NCBI GenBank assembly: GCA_947647275.1
Contig: CANSJQ010000001.1
Location: 319,046 to 383,045 of the forward strand
Reading direction: 5' to 3'
Source of the DNA: an uncultured Clostridiaceae bacterium
Lineage (GTDB): Bacteria > Bacillota > Clostridia > TANB77 > CAG-508
DNA: 64,000 nucleotides
In this document: piece by piece, positions 1 through 64,000 of the stretch
Position numbering within the stretch: the stretch's first letter is position 1
Layout: every line of letters starts with the position of its first letter
Notes under the pieces: model-generated
What the model saw: only the letters and a program-made list of their open reading frames with translations
What the model was told of the DNA's origin: nothing
The model's database searches: none
Translations under genes and position numbers: made by a program

Positions 1-2515
1 ACATAACGCTGGGTATGATGTTGTTGTTACCGAACCTCGGCGCATGGCTGCTTGGTCATTAGCAGAAAGAGTAGCAGAAGAAATGGAAACACCATTAGGT
101 GAAACTGTAGGTTTCAGAACAGCAATGGAGAGAAATGACTCTCAAAATACATCAATACTGTATTGTACAGATGGATTAGAGTTAGTTCGGACACTTACAG
201 ACACCAAGAACAAACCTAAAGTGTTAGTAATAGATGAAGTTCACGAGTGGAACTCAAATATTGAAACACTTATAGGCTGGTCTAAGAAAAAAATCGAAGA
301 AGGCTGGTGCACAAAAGTAGTTATTATGAGTGCAACGTTGGAAAAAGAAAGCTTGGCAGAGTATTTTGAAAAAGATGTATATTCTTTAGAAGTACCAGGA
401 AGATTATTTCCAGTAAGCTTCGAAGAAAGAAGTGAAACACATCTTATTGCATCTATTGCTGAAATGGTCTCAGAAGGAAGAAATACATTAGTATTTGTTC
501 CTGGGAAAAAAGAGATTGCAGAAGTAATTGAAAAACTTTCTTCTAACAATGTAAAAGCAAAAGTGCTTCCATTACATGGAGAGCTTGATTGCGAAGAACA
601 GAAAAAGTGCTTTTATAGTTACTCTCTTCCTAAGGTGGTTGTAGCTACAAATGTGGCGCAAACATCAATAACCATTCCGGACATCGATGCAGTAGTAGAT
701 ACTGGAAAAGAAAGACGCTTAGAAACATATGATGGTATTCAGGGCTTATTCTTAAGAAATACAAGTAAGGCAGACTGCATGCAAAGAAAAGGCCGTGCAG
801 GAAGAACAAAAGAAGGCAAATACATTCTTTGTTCAGATACCTACTTTGAAGACAGAGAAGAGTTCTCTGTACCTGAAATTCAAAGATGTCTTTTAGAACA
901 AACAGTATTGCGCTTAGCAACTATCGGAATTGATGCAGTAGAGTTTCCGTTCTTCCATCAGCCAAAGGTAGAAGAGCTTATAAGAGCAAAAGAAACACTT
1001 ATAGACTTAGGAGCGCTCAAAGAAGACAACACAGTAACTCCAATCGGCTACAAGATGGCTAAAATGCCAGTAGGCGTTCAGTCAGCAAGAATGATTATCG
1101 AAGCTGAGAAATATGGTGTTACAGAAGAAGTTATTAAAATTGCCTCTATTGTAGAAATCGGAACACTGCTTAGCAAAGATGCTTCATATTCAGACTTTAC
1201 TTGTGAAAGAGAAAGTGATCTGTTAGCAGAGCTGGATGTGTGGAATAAACTTCAGAAAATGGGGTTTGTAAAGTTCGAAGAGTTAGGCATTAACAAAAAA
1301 GTTTTCTTCCGAATTAAAGAACACATCAAAAGAATGCATGAAGCATTAAAAGGAGTTGTACAAATAGCATATTGCGAAGACCGTAAGGCAATAAAGATGG
1401 CATGCATGGCTGGAATGATTAACCACGTATACAAAAATACTGGTTATAGCTATGTAAATGGAGATGGAGTTGACAGACAGTTAGACCGCAAAAGTTGCTT
1501 ACACTATAGTAGTACAAGTTTAGTAGTTGGTAAGCCAAGAATTATTGAGTATAAAGACTCGTGGGGCAGGAAAAGAACAATGGACTTGGTTACAATAGCA
1601 ACAAAGGTAAGTGCTGAGGAGTTAAAAGAAATAGCACCTCAATTTATTACAGAAGAGGAAACAGATTGTTATTACTCTTCCTATGAGGACGCTGTTAAAG
1701 TAACAAAGGTAACATATTTTAAAGATATTCGAATTGCAGAAGATACTCAAGCAGTTCCAAATCATCCAGATTATGCAAAATTAAAGGCAGAGTATGAAAG
1801 CAGTAATAGAAGTACTTACTACGAAGATAGAAGGCAAAAAACAATAGAAATTGACGGGAAAGCCTTTAAAGTAGACTATGGTTGGAGAGAAACATCAATA
1901 ACTGTAGATAAGTACACACTGTATCATTCAGATGCTAAAAGAGTAGCATTAGATGATGGAACACAGGTAACGCTTTATTATTATGGAGATTCTTGGCATG
2001 GTCAAACAGGAAACAGTATGACTGACTTAAGAAACAAAGTAGAACGTGCAAGAGTAAAAGCAGCATGGGATAGAGTAAAAAGAAATCTTCCCGAATTAGA
2101 AGCATTCGATATCTCTTCAGTATTAAAATGCATTCCTTACATAGGAAAGCAGGAAATAACAATTGGTAATGGTGGATATGGCGAAACTATTTATGGCTTT
2201 GGATGCATTTCTTTGCAGAAAAACAATTCTCTGAAATTAGAATTAATTGAAGATGAAGAAAAGTCAGCAGAGAAGACAAAAGAAGCTATCGAGTTTCTAT
2301 ATGGAAAACACATTAAAGAAAATTATTCTGAAAAGAAATTCAAGTTTCTGAAAGGTGTAAAAGGCCTATCCAAAAAAGAACAAAGAGTAAAGGAGGAATT
2401 TGACTCCGAAGTACGACAGCTATTAGAAGGATTGGATATCAGCAACATTGAAGAAAGAATTTCCTACTTGGAAGAATTATACAATGTGCTAATTGAAGAT
2501 TTAAAAATAGCGTAA
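1..2515 (+). CDS. DEAH-box (HrpA/HrpB-like) ATP-dependent helicase, 5' partial. The reading frame is open from position 2. A roughly 370-aa C-terminal extension is not recognised.
   Basis: Motifs TEPRRMAA (Ib), VLVIDEVHE (DEAH), IMSATL (III) and QRKGRAGR (VI) in the 44..2515 ORF. The frame continues upstream to the window edge (GYDVVVTEPRR). GC content is visibly higher than in flanking genes. Confidence 0.8.
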   Translation, partial: HNAGYDVVVTEPRRMAAWSLAERVAEEMETPLGETVGFRTAMERNDSQNTSILYCTDGLELVRTLTDTKNKPKVLVIDEVHEWNSNIETLIGWSKKKIEEGWCTKVVIMSATLEKESLAEYFEKDVYSLEVPGRLFPVSFEERSETHLIASIAEMVSEGRNTLVFVPGKKEIAEVIEKLSSNNVKAKVLPLHGELDCEEQKKCFYSYSLPKVVVATNVAQTSITIPDIDAVVDTGKERRLETYDGIQGLFLRNTSKADCMQRKGRAGRTKEGKYILCSDTYFEDREEFSVPEIQRCLLEQTVLRLATIGIDAVEFPFFHQPKVEELIRAKETLIDLGALKEDNTVTPIGYKMAKMPVGVQSARMIIEAEKYGVTEEVIKIASIVEIGTLLSKDASYSDFTCERESDLLAELDVWNKLQKMGFVKFEELGINKKVFFRIKEHIKRMHEALKGVVQIAYCEDRKAIKMACMAGMINHVYKNTGYSYVNGDGVDRQLDRKSCLHYSSTSLVVGKPRIIEYKDSWGRKRTMDLVTIATKVSAEELKEIAPQFITEEETDCYYSSYEDAVKVTKVTYFKDIRIAEDTQAVPNHPDYAKLKAEYESSNRSTYYEDRRQKTIEIDGKAFKVDYGWRETSITVDKYTLYHSDAKRVALDDGTQVTLYYYGDSWHGQTGNSMTDLRNKVERARVKAAWDRVKRNLPELEAFDISSVLKCIPYIGKQEITIGNGGYGETIYGFGCISLQKNNSLKLELIEDEEKSAEKTKEAIEFLYGKHIKENYSEKKFKFLKGVKGLSKKEQRVKEEFDSEVRQLLEGLDISNIEERISYLEELYNVLIEDLKIA

Positions 2516-2530
2516 GTACTAGAAATGCTA

Positions 2531-2565
2531 GAGAGACCGCAGACAAATGTCTGCGGTCTCTTTTA
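2531..2565. terminator. Bidirectional rho-independent terminator between convergent genes
   Basis: Hairpin gagaccgcagac/gtctgcggtctc followed by TTTT. Confidence 0.7.
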
Positions 2566-2570
2566 GAATA

Positions 2571-3257
2571 TTATACAACATACAATAGAATACAAAGAAA
2601 ATGCAATAAATTTCCTAAAAATATAAATATATGGAAAACAGAATGAATATATTTATGCTTTTTCCCAATTCCATATAATACAGCTCCAATAGTATAAATA
2701 ATACCACCAAGAAGTAAAAGTACAAATCCAGAAATAGTTAATAAACTAGGTAATATATTAATTTTAACAATAATACACCATCCCATTAAAAGGTAACAAA
2801 CCATAGAAAGCACCTTATATTTTTTAATATCAATAGAATTAAAAATAATACCTAAAATAGCAGCAAGCCAAATAATAGCAAGAATAGAATAACCAGTTAT
2901 AGGGTTATATTCTCTTAATGTGCATAAACAAAAAGGAGTATATGAACCAGCTATTAAAATAAAAATAGAACAATGGTCTAAAATTTGAAAAACTTTTTTA
3001 GCCTTAAGTTTAGGACTAAGCCCATGATATATACTAGACATTGAGTAAAGTAAAATCATAGAAAAACCAAAAATAATACCACTAACAATGCCATAAACAT
3101 TATTGTGAATACCCGCAAAAATAGGTACCAATATAAGGGCAATAGCACCTAAAGCACCACCCACAATATGAGTAACCATATTAAAAATTTCCTCACCTTT
3201 TGTATAAGAAGGTAAAACTCTATCATTCAATTTCGTTCTTTCCAAATAAATCAACAC
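2571..3257 (-). CDS. Hemolysin III family (PAQR/YqfA-like) channel protein
   Basis: 228-aa seven-TM protein with the typical HlyIII signature (HxxGG, SSIYH). Confidence 0.8.
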   Translation of the reverse strand: MLIYLERTKLNDRVLPSYTKGEEIFNMVTHIVGGALGAIALILVPIFAGIHNNVYGIVSGIIFGFSMILLYSMSSIYHGLSPKLKAKKVFQILDHCSIFILIAGSYTPFCLCTLREYNPITGYSILAIIWLAAILGIIFNSIDIKKYKVLSMVCYLLMGWCIIVKINILPSLLTISGFVLLLLGGIIYTIGAVLYGIGKKHKYIHSVFHIFIFLGNLLHFLCILLYVV

Positions 3258-3420
3258 CTTTATATAATCTTGATATGGAGAATATCATATTAAGTAGTAA
3301 GTGTCAAATAAGTGACCGAGTGTTCAACAAAGTATTTTTACATAAAGTTGACTTTAAAAGAAAAATATAATATAATTAAATTACATAAAACTTGTTTTTA
3401 AGAAAGAGAGAGGTAATAAT

Positions 3421-3987
3421 ATGCGTATTCTCGAAATAGAAGCAATAAAAGACACTATTTGTCGGTCAGAAGATTTGTTGCAAGGAAACAATCCAATAGT
3501 GCTTGATGCAGAAACTGTGAAAACAACAAACTGTTATGCATATTCATTAGGAATTATGTACAATGGAATGAAAGGAAGGTACTTTATTCCAGGATTTACA
3601 GAATGCTTACCATACTATGGAGAGAGCACTGAAGAACTTATGGGAAAAGTCGTCATAGACCTGCAAAATTTAGGAATTTCATTTAGGATGTTAGAACTAG
3701 AAGAAGAAAAAAATTTACAAGAGAATGAATATCTTGTAAAAGTATTCTATACTCCTCCTAATAAGGAATTACCAACAGGCGATTTCCATTTTATTCGGCA
3801 AGACAGAGATACAGGAATATGGTTTCATAAAATGGGATGGTATAGACAACCAGATATTGTACAATCTGACCCAGGGTATGAAGGACCAATTCCTGGTAGT
3901 GAACCTTCAAACATCACATCGAATGGCAAAGATGGATTTTCTTATGTATATGATTCTGTTGCATACCTTGCTATTAAAGAAAATTAG
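3421..3987 (+). CDS. Hypothetical protein
   Basis: ORF with an upstream RBS (agagaggtaataat ATG) and a downstream hairpin terminator at 4009..4037. Confidence 0.5.
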   Translation: MRILEIEAIKDTICRSEDLLQGNNPIVLDAETVKTTNCYAYSLGIMYNGMKGRYFIPGFTECLPYYGESTEELMGKVVIDLQNLGISFRMLELEEEKNLQENEYLVKVFYTPPNKELPTGDFHFIRQDRDTGIWFHKMGWYRQPDIVQSDPGYEGPIPGSEPSNITSNGKDGFSYVYDSVAYLAIKEN

Positions 3988-4301
3988 TAAGAAATTGTAA
4001 AATCAAGAACCTACAAAGTTACAACTCTGTAGGTTTTTGACTTTACAATTTCTTACTAATTAAACATTTTGAATTATGTTTTTTTCAATCAAAATATTCA
4101 ACTTTGTGCAAGAGTATATGTAAGAATTTCTATTCGTGAAAGAAGAATTTTATAAAAAATAAGCTTTTAAGCTAGAAAATAAGAGGAATTAGGAGAAAAA
4201 ATGATTTTTTTTAATAAATAACACAAAAAAGTCACAAAACGTTAATATATGTTTAACAAATCTAATATATAATCCATATAACCTAAGTAAGGAGGAATAA
4301 A

Positions 4302-4988
4302 ATGGAAAGTATATTAACGACAGAAAATGAAATACAAAAAAATAATGAACTAATAAAAATAGAAAAAGAATATAACGAATTTGAAATAATTATGCTAATT
4401 TACCAAAAAGCATTAAATAACATAGTAGAAAAATTTACAAATTTAAGGAGACTATTAAATGAACATTATAATTATGAAGTAATAACCAATATAACATCAA
4501 GAATAAAAAGCCCAGAAAGTATAGCTGGAAAGATGAAAAAGAAAAAAATAGAAGTAAATTATGAAAATATGATTCAAAACATTAATGATATTGCTGGAGT
4601 AAGAATAGTTTGCAATTATAAAGAAGATATTTATAAAATAAGAAATATTATAAAAAATCAAAAAGACATAAAAATATTAAAAGAAAAAGACTATATAAAA
4701 AAGGCAAAAAAGAGTGGTTATTCAGCTTACCACATAATAATAGAAGTACCAATTAAAATAAAAGAAGAAATAATACATATAAAAGTAGAAATACAAATAA
4801 GGACAGTACTAATGGATTTTTGGGCAACCACAGAGCATAAGGTAAAATACAAACCTAAAAAGAAAATATCTAATATAGATAACTTTAAACTATACATTTA
4901 TGCGAAAATAATAAACATGATAAATGATAAAATGTCAAAAATATATAAAAAGCAAATTACAAATATTAAAGATATAGCAATAATTTAG
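4302..4988 (+). CDS. Small alarmone synthetase (RelA/SpoT synthetase domain, RelQ/YwaC-like GTP pyrophosphokinase)
   Basis: DIAGVRIVC, GYSAYHIIIEV and EIQIRTVLMDFWATTEHK motifs of the RelA/SpoT nucleotidyltransferase fold. Strong RBS aaggagg. Codon usage is extremely AT-rich. Confidence 0.85.
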   Translation: MESILTTENEIQKNNELIKIEKEYNEFEIIMLIYQKALNNIVEKFTNLRRLLNEHYNYEVITNITSRIKSPESIAGKMKKKKIEVNYENMIQNINDIAGVRIVCNYKEDIYKIRNIIKNQKDIKILKEKDYIKKAKKSGYSAYHIIIEVPIKIKEEIIHIKVEIQIRTVLMDFWATTEHKVKYKPKKKISNIDNFKLYIYAKIINMINDKMSKIYKKQITNIKDIAII

Positions 4989-5250
4989 TAAATAAAAAGC
5001 AAACAAGTAAATACTAAATATCATAAAAATGATAGTAATAGTAACATTTAACTGTACAGAAGAATTAAGAGAAGAGTGGGAAAATATAGGAACTTTATAA
5101 CAAATTCACTATTAAAAAAAATGCTATGTAGTAGTTAAAAAATATTGCAAAAAAAAGTGAAATTATGTAAAATTGTTGAGAATCTAGAGAAAATATGGTA
5201 TAATAAGCTTATCTTGTTAACTAATATTATTGAAAACGGAGGAAACAGCA

Positions 5251-6030
5251 ATGAAAAAGAAAATAATTTTATTTTTATCTGTCCTTTTAATAGCCATGTT
5301 TTTAACAGGCTGTGTATCAGTATCAATTACTACAAATCCTGAAAATTCAGAGGATAATGTAATAGTAATTGATAATCCATTTGCAAATATAATAGGTAAA
5401 AAAGAACTTAAGGAATATGATGAAAGAAAAACTGAAATAGCTGAAGATGTGGAAAATATAATAGTAGATTCAACAATAGCAGATGTTAATATTTCAGTTT
5501 CAGATTCTTCAAACATTGAAGTACATTTCTATGGAGAAGCAAAACTTGATAATGATCTTAATCTTGATATCGAGCATAAAAAAGATGATGTTATAATTAA
5601 ATTAAAGTATAATGGTACATCTGTAAATGAAAATTTGAAACTTGATATAAGCATACCAAATAACCAATATAATTTAATTAAGGTAGAAAGTGCCTCAGCC
5701 AATATTAGTTTAAGTGAATGTATTTCGGCAAAGAGAATTGAGTTAAATACATCATCAGGAGATGTAATAACTGATGCAACATTTGTTGAAACTAATATTT
5801 CCACAATGAGTGGAGATGTTGAACTTTACATTAATTCCAATGAAGATATTTCAATGGATATTTCTACAATGAGTGGTGATATATCAATACAAGTAGATAA
5901 TATTGATAGTATTGATTTTTCAACTTCAACAATGACTGGAGATATTAGAAATAAGCATGAAGGAAGCTTGGGAGGATATAATGCAAAAGGAGAACTTTCA
6001 ACGATGAGTGGAGACATAATAGTAAAATAA
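5251..6030 (+). CDS. Lipoprotein with repeated STMSGD(I/V) beta-solenoid-like repeats (DUF4097/putative adhesin-like)
   Basis: Signal peptide with lipobox LTGC. RBS ggagg 7 nt upstream of ATG 5251. Internal STMSGD repeats. A hairpin terminator follows at 6038..6080. Confidence 0.7.
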   Translation: MKKKIILFLSVLLIAMFLTGCVSVSITTNPENSEDNVIVIDNPFANIIGKKELKEYDERKTEIAEDVENIIVDSTIADVNISVSDSSNIEVHFYGEAKLDNDLNLDIEHKKDDVIIKLKYNGTSVNENLKLDISIPNNQYNLIKVESASANISLSECISAKRIELNTSSGDVITDATFVETNISTMSGDVELYINSNEDISMDISTMSGDISIQVDNIDSIDFSTSTMTGDIRNKHEGSLGGYNAKGELSTMSGDIIVK

Positions 6031-6179
6031 GTATTAAAAAACAATCTGTGCTATTTAAAAATAGCACAGATTGTTTTTTGATTCTTACTATAAAATTAAT
6101 GATATAAATTATTAAGGAATAAAATCCCATTGAAAACTAAAAAGAAAAATGTTAACATAAATTTAAGGAGGGCGGTATT

Positions 6180-7418
6180 TTGAGAATATTAAAAAAGTAT
6201 GGCAATAATTTACTAATTAAAGAACTAAAAGGAAGTTACAAATTCTTTATTAAAGAATGTAACTTAAATGAAAATAGTAAAGGTTATGGATTAATTAGAG
6301 ATAAGGACATGTATGCAAATAATATTGCAAGCATTGCATCTGTTGGCTATGGTTTGGCTGCATTGGTAATAGGGGTAGAGCGAAAGTGGATTAGTTATAA
6401 AAAAGCATATAAAAGAGCAAATAAAACTTTAGATACATTTTTAAATAATGTAGAAGGAGAAAATGGCTTTTATTATCATTTTGTAAATATGAATACAGCA
6501 AAGAGAGAATGGAATTGTGAAATATCAATAATAGATACTGCAATTTTCATATGTGGAGCAATATGCATAGGAGAATTCTTTAAAGGAGAAATTAAACAAA
6601 AAGCAGAAGAATTATATAAAAGAATTAATTGGGAATGGTATAGAAATAAAGAAACTAATTATTTTTATATGGGCTATAAACCAGAAAAAGGCTTTTGGGG
6701 ACATTGGGATATGTATGCAGAACAATTAATGTTATATGTACTTGGAGCTGGTTCACCAACATTTCCTATAAACAAAACAATGTATGATGATATAAGAAAA
6801 GAAAAAGGAAATTATGAAGGTATAGAAGATATAATTTATACATATTGCGGAACATTATTTACATATCAATTTTCACACGCATGGATAGATTTTAGAAATA
6901 AAGTAGATGAACAAGGAATTAACTGGTTTGAGAACTCTATAAAAGCTACTATTGCAAATAGAGAATATTGCATAAAAAACAGTAAAAAATTTAAAACCTT
7001 TGGAGAAAATTCATGGGGATTAACAGCATGTGTTGGACCCAAAGGCTATTCAGGAGGATATGGGGCAAAGCCAAGTTTAGCTGAGTTAGATAAAGAAAAT
7101 GATGGGACTATAACTCCTTGTGGGTCAGCAGGGTCAATAGTTTTTACACCAGAATTAAGTATAAAAGCATTAGAAAATTTTTATAATAATTATCCAAAAT
7201 TATGGTGTAAATATGGTTTCAAAGATGCATATAATTTAGAAAACGAAGAGTGGTATTCAAAAGAAGTAATAGGAATAGATAAAGGAATATCAATGATAAT
7301 GATAGAAAACTATTGGTCAGGAACAATATGGAAGTACTTTATGAAAAATAAGTATATACAAGAAGGTTTAAATATTTTAGGAATAAGAAATTGCAAAGAA
7401 CAATGTCAAAATATATAA
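6180..7418 (+). CDS. Glucoamylase-like/six-hairpin glycosidase-like protein (DUF3131/GH144-like), TTG start
   Basis: 412-aa ORF, RBS aaggaggg then TTG. Aromatic-rich motifs WEWYRNKETNYFYMGY and FSHAWIDF typical of (alpha/alpha)6 glycosidase-like proteins. Confidence 0.5.
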   Translation: MRILKKYGNNLLIKELKGSYKFFIKECNLNENSKGYGLIRDKDMYANNIASIASVGYGLAALVIGVERKWISYKKAYKRANKTLDTFLNNVEGENGFYYHFVNMNTAKREWNCEISIIDTAIFICGAICIGEFFKGEIKQKAEELYKRINWEWYRNKETNYFYMGYKPEKGFWGHWDMYAEQLMLYVLGAGSPTFPINKTMYDDIRKEKGNYEGIEDIIYTYCGTLFTYQFSHAWIDFRNKVDEQGINWFENSIKATIANREYCIKNSKKFKTFGENSWGLTACVGPKGYSGGYGAKPSLAELDKENDGTITPCGSAGSIVFTPELSIKALENFYNNYPKLWCKYGFKDAYNLENEEWYSKEVIGIDKGISMIMIENYWSGTIWKYFMKNKYIQEGLNILGIRNCKEQCQNI

Positions 7419-7547
7419 TATTTATTATAATAAATATTAAAGAATAAAATAGTTAATTAAAAGCAAATAGTTAGCCTTGCTAATTGTTTGCTTTTATGCT
7501 AATATAAAGAAAATATGAGTATATAAATAGAAGGGAATATAAAACAC

Positions 7548-8144
7548 ATGAAAAATAAAAAAATAACAAGAAAAATAACACAAGGAATGTATGTATTAAC
7601 AACCAAAGAAGGAGGTTGTATAGTAGATGCAGTATCACAAGTAAGCACAGGAGAAGAGCCACTAATAGCAGTAGCTGTAATGAAAAGCAATTATACTAAC
7701 GAATTATTGAAGAAAAATAATAAATTTGCAATATCAATATTAAGTAAAGAGGTAAATTCAGAAATAATAAAAACTTTCGGTTTCAATACTGGAAGAAAAA
7801 TAAACAAATTTGAAAATGTAGAAACAACAAAAGTAGAAAATATAGATGTAATAAATGATTCATTAGGATATATGGTATGTGAAAAAGTTGACTCTATAGA
7901 AAATGATACACATACACTATTTATAGGAAAAGTAATAGAAGCAGATGTATTTGAAGAAAAAGAACCAATGAGTTATGCATATTATCAAGAACATAAAGAA
8001 GAACTATTAAAAGTTACTACTGAAAAAGGAAAAACAGCATGGATATGTTCTGTATGTGGATATATATATTATGGAGAAGAACTACCAGAAGACTTTCAAT
8101 GTCCTATATGTAAGGTAGGAAAAGAATATTTTAAAAAGCAATAA
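7548..8144 (+). CDS. Flavin reductase-like domain fused to a C-terminal rubredoxin (high-molecular-weight rubredoxin type)
   Basis: N-terminal flavin reductase-like fold. C-terminal WICSVCGYIY...CPICKV, the two CxxC pairs of a rubredoxin. Confidence 0.8.
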   Translation: MKNKKITRKITQGMYVLTTKEGGCIVDAVSQVSTGEEPLIAVAVMKSNYTNELLKKNNKFAISILSKEVNSEIIKTFGFNTGRKINKFENVETTKVENIDVINDSLGYMVCEKVDSIENDTHTLFIGKVIEADVFEEKEPMSYAYYQEHKEELLKVTTEKGKTAWICSVCGYIYYGEELPEDFQCPICKVGKEYFKKQ

Positions 8145-8183
8145 TCACCCCTAAATAGAAAAATTAAGGAAGAGGTAATATAT

Positions 8184-8342
8184 ATGGAAGAAAAATTTCA
8201 GGAATATTTAGCAAAATTAACATGTAGAGGTTGCTATAATCATTGCCCATTAAATGCACCTAATTGTGGTAGAAGTAAAATTTTTATAAAAGAAGCACAA
8301 GAAAAATTTGATAAAGAATTTACAAACAAAGAAAAAAGATAA
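8184..8342 (+). CDS. Small (52 aa) Cys-rich protein with C-x2-C-x3-C-x6-C, possible metal-binding partner of the adjacent rubredoxin fusion
   Basis: ATG with RBS aggaagaggtaa. Sequence MEEKFQEYLAKLTCRGCYNHCPLNAPNCGRSK.... Below the 60-aa cutoff of the ORF track. Confidence 0.4.
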   Translation: MEEKFQEYLAKLTCRGCYNHCPLNAPNCGRSKIFIKEAQEKFDKEFTNKEKR

Positions 8343-8356
8343 AAGGAGAAAGTTAA

Positions 8357-8551
8357 ATGAAAAAAAGATTATACAAAATAGAACAAGGGAAAAAACTAGA
8401 TGGAGTATGTGGAGGAATAGCAGAATATTTTGACATTGACCCAACATTAGTTAGGTTAGGATGGATATTATTTACAGCATGTGCAGGAAGCGGAATAATA
8501 GCATATATAATAGCTGCAATTGTAATGCCAAAAAAATCAGATGTAATATAA
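8357..8551 (+). CDS. PspC-domain membrane protein
   Basis: DGVCGGIAEYFDIDPTLVRLGWIL signature of the PspC domain followed by a TM helix. Confidence 0.75.
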   Translation: MKKRLYKIEQGKKLDGVCGGIAEYFDIDPTLVRLGWILFTACAGSGIIAYIIAAIVMPKKSDVI

Positions 8552-8605
8552 AATATGTATTTATATGTGATAATATGGAAGAATATAATATGTAAGGGGA
8601 ATTAA

Positions 8606-9445
8606 ATGAAAGAATTCGTGAAAAGAAATTATAAAAATATAAACAAATTACTTACTCAAATGAGTGAAGACCATGTTAGCGAATATTCTGCACAATGTGC
8701 ATATTATACAATATTATCATTTATACCATTTGCAATAATACTAATAACCTTAATACAATATACTAGTATAACCCAGCAAAATTTATTTGAAGCTATTTCA
8801 AAAGTAATACCAAATAGTATGAATGAGCTAGTTTTAGGAATAGTACAGGAAGTATACTCAAAATCTATAGGAACAATTTCAATATCAATTATATTTATAT
8901 TATGGTCAGCGGGAAGGGGTCTATATGCACTAACAAAAGGAATACGAGAAATATATAAAATAGAAGGGGAAAAAAAAGAAAATTATTTTATATTAAGACT
9001 TAAAGCAATATTACAAACAATAATATTTATTATATTAATAACAGCTGGACTTGCATTACTAGTATTTGGAAATAGTTTTGTATCAATAATTCAAGAAAAC
9101 TTTGGTGCATTTTTAGAATTTACAGGAGTATCTGCTATTGTTACAGAAATAGGATTTATATTTATAACTTTTATAATATTTTTAATTATATATAAATTTA
9201 TGCCAAAACACAAAGTAACATTTAAAAGCCAAATATATGGTGCAATATTCGGAGCAATAGTACTTAATGTTATTTCATTTATATTTTCAATTTATTTAGA
9301 TGTATTTAAAGGTTTTTCAATAACATATGGAAGTTTAACAACACTTATACTTGTAATGATGTGGACATATGCATGTTTTTATACAGTGTTTTTAGGGGCG
9401 GAACTAAACAAGCAATTAGCTTATAGAAGAAAATTAAAATATTAA
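8606..9445 (+). CDS. YihY/BrkB family membrane protein
   Basis: 279-aa polytopic membrane protein with YihY-family pattern. Confidence 0.75.
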   Translation: MKEFVKRNYKNINKLLTQMSEDHVSEYSAQCAYYTILSFIPFAIILITLIQYTSITQQNLFEAISKVIPNSMNELVLGIVQEVYSKSIGTISISIIFILWSAGRGLYALTKGIREIYKIEGEKKENYFILRLKAILQTIIFIILITAGLALLVFGNSFVSIIQENFGAFLEFTGVSAIVTEIGFIFITFIIFLIIYKFMPKHKVTFKSQIYGAIFGAIVLNVISFIFSIYLDVFKGFSITYGSLTTLILVMMWTYACFYTVFLGAELNKQLAYRRKLKY

Positions 9446-9493
9446 CTCATATTGTGTCATAATATGCGTATTTAACATATTATGTAATGTGAG

Positions 9494-10300
9494 GTGAGAA
9501 GATTGGATTGGTTTGAAAGTTTAAGTCCAGTAATTCAAGCATTAATTGCAGCAACATTTACTTGGGGAGTAACAGCACTTGGAGCACTTGTAGTATATTT
9601 TTTCAAGGAAATAAATAAAAAAGTATTAGACACAATATTAGGCTTTAGTGCAGGAGTAATGATAGCAGCAGCTTTTTGGTCACTAATATCTCCATCTATT
9701 GAATTATCAGCAGAACTAGGATACATAGAATGGTTGTTACCGGCAGTAGGTTTTATTGTTGGAGGACTATTTGTGTTACTATCTGATAAATTTTTAGATA
9801 AAGTTTTAAAAAGTAAAGGAAATTTAAGAAGTGATTCATCACTAAAAAGAAGTATACTTTTAATATCAGCAATAACAATACACAATATACCAGAAGGAAT
9901 GGCAATAGGTGTAGCATTTGGTGGAATTGCAAGTGGTGTACCAGGAATGGCATTAATAGGAGCCATTATGTTAGCATTAGGTATAGGCATTCAAAATTTC
10001 CCAGAAGGAGCAGCAGTATCTCTTCCACTTAGAAGTGAAGGATATTCAAGGTTTAAAAGCTTTATGATAGGTCAGGCGTCAGCATTAGTTGAACCAATAT
10101 CTGCAGTAATTGGAGCAGTGCTTGTACTATATATAAGAAGTATGCTACCATTCTTACTAGCATTTGCTGCAGGAGCAATGATAATAGTAGTTGCAAGAGA
10201 ATTACTACCAGAATCAGTAAAAGACAACAAAAATTTAGCTACATTTGGCCTAATTGGCGGATTTGTACTAATGATGGTACTAGATGTAGCATTAGGATAG
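9494..10300 (+). CDS. zupT: ZIP family metal (zinc) transporter, ZupT-like. GTG (9494) or TTG (9503) start.
   Basis: HNIPEGMAIGVAFGG and NFPEGAAV metal-binding motifs. Terminator hairpin at 10301..10328. Confidence 0.8.
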   Translation: MRRLDWFESLSPVIQALIAATFTWGVTALGALVVYFFKEINKKVLDTILGFSAGVMIAAAFWSLISPSIELSAELGYIEWLLPAVGFIVGGLFVLLSDKFLDKVLKSKGNLRSDSSLKRSILLISAITIHNIPEGMAIGVAFGGIASGVPGMALIGAIMLALGIGIQNFPEGAAVSLPLRSEGYSRFKSFMIGQASALVEPISAVIGAVLVLYIRSMLPFLLAFAAGAMIIVVARELLPESVKDNKNLATFGLIGGFVLMMVLDVALG

Positions 10301-10562
10301 AAAAAGCGGAATAAATTCCGCTTTTTATATTGCATGAAACTATTCTATTTTAAGTTATAGAAGATAAACATAGGAGCTTTGTATATGTTTTTATTTGTTT
10401 CAAGCATATAAAAAAGTATATGTAAAACACAAACTAAGTGACAGATAATTTAATACATATAATGAAAAATTACTTTTCAGTAGTATATACCAATTTACAG
10501 AAAAACATTGATAATTATTTTCTTCTATGATAATATAAATATAATTAAAGGAGGAAAATAAA

Positions 10563-11249
10563 ATGAAAAAAATAGGAAACATATTATGGGGAATAGTATT
10601 TATAGCTTTAGGAATTATAATAGCACTAAATGCACTAGGTGTTGCAAAAATAAATGTATTTTTTGATGGTTGGTGGACATTATTTATTATAATACCATGC
10701 TTTATTGGTTTATTTAAAGAAAGAGAAAAAACAGGAAATATAATAGGTCTGTTAATAGGTATAGTATTATTACTATGCTGTCAAAATATATTAGACTTTA
10801 ATATGATATGGAAACTAATAATTCCAGCAATTTTAGTAATAATAGGACTATCATTTATTTTTAAAGATACTTTTGATAAAAAAGTAGCAGAGGAAATAAA
10901 AAAACTAAACAAAAATAATACAAAAGAAAATGAATATTGTGCAACTTTTTCTGGCCAAGATATAAAATTCGATAGCGAAAAGTTTACAGGTGCAGATTTA
11001 ACAGCAGTATTTGGTGGGGTTAAATGTAACCTAACAAATGCAATAATAGAAAGTGATGTAGTTATTAATACAACTAGTATATTTGGGGGGATAGATATAA
11101 TAGTTCCAGAGAATGTAAAAGTTAAAGTAAAATCATCATCAATATTTGGAGGAGTAGAGGAAAAGAAAAAAGCTAAAGTAGAAATTGAAAATGTACATAC
11201 AATATACATTAATGCAAACTGTATATTTGGAGGTGTAGAAATAAAATAA
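10563..11249 (+). CDS. LiaF-like cell-envelope stress protein (N-terminal TM domain plus C-terminal DUF2154-like SIFGG repeats)
   Basis: N-terminal TM helices. Repeated S(I)FGG motifs. TAATG overlap with the next gene. Confidence 0.55.
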   Translation: MKKIGNILWGIVFIALGIIIALNALGVAKINVFFDGWWTLFIIIPCFIGLFKEREKTGNIIGLLIGIVLLLCCQNILDFNMIWKLIIPAILVIIGLSFIFKDTFDKKVAEEIKKLNKNNTKENEYCATFSGQDIKFDSEKFTGADLTAVFGGVKCNLTNAIIESDVVINTTSIFGGIDIIVPENVKVKVKSSSIFGGVEEKKKAKVEIENVHTIYINANCIFGGVEIK

Positions 11250-12070
11250 TGAATACAACACAAAAAATAATAAAATATTTAGCTCTAGCTTTTGCAATAT
11301 TTCTAATAGTTACAATATTTTCTGGAATATTAACAGGTATATATATCATGTCAAACATTTTAGGATTGAAAAAAGAAGGTACAGAAACTATTAGAGAAAT
11401 AAGCACTTTAGAATTAGAAGAAATTAATGATTATGCATATTTAGACATAGATATAAAATATAGCAATTTAAAAATTAAAATAGGCGAAAAATTTGAAGTA
11501 CAAACAAGTAATAATAACATTGAAGTTAACCAAAAAGATAATAAACTAAAAATACTAGAAAAACAAAATAATTGGTTTTGGGGAAATTCAAATGAAGAAG
11601 AACTAATAGTATATATTCCAGAAAATATAGAGTTTGAAAAAGCAAATATACAAACAGGTGCAGGAATAGTAAATATAGAAGAAATAAAAACAAAAAAGAT
11701 AAAATTAAATTTAGGTGCAGGAGAAACAATAATTAATAATATTATTTCTGACAATGTAGATATAAATGGAGGAGTAGGAAAATTTACAATAGAAAATGGA
11801 ATAATGCATGATTTAGACTTTGATTTAGGAGTTGGAGAAACCACTATAAATGCGAAAATAACAGGAAATAATAAAATAGATACAGGAATAGGACGTTTAA
11901 AACTAAATATAGATGGAAATATTGAAGATTATAAATTAAAAGTAGAAAAAGGAATAGGGAATATAAAACTAAATGGAAAGCAAGTATCAAACAATACTAC
12001 AATAGGTGACGGAGAAAATGTTATAGATATAGATGGCGGAATAGGAGAAATTGTTATAAATTTCAAATAA
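11249..12070 (+). CDS. DUF4097/putative-adhesin family beta-helical protein (YvlB-like)
   Basis: Repeated G(A/I/V)GxxxI motifs. N-terminal TM. Translationally coupled to the upstream gene. Confidence 0.55.
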   Translation: MNTTQKIIKYLALAFAIFLIVTIFSGILTGIYIMSNILGLKKEGTETIREISTLELEEINDYAYLDIDIKYSNLKIKIGEKFEVQTSNNNIEVNQKDNKLKILEKQNNWFWGNSNEEELIVYIPENIEFEKANIQTGAGIVNIEEIKTKKIKLNLGAGETIINNIISDNVDINGGVGKFTIENGIMHDLDFDLGVGETTINAKITGNNKIDTGIGRLKLNIDGNIEDYKLKVEKGIGNIKLNGKQVSNNTTIGDGENVIDIDGGIGEIVINFK

Positions 12071-12123
12071 AATATTACTAAATAAAAATTTATTGTTACA
12101 TTAAAATAATTTGTTTTTGTTAT

Positions 12124-12182
12124 AAGGGCTTAATCGGTTAGAATACACATAATAAATACCGAATAAAGCCCTTAATATTTTT
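12124..12182. repeat. Terminator-like hairpin repeat, copy 1 of 3 (GGGCTTAATCGGT ... ACCGAATAAAGCCC plus T-run)
   Basis: Near-identical elements at 46346..46402 and 60824..60882. Confidence 0.7.
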
Positions 12183-12188
12183 TGCCCT

Positions 12189-12962
12189 TTATTGTAATAT
12201 AAATAATGCTTTTGCAATATAAGGTGTTACTTCATTAATATCATACCAACCAGAACTTTTATAATTATTTTCTAAGCCATTTGGGTTTGAAACATAAACC
12301 ATATTATTTTCATCAGTCGCAAGTAAAACCATATAATGAGAAGCAGTTGTCCAGCGGTTGCTATTTGGCTTATTCCAAACACAAATAAGAATAGGCTTAT
12401 TTTTAGCTAAATGATTTTTAATATACTCATTAGACAAACTATCAGAATCATATAAAAAGTCAGAATTATAAATTCCAAAACTGTTATATAGTTCATTAGA
12501 AATTTTATCTCCATGTAAAACAGGGTAATATTTCTTTCTTAAATTTTCAGGAGTAAAATTTTTTCCATAGCCACTTAAAATAATTGATATTGCAGTAATC
12601 CCACATCCATCTGTTTCCATTGTATTATCCCAATATTTATTATTACACCAAGAAGAATTACCATTTTGTTTATATTCTTTATATGTTTTACTATTTTGAG
12701 TAGTAAAGGTGGTAAAATACCCATCTTTATTATTAACTTTTTCTTGACCTATTCCAACATAATTATTATTTATATCTTGTTTTATAATATCATATTCAGG
12801 TAAATCTGAAGTTGAATTAAAAATATTATTAATATTAGCAATAAACTTTGAATTACCTTTATTAATATTTATAAAAACACATATTACAACAATAAGAATA
12901 GATAAGCTTAAAAACATCTTTTTATAATTAATTCTAATTTTTCTTTTTTTACTACTTTTCAT
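12189..12962 (-). CDS. Peptidase C39-like (papain-like cysteine peptidase) domain protein with N-terminal signal/anchor
   Basis: DGCGITAISIILSGYG catalytic-Cys motif of the C39_2 family. N-terminal hydrophobic segment. Confidence 0.6.
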   Translation of the reverse strand: MKSSKKRKIRINYKKMFLSLSILIVVICVFININKGNSKFIANINNIFNSTSDLPEYDIIKQDINNNYVGIGQEKVNNKDGYFTTFTTQNSKTYKEYKQNGNSSWCNNKYWDNTMETDGCGITAISIILSGYGKNFTPENLRKKYYPVLHGDKISNELYNSFGIYNSDFLYDSDSLSNEYIKNHLAKNKPILICVWNKPNSNRWTTASHYMVLLATDENNMVYVSNPNGLENNYKSSGWYDINEVTPYIAKALFILQ

Positions 12963-13121
12963 TAATTAATCCTCCTATAAGCTTGTACTAATTATACAAA
13001 GGAAATAAAAAAAGTGCTTTAAGAAAAAATGAAAAAATTCTTAAATTTTTCTTACAATTAAAAAGAATATTATCAAAAATATAAATATGTGTTATAATTA
13101 TTAATGAAAGAAGGAGAAAAA

Positions 13122-13802
13122 ATGAATATATTAGTGCTAGATGATGAAAAAGAAATAGCTGATTTAGTAGAATTATATTTAGAAAATGAAAATTATACAG
13201 TATACAAATATTATAATTCAGAAGAAGCAATAAATTGTATAAATAAAATAAATTTAGACTTAGCAATATTAGATGTTATGATAAAAGGAAAAGATGGCTT
13301 TGAAATTTGTAAATATATAAGAGAAAAAGATTTAAAATTTCCAGTAATAATGCTTACAGCAAAAATAGAAGATAAAGATAAAATAACAGGTTTAACACTT
13401 GGTGCTGATGATTATATAACAAAGCCATTTAATCCATTAGAATTAGTTGCAAGGGTCAAATCAGCTTTAAGAAGGTATACCAAATATAATGAAAAAAGTA
13501 AAGAAGATATTATATATATAGAAGGGCTAGAAATAAGCAAAGAAAAACATATATGTACATTATATGATAAAAAAGTTGAACTTACACCATTAGAATTTGA
13601 CATACTATTATATTTAGCAAATAAAAGAGGAGAGGTAGTAAGCTCAGAAGAACTATTTGAAAAAGTATGGAAAGAAAAATATTTAGATAACAATAATACA
13701 GTAATGGTGCATATAAGAAGAATAAGAGAAAAACTAAATGAAGATACAAAAAAGCCAAAATATATAAAAACAGTATGGGGAGTGGGTTATAAAATTGAAT
13801 GA
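13122..13802 (+). CDS. OmpR-family response regulator
   Basis: REC domain (LVLDDE, D at ILDVMI) plus winged-helix Trans_reg_C. RBS aaggag. Confidence 0.9.
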   Translation: MNILVLDDEKEIADLVELYLENENYTVYKYYNSEEAINCINKINLDLAILDVMIKGKDGFEICKYIREKDLKFPVIMLTAKIEDKDKITGLTLGADDYITKPFNPLELVARVKSALRRYTKYNEKSKEDIIYIEGLEISKEKHICTLYDKKVELTPLEFDILLYLANKRGEVVSSEELFEKVWKEKYLDNNNTVMVHIRRIREKLNEDTKKPKYIKTVWGVGYKIE

Positions 13803-14880
13803 AACAAAGGAATTTAATAGTATAAAAAATGGAATAGCTCTAAAAGCGATAACACAAATAATTTTATATACAATTATTTGTATGTGTATAGTAGCTATGC
13901 TAGTAGATGGTATTTTTAATGATAGAATAGCTGAAACTATATATGATACAGATGCATTTTTATATTATATGGCAGTAGAACAAAAGCCAGCAATTATATC
14001 AATAATAAGCATATTTGTAATGTTAATAGTAAGCTTTTTTGTAATAAAGAAAGCAATGAACAGCTTAACAATTATAACATCTGCAATAAACCAAATTATA
14101 AAAGAGCCAGATAATCAAGTAAAATTGCCAACAAGTTTAGCTATTATAGAAAATAAGTTAAATAACATTAGAATAGATTTAATAAAAAGTAGAGAAGAAG
14201 CGAAAGAAGCGGAAAGTAAGAAAAATGACTTGATAATGTATATGGCACATGACTTAAAAACACCGCTAACTTCAGTTATAGGTTATTTAAGTTTATTAAC
14301 TGAAGAAAAAAACATATCAGAAGAAATGAAAGAAAAATATATAAAAATAGCATTAAACAAAGCACAAAGAGTAGAAGAGCTTACAAATCAATTTTTCGAA
14401 ATAACAAGGTACAATTTATATGATATGCCTATAAATAAAAATAAAATAGATATATCATTTTTACTAGAACAACTTGTAAATGAATGTTACCCAATGCTAC
14501 AAGAAAAAAGATTAGAATGTAAAGTAATAAAACCAGAAAATATTTATTATGAGGGCGATGGAGATAAATTAGCAAGAGCATTTGAAAACCTTATAAAAAA
14601 TGCAATTAATTATAGCTATGAAAATACACAAATAGAAATTGAACTAACTAAAGTAGAAAATAAAATAAAAATAGTATTTAGAAATAAAGGAGATAAAATA
14701 CCTGAATACAAATTAGAAAAAATATTTGACAAATTTTACAGAGCTGACGAATCAAGAACAACTAGCACAGGTGGAACAGGTTTAGGACTAGCAATTACAA
14801 AAGAAATAATAGAACTACATGACGGTAAAATTTATGTAAAAAATGATAATGAACTTATAGAATTTTATATAGAACTATAA
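13795..14880 (+). CDS. Sensor histidine kinase (HisKA plus HATPase_c), partner of the upstream regulator
   Basis: H-box MAHDLKTPLTSVIGYLSLL. G-boxes GGTGLGLAI. Two N-terminal TM segments. 8-nt overlap with the regulator gene. Confidence 0.9.
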   Translation: MNETKEFNSIKNGIALKAITQIILYTIICMCIVAMLVDGIFNDRIAETIYDTDAFLYYMAVEQKPAIISIISIFVMLIVSFFVIKKAMNSLTIITSAINQIIKEPDNQVKLPTSLAIIENKLNNIRIDLIKSREEAKEAESKKNDLIMYMAHDLKTPLTSVIGYLSLLTEEKNISEEMKEKYIKIALNKAQRVEELTNQFFEITRYNLYDMPINKNKIDISFLLEQLVNECYPMLQEKRLECKVIKPENIYYEGDGDKLARAFENLIKNAINYSYENTQIEIELTKVENKIKIVFRNKGDKIPEYKLEKIFDKFYRADESRTTSTGGTGLGLAITKEIIELHDGKIYVKNDNELIEFYIEL

Positions 14881-14969
14881 AAACATAAAATATGTATAAT
14901 TATATATATATTCTAAATTAGTATATACAAATAAATACAATTGAATATTAAATAAATATTATAAAAATA

Positions 14970-15008
14970 TAGCACGTCAAAATATAAATTTTAACGTGCT
15001 GTATTTTT
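14970..15008. terminator. Bidirectional terminator
   Basis: agcacgtcaaaat...attttaacgtgct hairpin plus T-run. Confidence 0.65.
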
Positions 15009-15334
15009 TATGAAATTAATTTTGATATGTTTTTAATCTGTTCGTGAAAATTTTGTTCAATTAATTCACATGCAACTTTAAGACGTAAATTACCATAATT
15101 GGCATCTGAAAGAGATGATATATCAACTCCTCTTTTTTTTAAAATTTGATCAACCCTAATATGGTCAGGAGCAAAATATTGTAGTAACCTTTGAAAGTCT
15201 TCTGAGTAAGTAACTGAATAATGATATTCATTTTCATATATACTTAAAATATGAGTATCATCATCTTTTTTGAGCTCAGCTACAGGTAAATTAGTAAGAA
15301 CATTTTTGGAATCATATATCCATCTGGTTTTCAT
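15008..15334 (-). CDS. Hypothetical protein
   Basis: 108-aa ORF with RBS (aaggagga) upstream on the minus strand. Confidence 0.45.
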   Translation of the reverse strand: MKTRWIYDSKNVLTNLPVAELKKDDDTHILSIYENEYHYSVTYSEDFQRLLQYFAPDHIRVDQILKKRGVDISSLSDANYGNLRLKVACELIEQNFHEQIKNISKLIS

Positions 15335-15540
15335 AAATTTTCCTCCTTACAATTGTAATTGAAGATAAAAGTTAATAACAACAGTATTATTATACCATAT
15401 AATAAATGAAATGTAAACAAGAATTACATAATTTGATAGAATTTTGCTATAATGTATAAAATGTTATAAAAAACTATTTTTTTTTTGGTTTTTATGATAT
15501 AAATAATATTAAAATACAAATAAAGTAAGGAAAATTCAAT

Positions 15541-16459
15541 ATGAAAGAAAAATTAATTTACATACCAGAGTTTTTAAAAGAAATGTTAAATAAGCAATAT
15601 GGAGAAAAATTGGCAGAAAGAATAATAGAAGGTTATAGTGTAAAAAGACCTGTTACTTTTAGGGCAAATACATTAAAAGTAACTTTAGTAGAAATTGAAA
15701 ATAAATTAAAAGAATTAGGAATTGAATTCGAGAAAGTACCTTGGAGTAAAGAAGCATTTATAATAAAAAATGCAAACGAAAAAGAAATAGAAAATTGGGA
15801 AATGTACAAAAACGGAGAAATATATCTTCAAAGCTTATCTTCAATGTTACCACCAATAATATTAGAGCCAAAAGAAAATACAGATATATTAGATATGGCG
15901 GCAGCACCAGGAGGAAAGACCACACAGCTAGCAGCACTAACTCAAAATAATGCTCATATTACAGCTTGCGAAATGAACACTATTAGGCTTGAAAGACTAA
16001 AATACAATATAGAAAAACAAGGAGCAACATCAATTTATACAATGCAAACAGATAGTAGAAGAATAGACGACTTTTTCTCATTTGACCAAATTCTATTAGA
16101 TGCTCCATGTTCACGGAAGTGGAACATTAAATATAAATGGTATTAATATAGAAAAAACATTTACAAAAAAGTTAATAGAAAAATCCACTGTATCTCAATT
16201 ACAACTTCTAAAAAAAGCTATAAAAATATTAAAACCAGGCCATGAAATGATATATTCAACATGTTCAATACTAGCATGTGAAAACGAAGAAATAATAGAA
16301 AAAGCATTAAAAGGGGAAAAGGCTAAAATAGTACCAATAAATTTAGAAGCAATGGAAGAATTACCACTATTACCAACTAAAATACAAGAAACACTTTGTG
16401 TAGCCCCAAATGAATTATATGAAGGTTTCTTTATTGCAAAAATATATAAAGGAAATTAA
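15541..16459 (+). pseudogene. NOL1/NOP2/Sun-family rRNA (cytosine-C5) methyltransferase, interrupted by a +1 frameshift (extra C at 16114 before a GGA Gly codon)
   Basis: ORFs 15541..16146 and 16100..16459 join to give DAPCS-G-SGTLNINGIN. Deleting c16114 (tgttcaCggaagt) restores the frame. Motifs ILDMAAAPGGKT and DAPCSGSG, plus the catalytic TCS. Confidence 0.8.
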
Positions 16460-16465
16460 AGAAAA

Positions 16466-16500
16466 TTTGAAAGATTTGCCACAACCAAATCTTTCAAATC
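16466..16500. terminator. Bidirectional terminator
   Basis: gaaagatttg...caaatctttc hairpin. Confidence 0.6.
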
Positions 16501-16518
16501 TTTGTTCATTATCAACAA

Positions 16519-16872
16519 TTATATTATTTCAGTTATCTTTAAATTAAATTTATCCTCAAAGACTTTCTTTTTAGCAATATATTCCTTAGTTTTAAAACCT
16601 TTAACATCAATAACTTCAGTAGAGCCATCTTTATGAAAAACAATAAAGTCAGCCTTATATTTTAAACTAGGAGCTAAAATAAAAGTAGGCTGCAAACAAA
16701 AACCATTAATTTCTTTTGCTTGTAATTTTAATTTAAGTTCACAATAATAATCAGCTTCTTTTTGACTATCAAAAGTATGACCATCAACAGAAGCCTTATT
16801 GGCTCTATATTTACTTTTTCTTTTCTTACTATCTGTAAAATTTTTATAATCCTCAACACTCCAATGTTCCAT
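16519..16872 (-). CDS. DUF1064 family protein (phage-associated)
   Basis: 117 aa. Pattern G.TFDS..EA..Y..L....KA..I......QP.F ... ADF typical of DUF1064 from Firmicute prophages. Confidence 0.6.
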   Translation of the reverse strand: MEHWSVEDYKNFTDSKKRKSKYRANKASVDGHTFDSQKEADYYCELKLKLQAKEINGFCLQPTFILAPSLKYKADFIVFHKDGSTEVIDVKGFKTKEYIAKKKVFEDKFNLKITEII

Positions 16873-16935
16873 AATAAAACTCCTATATAATTATTATAAA
16901 TAAAAAACAAAAAAAGTGCAAGCTAAAATTTAAAA

Positions 16936-17027
16936 TAGTGACAATGGGACGGGGTTTTTGTCACTACCATTTTAGAATTTAATATAACTGAAATAGTAGT
17001 GACAAAAACCCCGTCCCATTGTCACTA
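16936..17027. repeat. 92-bp perfect hairpin: 32-bp inverted repeat (tagtgacaatgggacggggtttttgtcactac) with a 28-nt spacer. Each arm is itself palindromic.
   Basis: Exact reverse-complement arms at 16936..16967 and 16996..17027. The right arm overlaps the stop of the 17025..17459 gene. Confidence 0.8.
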
Positions 17028-17459
17028 CAAATATTTTTTTAAAGTTTCAATACTATCTTCTTGCATAACAACAAAATCATTTAAAACATTTTTCACATCT
17101 TTATCAGCATTAGGATTTTGATTAATAAGTCTTCTACCTTCAATAATACCCATATTAGTTCCTTGCATTAATAGTTCAGAAAGCTTAGAATTACTATTAT
17201 CAGCAATAGTTTTCATTTGTACACCATACCAAGTCATAGCTTTATTCATAGCATTTGTTTCATGAGGCTCTTTGCTACTAAAATTAGAATATATATCATT
17301 AACTCTATTAGATATTTTTTTGTATTTATTATATTCAATGTCTAAGACTTCCTTAAAAGTATCATCCTTAACTTTTTCTGAAACAAAAGATATTGCATCC
17401 ATTCCCATAGTAGCACCTTTATTAATTTCATCTAAAATATTTAAATTTTGATTTTCCAT
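17025..17459 (-). CDS. Hypothetical helical (ferritin-like/DUF2383-like?) protein
   Basis: 144-aa ORF with RBS. Weak resemblance to four-helix-bundle stress proteins. Confidence 0.35.
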   Translation of the reverse strand: MENQNLNILDEINKGATMGMDAISFVSEKVKDDTFKEVLDIEYNKYKKISNRVNDIYSNFSSKEPHETNAMNKAMTWYGVQMKTIADNSNSKLSELLMQGTNMGIIEGRRLINQNPNADKDVKNVLNDFVVMQEDSIETLKKYL

Positions 17460-17580
17460 ATCAAATCACATTCCTTTCACAATATTAACTATAATACTAA
17501 TATATCCAAAATTTATAAAATAAAACGAAAGAAGTAGAAAAACTTTATTATGTAAAAATCTATAGATTGATTAAAAAAGT

Positions 17581-17609
17581 TTTGACAAATAAAAATTAAT
17601 ATGTTAAAA
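17581..17609 (+). promoter_or_regulatory. Sigma-A type promoter of the MATE gene (TTGACA, 17 nt, TGtTAAAAT), followed by a ~220-nt structured leader
   Basis: ttgacaaataaaaattaatatgttaaaat. The leader contains a terminator-like hairpin caacacagaataaaaatgtgttg plus T-run near 17665..17700, and a second hairpin near 17720..17770. Confidence 0.5.
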
Positions 17610-17828
17610 TTACAAACGTGGCAAATGGAAACGAACATTATTTTTAAGTAATGATTAACGAACAACACAGAATAAAAATGTGTTGTATTTTTGTGCGTAA
17701 TAAGAAGTTATAAGTTGAAATATTAGGTAAATTCTTGGAAGAAGTTACCTAATAAAAATGTAACTTCTATAAAATTAGAAATTAATAGCGAACAGTACAC
17801 GCTTTGTGTAAGAAAGGAGAAGAGAAAG

Positions 17829-19829
17829 TTGGAAAAAGAAGAAAATATTTTAGGAAAAGAGAAAATAGGAAAATTAATTAGAAAATTTTCTGTTCCATGT
17901 ATTATATCTTTATTAGTAAACTCTTTATATAATATAGTTGACCAAATATTTATTGGTTGGGGAGTAGGATATTTAGGAAATGGAGCAACTAATATAGTTT
18001 TCCCATTAACTATGGTATGTTTAGCTTTTGCACTAATGTTTGGAGATGGAACATCAGCATATTTAAGTTTAAGACTAGGAGAAAAGAAAGAAAAAGAAGC
18101 AGGTAAAGGTGTTGGAAATGGTATAGCAATATCAATAATAGTAGCAGTACTTTTATGTACAGTAACATTAATATTTTTACCACAAATATTAAACTTATTT
18201 GGTTGTACACAAGCTCTAAGAGAATATGCTTTGAATTATGGCTATATAATAGGTGTAGGCTTGCCATTTATGATGGTAGGAACAACTTTAAATTCAATAA
18301 TAAGAGCAGATGGAAATCCAAAATATGCAATGACATCAATGGTAACAGGTGCAATTTTAAATATCATATTAGACCCAATATTTATATTTGTATTTAAAAT
18401 GGGAGTACAAGGTGCAGCAATAGCAACTGTTATAAGTCAAATAGTAACATTTGCAATTAATATAATGTATATAAAGAAGTTTAAATCTATAAAAATAGGA
18501 AAAGAAGAATTTAAACTAAAACCAAGTGTAATTCAAAAAGTATCAGCTTTAGGAATAAGTAGTTTTATTACACAAATAAGTATAGTATTTGTAATAGCAG
18601 TTGAAAATAATCTACTTGGAAAATATGGAGCGAATTCAAAATTTGGTTCAGAAATACCAATTACTGTATTGGGAATTGTTATGAAAATAAGCCAGATATT
18701 AAACAGTATAGTAATAGGAATTGCAGCAGGTTCACAGCCAATATTAGGTTACAACTATGGTGCAGCAAAAATGGATAGAGTAAAGCAAACCTTAAAAATA
18801 GTACTTGGAACAAGTGTAATAATAAGTACAATAGCATTTATACTATTCCAAACAATACCAGATAAATTAATAGTGGTTTTTGGTAGTGGTGATGCACTAT
18901 ATATGGAATTTGCATGTATATCATTTAGAATATATTTAATGCTATGTATATGTAATGGAATACAAATTCCAGCAGGAATATTCTTCCAAGCAATAGGAAA
19001 AAGCGCAAAAAGTGCAATACTTTCATTATCAAGACAGATACTATTCTTAATACCAGCAATGGTGGTACTTGGAGAATTATTTGGAATAAAAGGTTTCCTA
19101 TATTCAGGACCATTTGCAGATGGTTTAGCCTTCATAATAGCAGGATTATTACTTGTAATTGAAATAAAACATCTTGGAAAAGAAAAAACAAAAAGTGAAG
19201 CTTTAGAAAACAATACATTAAAACATAATAAACTAGATAAACATATGGTAATAACAATATCAAGAGAATATGGCTCAGGTGGAAGATATGTAGGAAGACT
19301 AATTGCAGATAAACTAGGAATAAAATTTTATGATAAAGAAATAATAACAAAACTAGCAGAAAAAACAGGATTATCAGAAGAATATATAGAAAATAATGAG
19401 CAAAAGAAAGAAACATTAGCAAACCTAAATAATGGATATTACTTTGGGTTAAACAATAGTGATGAACTATTCTTAAAAGAATCAGAATTAATAAAAGAGT
19501 TATCAAGCAAAGAATCTTGTGTAATAATAGGAAGATGTGCAGACTTTATATTAAAAGACAGAAAAAATGTAATAAAAGTATTCATATATAGCAACATGGA
19601 AGATAAAATAAATAGAGCAACTAAATTTTACAAACTAGATAAAGAAAAAGCACAAAAAGAAATAACAAGAGTAGATAAATTAAGAGCAAACCATTATAAA
19701 TACTATGCGCAAAAAAAATGGAATGACCATTTAAATTATGACATATGTATAAATACAGCAACATTAGGAGTAGAAAAATCAGCAGAGTTAGTGTGTGATG
19801 TAATAAAACCAAAAGAAGCACTTTTATAA
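17829..19829 (+). CDS. MATE family efflux transporter (about 475 aa) fused in frame to a C-terminal cytidylate kinase-like (AAA_18/Cytidylate_kin2) domain. TTG start.
   Basis: N-terminal 12-TM MATE pattern (NILGKEKIGKLIRKFSVP...). From about aa 476, MVITISREYGSGGRYVGRLIADKLGIKFYDKEII is the hallmark N-terminus of cytidylate kinase-like proteins. No stop codon or RBS separates the two parts. Confidence 0.7.
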   Translation: MEKEENILGKEKIGKLIRKFSVPCIISLLVNSLYNIVDQIFIGWGVGYLGNGATNIVFPLTMVCLAFALMFGDGTSAYLSLRLGEKKEKEAGKGVGNGIAISIIVAVLLCTVTLIFLPQILNLFGCTQALREYALNYGYIIGVGLPFMMVGTTLNSIIRADGNPKYAMTSMVTGAILNIILDPIFIFVFKMGVQGAAIATVISQIVTFAINIMYIKKFKSIKIGKEEFKLKPSVIQKVSALGISSFITQISIVFVIAVENNLLGKYGANSKFGSEIPITVLGIVMKISQILNSIVIGIAAGSQPILGYNYGAAKMDRVKQTLKIVLGTSVIISTIAFILFQTIPDKLIVVFGSGDALYMEFACISFRIYLMLCICNGIQIPAGIFFQAIGKSAKSAILSLSRQILFLIPAMVVLGELFGIKGFLYSGPFADGLAFIIAGLLLVIEIKHLGKEKTKSEALENNTLKHNKLDKHMVITISREYGSGGRYVGRLIADKLGIKFYDKEIITKLAEKTGLSEEYIENNEQKKETLANLNNGYYFGLNNSDELFLKESELIKELSSKESCVIIGRCADFILKDRKNVIKVFIYSNMEDKINRATKFYKLDKEKAQKEITRVDKLRANHYKYYAQKKWNDHLNYDICINTATLGVEKSAELVCDVIKPKEALL

Positions 19830-19959
19830 ATATTATTAAAAAGGTTGAAATTTGTAATAAAATATGTAAAAAGTATAGAAAAATCTCCTGTTAGCAATAT
19901 AAGCAGGTTAATATAGATGAAACTTATTAACAAAGCAAAATAAAACAGGAGGAATAGTT

Positions 19960-28807: not shown

Positions 28808-30040
28808 ATGGCAAGAGTTTTAGGAATTATAGCAGAATATAACCCATTTCACAATGGACATCTATATCAAATACAAGAAGCAAAAAAGCAAACAGGTGCA
28901 GATTATGTAGTTGCTGTAATTTCAGGTAACTTTACTCAAAGAGGAAATACTTCTTTAGTAAATAAATGGATAAAAACTGATATGGCATTACAAAGTGGAG
29001 TAGATATTGTAATAGAACTACCAACAGTATATAGTATATCAAGTGCAGAAAATTTTGCTGAAGGAGCAATAAAAATATTAGATAGCTTAAAAATAGTAGA
29101 TACACTTTGCTTTGGAACAGAAACAGCAGATTTTGCAGCACTAAATAATATAGCAAATGTTTTATATAATGAACCAAAAGAATATGTTTCACTTTTAAAT
29201 CATGAATTAGGAAAAGGAGTATCATATCCAAAAGCTAGAGAAAGTGCACTTATGATGTATTTAAATGATATAAAAAGATATGCAAATATATTATCAGGTT
29301 CAAACAATATTCTTGCAATAGAGTATTTAAAAGCATTAAAAAAATTAAAAAGTGGTATGAGACCTTTTTCAGTACAAAGAAAAAAAGTATATTATAATGA
29401 TGAGAAAATAGTTGATGAATTTGCTAGTAGTACAGCTATTAGAAAGTTAGTTTCAAGAGGGCAATATGATGAAATAAGAAAAGTAATTCCAACTAGTTCA
29501 TATATGCTTTTAAAAGAAGAAATAAGAAAAGGAAGTTTTGTTTTAGATATTTTAAAATTTGAAAAAGAAATATTATATAACTTAAGAAAAATGACAATAT
29601 CAGAAATAGCAGAATTACCAGATGTAACAGAAGGACTAGAGCATGTAATAAAAAATGGAGCAGACTCATGTAATAGTATACTAGATTTGATGGATATAGT
29701 AAAATCTAAAAGATATACACAAACCAGAATTCAAAGAATTTTATTATATGCATTACTAGGAATAACAAAAAAAGATATGGTAAATGCAAGAAAAGTCACA
29801 CCATATGTACGAGTATTAGGTTTTAACAAAAATGGTAGAGAAATGTTATCAGAAATATGTAAAGAAAATAGAAGAATAAATATGATAACATCTGTCAAAA
29901 AGTTTGAAGAATTAAATCTTAATAAAGCTTTAAAAGAAATGCTAGATAAAGACATATTTGCAACAAATGTATATACTTTAGGTTATGAATATAATTCAAC
30001 TGCAAATTTAGATTATACAAATAAAATGGTAATAGTATAA
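28808..30040 (+). CDS. tmcAL: tRNA(Met) cytidine acetate ligase TmcAL (YlbM/UPF0348 nucleotidyltransferase)
   Basis: N-terminal HIGH-type motif NPFHNGH and the YlbM-family pattern over 410 aa. Confidence 0.75.
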   Translation: MARVLGIIAEYNPFHNGHLYQIQEAKKQTGADYVVAVISGNFTQRGNTSLVNKWIKTDMALQSGVDIVIELPTVYSISSAENFAEGAIKILDSLKIVDTLCFGTETADFAALNNIANVLYNEPKEYVSLLNHELGKGVSYPKARESALMMYLNDIKRYANILSGSNNILAIEYLKALKKLKSGMRPFSVQRKKVYYNDEKIVDEFASSTAIRKLVSRGQYDEIRKVIPTSSYMLLKEEIRKGSFVLDILKFEKEILYNLRKMTISEIAELPDVTEGLEHVIKNGADSCNSILDLMDIVKSKRYTQTRIQRILLYALLGITKKDMVNARKVTPYVRVLGFNKNGREMLSEICKENRRINMITSVKKFEELNLNKALKEMLDKDIFATNVYTLGYEYNSTANLDYTNKMVIV

Positions 30041-30078
30041 AAAGGATTTAGAATTTTCTAAATCTTTTTTTATACTAT

Positions 30079-30106
30079 TGTAGGGGACGCAGCCATCGGC
30101 GACCCG
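30079..30106 (+). repeat. REP-like element (tgtaggggacgcagccatcggcgacccg)
   Basis: Same head and palindrome as the 21653 copy. Confidence 0.7.
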
Positions 30107-30231
30107 AATAAATTAATGAATTTTATGTATTACAACATTGTTACATTTATTTATCATTTCTATAACAGTATTGAATACCAGATTTTTTTGAAATATAATG
30201 TAAAAAAATGAATTAATCTGGGGGAAATATT

Positions 30232-30987
30232 ATGGAAGAGACATTTGCAAACTATATTTTAAAAGAAGAAGATTGGATTCGAAAAATGGAAATTATGTAT
30301 TATTTAGAGAAAAAAGGACAAGTATTCTTCGATAAATCTGTTATATTAAAAACAGAACTTGCAAAGTTATTTATAGATATAATGGAAATTAAAGAAGTAG
30401 ATGAAAACATAGTACTAACAGCATGCCTTTTATGTAATTGTAAAAAGCCAATGAATTTTACAGATATTTCAAGAGTAAAACAATATGCTAAAGATGGAGC
30501 TAACTATTTAGAACGCTTAGGTTTTGAAAAAAGATTTTGTAAAATATGTGAAGAAGTTAATAGGTATACAGGAAGCACAAAAAGAGAAAAAGAAAGTGAC
30601 ATATTAGAACTAGTAGACCATTTTGGAGGAATGCTTTTAGATAGATTTGATAGAATGGCTTTTAACCCAGATGAAGCTTTACTATTATTAGAATATAGAA
30701 ATTTGAAAAATAAACAAAATATATATTTAGATAAATTTAATAAATTCATAGAAGAAATACAAAGAGTACATATTGGCTTACACAGAAGTATGGAATATTT
30801 ATCAAAATTAATAAATACTTCTAGAACAACCAAAATAGCAATGGTAAATGCATATAACTCTGAACTTGATATAAAAAAAGCTTTAGAAGAATTAAGAAAT
30901 AAGCAAGAAGATAAAATAGACGAAGGACCTATAAATATAAAAATAAAACCAGAAGAAATAGAAACAATAGTATTAAAAAGAAGTTAG
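30232..30987 (+). CDS. Hypothetical protein
   Basis: 251-aa ORF. Translationally close (8 nt) to the downstream PHP-domain gene. Confidence 0.45.
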   Translation: MEETFANYILKEEDWIRKMEIMYYLEKKGQVFFDKSVILKTELAKLFIDIMEIKEVDENIVLTACLLCNCKKPMNFTDISRVKQYAKDGANYLERLGFEKRFCKICEEVNRYTGSTKREKESDILELVDHFGGMLLDRFDRMAFNPDEALLLLEYRNLKNKQNIYLDKFNKFIEEIQRVHIGLHRSMEYLSKLINTSRTTKIAMVNAYNSELDIKKALEELRNKQEDKIDEGPINIKIKPEEIETIVLKRS

Positions 30988-30995
30988 GAGAAAAC

Positions 30996-32183
30996 ATGAA
31001 CGAAGTATTTGCAGATTTACACATACACATAGGAAGAAGCGAAAAGGGAAAACCAATAAAAATAACAGCGGCAAGGTCTTTAAACTTTGCAAACATAGCA
31101 AAGGAATGCTATGACAGAAAAGGTATACAAATATGTGGAATTATAGATTGTGCATCACCATATGTAATAGAAGATATAGAAAACTTTTTAAAAACAGGTG
31201 AAGCCTATGAAATAGAAGAGGGAGGAATAATATATAAAGATAAAGTGTGTATATTATTAGGAAGTGAAGTAGAAACCTCAGAAATAGGAAGAAATGGACA
31301 CAAAGGCGCAGCACATAATGTATGCTTCTTCCCACACTTAAAAGACATAAAAGGCTTTTCAGAAGAAATGAGCCACCATATAAAAAATATAACATTAAGT
31401 ACACAAAGGTCAGATTTGTCAGGATATGAATTAATAGACATAGTAGAAAAATATAATGGAGTACTAATACCAGCTCATGTATTCACACCACACAAAAGTT
31501 ACTATGGAAACTGTGTAGATAGCTTAAAAGAGATATTCAAAGAAAAATTCAATAAAATATTTGCAATAGAACTAGGCTTAAGCTCAGATACATTTTTAGC
31601 AGACACAATATCAGAATTAGAAACAAAAACATTTGTGACAAATTCAGATGCACACTCACTACCAAAAATAGCAAGAGAATACAACAAGTTGCAAGTAGAA
31701 GATATATCATTCAAAGAAGTAGTAAAAGCACTAAAAAATGAAGAAGGAAGAAAAGTAGTAGCAAACTATGGTTTAGACCCAAAGCTAGGAAAATACCATA
31801 GAACATATTGTGACAATTGCGAAAATACAATAGAAACAAAAGAGCCAGTAAGTATATGCCCAAAATGTGAAAGTGAAAAAGTAACCTTTGGAGTATTTGA
31901 CAGAATAGAACTAATAAAAGATAAAAAAGAAACAAAAAGCCCAAAAACAAGGCCACCCTACATATACCAAGTACCACTAGGTTTTATACCAGGAGTAGGA
32001 GCAAAAGTAATAGAAAAATTACTAAATAAATTTGGAACTGAAATGACAATATTGCACAAACTATCAAAAGATGACATAGAAGCAGTAGTAGGAGAAAAAA
32101 TAGCAAATAAAATAGAAGAAGCAAGAACAGGCCACGCCAAAATAGAAGTAGGCGGTGGAGGAGTTTACGGTAAAGTAAAATAA
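30996..32183 (+). CDS. PHP-domain protein with C4 zinc ribbon and C-terminal helix-hairpin-helix (TIGR00375/endonuclease Q-like)
   Basis: DLHIHIG PHP motif. CDNCEN...CPKCES zinc ribbon. LGFIPGVGAKVIEKLL HhH. Confidence 0.55.
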   Translation: MNEVFADLHIHIGRSEKGKPIKITAARSLNFANIAKECYDRKGIQICGIIDCASPYVIEDIENFLKTGEAYEIEEGGIIYKDKVCILLGSEVETSEIGRNGHKGAAHNVCFFPHLKDIKGFSEEMSHHIKNITLSTQRSDLSGYELIDIVEKYNGVLIPAHVFTPHKSYYGNCVDSLKEIFKEKFNKIFAIELGLSSDTFLADTISELETKTFVTNSDAHSLPKIAREYNKLQVEDISFKEVVKALKNEEGRKVVANYGLDPKLGKYHRTYCDNCENTIETKEPVSICPKCESEKVTFGVFDRIELIKDKKETKSPKTRPPYIYQVPLGFIPGVGAKVIEKLLNKFGTEMTILHKLSKDDIEAVVGEKIANKIEEARTGHAKIEVGGGGVYGKVK

Positions 32184-32322
32184 GAAAGAGTTAGAACATG
32201 TAAAAAAAGTTTACTTATTAAGAAGAAAATTTTTAACATGTCCTAATTCTTTCATAATTTTTGTTCTAAAAACTTTCTTTATGGAATACACATTATGTAG
32301 AAACTGCGAAAGGAGAAAGTTT

Positions 32323-32970
32323 ATGAGAAAACAAGAGAAAAATGGTTCTAAAATAATTGCAATAGTTAAGGAACATTTCAAGAAAAATATAAAAGAATAT
32401 TTAATAGTATCACTAATATTTTTAATAGGAATAATTATTGGTGTTACATTTATAAACAACATAAGTGAAGAACAACAAAATCAAACTAATGAGTATATAA
32501 AATCATTTACACAAGCTTTAAACACAAATTATGAAATAGACTCAGCTAGTTTATTAAGAAGTTCCATAGTAAGTAATTTATTACTAGCAATAACATTATG
32601 GTTTATAGGTTCAACTGTAGTAGGAATACCAATTGTATATTTAATTATAGGAATAAGAGGATTTAGTTTAGGATATACAATATCTTCAATTATGATAACC
32701 TTTCCGATGTTTAAAGGAACTTGGTTTTGTATAGCATCTTTATTATTACAAAATATAATATATATACCATGTATATTAGCACTTGGGGTAAGTGGAATGA
32801 AATTATATAAATCTATTATAAAAGACAAGAGAAAAGAAAATATAAAAGTTGAGATATTAAGGCATACAATATTTTCTGCTTTTATAGCAATTTTATTGGT
32901 AGTAGCATCATTTGTAGAAGTTTACGCTTCTAGTAATATAGTTTCTTTATGTATAAAAATGTTTGTGTAA
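32323..32970 (+). CDS. spoIIM: Stage II sporulation protein M
   Basis: 215-aa polytopic membrane protein with the SpoIIM/DUF95 pattern. Conserved position upstream of xerD. Confidence 0.7.
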   Translation: MRKQEKNGSKIIAIVKEHFKKNIKEYLIVSLIFLIGIIIGVTFINNISEEQQNQTNEYIKSFTQALNTNYEIDSASLLRSSIVSNLLLAITLWFIGSTVVGIPIVYLIIGIRGFSLGYTISSIMITFPMFKGTWFCIASLLLQNIIYIPCILALGVSGMKLYKSIIKDKRKENIKVEILRHTIFSAFIAILLVVASFVEVYASSNIVSLCIKMFV

Positions 32971-33082
32971 AAATAAAAAATAAAAAAATTTACAAAAAAC
33001 TCTTTACAATTCCAAACTAATTTGATATAACATATACAGTTTACGTAAGTTAAAAAAATATATAGGATAGGGGAGCTAAATA

Positions 33083-33964
33083 ATGGAAAAACAAGTTAAA
33101 CTTTTTTTGGAATTTCTTCAAAATGATAAGAAAGTATCAGATAATACTTTACAATCTTACAGAAGAGATATTGTGTATTTTACCAAATATGTAGAAGAAG
33201 GTAATATGAACTATGCAAAACTAGATGAACAAGATATTAAAGATTATCTACAACATTTACAAGAAGTAGGAAAAAAATCTTCAACAGTATCAAGACATTT
33301 AGCATCAATAAGATCTTTTTATCAATTTTTAGTAAAAAATAAAAAGGTAAAAGTAGATCCAACAAATAATATTCAATCACCAAAAGTTGAAAAAAGAACA
33401 CCAAGTGTATTAACAGCACAAGAGGTTGAATTATTATTAGAACAACCAAAAGATATAGATTTAAAAGGGACTAGAGATAAAGCAATGTTAGAATTTGCAT
33501 ATGCTACTGGAATGAGAGTAACAGAAATAATATCTCTAAATATAGAAGATGTAAACTTAGAAGAAGGATATGTAGTATGTAAAACAGGTTCTAAAGAAAG
33601 AAATATTCCTTTAGGAACAATGTCTTTAAAAGCTTTAAAAGAATATGCAGAAGAAGCAAGACCAGTATTAATCAGAGATGAAAGTGTATCAGCATTATTC
33701 GTTAATATAAATGGTCAAAGATTAACAAGACAAGGTTTCTGGAAAATAGTTAAATTCTATAAAGAACAAGCTCATATTACAAAAGATATAACACCACACG
33801 TATTAAGACATTCATTTGCAACACATCTTTTACAAAATGGAGCAGACCTAAAAGCAATACAAACAATGTTAGGTCATTCAGACATATCTTCAACACAAGT
33901 ATATATGCAATTCCAAAATGATGGTTTAAAAAGTGTATATAAAAATGCTCACCCAAGAGCATAA
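33083..33964 (+). CDS. xerD: Tyrosine site-specific recombinase XerD
   Basis: Phage-integrase N-terminal SAM-like domain plus the catalytic R...HxLRH...Y block (HVLRHSFATHLL, LGHSDISSTQVY). Confidence 0.9.
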   Translation: MEKQVKLFLEFLQNDKKVSDNTLQSYRRDIVYFTKYVEEGNMNYAKLDEQDIKDYLQHLQEVGKKSSTVSRHLASIRSFYQFLVKNKKVKVDPTNNIQSPKVEKRTPSVLTAQEVELLLEQPKDIDLKGTRDKAMLEFAYATGMRVTEIISLNIEDVNLEEGYVVCKTGSKERNIPLGTMSLKALKEYAEEARPVLIRDESVSALFVNINGQRLTRQGFWKIVKFYKEQAHITKDITPHVLRHSFATHLLQNGADLKAIQTMLGHSDISSTQVYMQFQNDGLKSVYKNAHPRA

Positions 33965-34052
33965 TACAAAGAAAGGATATTAAGTACAAAAACTAAATAT
34001 CCTCTTTTGTTTTTGAAGTTTAAATAATAGAAAAGAGAAGGGAACATAGGAT

Positions 34053-34871
34053 ATGAATGAGAAGTTAAGAGTACAATTTCGAGAATTTGGGGGAATAACA
34101 ATAATTTCACTAGTAATAACAATAATAATACTAATCATTTTAGCAGGTGTAGCAATATATTTAAGCTTAGGAAATAATGGAATATTTACAAGAGCAAAGC
34201 AAGCAAAAGAATTAACAAATAAGCAAGAAGCAACAGAAATAATAAACCTAAAAATAACAACAGCACAAATGAATAAATATGCAGAAAAACAAGAAATGCT
34301 AACATTAAAAGAATTATCAGAAATATTAAGAGATGATAGTGAAATAGAATATGTGACAGAGAAAAGTAAAGTAGCAGTAGCAGAATATGATGTACCTAGT
34401 ACAAATCCAACATCAATATATACGAAATTAAAAAAATATCCATATGAGTTTGAGATAAATAAAAGCTTTCAATTAGCAAGTATAAATGGAGAAGCACTAA
34501 TTAATAATACACAGAACAATAAAAATGAGGTAATAGAAATTGAATATATACAAGGAACGATAATTACACATAGTGGTGGAAACACATATATAAAATATAA
34601 TAATTTATCTGAATATAATATTCTTACAATAGAGTCAAGAACTAGAACTGGTGTTGTAGGTGCAACCTATTATCAAATTATAGGTTATTATAAAAATGAT
34701 GAAGGAAAAATTGTTGAAGAAAATGTATTATATACAACTGAGCCAAGTAATTCATTAGAAACATATAATATTAGTAAATACGAAAGCATTAGTATAAATA
34801 TTGTTTGTACTGCTGGTGGAGGATCAACTTCATTTGAAAACTATTATTTTAATAATATAAGAATATTTTGA
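34053..34871 (+). CDS. Hypothetical protein with prepilin-like N-terminal hydrophobic segment
   Basis: FGGITIISLVITIIILIILAGVAIY resembles a class III signal/pilin N-terminus but lacks the +5 Glu. Flanked by direct repeats of the xerD 3' end. Confidence 0.35.
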   Translation: MNEKLRVQFREFGGITIISLVITIIILIILAGVAIYLSLGNNGIFTRAKQAKELTNKQEATEIINLKITTAQMNKYAEKQEMLTLKELSEILRDDSEIEYVTEKSKVAVAEYDVPSTNPTSIYTKLKKYPYEFEINKSFQLASINGEALINNTQNNKNEVIEIEYIQGTIITHSGGNTYIKYNNLSEYNILTIESRTRTGVVGATYYQIIGYYKNDEGKIVEENVLYTTEPSNSLETYNISKYESISINIVCTAGGGSTSFENYYFNNIRIF

Positions 34872-35146
34872 GATGAAATTTAAAATGTCTAAATATATAA
34901 GTATATATATAAATGCTCACCCAAGTGCATAAAAAATTCAGCCAAAGCTGAATTTTTTTATGTGTAATCTTTAAAGAATTGCTAAAAATTCAAATTCCAA
35001 CATCATGTTTTTTTACTAAACCCCTTGACACTTTCTGATAATAAATATAAAATAGAATAGGAGACAAAAATATATTTTAAAAAATAAAAAAACATATATT
35101 ATATATTTATGTACATTGAAAATTAAATAAGAAAGAGGTGTAAATT

Positions 35147-36688
35147 ATGGATATCATAATTAATATCGCCATATTTCTAATCTCAGCAGTAATATTTACA
35201 TTTGTAGGTGTATTTATTAGAAAAAAAATAGCTGAATCTAAAATGAAAAGTGCAGAAAATGAAGCTAAAAGAATAATAGAACTAGCAAATAAAGAGGCAG
35301 AAAATAGAAGGAAAGAGGAAATTTATAAAGCACAAGAAGAAATAATGTCTTCTAGAAAAGAGCTAGATCAAGAGATTAGAGAAAGAAGAGGCGAAGTACA
35401 AAGACAAGAAAATCGTTTAATTCAAAAAGAAGAAAACTTAGAAAACAAAATTAATATGTTAGAAAGAAAAGAAAAAGATTTACAATTAAAAATGGAACAA
35501 AATGAAGTAAAAAATAGAGAATTAGATGAATTAAAAGAAAAAGGAATGGAAGAGCTACAAAGAATTTCAAGATTATCTCAAGAAGAAGCAAAAAAATGGC
35601 TTTTATCAGAAATGGAAAAACAAATAACAGTTGAAAAAGCAAACCTATTAAAAGAAATGGAACAAAAAGCAAAAGAAACAGCAGATAAGAGCGCAAAAGA
35701 AATTATAGGTTATGCTATTCAAAAATGTGCAGCAGATCATACATCTGAAACAACAGTATCAATAGTATCACTTCCAAATGACGATATGAAAGGAAGAATT
35801 ATTGGTAGAGAAGGAAGAAATATAAAAACACTAGAAACCTTAACTGGAATAGACCTAATAATAGATGATACACCAGAAGCAGTAGTAATTTCAGGTTTTG
35901 ACCCATTAAGAAGAGAAATTGCAAAAATGGCACTAGAAAAACTAATAAATGATGGAAGAATTCATCCAGCTAAAATAGAAGAAATGGTTGAAAAATCAAG
36001 AGAAGAACTAGAGCAAACAATTAAAGAAGAAGGCGAAAGAGCAGCTATGGAAGCAGGAGTTGTAGGGCTTCATCCAGACATAATAAAACTATTAGGAAAG
36101 CTAAAATATAGGACAAGCTATGGTCAAAATGTATTAAATCATTCAGTAGAAGTCTCAAACTTAGCTAGAATAATGGCAGAAGAATTAGGTTTAGACCCTA
36201 AAGTTGCAAGAAGAGCAGGACTATTACATGATATAGGAAAAGCATTAGATCATGATATGGAAGGAACACATGTTGAAATAGGTGTAGATATTCTAAGAAA
36301 ATATAAAGAAAATGAAATAGTAATAAATGCAGTAGAAGCTCATCATGGAGATGTAGAACCACAAACAATAGAAGCTATACTTGTACAAGCAGCAGATGCA
36401 ATTTCAGCATCAAGACCAGGAGCAAGAAGAGAAACCTTAGAAGCATACATTAAAAGATTACAACAACTAGAAGAAATTGCAGACTCATTTGAAGGAGTAG
36501 ACAAATCTTTTGCAATACAAGCTGGTAGAGAAATAAGAATAATAGTAAAACCAGATAAAATAACAGATAGTGAAATGACATTAATGGCAAGAGACATAGC
36601 TAAAAAAGTAGAAGGCGAAATGGATTACCCAGGACAAATAAAAGTAAATGTAATAAGAGAAACAAGAGTAGTAGATTACGCCAAATAA
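35147..36688 (+). CDS. rny: Ribonuclease Y
   Basis: N-terminal TM, coiled coil, KH domain ([11 protein letters not shown]), HD domain (HDIGK). Confidence 0.95.
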
Positions 36689-36695
36689 AAAACAA

Positions 36696-36740
36696 GAATA
36701 AAAAATGCTAGGCTAAAAAATAGCCTAGCATTTTTTATTT
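36696..36740 (+). terminator. rny terminator
   Basis: aaaaatgctaggctaaaaaatagcctagcattttttattttttt. Confidence 0.75.
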
Positions 36741-36830
36741 TTTTCTTAAAATTTTCTTAAAAAACCTTTTAATTTTAACTAATATATAATATAATGTAAC
36801 ATATAAAATTTTGTGCTAAGGAGGAATAAA

Positions 36831-39464
36831 ATGGGTACAAATAATAAGAAAAAAAGAACAACTAAAAAAGGAAAAAATGAAGTAGAAAAAACAAAAAAAT
36901 ATGAAACAAAAAAAGTAAATAAAAAGAATAAAAAAAGTAGAAAAATCTTAAAGAAAGTATTACTTGGACTTATTATTTTTGGAGTAATAGCAGCTACTAT
37001 ATTAGTTGCAGTAGTAATAGGTATATTTTCAAGTGACAAATATAAAGTAGACCCAAAAGAAGTACATGTTGAAAATGGAAATAGTCAAGTTGTAGATGCA
37101 GAAGGAAATGTACTTGCAATAATAAGAGGGGATGAAAATAGAAAATTAGTAACCTTAGAAGAAATGCCAGAATATTTACCAAAAATGTTTGTTGCATTAG
37201 AAGATGAGAGATTTTATTCTCATAAAGGAATAGACATAAAAAGAACAATTGGAGCTACAGTTGGTTTTATATTTGGAAAAGGTAGTTCTTCATATGGTGG
37301 AAGTACAATAACACAACAATTAATAAAAAATTCATTTGAAGATAATGAAAGTTCAGGATTAGGTGGAATTCAAAGAAAAATAAGAGAAATGGCTCGTGCA
37401 CGTAATACAGAAAAGGTACTATCTAAAAACGAAATATTAGAATCATATTTAAACTTAATACTAATGGGTGGAACATATTATGGAGTTGGTGCAGCATCAC
37501 AATATTATTTTGATAAAGATGTCAGTCAGTTATCACTTGCAGAATCAGCCTTTTTAGTAGCGATAAATCCATCACCTAATGCATACAAAGCATTTAGTAC
37601 AGAACAAAAAGATATAGATAAAATAAAAAATAAAACTAAAGTAGTTTTAGCTAAATTTAAGGAAGAAGCTCCTAATTTAGAATACGAATTAACAGAAGAA
37701 GCATATAATACAGCAGTAGCTGAAGTTGAAACAGGTTTAGCCTTTAAAGAAGGAAGAATGGTAACAGGTGCGACTTCATACTCATATCATACAGCAGCAG
37801 CAATAGAACAAGCAATAAGTCAATTAATGGAAGAAAAAGGTTTAAAAAGAGATGCAGCAGAATTAGCTATTAGAAATAATGGATATATTATACACTCAAC
37901 ACAAATAACTTCAATACAACAAATAATGGAAGCAGAATATGTAAAAGATAGATATATAGTAAATGGAAAAGAAAAAGACAAAAATGGAAAATTATTAAAT
38001 GAAGGTCATACACAATCTGCTATGGTTATAATAGAGCCAACTACTGGTTATGTAGTAGGATGTATGGGTGGCTTAGGAACAGATTCAAATGCAGCAGGAA
38101 TAAATAGAGCAACAACCAGCAACAAACAACCAGGTTCATCAATAAAACCAATAGGTGTTGTAGCACCAGCATTAGAAGCAGGAACTATAACAGCAGCAAC
38201 AGTATATGATGACTCAGCAACAGTATTTAAAGGAGGATATAATCCACATAACTCAGGAGGATTCAATGGCCTTCTTACTGTAAGACACGCAATTGAACAT
38301 TCTTCAAATATTGTTAATATTAAAATACTTTTAGATTTAGGCCCAAGTAAAGGCGCAGAATTTTTGAGAAACATGAATTTTAAAAGAATATCAGATGATG
38401 ATATAGGAGCTTCGTTTGCGTTAGGAGCAACAAGCGCAACACCACTTGAAATGGCATCAGCATACGCAATGGTAGCAAATGATGGTGTATATATAGAGCC
38501 AACATTCTATACTAAAGTAGAAGATTCAGAAGGAAATGTTGTATTAGAAGCAAAACAAGATACAAAACGAATTATGAGTACAGAAAATGCATATGTATTA
38601 AAAGAGATTTTAACAGCACCAGTAACTGGAGCAGGAGGAACAGCTACAACTTGTTGGATAAAAGGAATGGAAGTTGGAGCAAAAACAGGTTCAACAGATA
38701 AATACAAAGACAGATGGTTATGTGGAATAACACCATATTATGCAGCCGCTACTTGGTTTGGATTTGATAATCAAGAAAGACCACAAGGAATAAGCGGAAA
38801 TGCAGCAGCAACTATTTGGGGAAATGTTATGAGAAGTGTTCATACAAATCTTCCAAGTAAACGTTTCACAAAACCAGCAGGAGTTGTAACAGCTAAAATA
38901 TGTTTAGACTCAGGTTGTGTTGCAACCGAAAGTTGTGCAAGAACAGAAACAGAATATTTTGTAAAAGGAACAGTTCCAGGAGCATGTGAAGGACATCAAA
39001 AATTAAAAATATGTAAAGAAACAGGTAAAATAGCTAATGAATATTGTAAAGAAGTTGAAGAAAAAACATTTTTAACAAAACCTGCAAAAGAAAATACATC
39101 ATTATGGACAACAAATGCAGGAGACAAATATAATGTACCAACAGAAAATTGCGATGTTCATAAAGCACCAGAAAAGAAAGAAGTAGAAGTTCCAAATGTA
39201 ATAGGAAAAAAATTAGCAGATGCTAAAAAAGCATTAGAGGCAAAAGGATTAAAAGTAGAAATAGTATATGAAGAAAATAAAAATAAAGATGACGGAATAG
39301 TACTAAAACAAAGCAAAGAAGAAAAAACAAAAGTGGAAGAAGGAACAACAATAACAATAACTGTAAATAAAAAGAAAAACAAACCACAAAACGAAGAAGA
39401 ACTACCAGAAAACACAGTTGATACAAATACAGAGAATAACACTAATAATACAACAGTTAATTAA
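36831..39464 (+). CDS. ponA: Class A penicillin-binding protein 1A (glycosyltransferase plus transpeptidase plus C-terminal PASTA)
   Basis: EDERFYSHKGID and GGSTITQQ glycosyltransferase motifs. SSIKP, SSN and KTGST transpeptidase motifs. PASTA VPNVIGKKLADAKKALEAKGLKV. Confidence 0.9.
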   Translation: MGTNNKKKRTTKKGKNEVEKTKKYETKKVNKKNKKSRKILKKVLLGLIIFGVIAATILVAVVIGIFSSDKYKVDPKEVHVENGNSQVVDAEGNVLAIIRGDENRKLVTLEEMPEYLPKMFVALEDERFYSHKGIDIKRTIGATVGFIFGKGSSSYGGSTITQQLIKNSFEDNESSGLGGIQRKIREMARARNTEKVLSKNEILESYLNLILMGGTYYGVGAASQYYFDKDVSQLSLAESAFLVAINPSPNAYKAFSTEQKDIDKIKNKTKVVLAKFKEEAPNLEYELTEEAYNTAVAEVETGLAFKEGRMVTGATSYSYHTAAAIEQAISQLMEEKGLKRDAAELAIRNNGYIIHSTQITSIQQIMEAEYVKDRYIVNGKEKDKNGKLLNEGHTQSAMVIIEPTTGYVVGCMGGLGTDSNAAGINRATTSNKQPGSSIKPIGVVAPALEAGTITAATVYDDSATVFKGGYNPHNSGGFNGLLTVRHAIEHSSNIVNIKILLDLGPSKGAEFLRNMNFKRISDDDIGASFALGATSATPLEMASAYAMVANDGVYIEPTFYTKVEDSEGNVVLEAKQDTKRIMSTENAYVLKEILTAPVTGAGGTATTCWIKGMEVGAKTGSTDKYKDRWLCGITPYYAAATWFGFDNQERPQGISGNAAATIWGNVMRSVHTNLPSKRFTKPAGVVTAKICLDSGCVATESCARTETEYFVKGTVPGACEGHQKLKICKETGKIANEYCKEVEEKTFLTKPAKENTSLWTTNAGDKYNVPTENCDVHKAPEKKEVEVPNVIGKKLADAKKALEAKGLKVEIVYEENKNKDDGIVLKQSKEEKTKVEEGTTITITVNKKKNKPQNEEELPENTVDTNTENNTNNTTVN

Positions 39465-39488
39465 AAATAATAGATAAATGTAAATAGT

Positions 39489-39532
39489 TGTAGGGGCGCA
39501 GCCTTTTGCGACCTGCACTTCGAATGAATTAC
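39489..39532 (+). repeat. REP-like element (tgtaggggcgcagccttttgcgacctgcacttcgaatgaattac)
   Basis: Family member. The 3' tail CTTCGAA..AATTAC is shared with the 41187, 45301 and 46519 copies. Confidence 0.7.
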
Positions 39533-39544
39533 TTAAAATAATCT

Positions 39545-39665
39545 ACCTTATGTGTTTGTATATATTAAAATAAAAATCGAAACGTCCAAGACAAGGGGTA
39601 TTCAACAACCTTAGAAGGACTGTCGGGATTCAATTTTGATTTTAATATATACAAACACATAAGGT
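39545..39665. mobile_element. MITE-like 121-bp element, copy 1. About 35-bp terminal inverted repeats ACCTTATGTGTTTGTATATATTAAAATAAAAATCGAA.
   Basis: Second copy at 41258..41378 with the same TIRs and a related GC-richer core (ccaagacaagggg / ccaggacaaggggg). Confidence 0.65.
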
Positions 39666-39712
39666 TACTCTACAAATTCTAATTACTACTATTATTATTG
39701 TTAGATTTAAGA

Positions 39713-39754
39713 TGTAGGGGTAGGCGCTTTAAGTCTACCAAAACTTCGAAGAAA
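39713..39754 (+). repeat. REP-like element (tgtaggggtaggcgctttaagtctacc aaaacttcgaagaaa), 16 nt upstream of the cysS RBS
   Basis: TGTAGGGG head, GGTAG/CTACC stem, CTTCGAAGAAA tail. Confidence 0.65.
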
Positions 39755-39769
39755 GGAGAAAAAACGTAA

Positions 39770-41173
39770 ATGGAATTAAAACTATACAACACCTTAACAA
39801 GACAAAAGACAGAATTTAAACCATTGGAAGAAAAAGAGGTTAAAATATATACATGTGGGCCAACAGTATATAGTTTTGCACATATAGGAAACTTTAGAGC
39901 CTATGTATTTATGGATACTTTAAGAAGAGTTTTAAAATATAATGGATATATTTTAAAACATGTAATGAATATAACTGATGTAGGACATTTAGAATCTGAT
40001 GCCGATGATGGTGAAGATAAAATGGAAAAAGCAGCTAGAAAAGAAAATAAAAATCCATATGAAATAGCAGCATTTTACACAGATATATTTTTTAGAGATA
40101 TGGGTAGACTAAATATAGAAAAACCAGAAATAGTAGCTAAAGCGACAGAACATATTGAAGAAATGATGCAATTTGTAAAAAAATTAATAGAAAATGGTTA
40201 TGCTTATGAAACATCAAAAGGTATTTATTTTGATATATCAAAATTAGATAAATACCCAATACTTTCTAATAGAAAACTAGATGATCAAATTGCAGGAGCA
40301 AGAGTTGATGTAGATATAGAAAAAAGAAATCCATATGATTTTGCGTTATGGATAAAAGCACCAGAAAATCATATTATGAAATGGGAAAGTCCATGGGGAT
40401 TATCATATCCAGGTTGGCATATAGAATGTTCTGCAATGGGAAAAAAATATTTAGGTAATGAGTTTGATATTCATACAGGTGGAGTAGACCATATACCTAC
40501 ACATCATGAAAATGAAATAGCACAAAGCAAAGGATGCACAGGCAAAGTTCCAGCAAAACGTTGGATGCATGTAGAATTTTTACAAGTTGATGGTGGAAAA
40601 ATGTCTAAAAGTTTAGGAAATACATACACTCTAGACCAACTACAAGAAAAAGGAATTGAACCATTAGCATATAAATTATTTTGTTATACAGCACATTATA
40701 GAACAAAATTAAATTTCACATTTGCAGGAGCAGAAGCTAGTGAAAAATCATTAAATAGACTTCGCCAAAGTTATTTAAAACATGAAGAATCAAATAATGA
40801 AGTAGATGACAAAATAGTAGAAGAATATTTAAACCGTTTTGTAGAAGCTATAAATGATGACTTAAATATGCCACTTGCAATGGGAATAGTATGGGAAGTT
40901 GCAAGAAATGATATAAAGTCTAATAAGTTTGCTAAATTGCTTTTAGAATTTGATAAAGTATTAGGTTTAGACTTAGTAAACACTAGAGAATATTTAGAAA
41001 AAGAAGACAAACAAGAAGTTCCAGAAGAAATACAAAAATTACTAGAAGAGAGAAAAGTCGCTAGAGAAAATAAAAATTGGGCAGAATCAGATAGGATAAG
41101 AGATTTGTTAAAAGATAAAGGCTATACAGTAAAAGACACTAAAGAAGGGCAAACAATAGAAATCATAGTATAA
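39770..41173 (+). CDS. cysS: Cysteinyl-tRNA synthetase
   Basis: HIGN (HIGH) motif, KMSKS, characteristic Zn-binding C residues. RBS aaaggag. Confidence 0.95.
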   Translation: MELKLYNTLTRQKTEFKPLEEKEVKIYTCGPTVYSFAHIGNFRAYVFMDTLRRVLKYNGYILKHVMNITDVGHLESDADDGEDKMEKAARKENKNPYEIAAFYTDIFFRDMGRLNIEKPEIVAKATEHIEEMMQFVKKLIENGYAYETSKGIYFDISKLDKYPILSNRKLDDQIAGARVDVDIEKRNPYDFALWIKAPENHIMKWESPWGLSYPGWHIECSAMGKKYLGNEFDIHTGGVDHIPTHHENEIAQSKGCTGKVPAKRWMHVEFLQVDGGKMSKSLGNTYTLDQLQEKGIEPLAYKLFCYTAHYRTKLNFTFAGAEASEKSLNRLRQSYLKHEESNNEVDDKIVEEYLNRFVEAINDDLNMPLAMGIVWEVARNDIKSNKFAKLLLEFDKVLGLDLVNTREYLEKEDKQEVPEEIQKLLEERKVARENKNWAESDRIRDLLKDKGYTVKDTKEGQTIEIIV

Positions 41174-41186
41174 AATTTAAAATAGA

Positions 41187-41240
41187 TGTATGGGTAGGCC
41201 TTGTGTCTACTAGTCATCCGAAGAAATTACTAAAATAAAA
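41187..41240 (+). repeat. REP-like element variant (tgtatgggtaggccttgtgtctac tagtcatccgaagaaattac)
   Basis: TGTATGGG head. The stem gggtaggccttgtgtctac is the reverse complement of the 49466 copy. Confidence 0.6.
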
Positions 41241-41257
41241 GAAATTTAAAATTAGTC

Positions 41258-41378
41258 ACCTTATGCATTTGTATATATTAAAATAAAAATCGAAATCTCC
41301 AGGACAAGGGGGATTCGACTGTTGAGGGTGGTCTGTTGGACTTCAATTTTGATTTTAATATATACAAACACATAATGA
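41258..41378. mobile_element. MITE-like 121-bp element, copy 2
   Basis: TIRs CACCTTATGCATTTGTATATATTAAAATAAAAATCGAAA ... TTCAATTTTGATTTTAATATATACAAACACATAATGA. Confidence 0.65.
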
Positions 41379-41425
41379 AGAGTGAATAGTACAAACCTTC
41401 AGTTTGAGAAAGGAAAAAACATAAA

Positions 41426-42463
41426 ATGCAAACCAAGGAAAATACTTTTATAAAAAAATTAATAAGTAGCATAAAAGATTTTGAAAAATACCCAGAAATG
41501 GCAGTAGAATCTTTTAGAAATGTTTGTAAATATATAGTAATGCTAATTGCGATATTTACATTAATAGTGACAGCATTATCAGTATATGATGTATCAAAAG
41601 ATATAAATAGTGGAATAGAATATTTTAAAAACGAAATACCAAATTTAAGTTTTTCAAATAATAGGTTAACAGTAGAAACAACTGAACCTATAAAAATAAC
41701 TAATATTCCAAATGTGTTTGATATGCTTATTATAGATACAAATGAATTAACTAATGAGCAAATAAATTCATATGAGTCAGAGCTAAAGAAACATAGTACA
41801 GGAGCAATACTTTTATCTGATAAAGTAATTTTGAATTTAGGAAATGGAGCTATAACATATACGTATGAAAAATTAGTACAAAGTTATAAAATACAAGATA
41901 TGACAAAAGAAACTATATTAAATTACTTATCAGGCTCTAATATGATAATGATATATGTAGGAATATATATAATGTCATATATATACTTATTTATAGCCTA
42001 TTTAATAAGCATATTTATGGATATAGTAATATTAGGAACAATAGGATATGTTACAGCACTAATAATGAGAATAAGAATAAAATTTATTGCAATGTTAAAA
42101 ATAGCAATACATTCACTTACTTTGCCTATTATTTTAAATTTATTGTATATAATAGTACAAGCATTGTTTGGATTTAAAATAAAATATTTTGAAATAATGT
42201 ATATAGCAGTTGCTTATATATATATTGTTGCATCAATTTTAATGATAAAATCAGATATAATAAAAAGAGGACAAGAACTTGCTAAAATAGTAGAAGAACA
42301 AGAAAGAGTAAAACAAGAATTAGAGAGAAAAAAAGAAGAGCAAAGACAAAAAGAGGAAGAAGAACAAAGAAAAAAGCAAGAAGAAAAAGAGAAGAAAAAG
42401 AAAGAGAAGAAGGAAAAGGAAAAAGAAGGTTTATCAGGACAGCCACAAGGTGAAAATGCATAA
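41426..42463 (+). CDS. Polytopic membrane protein with KE-rich C-terminal tail (DUF1189-like?)
   Basis: Several TM helices. C-terminal EEQRQKEEEEQRKKQEEKEKKKKEKKEKEKE low-complexity tail. Immediately upstream of ftsH. Confidence 0.4.
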   Translation: MQTKENTFIKKLISSIKDFEKYPEMAVESFRNVCKYIVMLIAIFTLIVTALSVYDVSKDINSGIEYFKNEIPNLSFSNNRLTVETTEPIKITNIPNVFDMLIIDTNELTNEQINSYESELKKHSTGAILLSDKVILNLGNGAITYTYEKLVQSYKIQDMTKETILNYLSGSNMIMIYVGIYIMSYIYLFIAYLISIFMDIVILGTIGYVTALIMRIRIKFIAMLKIAIHSLTLPIILNLLYIIVQALFGFKIKYFEIMYIAVAYIYIVASILMIKSDIIKRGQELAKIVEEQERVKQELERKKEEQRQKEEEEQRKKQEEKEKKKKEKKEKEKEGLSGQPQGENA

Positions 42464-42481
42464 AAAGAAAGGAAAAACGTA

Positions 42482-44284
42482 ATGGAAAACAATAAAGAAA
42501 ATAACAAAAAGAATAATAAATATATGATAGCAGGAATAATAGTCTCAATTGTTGTAGTAATTCTTGCTGGAATTACAGCATATTTGATGTTATCAAAAAA
42601 CAAAACTAGCGATAATAAAATACCATATACAGAATTAATTAAACAAATAACAGACGGCGAAATAGAAAAAATTGAAATGACAGTAGGAAGTACAAGCCTA
42701 AAAGTTAAAGTAAAAGGAATAGAAGAAGAAAAAACTTCAATAGTTCCAAATACACAAGCATTTATCGAACTTGTACAAGAAAAGGTAGCAGAAGGAAACA
42801 ATATAGAATTAATACAAAATCCACAAAATGCAATTATAAAGATATCTGAGACTCTATTTTCATTATTACCAACAATTGTAATTGTAGCATTATTTATAAT
42901 GGTATTTAAAATGCAAGGCTTAGGAGAAAAAGGAAAAGTATATGATGCAGAAACAAGTAAAGAAAAAATAAAATTTGATGATGTAGCAGGTTTAGATGAA
43001 GAAAAACAAGAAATGATAGAAATAGTGCAATTCTTAAAAGAGCCAGAAAAGTTCACAAAAATGGGAGCAAAAGTACCAAAAGGAGTTTTACTATATGGTA
43101 AGCCAGGAACAGGTAAGACACTAATTGCAAAAGCAATAGCAGGAGAAGCAGGAGTTCCATTTATTTCAATGAGTGGTTCTGAATTTATAGAAATGTTTGC
43201 AGGTCTTGGAGCATCAAGAGTTAGAAAATTATTTGAAAAGGCAAGAAAAGTAGCACCATGTATAGTGTTTATAGATGAAATAGATGCAATAGGTTCAAGA
43301 CGTTCTTCAGGAAATGGAGCAGAAAGTGAAAATAACCAAACTTTAAATCAACTATTAGTTGAAATGGATGGATTTGACACAAACGAAACAATAATAGTAT
43401 TAGCAGCAACAAACAGACCAGAAATGTTAGATAAAGCACTTTTAAGACCAGGAAGGTTTGATAGACAAATAACAATAAATGTTCCAGATAAACGTGGAAG
43501 AGAAGAAATATTAAAGATTCATAGTAAAGATAAAAACTTTGCAGAAAACGTAAAATTAAAAACAATTGCAGAAGATACAGCAGGTTTAACAGGTGCAGAA
43601 CTTGCAAATATTTTAAATGAAGCAGCAATTTTAGCTACTGTTAACGAACATGAAGTAATTGAACAAGAAGATATAGAAGAGGCATTTAAAAAAGTAACAA
43701 TTGGTCTTCAAAAAACAAGTAGAGTATATTCAGAAAAAGATAAAAGAATAACAGCATACCATGAAGCAGGACATGCAATAGTAAGTAGATATTTAAGTTC
43801 ACAAGAACCTGTAAAAGAAATTTCTATTATACCTAGAGGTATGGCTGGTGGTTATACAATGAACAAAACAAATGAAGATAAAAACTACATTTCAAAAACA
43901 GAAATGGAAGAAAGGCTAATTGTACTAATGGCAGGTCGTGCGGCAGAAAAAATTATAATTAATGATATTTCAACAGGAGCAAGTAATGACTTTGAAGTAG
44001 CAACAAAAATAGCAAAAGACATGGTAACATTATATGGAATGAGCGATGTAGTAGGAACAATATCAATAAACACTGAAAAAGACCCATATGAACTACAATT
44101 ATTAGGAGAAAAATATGCAGATGCCATAGGTGCAGAAGTAAAAATATTACTAGATACAGCCTACTTAAAAGCACAAACGCTAATATCAAATCATATAGAT
44201 AAATTACACGAAGTAGCACAAACATTATTAGAAAAAGAAACAATAACAGAAAGTGAGTTCGAAAGAATATTTAATGAAAATTAA
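42482..44284 (+). CDS. ftsH: ATP-dependent zinc metalloprotease FtsH
   Basis: Walker A GKPGTGKT, SRH, HEAGHA zinc motif. Confidence 0.95.
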   Translation: MENNKENNKKNNKYMIAGIIVSIVVVILAGITAYLMLSKNKTSDNKIPYTELIKQITDGEIEKIEMTVGSTSLKVKVKGIEEEKTSIVPNTQAFIELVQEKVAEGNNIELIQNPQNAIIKISETLFSLLPTIVIVALFIMVFKMQGLGEKGKVYDAETSKEKIKFDDVAGLDEEKQEMIEIVQFLKEPEKFTKMGAKVPKGVLLYGKPGTGKTLIAKAIAGEAGVPFISMSGSEFIEMFAGLGASRVRKLFEKARKVAPCIVFIDEIDAIGSRRSSGNGAESENNQTLNQLLVEMDGFDTNETIIVLAATNRPEMLDKALLRPGRFDRQITINVPDKRGREEILKIHSKDKNFAENVKLKTIAEDTAGLTGAELANILNEAAILATVNEHEVIEQEDIEEAFKKVTIGLQKTSRVYSEKDKRITAYHEAGHAIVSRYLSSQEPVKEISIIPRGMAGGYTMNKTNEDKNYISKTEMEERLIVLMAGRAAEKIIINDISTGASNDFEVATKIAKDMVTLYGMSDVVGTISINTEKDPYELQLLGEKYADAIGAEVKILLDTAYLKAQTLISNHIDKLHEVAQTLLEKETITESEFERIFNEN

Positions 44285-44287
44285 GCT

Positions 44288-44322
44288 AAAAAATTGGAGT
44301 TTTAGAACTCCAATTTTTTAGC
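44288..44322. terminator. Bidirectional terminator
   Basis: aaaaaattggagttttagaactccaatttttta. Confidence 0.75.
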
Positions 44323-45182
44323 TTAATTTAATTTCTTTCTCTTTTAAATAATCTAATAACCCACTATCACCTTTAAAATTAAATTTCAAACTATAACTAC
44401 AAAGCATTTGAGTTTTTTGATGAAATTTTTTATTTATTTCGTTTATACCATATTTACCGATCTCCAATAATAGGTAAGCCAATATGGGCAAGGTGAGCAC
44501 GTATTTGGTGAGTTCTACCAGTTTCTAAGTTTATATCTAAAATAGAAGTATTATTTTCTTTATTTTCACTTATTATTTTATATGAAGTAATAATTTTTTG
44601 ATAACCTTTTTTCGGTTCATCTGAAATATAAACTAAAGATTTTTTATTATCTTTAAATAAATATGCTTCAAGTCTTTCTTTCTTTTTCTTTGGAATTCCA
44701 TATACAGTTGCAATATAGTGCTTTTCAATTTCTTTGTTTTTAAATTTATCAAGTAAAATATGTAATGTTTCTGTATTTTTGGCAAATAAAACAAGACCAG
44801 TAGTATTTCTATCTAATCTATGACATGGATCGATAAATCCATTTATATAATCCTTACATAACGAATGTAAAGAAACTTCAGAGTTATCATTATTAGTAAC
44901 TTCTATACCAACTGGTTTATTAACTACAAGTATATTATTATCTTCAAAAACAATATCAAGAGTAAAATTATTTATACATAAAAGTTCATCTGTAATAAAC
45001 ACTTTTATTTGGTCTCCAGTGTGAACTTCTATATCTTCACTAACTCTAACATTATTAACTCTAATATCCTTTTTTCTTAAAGCTTTAAATAGAGTACCTC
45101 TCTTTAATAAAGGGAATATAGCTAATAAATATGTGCTTAACTTTTTATTATTATATTTTTCTTCAACATTCAAAATTTGCAT
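44318..45182 (-). pseudogene. RluA-family pseudouridine synthase, +1 frameshift (extra C on the coding strand, + strand G at 44449, before a GGT codon)
   Basis: Minus ORF 44454..45182 (HRLDRNTTGLVLFAKN, RTHQIRAHLAHIGLPIIGD) joins ORF 44318..44500 (GKYGINEINKKF...) once the extra base in gga gat Cgg taa is removed. Confidence 0.75.
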
Positions 45183-45280
45183 AAGCTATTAGTCTTTCCT
45201 TTCGTTAATTTAAAGTGTTTTAATAATTCTTATACTATTATAAAAGAATTAATTAAAAAAATCAAATTTTAATTATATAT

Positions 45281-45390
45281 ATGTAGGAGAGATTATTAAT
45301 CGCATGCTCTTCGAAGAAATTACCTAAAAACAATTAATATTTTGAGCAATTTCGCTGAAGTCATGGGTCATTAGGAATCGCCTCTACATT
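45281..45390. repeat. Degenerate REP-like inverted pair (tgtaggagagattattaatcgcatgctcttcgaagaaattacc ... gtcatgggtcattaggaatcgcctctaca)
   Basis: Head TGTAGGAG and inverted TGTAGAGG. Shared CTTCGAAGAAATTAC tail. Confidence 0.5.
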
Positions 45391-45532
45391 ATAAAAAATT
45401 ATAGATGTGTATATTAGAAAATCTATATAAAATAAACATAAAATTATGTAAAATTATTGATATATTAATATGAAAATGATATAATATTATCAACTTGTAA
45501 ACCAATATCATAGAAAAATGGAGGAAACAGCA

Positions 45533-45910
45533 ATGAAAAAGAAAATAATTTTGTTTTTATCTGTCCTTTTAGTAGCAATGTTTGTAACAGGCTGCTCAAC
45601 AACAACCAATCCTGAAGCATTAGAAAGGTCAAATGAAGTTGCAAATGAAATAGCCAAAAATATGGGAGAGTACAAACTTCCTGATGGATACGATATCTCT
45701 TATCGTGACTCAAAAGATACAAGCCGGTTTTATTTAAGTTCTACAACAGAACAAAAAAATACATTGATGGCAGAGTATCAAATATCAAACAAAGAAGCAG
45801 ATTTAGTGGCTTTTACAGTTGATGATGGTAAAAATGTGATATATTTTGATATAGGTGTAGTTTTATTAATAGTTGGTATTCTTATTGGATGTTATATAAT
45901 GTACAATTGA
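45533..45910 (+). CDS. Lipoprotein with C-terminal TM segment. Its promoter, RBS and signal-peptide region are duplicated from the 5251 gene.
   Basis: MKKKIILFLSVLLVAMFVTGC lipobox. About 80 nt (RBS through the lipobox) is near-identical to 5236..5320. Confidence 0.6.
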   Translation: MKKKIILFLSVLLVAMFVTGCSTTTNPEALERSNEVANEIAKNMGEYKLPDGYDISYRDSKDTSRFYLSSTTEQKNTLMAEYQISNKEADLVAFTVDDGKNVIYFDIGVVLLIVGILIGCYIMYN

Positions 45911-46075
45911 TGAAATTAAAAACAAAGATAGTAGTAAGATATATACTACTATTTTTGTTTTTAATTTTAAAATCTACAAAATAAAAAGCAAATTTTTAAA
46001 AAAACCAATTGCATTTTAAAAACATATATGGTAGAATAACATATGTTAAGAAAAACTAAGGAGAGTGTATAAAAA

Positions 46076-46324
46076 ATGGAAATAGTGAGAAATATAGTAT
46101 TAGCAATATATTTAATAGTTTGTATAGCTTTAATAATAGTAGCAACAATACAAACAAAAGATAACGATGGAGCTTCTGGAACAATTACAGGTTCTTCAAC
46201 AAATAATTTTTATGAGAAAAATAAGGGAAGAACAAAAGAAGGAAAATTAAAGAGATTAACAATAATACTAGGAGTTTTATTCGTAGTATTAGCAGTTGTA
46301 TTAGGAATACTATATGTAATATAA
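46076..46324 (+). CDS. secG: Preprotein translocase subunit SecG
   Basis: 82 aa, two TM helices with a Gly/Ser-rich connecting loop. Conserved secG-rnr-smpB neighbourhood. Confidence 0.7.
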   Translation: MEIVRNIVLAIYLIVCIALIIVATIQTKDNDGASGTITGSSTNNFYEKNKGRTKEGKLKRLTIILGVLFVVLAVVLGILYVI

Positions 46325-46345
46325 TGTGTAATTGAATAAAAAATG

Positions 46346-46402
46346 TAGGGGCTTAATCGGTAAGGAATACCCGTTAGAATTACCGAATTATGCCCTTTTT
46401 TG
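46346..46402. repeat. Terminator-like hairpin repeat, copy 2 of 3 (tgtaggggcttaatcggtaagg...taccgaattatgccctttttt)
   Basis: Carries the TGTAGGGG head, which links this family to the REP-like family. Confidence 0.7.
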
Positions 46403-46440
46403 AATAATAAGAATAATTATTTTGAAAATATATTTCACGT

Positions 46441-46560
46441 TGTGGGGGGCCGACCCATGGGTGACCTGGATTCCCATAAAATTGCTAAAATGTGTATTAT
46501 TTAAAGGTAGTTTCTTCGAAGAATGGGTCGCCGAAGGCTGCGACACCTACAGTATTTAAT
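46441..46560. repeat. REP-like inverted pair (tgtggggggccgacccatgggtgacc ... gggtcgccgaaggctgcgacacctaca)
   Basis: The right unit is the reverse complement of TGTAGGTGTCGCAGCCTTCGGCGACCCATTCTTCGAAGAAAC. Confidence 0.65.
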
Positions 46561-46592
46561 ACAGTTTTTTAAAATATTTAAGGAGAAAATAG

Positions 46593-48788
46593 ATGGAAGA
46601 AAAAGAAAAATTAATTTTAGACTTTATGTCAGAAGAAAGCTATGTTCCTATGAAAGCTAAGGAAATGGCTAGTATTTTGTGTGTTCCTAAAACAGAATAT
46701 TCAAGTTTTAGTGAAGTACTAAAAAAATTAGAGGAAGAATATAGAATTCAAAAAAATAGAAAATCTAAATATAGTTTGGTAGATTCTAACAGATATATAA
46801 CAGGTGTCTTTAGAGCTAATGAAAAGGGTTTTGGATTTGTTAAAATTAAAGATAGAGAAGATGAAGTTTATATCTCAAAAAGTCATACAAAGAATGCCTT
46901 AAATGGAGATACTGTTCTTATAGAAATATTAAAGGACGAAAAAGATAGTGGACATAGTGAAGAAGGAAAAATTATTAAAATATTAACTAGAGATAAAGAT
47001 ACTGTTGTAGGTGTTTTTATAAATAGTAAAAATTATGGTTTTGTTGTTCCAGATGATAGAAAATTAGGAACTGATATTTTTATATCTAAAAAGAATTTTG
47101 GAAAAGCACGTAATGATAGTAAGGTATTAGTAAAAATACTTAAATATCCTGAAAATGGTAAAAATGCTGAAGGTAAAGTAATAGAAGTATTAGGTAATAT
47201 TAATGAAGCAGGTGTTGATATGCTTTCATTAATTAAAGATTATAAACTTCCATACGAATTTCCAGAAGCAGTAGTAGAAGAGGCACAAAGTTATAAAGAA
47301 GAAGATATAAAAAATGATATTAAATGTAGATTAGATTTACGAGAAGAAGAAATTTTTACAATAGATGGGGAAGATGCAAAAGATTTAGATGATGCAGTTA
47401 ATGTAAAAAAATTAGAAAATGGTAATTTTGAACTTGGTGTTCATATAGCAGATGTAAGCCACTATGTAAAAGAAGATTCTAAATTAGATAAAGAAGCAAT
47501 AATACGTGGTACAAGTATATATATGTTAGATAGAGTAATACCAATGCTTCCACGTGAACTTTCAAATGGAATTTGTAGCTTAAATCAAAAGAAAGATAGA
47601 TTAACACTTTCTGTTATAATGGAAATTAATAATGAAGGACAAGTTGTATCTTCCCAAATTAAGAAAAGTGTTATAAATGTTACTAGAAGAATGAGTTATA
47701 ATGAAATTGCTACTATTTTGAAATATCTAAATAATGAAAAAAATGAAGAAAAGATAGAAAATACAAATAAAGCAAAAGAAAGAATAAATAAGTTAGAAAA
47801 AGACTTAAAACTATTAAAAGAATGCAAGCCATATTTTGAACATTTTAAACAAATGGAAGATTTAGCAAAAATATTAAAGCAAAGAAGAGAAAGACAAGGA
47901 AGTTTAAATTTAGACATTCCAGAAACTAAAATAGTGTTAGATAAAGACGGATTTGCAATAGATGTTAAAAAATATGAACTTACATTTGCAAATGAAATAA
48001 TAGAACAATTTATGCTTACAGCAAATGAAACAGTAGCTGAAACTTTTTATTGGTTAGAAGCACCTTTTATATACAGAGTACATGAAGAACCAGACGAAGA
48101 CAAAATTTTAGAATTAAATAAATTCTTATACAATTTTGGTTATAAAATAAAAGGAAGTAAAGACAACATTCACCCAAAAGCATTTGCAGAAGTATTAGAA
48201 GATATAAAAGGAAAAGAAGAAGAAAGAGTAATATCTACTTTAATATTAAGAACATTAAAAGTAGCAAGATATGAAAGTGAAAACAAAGGGCATTTTGGAA
48301 TAGCGAGCAAATATTATTGCCATTTCACATCCCCAATAAGAAGATACCCAGATTTATTTATTCATAGAGTAATTTCGAAATACCTAGCTGATAACTACAA
48401 TATAAGCGAAGAGATACTTGAAAAATATAGTGAACAAAGTACAAATTATGCTAACCAATCATCAGAAAGAGAAAAAGTAGCACAAAAAGTAGAAAGAGAT
48501 AGCATAGATATTAAAAAAGCCGAATTTATGCAAGACAAAATAGGAGAAGAATTTGAAGGAATAGTATCTAGTATAACATCATTTGGAATGTTTGTAGAAT
48601 TAGAAAGCACAGTAGAAGGTCTAATAAGATTTGAAAACTTAGGAGATGAATATTTTATATATGATGAAAATAGAAAAACTTTAACAGGAGAAAAAACAAA
48701 AATAACATATAAAATAGGAGATAAAGTAAAAATAAGAGTAATTCATGCAGACAAAATAACAAGACAGATTGATTTTGAAATAGTGTAA
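46593..48788 (+). CDS. rnr: Ribonuclease R
   Basis: HTH/cold-shock-like N-terminus, RNB catalytic domain, C-terminal S1 domain. 731 aa. Confidence 0.9.
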   Translation: MEEKEKLILDFMSEESYVPMKAKEMASILCVPKTEYSSFSEVLKKLEEEYRIQKNRKSKYSLVDSNRYITGVFRANEKGFGFVKIKDREDEVYISKSHTKNALNGDTVLIEILKDEKDSGHSEEGKIIKILTRDKDTVVGVFINSKNYGFVVPDDRKLGTDIFISKKNFGKARNDSKVLVKILKYPENGKNAEGKVIEVLGNINEAGVDMLSLIKDYKLPYEFPEAVVEEAQSYKEEDIKNDIKCRLDLREEEIFTIDGEDAKDLDDAVNVKKLENGNFELGVHIADVSHYVKEDSKLDKEAIIRGTSIYMLDRVIPMLPRELSNGICSLNQKKDRLTLSVIMEINNEGQVVSSQIKKSVINVTRRMSYNEIATILKYLNNEKNEEKIENTNKAKERINKLEKDLKLLKECKPYFEHFKQMEDLAKILKQRRERQGSLNLDIPETKIVLDKDGFAIDVKKYELTFANEIIEQFMLTANETVAETFYWLEAPFIYRVHEEPDEDKILELNKFLYNFGYKIKGSKDNIHPKAFAEVLEDIKGKEEERVISTLILRTLKVARYESENKGHFGIASKYYCHFTSPIRRYPDLFIHRVISKYLADNYNISEEILEKYSEQSTNYANQSSEREKVAQKVERDSIDIKKAEFMQDKIGEEFEGIVSSITSFGMFVELESTVEGLIRFENLGDEYFIYDENRKTLTGEKTKITYKIGDKVKIRVIHADKITRQIDFEIV

Positions 48789-48789
48789 A

Positions 48790-48828
48790 ACAAAATTGAT
48801 GGCGGAAACGCCATCAATTTTGTTACTA
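48790..48828. terminator. Bidirectional terminator between rnr and smpB
   Basis: aaaattgatggcg gaaa cgccatcaatttt. Confidence 0.75.
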
Positions 48829-49266
48829 TTACATATGTCTTTTTATATACATTTCTGCATCTTTTTTCTTCAAATCTTCACGTTTATCATAAAGTTTTTT
48901 ACCAGTTCCAATACCAAGCTCAACCTTTACAAAACTACCTTTAAAATACAAACTAATAGGAACTAAAGTATAGCCTTTTTGTTTAATTTGACCAACTAGT
49001 TTTCTAATTTCATTTTTATTTAAAAGTAATTTTCTATCTCTTAAAGGGTCTTTGTTAAAAATATTACCATGTTCATATGGGCTAATATGCATAGAATGAA
49101 TATATACCTCACCATTTTCAATACTAGCATAACTATCTTTTAAATTAACCTTACCGCTTCTAATAGATTTTATTTCTGTACCAGTCAAAACAATACCAGC
49201 CTCAACAGTATCATTAATATTATAATTATGCCTAGCAATAGGATTTTTAGCAATTAAATTAGACAT
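48829..49266 (-). CDS. smpB: SsrA-binding protein SmpB
   Basis: 145 aa with the conserved SmpB sequence ([27 protein letters not shown]). No ssrA (tmRNA) gene is adjacent, on either side. Confidence 0.95.
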
Positions 49267-49300
49267 ATATGTACCTCTCTTTTATATTAAATATATATAT

Positions 49301-49486
49301 CGTAGGGGTCGTAGCGTTCGGCGACCCGCATCACTAAACTAATTTTTATATAGGAAAAACCAATTTAAATGTATGGGCATGGTCTCTAAGTCCATCCGAT
49401 ATGTGAACATTATAACACAAAAAGAAAAATAATAAAAGAAAAAATATAAAAATTTACTTGAATAAGGGTAGACACAAGGCCTACCC
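49301..49486. repeat. Cluster of three REP-like units (cgtaggggtcgtagcgttcggcgacccgcatcac; tgtatgggcatggtctctaagtccatccg; gggtagacacaaggcctaccc)
   Basis: Same heads and palindromes as elsewhere in the window. The third unit is the reverse complement of the stem in the 41187 copy. Confidence 0.6.
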
Positions 49487-49506
49487 TATATATTCAATAA
49501 CTATAT

Positions 49507-64000: not shown

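Follow-up and report, generated by a model that had tools for sequence, protein, structure and literature searches.

A gene for a membrane exporter that reads straight into a kinase-like domain, and that is preceded by a long leader with a hairpin, raises two questions: what the fused protein is, and how the leader might control its expression. Both were addressed for a single locus in the window, by which is meant the whole stretch of 64,000 nucleotides that was analysed. The features of this locus are listed below.

17582..17587 (+), −35 hexamer TTGACA, recurring at the corresponding position in many leaders of orthologues
17602..17610 (+), extended −10 element TGtTAAAAT (TG at 17602-03, TAAAAT at 17605-10)
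17624..17668 (+), conserved RNA element and candidate aptamer, AAU-GGAAACG-A-A[CAUUAUU-UUUA-AGUAAUG]AUUAACGAACAACAC
17636..17653 (+), hairpin P1 within this element (CATTATT 17636-42, loop 17643-46, AGTAATG 17647-53)
17662..17692 (+), predicted intrinsic terminator, stem ACAACACA/UGUGUUGU, 9-nt loop and U-rich tail, with covariation in its distal stem when orthologues are compared
17703..17768 (+), another group of inverted repeats, nested or mutually exclusive, with AGAAGTTA(C) twice and GTAACTTCT once; species-specific and followed by no U-tract
17814..17819 (+), Shine-Dalgarno sequence AAGGAG, 9 nt 5′ of the TTG start
17829..19172 (+), MATE transporter part (MatE twice, 12-TM), aa 1-448, from profile matches
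19173..19244 (+), hydrophilic linker, KHLGKEKTKSEALENNTLKHNKLDKH region, aa 449-472 (24 aa), free of stop codons
19245..19829 (+), cytidylate-kinase-like PF13189 part, aa 473-666, and stop codon

Architecture of the fused exporter

The ORF at 17829..19829 on the forward strand starts with TTG and encodes a protein of 666 amino acids, in which MatE is followed by a C-terminal PF13189 domain with no intervening stop, just as the first-pass annotation had described it. The N-termini of the orthologues begin at the same MEKEENIL, mostly with an ATG start codon, and the GGAGG in front of this ATG is the counterpart of the AAGGAG in the window. A divergent upstream gene and a gap of 130 nt to the next ORF suggest that this gene for a MATE-family exporter forms a unit by itself. 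A lost stop codon or an assembly artefact at the junction could be ruled out, because the fusion is uninterrupted in 76 of 80 loci retrieved from GTDB species. Both domains are also present in all 120 of the 120 best database matches to the fused protein, and PF13189 is found joined to MFS and DUF6198 membrane proteins as well. The MATE/kinase-like fusion is a genuine and conserved architecture that is common in gut Clostridia; the earlier remark that such fusions are unusual does not hold.

The transporter part matched MatE (PF01554) in two stretches with an E value of 6e-34, and its score of 182 bits against TIGR00797 (aa 23-420; cutoff 147.4) places it in the MATE family. It shares the full-length 12-TM MatE architecture with VmrA/PRK09575, MepA and FepA but differs from them by an extra cytoplasmic domain of 194 aa. 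The best NCBIfam similarity was to PRK09575. Since the score lies under the cutoff of every named equivalog (PRK09575, 241 against 445 bits; MepA, 123 against 850; FepA, 112 against 900; DinF, 38 against 409; NorM, 27 against 449), a substrate cannot be transferred from VmrA/PRK09575, MepA or FepA.

The second domain opens with MVITISREYGSGG at nucleotide 19245, directly after the linker. It had been labelled AAA_18. Pfam instead gives Cytidylate_kin2, PF13189 (aa 474-644, E 1e-53, 182.6 bits against a gathering threshold of 28), and AAA_18 was absent among the Pfam matches at E ≤ 0.01. The match spans positions 1-175 of the 176 in the profile, so that membership of the family is clear. Two PDB entries, 3hdt and 3fdi, are relatives within PF13189, with sequence E values of 1e-35 and 2e-27 and target-normalised TM-scores (TMt) of 0.90 and 0.91 to the kinase-like domain; in contrast to these proteins, the domain here sits behind a 12-TM MATE transporter. 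The fold is that of NMP, shikimate and adenylate kinases, with a non-canonical P-loop, REYGSGGR. In place of the Walker A motif of Cmk, GxxxxGK[ST], the PF13189 domain has RxxGSGG[R/H]. In the profile alignment, REYGSGGR lies opposite GPASSGKS and GPSGTGKS of the CMP kinases 1q3t and 3r8c; a nearly invariant Gly occupies the lysine position, and an invariant Arg stands in for the first Gly of the motif. The GR(C/D) and LID arginine positions of Cmk do align with the domain, and the Cmk equivalog TIGR02173 was matched with only 42.1 bits against a cutoff of 102.1. Replacement of the Walker A lysine indicates that this is not a bona fide CMP kinase, and the domain most likely serves the transporter as a regulatory or ligand-binding part in the cytoplasm. 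The literature searched yielded no functional work on PF13189. In annotation, the PF13189 part of the fusion should not be named cytidylate kinase.

Promoter, conserved element and terminator of the leader

In front of the leader lies a sigma-A-type promoter. Its two hexamers (17582-17610) are separated by a 17-nt spacer and match the sigma-A/sigma-70 consensus at 11 of 12 positions, which makes it the best site in the region, and TTGACA-17-TA(A/T)(A/T)AT recurs at the equal position in many orthologous leaders. Promoter-like sites overall were not above chance (32 found, 26.4 expected). The promoter reported earlier is real, although it is not perfect as had been claimed, the −10 hexamer matching at five of six positions. 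Transcription would begin about 7 nt after the −10 hexamer, which from the spacing corresponds to approximately 17616-17618.

Downstream of the promoter lies an almost invariant element of ~45 nt with the consensus UGGAAACG-N-A[CAUU...AAUG]AYUAACGAACAACAC, that is, a 5′ strand, the hairpin P1 and a 3′ strand. Covariance model R2 scored 65.1 bits on the window element (E 5e-14), which is the sole copy in the window; the other genome loci held no extra copies either. An alignment of 27 sequences of the element contains 31 invariant columns, and a second one of element plus terminator (12 sequences from loci picked by a 13-mer only, 86 columns) contains 38. Mean identity is 0.88-0.94 in the motif blocks, compared with 0.40 in the flanks and 0.71 at the third codon positions of the gene. 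Most conserved positions were already set in the pattern used to gather the copies from metagenomes, so that the invariance of these copies is in part circular; the unbiased set consists of the 80 genome loci, four protein-based look-ups and two copies found by covariance model only.

P1 and the distal stem of the terminator covary. Pair 5 of P1 occurs as CG in 11 sequences, AU in 7, GC in 6 and GU in 1, and 35 distinct P1 interiors were seen. None of 500 shuffles reached the observed covariation or percentage paired for P1 and the distal terminator stem, and controls slid along the alignment dropped to 30-69% paired, compared with 94% observed. Compensatory changes are also present in copies that were found without the sequence pattern (L220 and L195b); in L220, the otherwise invariant pair 4 of P1 has switched from U-A to C-G. 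Sequence and structure are thus both kept across divergent lineages and the helices covary, as is characteristic of riboswitch-type RNAs. P1 is the only demonstrable helix in the sensor, and no covarying partner was found for its two invariant single strands. Pairing partners sought by eye (an upstream GGU; UUGG with a CCA of the start region), a mini-hairpin with a GAAA tetraloop and CG/CG pairing of the two ACG triplets all lacked covariation support. Watson-Crick pairing of at least 5 nt between a post-terminator UGCGU and ACGCA in the sensor was seen in 7 of 21 terminator-type leaders but not in the window, and was discarded as a general feature.

The terminator-like hairpin noted by the first-pass annotation is real and lies at 17662-17692. 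Its arms, ACAACACA (17662-69) and TGTGTTGT (17679-86), form 8 bp with 100% complementarity, and the tail, TATTTTTG, has seven U in ten; as judged from the sequence, this combination of stem-loop and U-tract qualifies as an intrinsic (Rho-independent) terminator. It is a modest one, with 3 G-C pairs among its 8 bp and a folding energy of −9.1 kcal/mol. A consensus terminator scanner missed the hairpin, probably because its loop of 9 nt exceeds the 3-8 nt limit of the scanner. The leader as a whole folds more strongly than shuffled controls (z = −3.1). The inverted repeats at 17703-17768 were considered as a second terminator or antiterminator and rejected, as they have no U-tract and are not conserved in a relative with 90% identity (L003). 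The 3′ end of the conserved element shares nucleotides with the 5′ arm of the terminator. In this overlap, AACAACAC is invariant even in leaders that have no subsequent GUGUUG, which indicates that it belongs to the sensor and that the terminator must compete with the sensor for it.

Distribution of the element and its two expression platforms

The element precedes the orthologous gene in 14 of the 80 species loci. About 25 other orthologues have different terminator leaders, likewise unmatched, and about 41 have no terminator leader within 320 nt; an Rfam search of seven loci with other leader types gave no relevant family. Among close relatives the element is patchy: it is absent in one with 92% amino acid identity (L002), and in L003 it has two changes at otherwise invariant positions. 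A metagenome scan gave at least 120 loci with the element. Among the matches listed, the downstream ORF encodes DUF2798 in 112 of 114 cases and MATE in two, so that the element stands before genes for small DUF2798 membrane proteins at more than 100 gut-metagenome loci. The association also holds in the opposite direction, as all four DUF2798 genes chosen by protein search alone have the element 35-90 nt upstream. The DUF2798 loci that bear it belong to Ruminococcus/Oscillospiraceae-type gut bacteria. A scan of viral contigs for the element gave no matches, and no copies were present near stand-alone or otherwise-fused PF13189 genes. One covariance-model match (L079:8414-8489) lies inside a coding ORF of 232 aa and was taken as chance.

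The distinct leaders comprise 21 of the terminator type and 42 without a terminator. In the DUF2798 leaders, no terminator abuts the element, and the Shine-Dalgarno sequence is the pairing partner of its hairpin and loop. Minimum-free-energy folding paired the Shine-Dalgarno sequence with a segment of the sensor in 40 of 41 such leaders, the 41 being the non-terminator leaders with an identified start codon and Shine-Dalgarno sequence. The same sensor is joined to two different expression platforms, each of which overlaps it. A single sensor on two platforms that are both predicted to be OFF by default suggests that exporters are controlled by a riboswitch-like ON switch.

Mode of regulation and relation to known RNAs

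It is fairly likely that the leader acts as a riboswitch-like transcription-attenuation ON switch for the exporter, and no described class was found to which it could be assigned. The element of ~45 nt would then, together with the terminator, probably be a new kind of exporter switch, an "on" switch of the riboswitch type. The first ~50 nt of the transcript would fold into the small sensor of 5′ strand, P1 and 3′ strand. When the effector is absent, ACAACACA of the 3′ strand would pair with UGUGUUGU to form the terminator, and transcription would stop before the gene. When it is bound, the folded sensor would keep hold of its 3′ strand, no terminator would form and RNA polymerase would enter the exporter gene. 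In the DUF2798 leaders, the unfolded sensor (the arms of P1 and a CUCC loop) would pair with the Shine-Dalgarno sequence, and expression would again be OFF by default. We infer the binding of an effector, its small-molecule nature and the ON polarity, the last of these from thermodynamic folds. As every member of the regulon is an exporter-like membrane protein, the best candidate for the putative effector is a toxic small molecule or cation that these proteins remove from the cell.

The first-pass annotation had also read the leader as an attenuator, and the general idea of a long regulatory leader in which a premature intrinsic terminator makes an efflux gene inducible is supported by the present analysis. 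The agent it proposed was a ribosome that is stalled by a drug on one of two tiny uORFs, METNIIFK or MINEQH..., and thereby opens the terminator. Both frames are indeed open in the window, the first running from an ATG over 17625-17651 and the second with an ATG at 17651 (not 17648, as had been given), and the second overlaps the 5′ arm of the terminator. The layout superficially resembles that of the erm, cat, bmrB and vmlR leaders: in ermC, cat, bmrB-bmrCD and vmlR, as here, a promoter-proximal terminator or a sequestered Shine-Dalgarno sequence precedes a gene of the drug-efflux type, with short ORFs overlapping this region. The likeness ends with the ORFs, which here mostly lack a Shine-Dalgarno sequence and are not conserved as ORFs. 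Among 63 distinct leaders, the start of uORF1 is ATG in only 9 (TTG in 53, CTG in 1), an SD-like sequence is present in 11 and absent in 52, and the length varies from 6 to 48 codons. A linker that differs by one nucleotide between leaders places uORF2 in two different frames across the identical nucleotides TAACGAACAACAC, giving M[I/T/N]NEQH in 40 leaders and M[I/L]TNNT in 23. Third codon positions show no variation, whereas the first position of codon 4 does. Invariant synonymous positions together with varying uORFs indicate that conservation acts on the RNA, at the nucleotide level and independently of frame, and not on a peptide. The element is non-coding, and neither uORF has the start, Shine-Dalgarno sequence, frame and peptide conservation of a leader-peptide attenuator. 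In the SD-type leaders, moreover, the same sequence pairs with the Shine-Dalgarno sequence before the unrelated DUF2798 genes. Control by a stalled ribosome is hardly credible and, at the level of comparative sequence data, is already contradicted. Short ORFs in leaders need such a comparative check before a leader-peptide mechanism is invoked.

Regulation by a macromolecule would leave the RNA anatomy unchanged. An antiterminator protein (with a logic like that of PyrR, TRAP or LicT), a tRNA or an sRNA might recognise the two invariant strands that flank P1, GGAAACG-N-AC and UAACGAACAAC (repeat AACGNAC), and once bound would favour the sensor fold over the terminator or over the helix that sequesters the Shine-Dalgarno sequence. 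The invariant nucleotides do lie in formally single-stranded segments for which no covarying partner was found, so that the element could equally be a protein-binding site; the half-sites resemble a direct repeat, AACG-N-AC, and the whole element is short and has only one helix. We nevertheless regard a macromolecular effector as unlikely. In roughly 150 loci, the genes around the element vary and include no linked candidate for a regulator, and the element occurs in distant lineages, with ~25% G+C in AT-rich leaders and 40-49% in others. Riboswitches for ions or toxic metabolites typically show just such a regulon, one restricted to exporter-like membrane proteins, and one-hairpin sensors with conserved strands are known, such as preQ1-I and guanidine-II. 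The element might also exert no conditional regulation at all, being a conserved 5′ stabiliser or processing site combined with a leaky constitutive attenuator that keeps basal levels of a potentially toxic membrane protein low. The terminator is weak enough (−9.1 kcal/mol) that it would leak, and the close relative L002 does without the element. A constitutive attenuator, however, needs no ~31 invariant nucleotides upstream of it, and the overlaps of the sensor with the terminator and with the Shine-Dalgarno sequence would be needless on two platforms and in two unrelated gene families; constitutive expression of this kind is improbable.

The riboswitch-like ON switch was compared with described RNA families. 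Searches of Rfam 15 over 8 kb around the gene (E ≤ 1) gave nothing in the leader, and two 121-141-nt slices searched with permissive filters (E ≤ 10) gave only chance matches to viral RNAs, snoRNAs and sRNAs, far below the gathering scores. At eight DUF2798 or MATE loci from metagenomes, no Rfam match overlapped the motif. The searchable open-access literature contained nothing for DUF2798, PF11391 or the 11-mer ACGAACAACAC, and among open-access reports of riboswitch candidates with MATE genes only guanidine-IV and Gd4v were related. Guanidine-IV (the mepA motif) and Gd4v are transcriptional ON switches whose 5′ hairpin and intrinsic terminator are comparable to the layout of the window leader, and both precede MepA/MATE-like exporters in Firmicutes, as the window element does. 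Gd4v is also gut-enriched and, like the window element, of unknown ligand. In both families, however, the conserved nucleotides are in the loops of P1 and the terminator, where they form a pseudoknot or kissing interaction, whereas these loops are variable in the window element and the invariant parts are the strands flanking P1 and the 5′ arm of the terminator. The gene sets differ too: guanidine-IV is found with SugE, Gd4v with a transaminase and GNAT, and the window element with DUF2798. Membership of either family was rejected on these published descriptions, given the 35 P1 interiors, the variable terminator loops and the lack of an Rfam match.

Small sensors in which conserved strands surround one hairpin include preQ1-I and guanidine-II (mini-ykkC). 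These have ~35-50 nt, a single short stem with invariant flanking nucleotides and either a terminator or an SD-occluding platform, all of which recalls the window element, although neither shows sequence or covariance-model similarity to it. Guanidine-II carries ACGR motifs in its loops, and the two ACG triplets of the window element are reminiscent of these; this serves as a lead only, as the triplets lie in the flanking strands and not in tetraloops. The A-rich tail of preQ1-I, which pairs with its loop, has no equivalent here.

Tentatively, the leader at 17624-17692 may represent a new riboswitch class (the "DUF2798/MATE motif"), widespread among human-gut Firmicutes, that senses a gut-relevant toxic metabolite or cation and switches on exporters. 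If so, export of the sensed compound would be the first function for the uncharacterised DUF2798 and for the MATE-PF13189 fusion, and the kinase-like domain might act as a cytoplasmic sensor of that compound or of a nucleotide. The ligand of such a riboswitch would reveal a compound that gut Clostridia must expel and would provide a functional handle on DUF2798 and on PF13189 fused to transporters. A sensor of ~45 nt with two platforms would be easily tested and is a candidate part for synthetic biology. As a riboswitch, it would be an orphan class that is plentiful in the human gut; a single cluster of DUF2798 already contains ~1,900 sequences, spread over 1,000 contigs or more.

The MATE–PF13189 fusion and its kinase-like domain

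The gene with its control signals occupies the following positions.

17582–17610 (+): promoter, TTGACA, 17-nt spacer and TAAAAT with a TG extension; top score in the region
17662–17669 and 17679–17686 (+): terminator hairpin, arms ACAACACA and TGTGTTGT, then UAUUUUUG
17829–19829 (+): MATE–PF13189 ORF, 666 aa, TTG start

The in-frame fusion of a MATE exporter to a kinase-like domain, proposed in the first-pass annotation, was confirmed. Pfam places MatE (in two stretches) and Cytidylate_kin2 (PF13189, aa 474–644, E 1e-53) in the one ORF, and the junction is an open hydrophilic linker of 24 aa, with MVITISREYGSGG from nt 19245. AAA_18, the family first assigned to the domain, is absent from the Pfam matches. 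In NCBIfam, the N-terminal part scores above the TIGR00797 cutoff, identifying the MATE family, and under the cutoff of every named equivalog. AAGGAG lies 9 nt 5′ of the TTG start in this AT-rich window (27.6% G+C); MEKEENIL is the common start of the orthologues, with ATG in most. The terminator-like hairpin and the promoter are both present as described, except that the promoter falls short of "perfect," the −10 hexamer matching at five of six positions.

Contrary to the first-pass annotation, the fusion is not unusual. PF13189 and PF01554 occur together in all of the best 120 of 8,000 matches from a collection of 5.8 billion proteins. A scan of GTDB with one genome per species returned 119 stretches encoding a relative; the best 80 of the 119 were taken as loci, every one of them from a MAG or CAG genome of gut Clostridia. 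The fusion protein of the window has a 99% identical counterpart in a gut "uncultured Clostridiaceae" MAG (L001). The fusion ORF is uninterrupted (653–695 aa) in 76/80 loci and is cut by a contig end in two; in the remaining two (L061 and L080) it stops prematurely after 76 and 84 codons, which reflects either pseudogenes or assembly errors. The 76 intact ORFs rule out a lost stop or an assembly artefact as the origin of the fusion. In itself the fusion is an unremarkable, conserved arrangement that includes an uncharacterised domain.

By sequence, the domain has two solved relatives only, the structural-genomics entries 3hdt and 3fdi. A confident AlphaFold model (pLDDT 93) superposes best on these two and next on shikimate, CMP and adenylate kinases. 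In the profile alignment, REYGSGGR faces the P-loops GPASSGKS and GPSGTGKS of true CMP kinases; a nearly invariant glycine stands where the Walker A lysine would be, and an invariant arginine takes the place of the motif's first glycine. Alignment and superposition together indicate an NMP-kinase fold, yet one that lacks the P-loop defining Cmk. No functional study of PF13189 was found in the open literature. Since the termini of MATE proteins are cytoplasmic, the simplest reading is that the domain would bind a ligand or act as a regulator in the cytoplasm.

When the C-terminal domain alone was searched against 1.84 billion cluster representatives, 11,047 relatives were obtained. Among the best 150 of these, most are stand-alone proteins of ∼200 aa, several clusters are fusions of 660–680 aa and about eleven are proteins of 400–440 aa. 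The fusion partners according to Pfam are MATE, MFS (P0195) and DUF6198/YitT-like membrane proteins, so that PF13189 has been joined to membrane proteins of three kinds, at their cytoplasmic end. The MFS fusion (P0195/L207) adjoins a divergently transcribed LysR regulator gene, and the DUF6198/YitT-like fusions (P0150/L208–L209) a divergently transcribed AraC regulator gene. A stand-alone copy (P0138/L203) precedes a MatE gene at a distance of 62 nt; five other stand-alone copies examined do not lie upstream of a MatE gene. The link between PF13189 and membrane transport is thus recurrent.

A conserved RNA element in the leader

The leader, rather than the fusion, is the valuable part of the locus. 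Comparison of the regions upstream of the gene in the 80 loci revealed a shared block, which in the window forms an element of ∼45 nt (17624–17668). The 13-mer TAACGAACAACAC occurs exactly once in each of 12/80 loci, on the strand of the gene and invariably 5′ of it. With a covariance model, the full element is recovered from 14/80 loci, with a single copy in the window. In the 86-column alignment of element and terminator, 38 columns are invariant. The consensus reads UGGAAACG-N-ACAUU, a variable hairpin interior, AAUGAYUAACGAACAACAC, a variable loop, GUGUU and a U-run. RNAalifold and pair counts back two helices, the hairpin inside the element (P1) and the terminator. The distal pairs of both show compensatory changes, at values that no shuffle attains; in the alignment of element copies (A4), 0/500 shuffles attained the observed covariation. 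The fifth pair of P1, among 35 distinct interiors, is CG in 14, AU in 9, GC in 6, UA in 2, GU in 1 and mismatched in 3.

Ribosome-mediated attenuation through two tiny leader frames, uORF1 and uORF2, had been proposed. In 63 distinct leaders, uORF1 starts with TTG (53), ATG (9) or CTG (1), is 6–48 codons long and lacks an SD-like sequence in 52. uORF2, which in the window starts at 17651 and not at 17648 as annotated, reads M[I/T/N]NEQH in 40/63 and M[I/L]TNNT in 23/63; a one-nucleotide variation in the linker shifts the frame over an unchanged TAACGAACAACAC. Variation is seen at the first position of codon 4, and third codon positions are invariant. Mean identity is 0.88–0.94 in the motif blocks, 0.40 in the leader flanks and 0.71 at the gene's third codon positions. 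Sensing by leader peptides is therefore not supported. Judged from these comparisons, what is conserved in the leader is an RNA and not two short peptides. Of the original proposal, the plausible part is that a strong promoter is followed by inducible attenuation of an efflux gene.

The element is patchy among relatives. The upstream region is a different one in L002 (92% identical protein), and in L003 (90%) two of the invariant positions are substituted. The leaders of about 25 other orthologues are of different sequence and likewise finish with an ACAC...GUGU terminator, and ∼41 have no such terminator leader within 320 nt. Two other conserved leader types precede the orthologous gene: B1, CGCUGUAAAGCG..AGCCAACAC-loop-GUGUUGUCUUUUU, directly 3′ of a TTGACA promoter (L021, L022, L035, L039, L045, L049, L061 and L066), and B2, UUUUGCAAAAUGAAGAUUA...GUAGCAAAAAACACCU-loop-AGGUGUUUUU (L006–L008, L011, L013, L014 and L016). 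Seven such loci searched gave no Rfam match; these leaders may represent additional sensors serving the same regulon.

The 130 nt separating terminator from SD hold another group of alternative inverted repeats (17703–17768). AGAAGTTA(C) occurs twice (17703–17710 and 17740–17748), each copy able to pair with GTAACTTCT (17760–17768), and inside this region a 16-nt inverted repeat joins 17721–17736 with 17739–17754. No U-tract follows, and the repeats are not conserved in L003.

DUF2798 genes and a predicted ON switch

A metagenome scan for GGAAACGNACATT...AATG..TAACGAAC gave at least 120 loci, 114 of them with a downstream ORF. Among the matches listed, this ORF is DUF2798 in 112/114, a membrane protein of ∼155 aa that starts MPK(T/N)KF and has no NCBIfam model; the other two are MATE proteins, one without the kinase-like domain. 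As the scan pattern fixed most conserved positions, the association was retested without it, using four DUF2798 proteins from a protein search (source names Ruminococcus sp. and Oscillospiraceae). All four genes carry the element 35–90 nt upstream. In L220, CAUC...GAUG replaces CAUU...AAUG, a compensatory change in an otherwise invariant pair, and in L210 the spacer after ACG is 2 nt, not 1 nt. Both of the DUF2798 paralogues in L195 have a copy of the element, at 689–729 (−) and 2688–2735 (+); the second copy, found by the covariance model only, combines a rebuilt P1 with a short terminator-like hairpin and precedes a gene that appears frameshifted. Transposase genes (DDE_Tnp_1, DDE_3) flank DUF2798 and element on both sides in many samples (L210–L219), which suggests that the cassette can be mobile.

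In most scanned DUF2798 leaders GUGUUG does not follow, and the P1 loop is CUCC(U). There UUAAUCAUU...GGAGG, just 5′ of the start codon, has its complement in the P1 arms, loop and linker, and in 40/41 SD-type leaders the SD is paired to the sensor segment in the minimum-free-energy fold. Seven distinct DUF2798 leaders have a terminator instead. AACAACAC is invariant even in leaders without a downstream pairing partner and hence belongs to the sensor, so that in the window the terminator competes with it. With the sensor unfolded, both platforms would be OFF, and this folding model predicts an ON switch. Directly 3′ of the U-tract, 7/21 terminator-type leaders (L004, L009, L010, L012, L015, L048 and L078) carry UGCGU(UU) or similar, complementary to AAACGCA in the 5′ strand of the sensor; the window equivalent (17693–17698, GUGCGU) has a mismatch. 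In read-through transcripts, such pairing, as read from sequence, would bracket the entire switch.

Closest in function among known systems are guanidine-IV (mepA motif) and its variant Gd4v, a gut-enriched orphan with no known ligand, both hairpin-plus-terminator ON switches before MATE genes. In contrast to these, which are defined by conserved, mutually pairing loop nucleotides, both loops vary here. No Rfam 15 family matches the element, even at E ≤ 10 on slices of 121–141 nt; in the open literature no mention of DUF2798, PF11391 or the core 11-mer was found in such a context, and the element is absent from viral contigs. It is therefore treated as an apparently undescribed riboswitch-like class, as judged by Rfam 15 and open-access text, and the leader makes a strong candidate for a new class of orphan riboswitches that would control exporter-like membrane proteins of gut Firmicutes. 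That the effector is instead a protein, a tRNA or an sRNA is less likely, and draws some weight from the two invariant strands of the element, for which no covarying partner was found.

Other features of the window

A T-box leader match at 21405–21600 (+) (58 bits, E 6e-11, below the Rfam gathering score of 93) lies upstream of a 419-aa ORF (21820–23079) that reads as tyrosyl-tRNA synthetase-like (tyrS-like). An 86-aa ORF at 21114–21374 (+) matches only the C-terminal part of DUF5131 (positions 173–227 of 243) and is probably a gene remnant. An RsmB/F-type 16S rRNA methyltransferase is split between two overlapping ORFs, 15541–16146 and 16100–16459 (+), covering Pfam profile positions 2–91 and then 106–198; the frameshift marks either a pseudogene or an assembly indel error. 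Between two minus-strand genes, a long near-perfect hairpin (16935–17028, GUAGUGACAAUGGGACGGGG...CCCCGUCCCAUUGUCACUAU), matched by spurious miRNA models only, may be a bidirectional terminator or a repeat element.

Follow-up and report, generated by a model that had tools for sequence, protein, structure and literature searches.

A family of palindromic intergenic repeats with two copies flanking cysS in uncultured gut Clostridiaceae

In Proteobacteria, small palindromic repeats are common, and such repeats are known to alter operon expression, to seed rearrangements and to fragment assemblies; the palindromic repeats of gut Clostridia, most of which are known from MAGs alone, are far less charted. 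A sequence-only reading of the window (the whole 64,000-nucleotide stretch of DNA analysed here) had picked out a 121-bp sequence with long terminal inverted repeats on either side of cysS, and had offered three identities for it: a non-autonomous transposable element (MITE), a family of structured small RNA genes, or a recombination substrate able to excise or invert cysS. What, then, are these two sequences, and how did they come to flank this gene?

Both copies were borne out, at 39545-39665 and 41258-41378, together with their long inverted-repeat arms (about 37 bp per copy) and REP-like hairpins near each of them. Copy 1 ends 104 nt upstream of the ATG of cysS (cysteinyl-tRNA synthetase; 39770..41173, + strand), and copy 2 starts 84 nt downstream of its stop codon at 41173, in a gene order, PBP-cysS-DUF1189-ftsH, that is kept in relatives. 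Aligned over 181 columns, the copies share 84% identity; they form direct repeats with a spacing of 1713 bp, while their arms also pair in inverted orientation across cysS. A 28-nt arm pattern matched the window four times with three or fewer mismatches, against no match in 100 dinucleotide shuffles.

All parts of the two copies are described on the + strand. In copy 1, an inverted-repeat search and folding identified a left arm (39545..39581) and a right arm (39629..39665), each of 37 nt and 95% complementary, which enclose a variable, GC-richer core of 47 nt assigned to ‘type II’ (39582..39628). The core closest to it, at an identity of 0.85, is that of L024, the cysS-downstream copy of a sister species. 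Copy 2 has 37-nt arms that are 86% complementary: its left arm (41258..41294) has the same sequence as the left arm of the orthologous L023/L024 copy, and its right arm (41342..41375) lacks the outer three pairs, so that pairing ends at ...CATAA (41375) and the final 3 nt of the 121-bp interval fall outside the palindrome, in a stretch of TGAAGAG/TGAATAG heptamers (41376-41389) directly 3′ of the arm. Four of the 47 positions of the copy 2 core (41295..41341) are polymorphic among nine strains with identical CysS, all by transitions.

The 121-bp extent falls short of the whole unit, since conservation within the family runs past the palindrome on both sides. Family alignments revealed a left extension of 12-13 nt (TTAAAAT-AAnCC), starting at 39533 in copy 1 (39533..39544; the family-invariant TTAAAAT and then AATCT, where the consensus is AAGCC) and at 41246 in copy 2 (41246..41257; TTAAAAT, then TAGTC). 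They also revealed a right extension of about 34 nt (TACTCTACAAATTCTAATTACTACTATT...), which spans 39666 to ~39699 in copy 1 and is wholly missing in copy 2. Of the 12 full copies, 11 have this non-palindromic 3′ tail, TACTCTACAAATTnTAATTACTACTATTC-TAAAA, as do the four truncated ones. The full unit, here called the C element, is therefore about 155-170 bp long and asymmetric: TTAAAAT-AAGCC, the hairpin, and then a TACTCTACAAATT..ACTATTC-TAAAA tail.

The three REP-like hairpins also lie on the + strand. One precedes copy 1 (39489..39532; TGTAGGGG, a GC hairpin and CACTTCGAATGAATTAC; REP-A HMM, E = 4e-5), and its 3′ end merges into the TTAAAAT of that copy; another, with a TGTAGGG head, is found between copy 1 and the cysS ribosome-binding site (39713..39753), and the third between the cysS stop codon and copy 2 (41187..41230; TGTATGGG, hairpin, CCGAAGAAATTAC). 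Across the family, most copies lie directly downstream of a GTAG-headed REP-like hairpin, and many REP-like units terminate in ...ATTAC-TTAAAA. The GTAG-headed REP-like unit of 72 nt is itself abundant.

Copies elsewhere were sought with an exact 25-mer from the arm in one genome per species, which yielded 12 loci in five MAGs, a lower bound on the copy number per genome; nhmmer added four further truncated copies. Together they occupy at least 10 chromosomal sites, unrelated to one another, in MAGs that represent five species of uncultured Clostridiaceae/Clostridia. Four of the loci belong to the window’s own species (CATLFA), L014 and L020 being the cysS copies and L012 and L015 lying elsewhere. 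The outcome that would have told against a mobile family, namely only two copies in the genome and a cysS leader or trailer conserved in relatives, is contradicted by L012 and L015 and by the cysS spacers of the relatives. Every single-arm match in the genome scan proved to be a complete short element, and in no case in that scan were the arms separated by a gene. A viral-contig scan and blastn searches of phages and plasmids gave no match, nor did a 23-mer of the right arm when scanned against metagenomes. The 27.6% GC and the gut origin had raised segmented filamentous bacteria (SFB) as a candidate host, but no evidence in favour was found, and such repeats are not mentioned in the SFB genome paper. 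We conclude that the C element is a new, previously undescribed family of palindromic non-coding intergenic repeats, restricted to a few uncultured gut Clostridiaceae.

The occupancy of sites differs between close species. Among the relatives compared, the copy upstream of cysS is found in the window’s species only, and the downstream copy in that species and a CATLDI-like one; the latter copy is missing from CAPNDH, whose CysS is 95% identical, and from relatives at 87, 85 and 82% identity, where the copy-free spacers measure 20-159 nt. Close relatives lack the element in one or other cysS spacer, and distant relatives in both. Likewise, CAMXOP has a copy at the L019 site, where CATLDI is empty and CATLFA keeps a remnant, and the outgroups L089 and L040 have no copy at site S3. 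Sites have been gained or lost between species with about 80% identity at 4-fold codon sites; at several others, two or three species share a copy at the orthologous position, and much of the family must therefore be old. The proposal of a MITE-like element stands insofar as the sequence is short, non-coding, multi-copy, dispersed and variably present, but a textbook MITE it is not: the inverted repeats are subterminal within asymmetric conserved ends, and the orientation is tied to gene direction.

Arms and cores have had different histories. The two 37-bp arms are AT-rich and nearly invariant, with pairwise identities of 0.91-1.00, although selection by an exact 25-mer inflates this apparent conservation and under-counts diverged copies; the core between them (45-47 nt, GC-richer) varies, with identities of 0.53-1.00. 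Evidence free of the 25-mer bias comes from the synteny-derived comparison of orthologous cysS-downstream copies, whose arms are identical over ~71 nt, against ~0.80 identity at 4-fold sites of cysS and DUF1189. In the 5′ flank, viewed on the minus strand, the ATTTT(A/T)A columns are invariant in all 15 alignment rows. Core types, on the other hand, do not follow orthology, so copies exchange or replace one another: L023 and L024 represent the same site in the same species and differ solely in core type, the L023 core being that of L016, and the nearest cores are found at non-orthologous sites of other species. Decay proceeds by internal deletion with loss of the palindrome centre, and truncated copies preferentially retain the right arm end and the tail.

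Each element is predicted to form one dominant hairpin, with fold z-scores of -4.7 to -10.6 as RNA and -5.7 to -11 as DNA and a consensus structure of 38 pairs. Changes on a single side of the arms mostly preserve pairing, and a mirrored double deletion in L019 keeps the register. No Rfam family was matched in the window at the gathering threshold (the best sub-threshold match, mir-466, scored 20 bits against a threshold of 85, with E = 1.4, and is noise). Promoter- and terminator-like sites are not enriched at the copies, no promoter occurs at a consistent position across them on either strand, and a terminator scan of 39300-41600 returned no sites; 3′ of the hairpin the gene-sense strand reads UACUCUACAAA, unlike an intrinsic terminator, in which a U-tract on the transcribed strand comes directly after a GC-rich stem. 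There is no conserved ORF, a 31-codon minus-strand ORF of copy 1 shifting frame in other copies as read by eye. The idea of a small RNA family in the sense of an independent gene is not sustained by the Rfam result, by the lack of a conserved promoter on either strand or by the variable core. It is still likely that the element has a role within the operon transcript, as one of its structured segments.

Orientation is constant throughout the family. In 16 of 16 full and partial copies (at least nine independent sites) the first gene upstream lies on the element’s strand, and all copies lie in spacers between housekeeping genes, including those of the cysS and rplI-dnaB operons, oriented like these co-directional genes. 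The + strand of this region of the window is the leading strand (GC skew +0.07 to +0.22). Ten of 12 copies carry GTAG(AG) on the minus strand at a distance of 5 nt from the foot of the hairpin; the REP-like units have their GTAG on the other strand. A homology between the tail, in its minus-strand reading, and the leader at the 5′ end of the REP-like units was convincing by eye; it was rejected because the leader HMM failed and shuffles placed the resemblance at chance level (p ~0.04-0.6).

The ends hint at a target site. The TTAAAA at the 5′ end shows no variation; in a by-eye reading of the family alignment, about 6 of 11 copies also finish the tail with a TTAAAA-like hexamer, and the empty site L026 has one TTAAAT at the corresponding place. 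A 6-bp duplication is not proven, because several further repeat modules have restructured the spacers: the comparisons, which included the cysS spacers, the L019 site and S3, yielded no clean filled/empty pair, all of them being blurred by REP-like units, TGAATAR heptamer arrays or GAAGTTGG hexamer arrays. TTAAAA could simply belong to the element itself. Flanks without a hairpin, considered as a pre-existing target unit, were not found apart from one remnant in L012. The conserved left and right ends are not inverted repeats of each other, which is atypical for DDE-type MITEs; a DDE insertion sequence (IS) ending in ACCTTATG... is what the classical MITE reading would lead one to expect, and no cognate autonomous IS with the same ends was present in the ORFs and loci examined. 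Pfam or NCBIfam scans of 38 window ORFs found housekeeping genes and no transposase family. Their sole recombinase match, a XerD-like ORF at 33083-33964, is read as the chromosomal Xer because it adjoins spoIIM. With Y1 transposases as tblastn queries (IS200, IS608 and the E. coli RAYT, in approximate versions), there were no matches in the window and the loci, nor in 947 kb of REP-bearing relatives, about 1.2 Mb in all.

These observations bear unequally on the possible origins of the two copies. Their arrangement as direct repeats 1713 bp apart, with arms that pair across the gene, invites the view that they are a local duplication of a cysS leader or trailer, or a cassette that inverts or excises cysS; we regard this as extremely improbable, given the copies at many unrelated loci and the relatives that lack the element at cysS. 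A duplication is further at odds with copy 1 being nearer to the sister species’ downstream copy than to copy 2, and the recombination substrate of the sequence-only reading with the unchanged order and orientation of cysS at all 12 loci of the species that were examined, namely 10 metagenomic loci returned for the exact CysS protein (L001-L010) and two in the species’ representative MAG (L014, L020). Metagenomes in which the species occurs include ERZ13692133, ERZ28617957 and SRR7968811. The sole structural variant, L009, has a 227-nt deletion that joins two REP-like heads, one endpoint being the TGTAGGG head of the 39713..39753 unit, and the element copies are not its endpoints. Flipping between the arms was not seen either, as the core orientation relative to the asymmetric flanks is constant in 12 of 12 full copies (nhmmer scores of 98-175 bits, against 27-64 bits on the opposite strand). 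It is also very unlikely that the family consists of antisense small-RNA genes, with minus-strand transcription starting in the tail region, passing through the long hairpin and ending at AUUUUAA. That strand has the more stable RNA fold in 12 of 13 copies, by 3-19 kcal/mol, the invariant AUUUUAA lies 5 nt 3′ of its AU-rich stem, and in several copies a TAnAAT-like hexamer closely precedes the hairpin (CTAACA-17-TAGAAT at 39704..39676 is one case). Against this, the promoter-like sites are inconsistent in position and quality, the terminator scan and Rfam are empty, the core is variable and the 31-codon ORF is not conserved in frame. The strand asymmetry is not independent evidence, because it rests on three shared ancestral arm mismatches, which read as G.U in the minus-strand fold and as A.C in the plus-strand fold; it vanishes with DNA parameters, and singleton mutations in the arms favour either strand equally often. 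For these three wobble positions, the loss with DNA parameters and the lack of a conserved promoter, the minus strand was rejected as a functional RNA.

Two further accounts concern how the element spreads and what maintains it. Were it a single-stranded DNA element of the REP/RAYT or IS200/IS605 type (HUH, Y1 transposase), recognition would be of the hairpin with its asymmetric flanks, insertion at the lagging-strand template would explain the constant orientation, and the enzyme would be common to the GTAG-headed REP-like units. Y1 transposases do act on single-stranded DNA at the lagging-strand template (PMC6006769), and GTAG REPs are linked to RAYTs, as long TIR families are to ‘TIRYT’ genes (PMC3733652). 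The asymmetric ends, the single dominant hairpin, the orientation locked at nine or more sites where + is the leading strand, the constant adjacency to GTAG-tagged hairpins and the minus-strand GTAG(AG) near the hairpin foot all point this way. Nevertheless we consider this account unlikely: the approximate queries found no Y1/RAYT-like ORF in the window, the C-element loci or the 947 kb of REP-bearing contigs, the strand bearing the GTAG would be the leading-strand template, contrary to the IS608 model, and the tail resembles the REP-like leader no better than chance. Moreover, REPs measure 20-40 bp, unlike this AT-rich palindrome of 121 nt, and the strand asymmetry of folding is lost with DNA parameters. 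Alternatively, selection at the level of the host, instead of recent movement, could lie behind the invariant arms. The element would then be a cis element and not a selfish one, either a DNA site (a cruciform, a bent AT-tract, or a site for a nucleoid or other protein) or a module of mRNA processing or stability, with purifying selection on the arms and spread mainly by recombination between spacers. The complete identity of orthologous arms against ~80% at neutral sites, arm sequences that are invariant instead of covarying, the confinement to housekeeping-operon spacers and the retention of the right arm end and tail in truncated copies are consistent with such selection. ERIC elements pose a like puzzle of conservation; Wilson and Sharp are said to have described them in 2006 as conserved without evident mobility. 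We nonetheless judge host selection an improbable explanation, since close relatives that retain the genes have the same spacers without the element, which makes it dispensable, and since the cores are freely swapped and deleted. Arm identity could also arise from recent replacement or gene conversion, and protein binding is a candidate role only.

On the sequence evidence, the C element instead probably is, or recently was, a non-autonomous mobile palindromic repeat of the MITE/ERIC/Correia kind, probably inserted at TTAAAA and co-transcribed with operons. A trans-acting enzyme would move or copy it, with entry at the TTAAAA supplied by the 3′ end of REP-like units, and insertion would leave TTAAAA-like hexamers at both ends. 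Co-transcription is probable because the element lies within operon spacers and has no promoter or terminator of its own. The transcript would fold into a predicted duplex of ~37 bp, the type of structure that RNase III cuts or that may act as an exonuclease block, and processing at the duplex would make the stability of the upstream cistron independent of that of the downstream one. A bolder version, which we hold to be unlikely, would unite the C element and the GTAG-headed REP-like units in one REP/BIME-type mosaic of low-GC Clostridia, with an unseen HUH or site-specific enzyme inserting at TTAAAA and the hairpin serving as an orientation-locked processing signal in operon mRNA. If true, it would yield a defined, very highly conserved 5′-UTR module (the 72-nt unit) and would extend REP/RAYT-like biology to a phylum unreported in a survey that covers Proteobacteria, Cyanobacteria, Chloroflexi and PVC, and from whose text the words Firmicutes and Clostridium are absent (PMC3733652). 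The C element also accounts for contig breaks around housekeeping genes in these assemblies; Logan contigs break within the arms (L009, L010, L025), as expected of a repeat. Filled and empty sites, core types and the polymorphic core offer strain-level markers. Together with the 72-nt unit, the C element provides a tractable case of repeat spread, and possibly of the tuning of mRNA processing, in Firmicutes.

Comparison with known systems places the family near several classes. Like classical, DDE-derived MITEs, the C element is short (a palindrome of 121 nt in a unit of ~155-170 nt, below ~400 bp) and its copies are dispersed and polymorphic in presence, at 10 or more sites in five species; its 37-bp repeats are subterminal instead of standing at the very ends, and a cognate autonomous IS was not found in the ORFs and loci examined. 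With REP, BIME and REPIN sequences and their RAYTs it shares mosaics with GTAG-headed hairpins, a single-strand hairpin and specificity of orientation and strand, and long ‘TIR’ families linked to tyrosine transposases have been described (PMC3733652). However, REPs are GC-rich palindromes of 20-40 bp with GTAG at one end (PMC3733652) and REPINs are doublets of two REPs, neither of which describes the C element; the searched sequence holds no RAYT, and the GTAG of the C element is opposite in strand to that of the REP-like units. PATEs derived from IS200/IS605 have two subterminal hairpins, no inverted repeats and no duplication, whereas here there is one hairpin; they insert 3′ of a fixed tetra- or pentanucleotide, with which TTAAAA at one end is compatible without being diagnostic.

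ERICs (enterobacterial repetitive intergenic consensus) are imperfect palindromes with a distinct centre, strictly intergenic in transcribed spacers and of moderate copy number; they are strongly conserved across species without a known transposase, vary by internal deletion or insertion, and occur in both orientations. The C element likewise has an imperfect palindrome with a distinct centre, intergenic placement, moderate copy number, strong conservation across species with no transposase found in the sequence searched, and deletion variants, but its orientation is constant, its sequence has no similarity to ERIC and it belongs to another phylum. In size it is close to ERIC/IRU, imperfect palindromes of ~127 bp that have TA at both ends, as opposed to the asymmetric TTAAAA-like hexamers found here (PMC3184786). 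The bcr1 element of the Bacillus cereus group, also in a Firmicute, is comparable in being ~155 bp long, non-coding and structured, with short direct repeats at its ends, a distribution that varies between close strains and no identified transposase, and it is transcribed (PMC3184786). It differs in having two independent stem-loops and 5-bp direct repeats, and has no sequence similarity to the C element.

The Correia/NEMIS elements of Neisseria (MITEs of 104-157 bp) resemble the C element in their long inverted repeats that fold as an mRNA hairpin, their placement in operon spacers and their size variants produced by internal deletion. De Gregorio et al. reportedly observed RNase III cleavage of these elements. 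Their effects on transcript processing supply the mechanistic model adopted here for the C element. Correia elements differ in having 26-bp terminal repeats right at their ends, a TA duplication, and an IHF site and promoters (PMC3184786), none of which was seen in the C element, and the copy number of the latter is apparently far lower. The family is new, but its kind, that of MITE/ERIC/Correia-like repeats, is already familiar, and no general concept is altered by it.

The cysS gene (39770-41173, plus strand; a 467-codon ORF) is flanked by two copies of a palindromic repeat, the C element, and here the sequence-only reading was borne out in both position and sequence: copy 1 (39545-39665) ends 104 nt 5' of the cysS start, and copy 2 (41258-41378) begins 84 nt 3' of its stop. 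These are the only two copies within the 64-kb window. They are 84% identical over a 181-column alignment, and in each the arms are 37 nt long, with complementarity of 95% in copy 1 and 86% in copy 2. Both the arm pattern and the fold at the cysS copies are far above chance: a 28-nt arm pattern, at up to three mismatches, matched four times in the window and in none of 100 shuffles, and fold z-scores of the copies ranged from -4.7 to -10.6 with RNA parameters and from -5.7 to -11 with DNA parameters. In copy 2 the three outermost pairs of the right arm are missing, as is the entire tail; in place of the tail, the copy directly abuts a stretch of TGAAGAG/TGAATAG heptamers.

The extent of the element was taken from alignments of 12 full copies with their flanks and of 15 distinct versions, in which family conservation runs past the palindrome on both sides. 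The conserved left end consists of TTAAAAT and a further 5 nt (consensus AAGCC), and the right end is TACTCTACAAATTnTAATTACTACTATTC, often finishing in TAAAA; neither end is an inverted repeat of the other. Arm sequence hardly varies: pairwise identity is 0.91-1.00, a figure biased upwards by most copies having been found by exact arm match (the synteny-derived comparison downstream of cysS is the unbiased one). The core is variable (0.53-1.00), with about three types. The consensus fold comprises 38 pairs; since the arms scarcely vary, covariation is almost absent from it. One mirrored double deletion, in the copy at L019, keeps the pairing register. RNA folding was more stable on the minus strand in 12 of 13 copies, by 3-19 kcal/mol, because three ancestral arm mismatches are G.U on that strand and A.C on the plus strand. 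The asymmetry is weak evidence on which strand is functional: the three wobble positions are inherited in common, mutations seen in a single arm copy have no bias to either strand, and the difference is gone when DNA parameters are used.

The C element is a dispersed family rather than a feature of cysS. The genome search for the arm sequence proposed in the sequence-only reading, carried out with a degenerate 25-mer on one genome per species, returned 12 loci, spread over five MAGs whose labels read uncultured Clostridiaceae or Clostridia. Four of them belong to CATLFA, the MAG of the window's own species; two are the cysS copies (L014 and L020) and two lie elsewhere (L012 and L015). A profile search of the 12 loci added four copies, all truncated: two 'mini' forms with the palindrome centre deleted, and two made up of only the right-arm end and tail. 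Viral, phage and plasmid collections held no similar sequence, and an exact 23-mer from the arm had no match in the metagenome-contig collection. The possibility of only two copies forming a conserved cysS leader and trailer is set aside by the copies elsewhere and by the cysS spacers of relatives that are without the element. An Rfam search, also suggested earlier, matched it to no family, nor does it belong by sequence to ERIC, Correia or bcr1.

The gene order PBP-cysS-DUF1189-ftsH is kept with CysS homologues at 96, 95, 87, 85 and 82% identity. Among the relatives compared, the upstream copy is present only in the window's species; the corresponding spacers of the 96% and 95% relatives (94-143 nt) carry a REP-like hairpin together with arrays of heptamers or hexamers, and that of the 82% relative is 20 nt long. 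The downstream copy is shared with the 96% species (L023-L025) and absent from the 95% species (L026, L027) and more distant relatives. The L019 site is filled in one related species (CAMXOP), empty in another (CATLDI) and occupied by a hairpin-less remnant in CATLFA. At the orthologous site S3, three species carry the element and the outgroups L089 and L040 lack it. Short tandem arrays of TGAATAA/TGAATAG/TGAAGAG heptamers, or of GAAGTTGG hexamers that sometimes form inverted arrays flanking a REP-like core, hold the position taken elsewhere by the C element; they occur at 41376-41389 in the window, 5' of cysS in L023 and L025, 3' of cysS in L026, and in spacers of L026 and L012.

For all 16 full or partial copies, at no fewer than nine independent sites, the nearest upstream gene lies on the element's strand. 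The downstream gene shares that strand with two exceptions: in L011 a spurious ORF overlaps, and at L018-2890 the gene is convergent. Among the sites are cysS and the spacer between rplI and dnaB, which was recognised from the locus sequence. Around cysS there is no enrichment of promoter-like or terminator-like sites, and no promoter-like site recurs at a consistent position on the minus strand across copies. The suggestion of a structured small RNA gene family finds neither signals of an independent gene nor an Rfam family in its favour.

Most C elements lie directly 3' of a GTAG-headed REP-like unit (TGTAGGGG, GC hairpin, CACTTCGAAGAAATTAC) whose 3' end is continuous with the element's TTAAAAT, and another unit often follows them. 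The REP-like hairpins reported beside the cysS copies were confirmed. Units stand in the window at 21654, 30080, 39490, 39714, 41188, 49302 and 49371 on the plus strand and at 21813 on the minus strand. A pattern scan placed the unit on at least 120 metagenome contigs (L035-L154 among the matches listed); the listed contigs add up to 947 kb and have a median GC of 28.6%. There it is a 72-nt module, GATAGTGTAAAGTAATCTATGAAAAA-TGTAGGGGCGATTTTAATCGCCCGCAC-TTCGAAGAAATTACTAAAAAA, which by eye is strongly conserved between copies at unrelated genes. With few exceptions, the listed copies are in sense orientation to the gene that follows and lie 10-25 nt 5' of its ribosome-binding site. The module lies 3' of a TTGACA-17-TATAAT promoter in L080 and adjoins the 3' side of a T-box leader in the related contig L043; it has no Rfam family, and no Y1 transposase was found near the units. 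T-box leaders are common 5' of cysS and tyrS in Firmicutes, and Rfam at gathering threshold found none 5' of either gene here (39770 and 21820); the region upstream of tyrS holds two inverted REP-like units (21654 on plus, 21813 on minus) instead. A second palindromic family, REP-B, is GTAGGGG-headed (GGGCTTAATCGGTAAGGAATA...TACCGAATTAnGCCC), occurs at 12120-12173, 46345-46400 and 60819-60872 and in L013, L018, L021, L022 and L026, and often adjoins the C element in other species.

Compared with its two closest relatives, the window's species is about 0.80 identical at 4-fold degenerate sites of cysS and DUF1189; the arms of the orthologous cysS-downstream copies are identical across about 71 nt. 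Two copies from the same site in one species (L023 and L024) are distinguished by the core alone, and L023 has the core of a different locus, L016. Core types differ between species at the orthologous sites S3 and S7, and the nearest core relatives sit at non-orthologous sites of other species. Core types are thus not in step with orthology, and copies replace or convert one another; it is this process, or selection, that maintains the uniformity of the arms. Among nine strains with identical CysS, the copy 2 core (41295-41341) is a local polymorphism hot spot, with 4 of 47 positions variable, all transitions, against 0/74 in the arms, 3/1404 in cysS and 1/131 in other downstream non-coding DNA; one possible source is deamination within a single-stranded loop. 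One strain variant with identical CysS (L009; Logan assembly, SRR7968811) is missing 227 nt 5' of cysS (locus ~2919-3000, window ~39497 to ~39723), a stretch that takes in the first REP-like unit's body along with the C element and the spacer. Its junction falls in the TGTAGGG common to two REP-like heads and not at the C element ends, and it probably arose by recombination or slippage between those heads. We read it as a secondary deletion, since that place is occupied by the first REP-like unit in the 96% relative.

The window has a GC content of 27.6% and a positive GC skew throughout, which makes the plus strand the leading strand. Its genes are an ordinary chromosomal set of a spore-former (RNase Y, RNase R, SmpB, UvrA/B, PBPs, TyrRS, SpoIIM and a XerD-like recombinase), and Rfam at gathering threshold gave no match across its 64 kb. 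In the pair of UvrA- and UvrB-like ORFs (57690-59432 and 52728-54578), the UvrA-like match covers only model positions 3-577 of 943 and the UvrB-like match begins at position 40; these may be split genes, frameshifts or start codons missed by the ORF listing. A promoter-like region and the first ~60 nt of a lipoprotein-like ORF (MKKKIILFLSVLL...) are duplicated 40 kb apart (5137-5312 and 45418-45594), with 94% identity at the coding start and 70% over the 100 nt upstream. A 40-nt inverted repeat (16936-17027; 95% complementary, 12-nt loop) lies between a phage-associated DUF1064 ORF (16519-16872) and a 144-codon ORF without a Pfam match (17025-17459), and together they may be a prophage remnant.

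The C element is best explained as a non-autonomous palindromic repeat of the MITE/ERIC/Correia kind. It is established that the element is dispersed over many sites, that species differ by sites gained and lost, that copies exchange and decay by central deletion, that orientation is locked, and that signals of an independent gene are lacking. The earlier label 'MITE-like' holds for dispersal and for sites gained and lost; it fails on two features of classical MITEs, as the inverted repeats are not at the very ends and no cognate IS was found in the ORFs and loci covered. Insertion would occur at TTAAAA, with a candidate target-site duplication as a third such feature: the hexamer is invariant at the left end, about 6 of 11 copies have a TTAAAA-like hexamer at the right end, and a single TTAAAT stands at the empty L026 site. 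Many REP-like units end in ATTAC-TTAAAA. Once in place, the element would be co-transcribed with its operon, and the predicted ~37-bp duplex in the transcript might be open to RNase III cleavage or exonuclease stalling, both of them effects known from Correia and ERIC elements.

A single-strand-DNA (HUH) mechanism would fit the asymmetric ends and the orientation lock (PMC6006769, PMC3733652), but tblastn with approximate query sequences found no Y1 gene in ~1.2 Mb, the GTAG-like motifs of the element and of the REP-like units lie on opposite strands, and the likeness of its tail to the REP-like leader is apparent only, being at chance level. A more unusual reading, which we consider unlikely, is that the C element is part of a REP/BIME-type system of low-GC Clostridia served by an unseen site-specific or HUH enzyme. 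As a non-autonomous repeat, it works like ERIC, Correia and bcr1 (PMC3184786) without belonging to them by sequence and, like BIMEs (PMC3733652), lives in a mosaic with GTAG-tagged hairpins; it is a new family of an already familiar kind.
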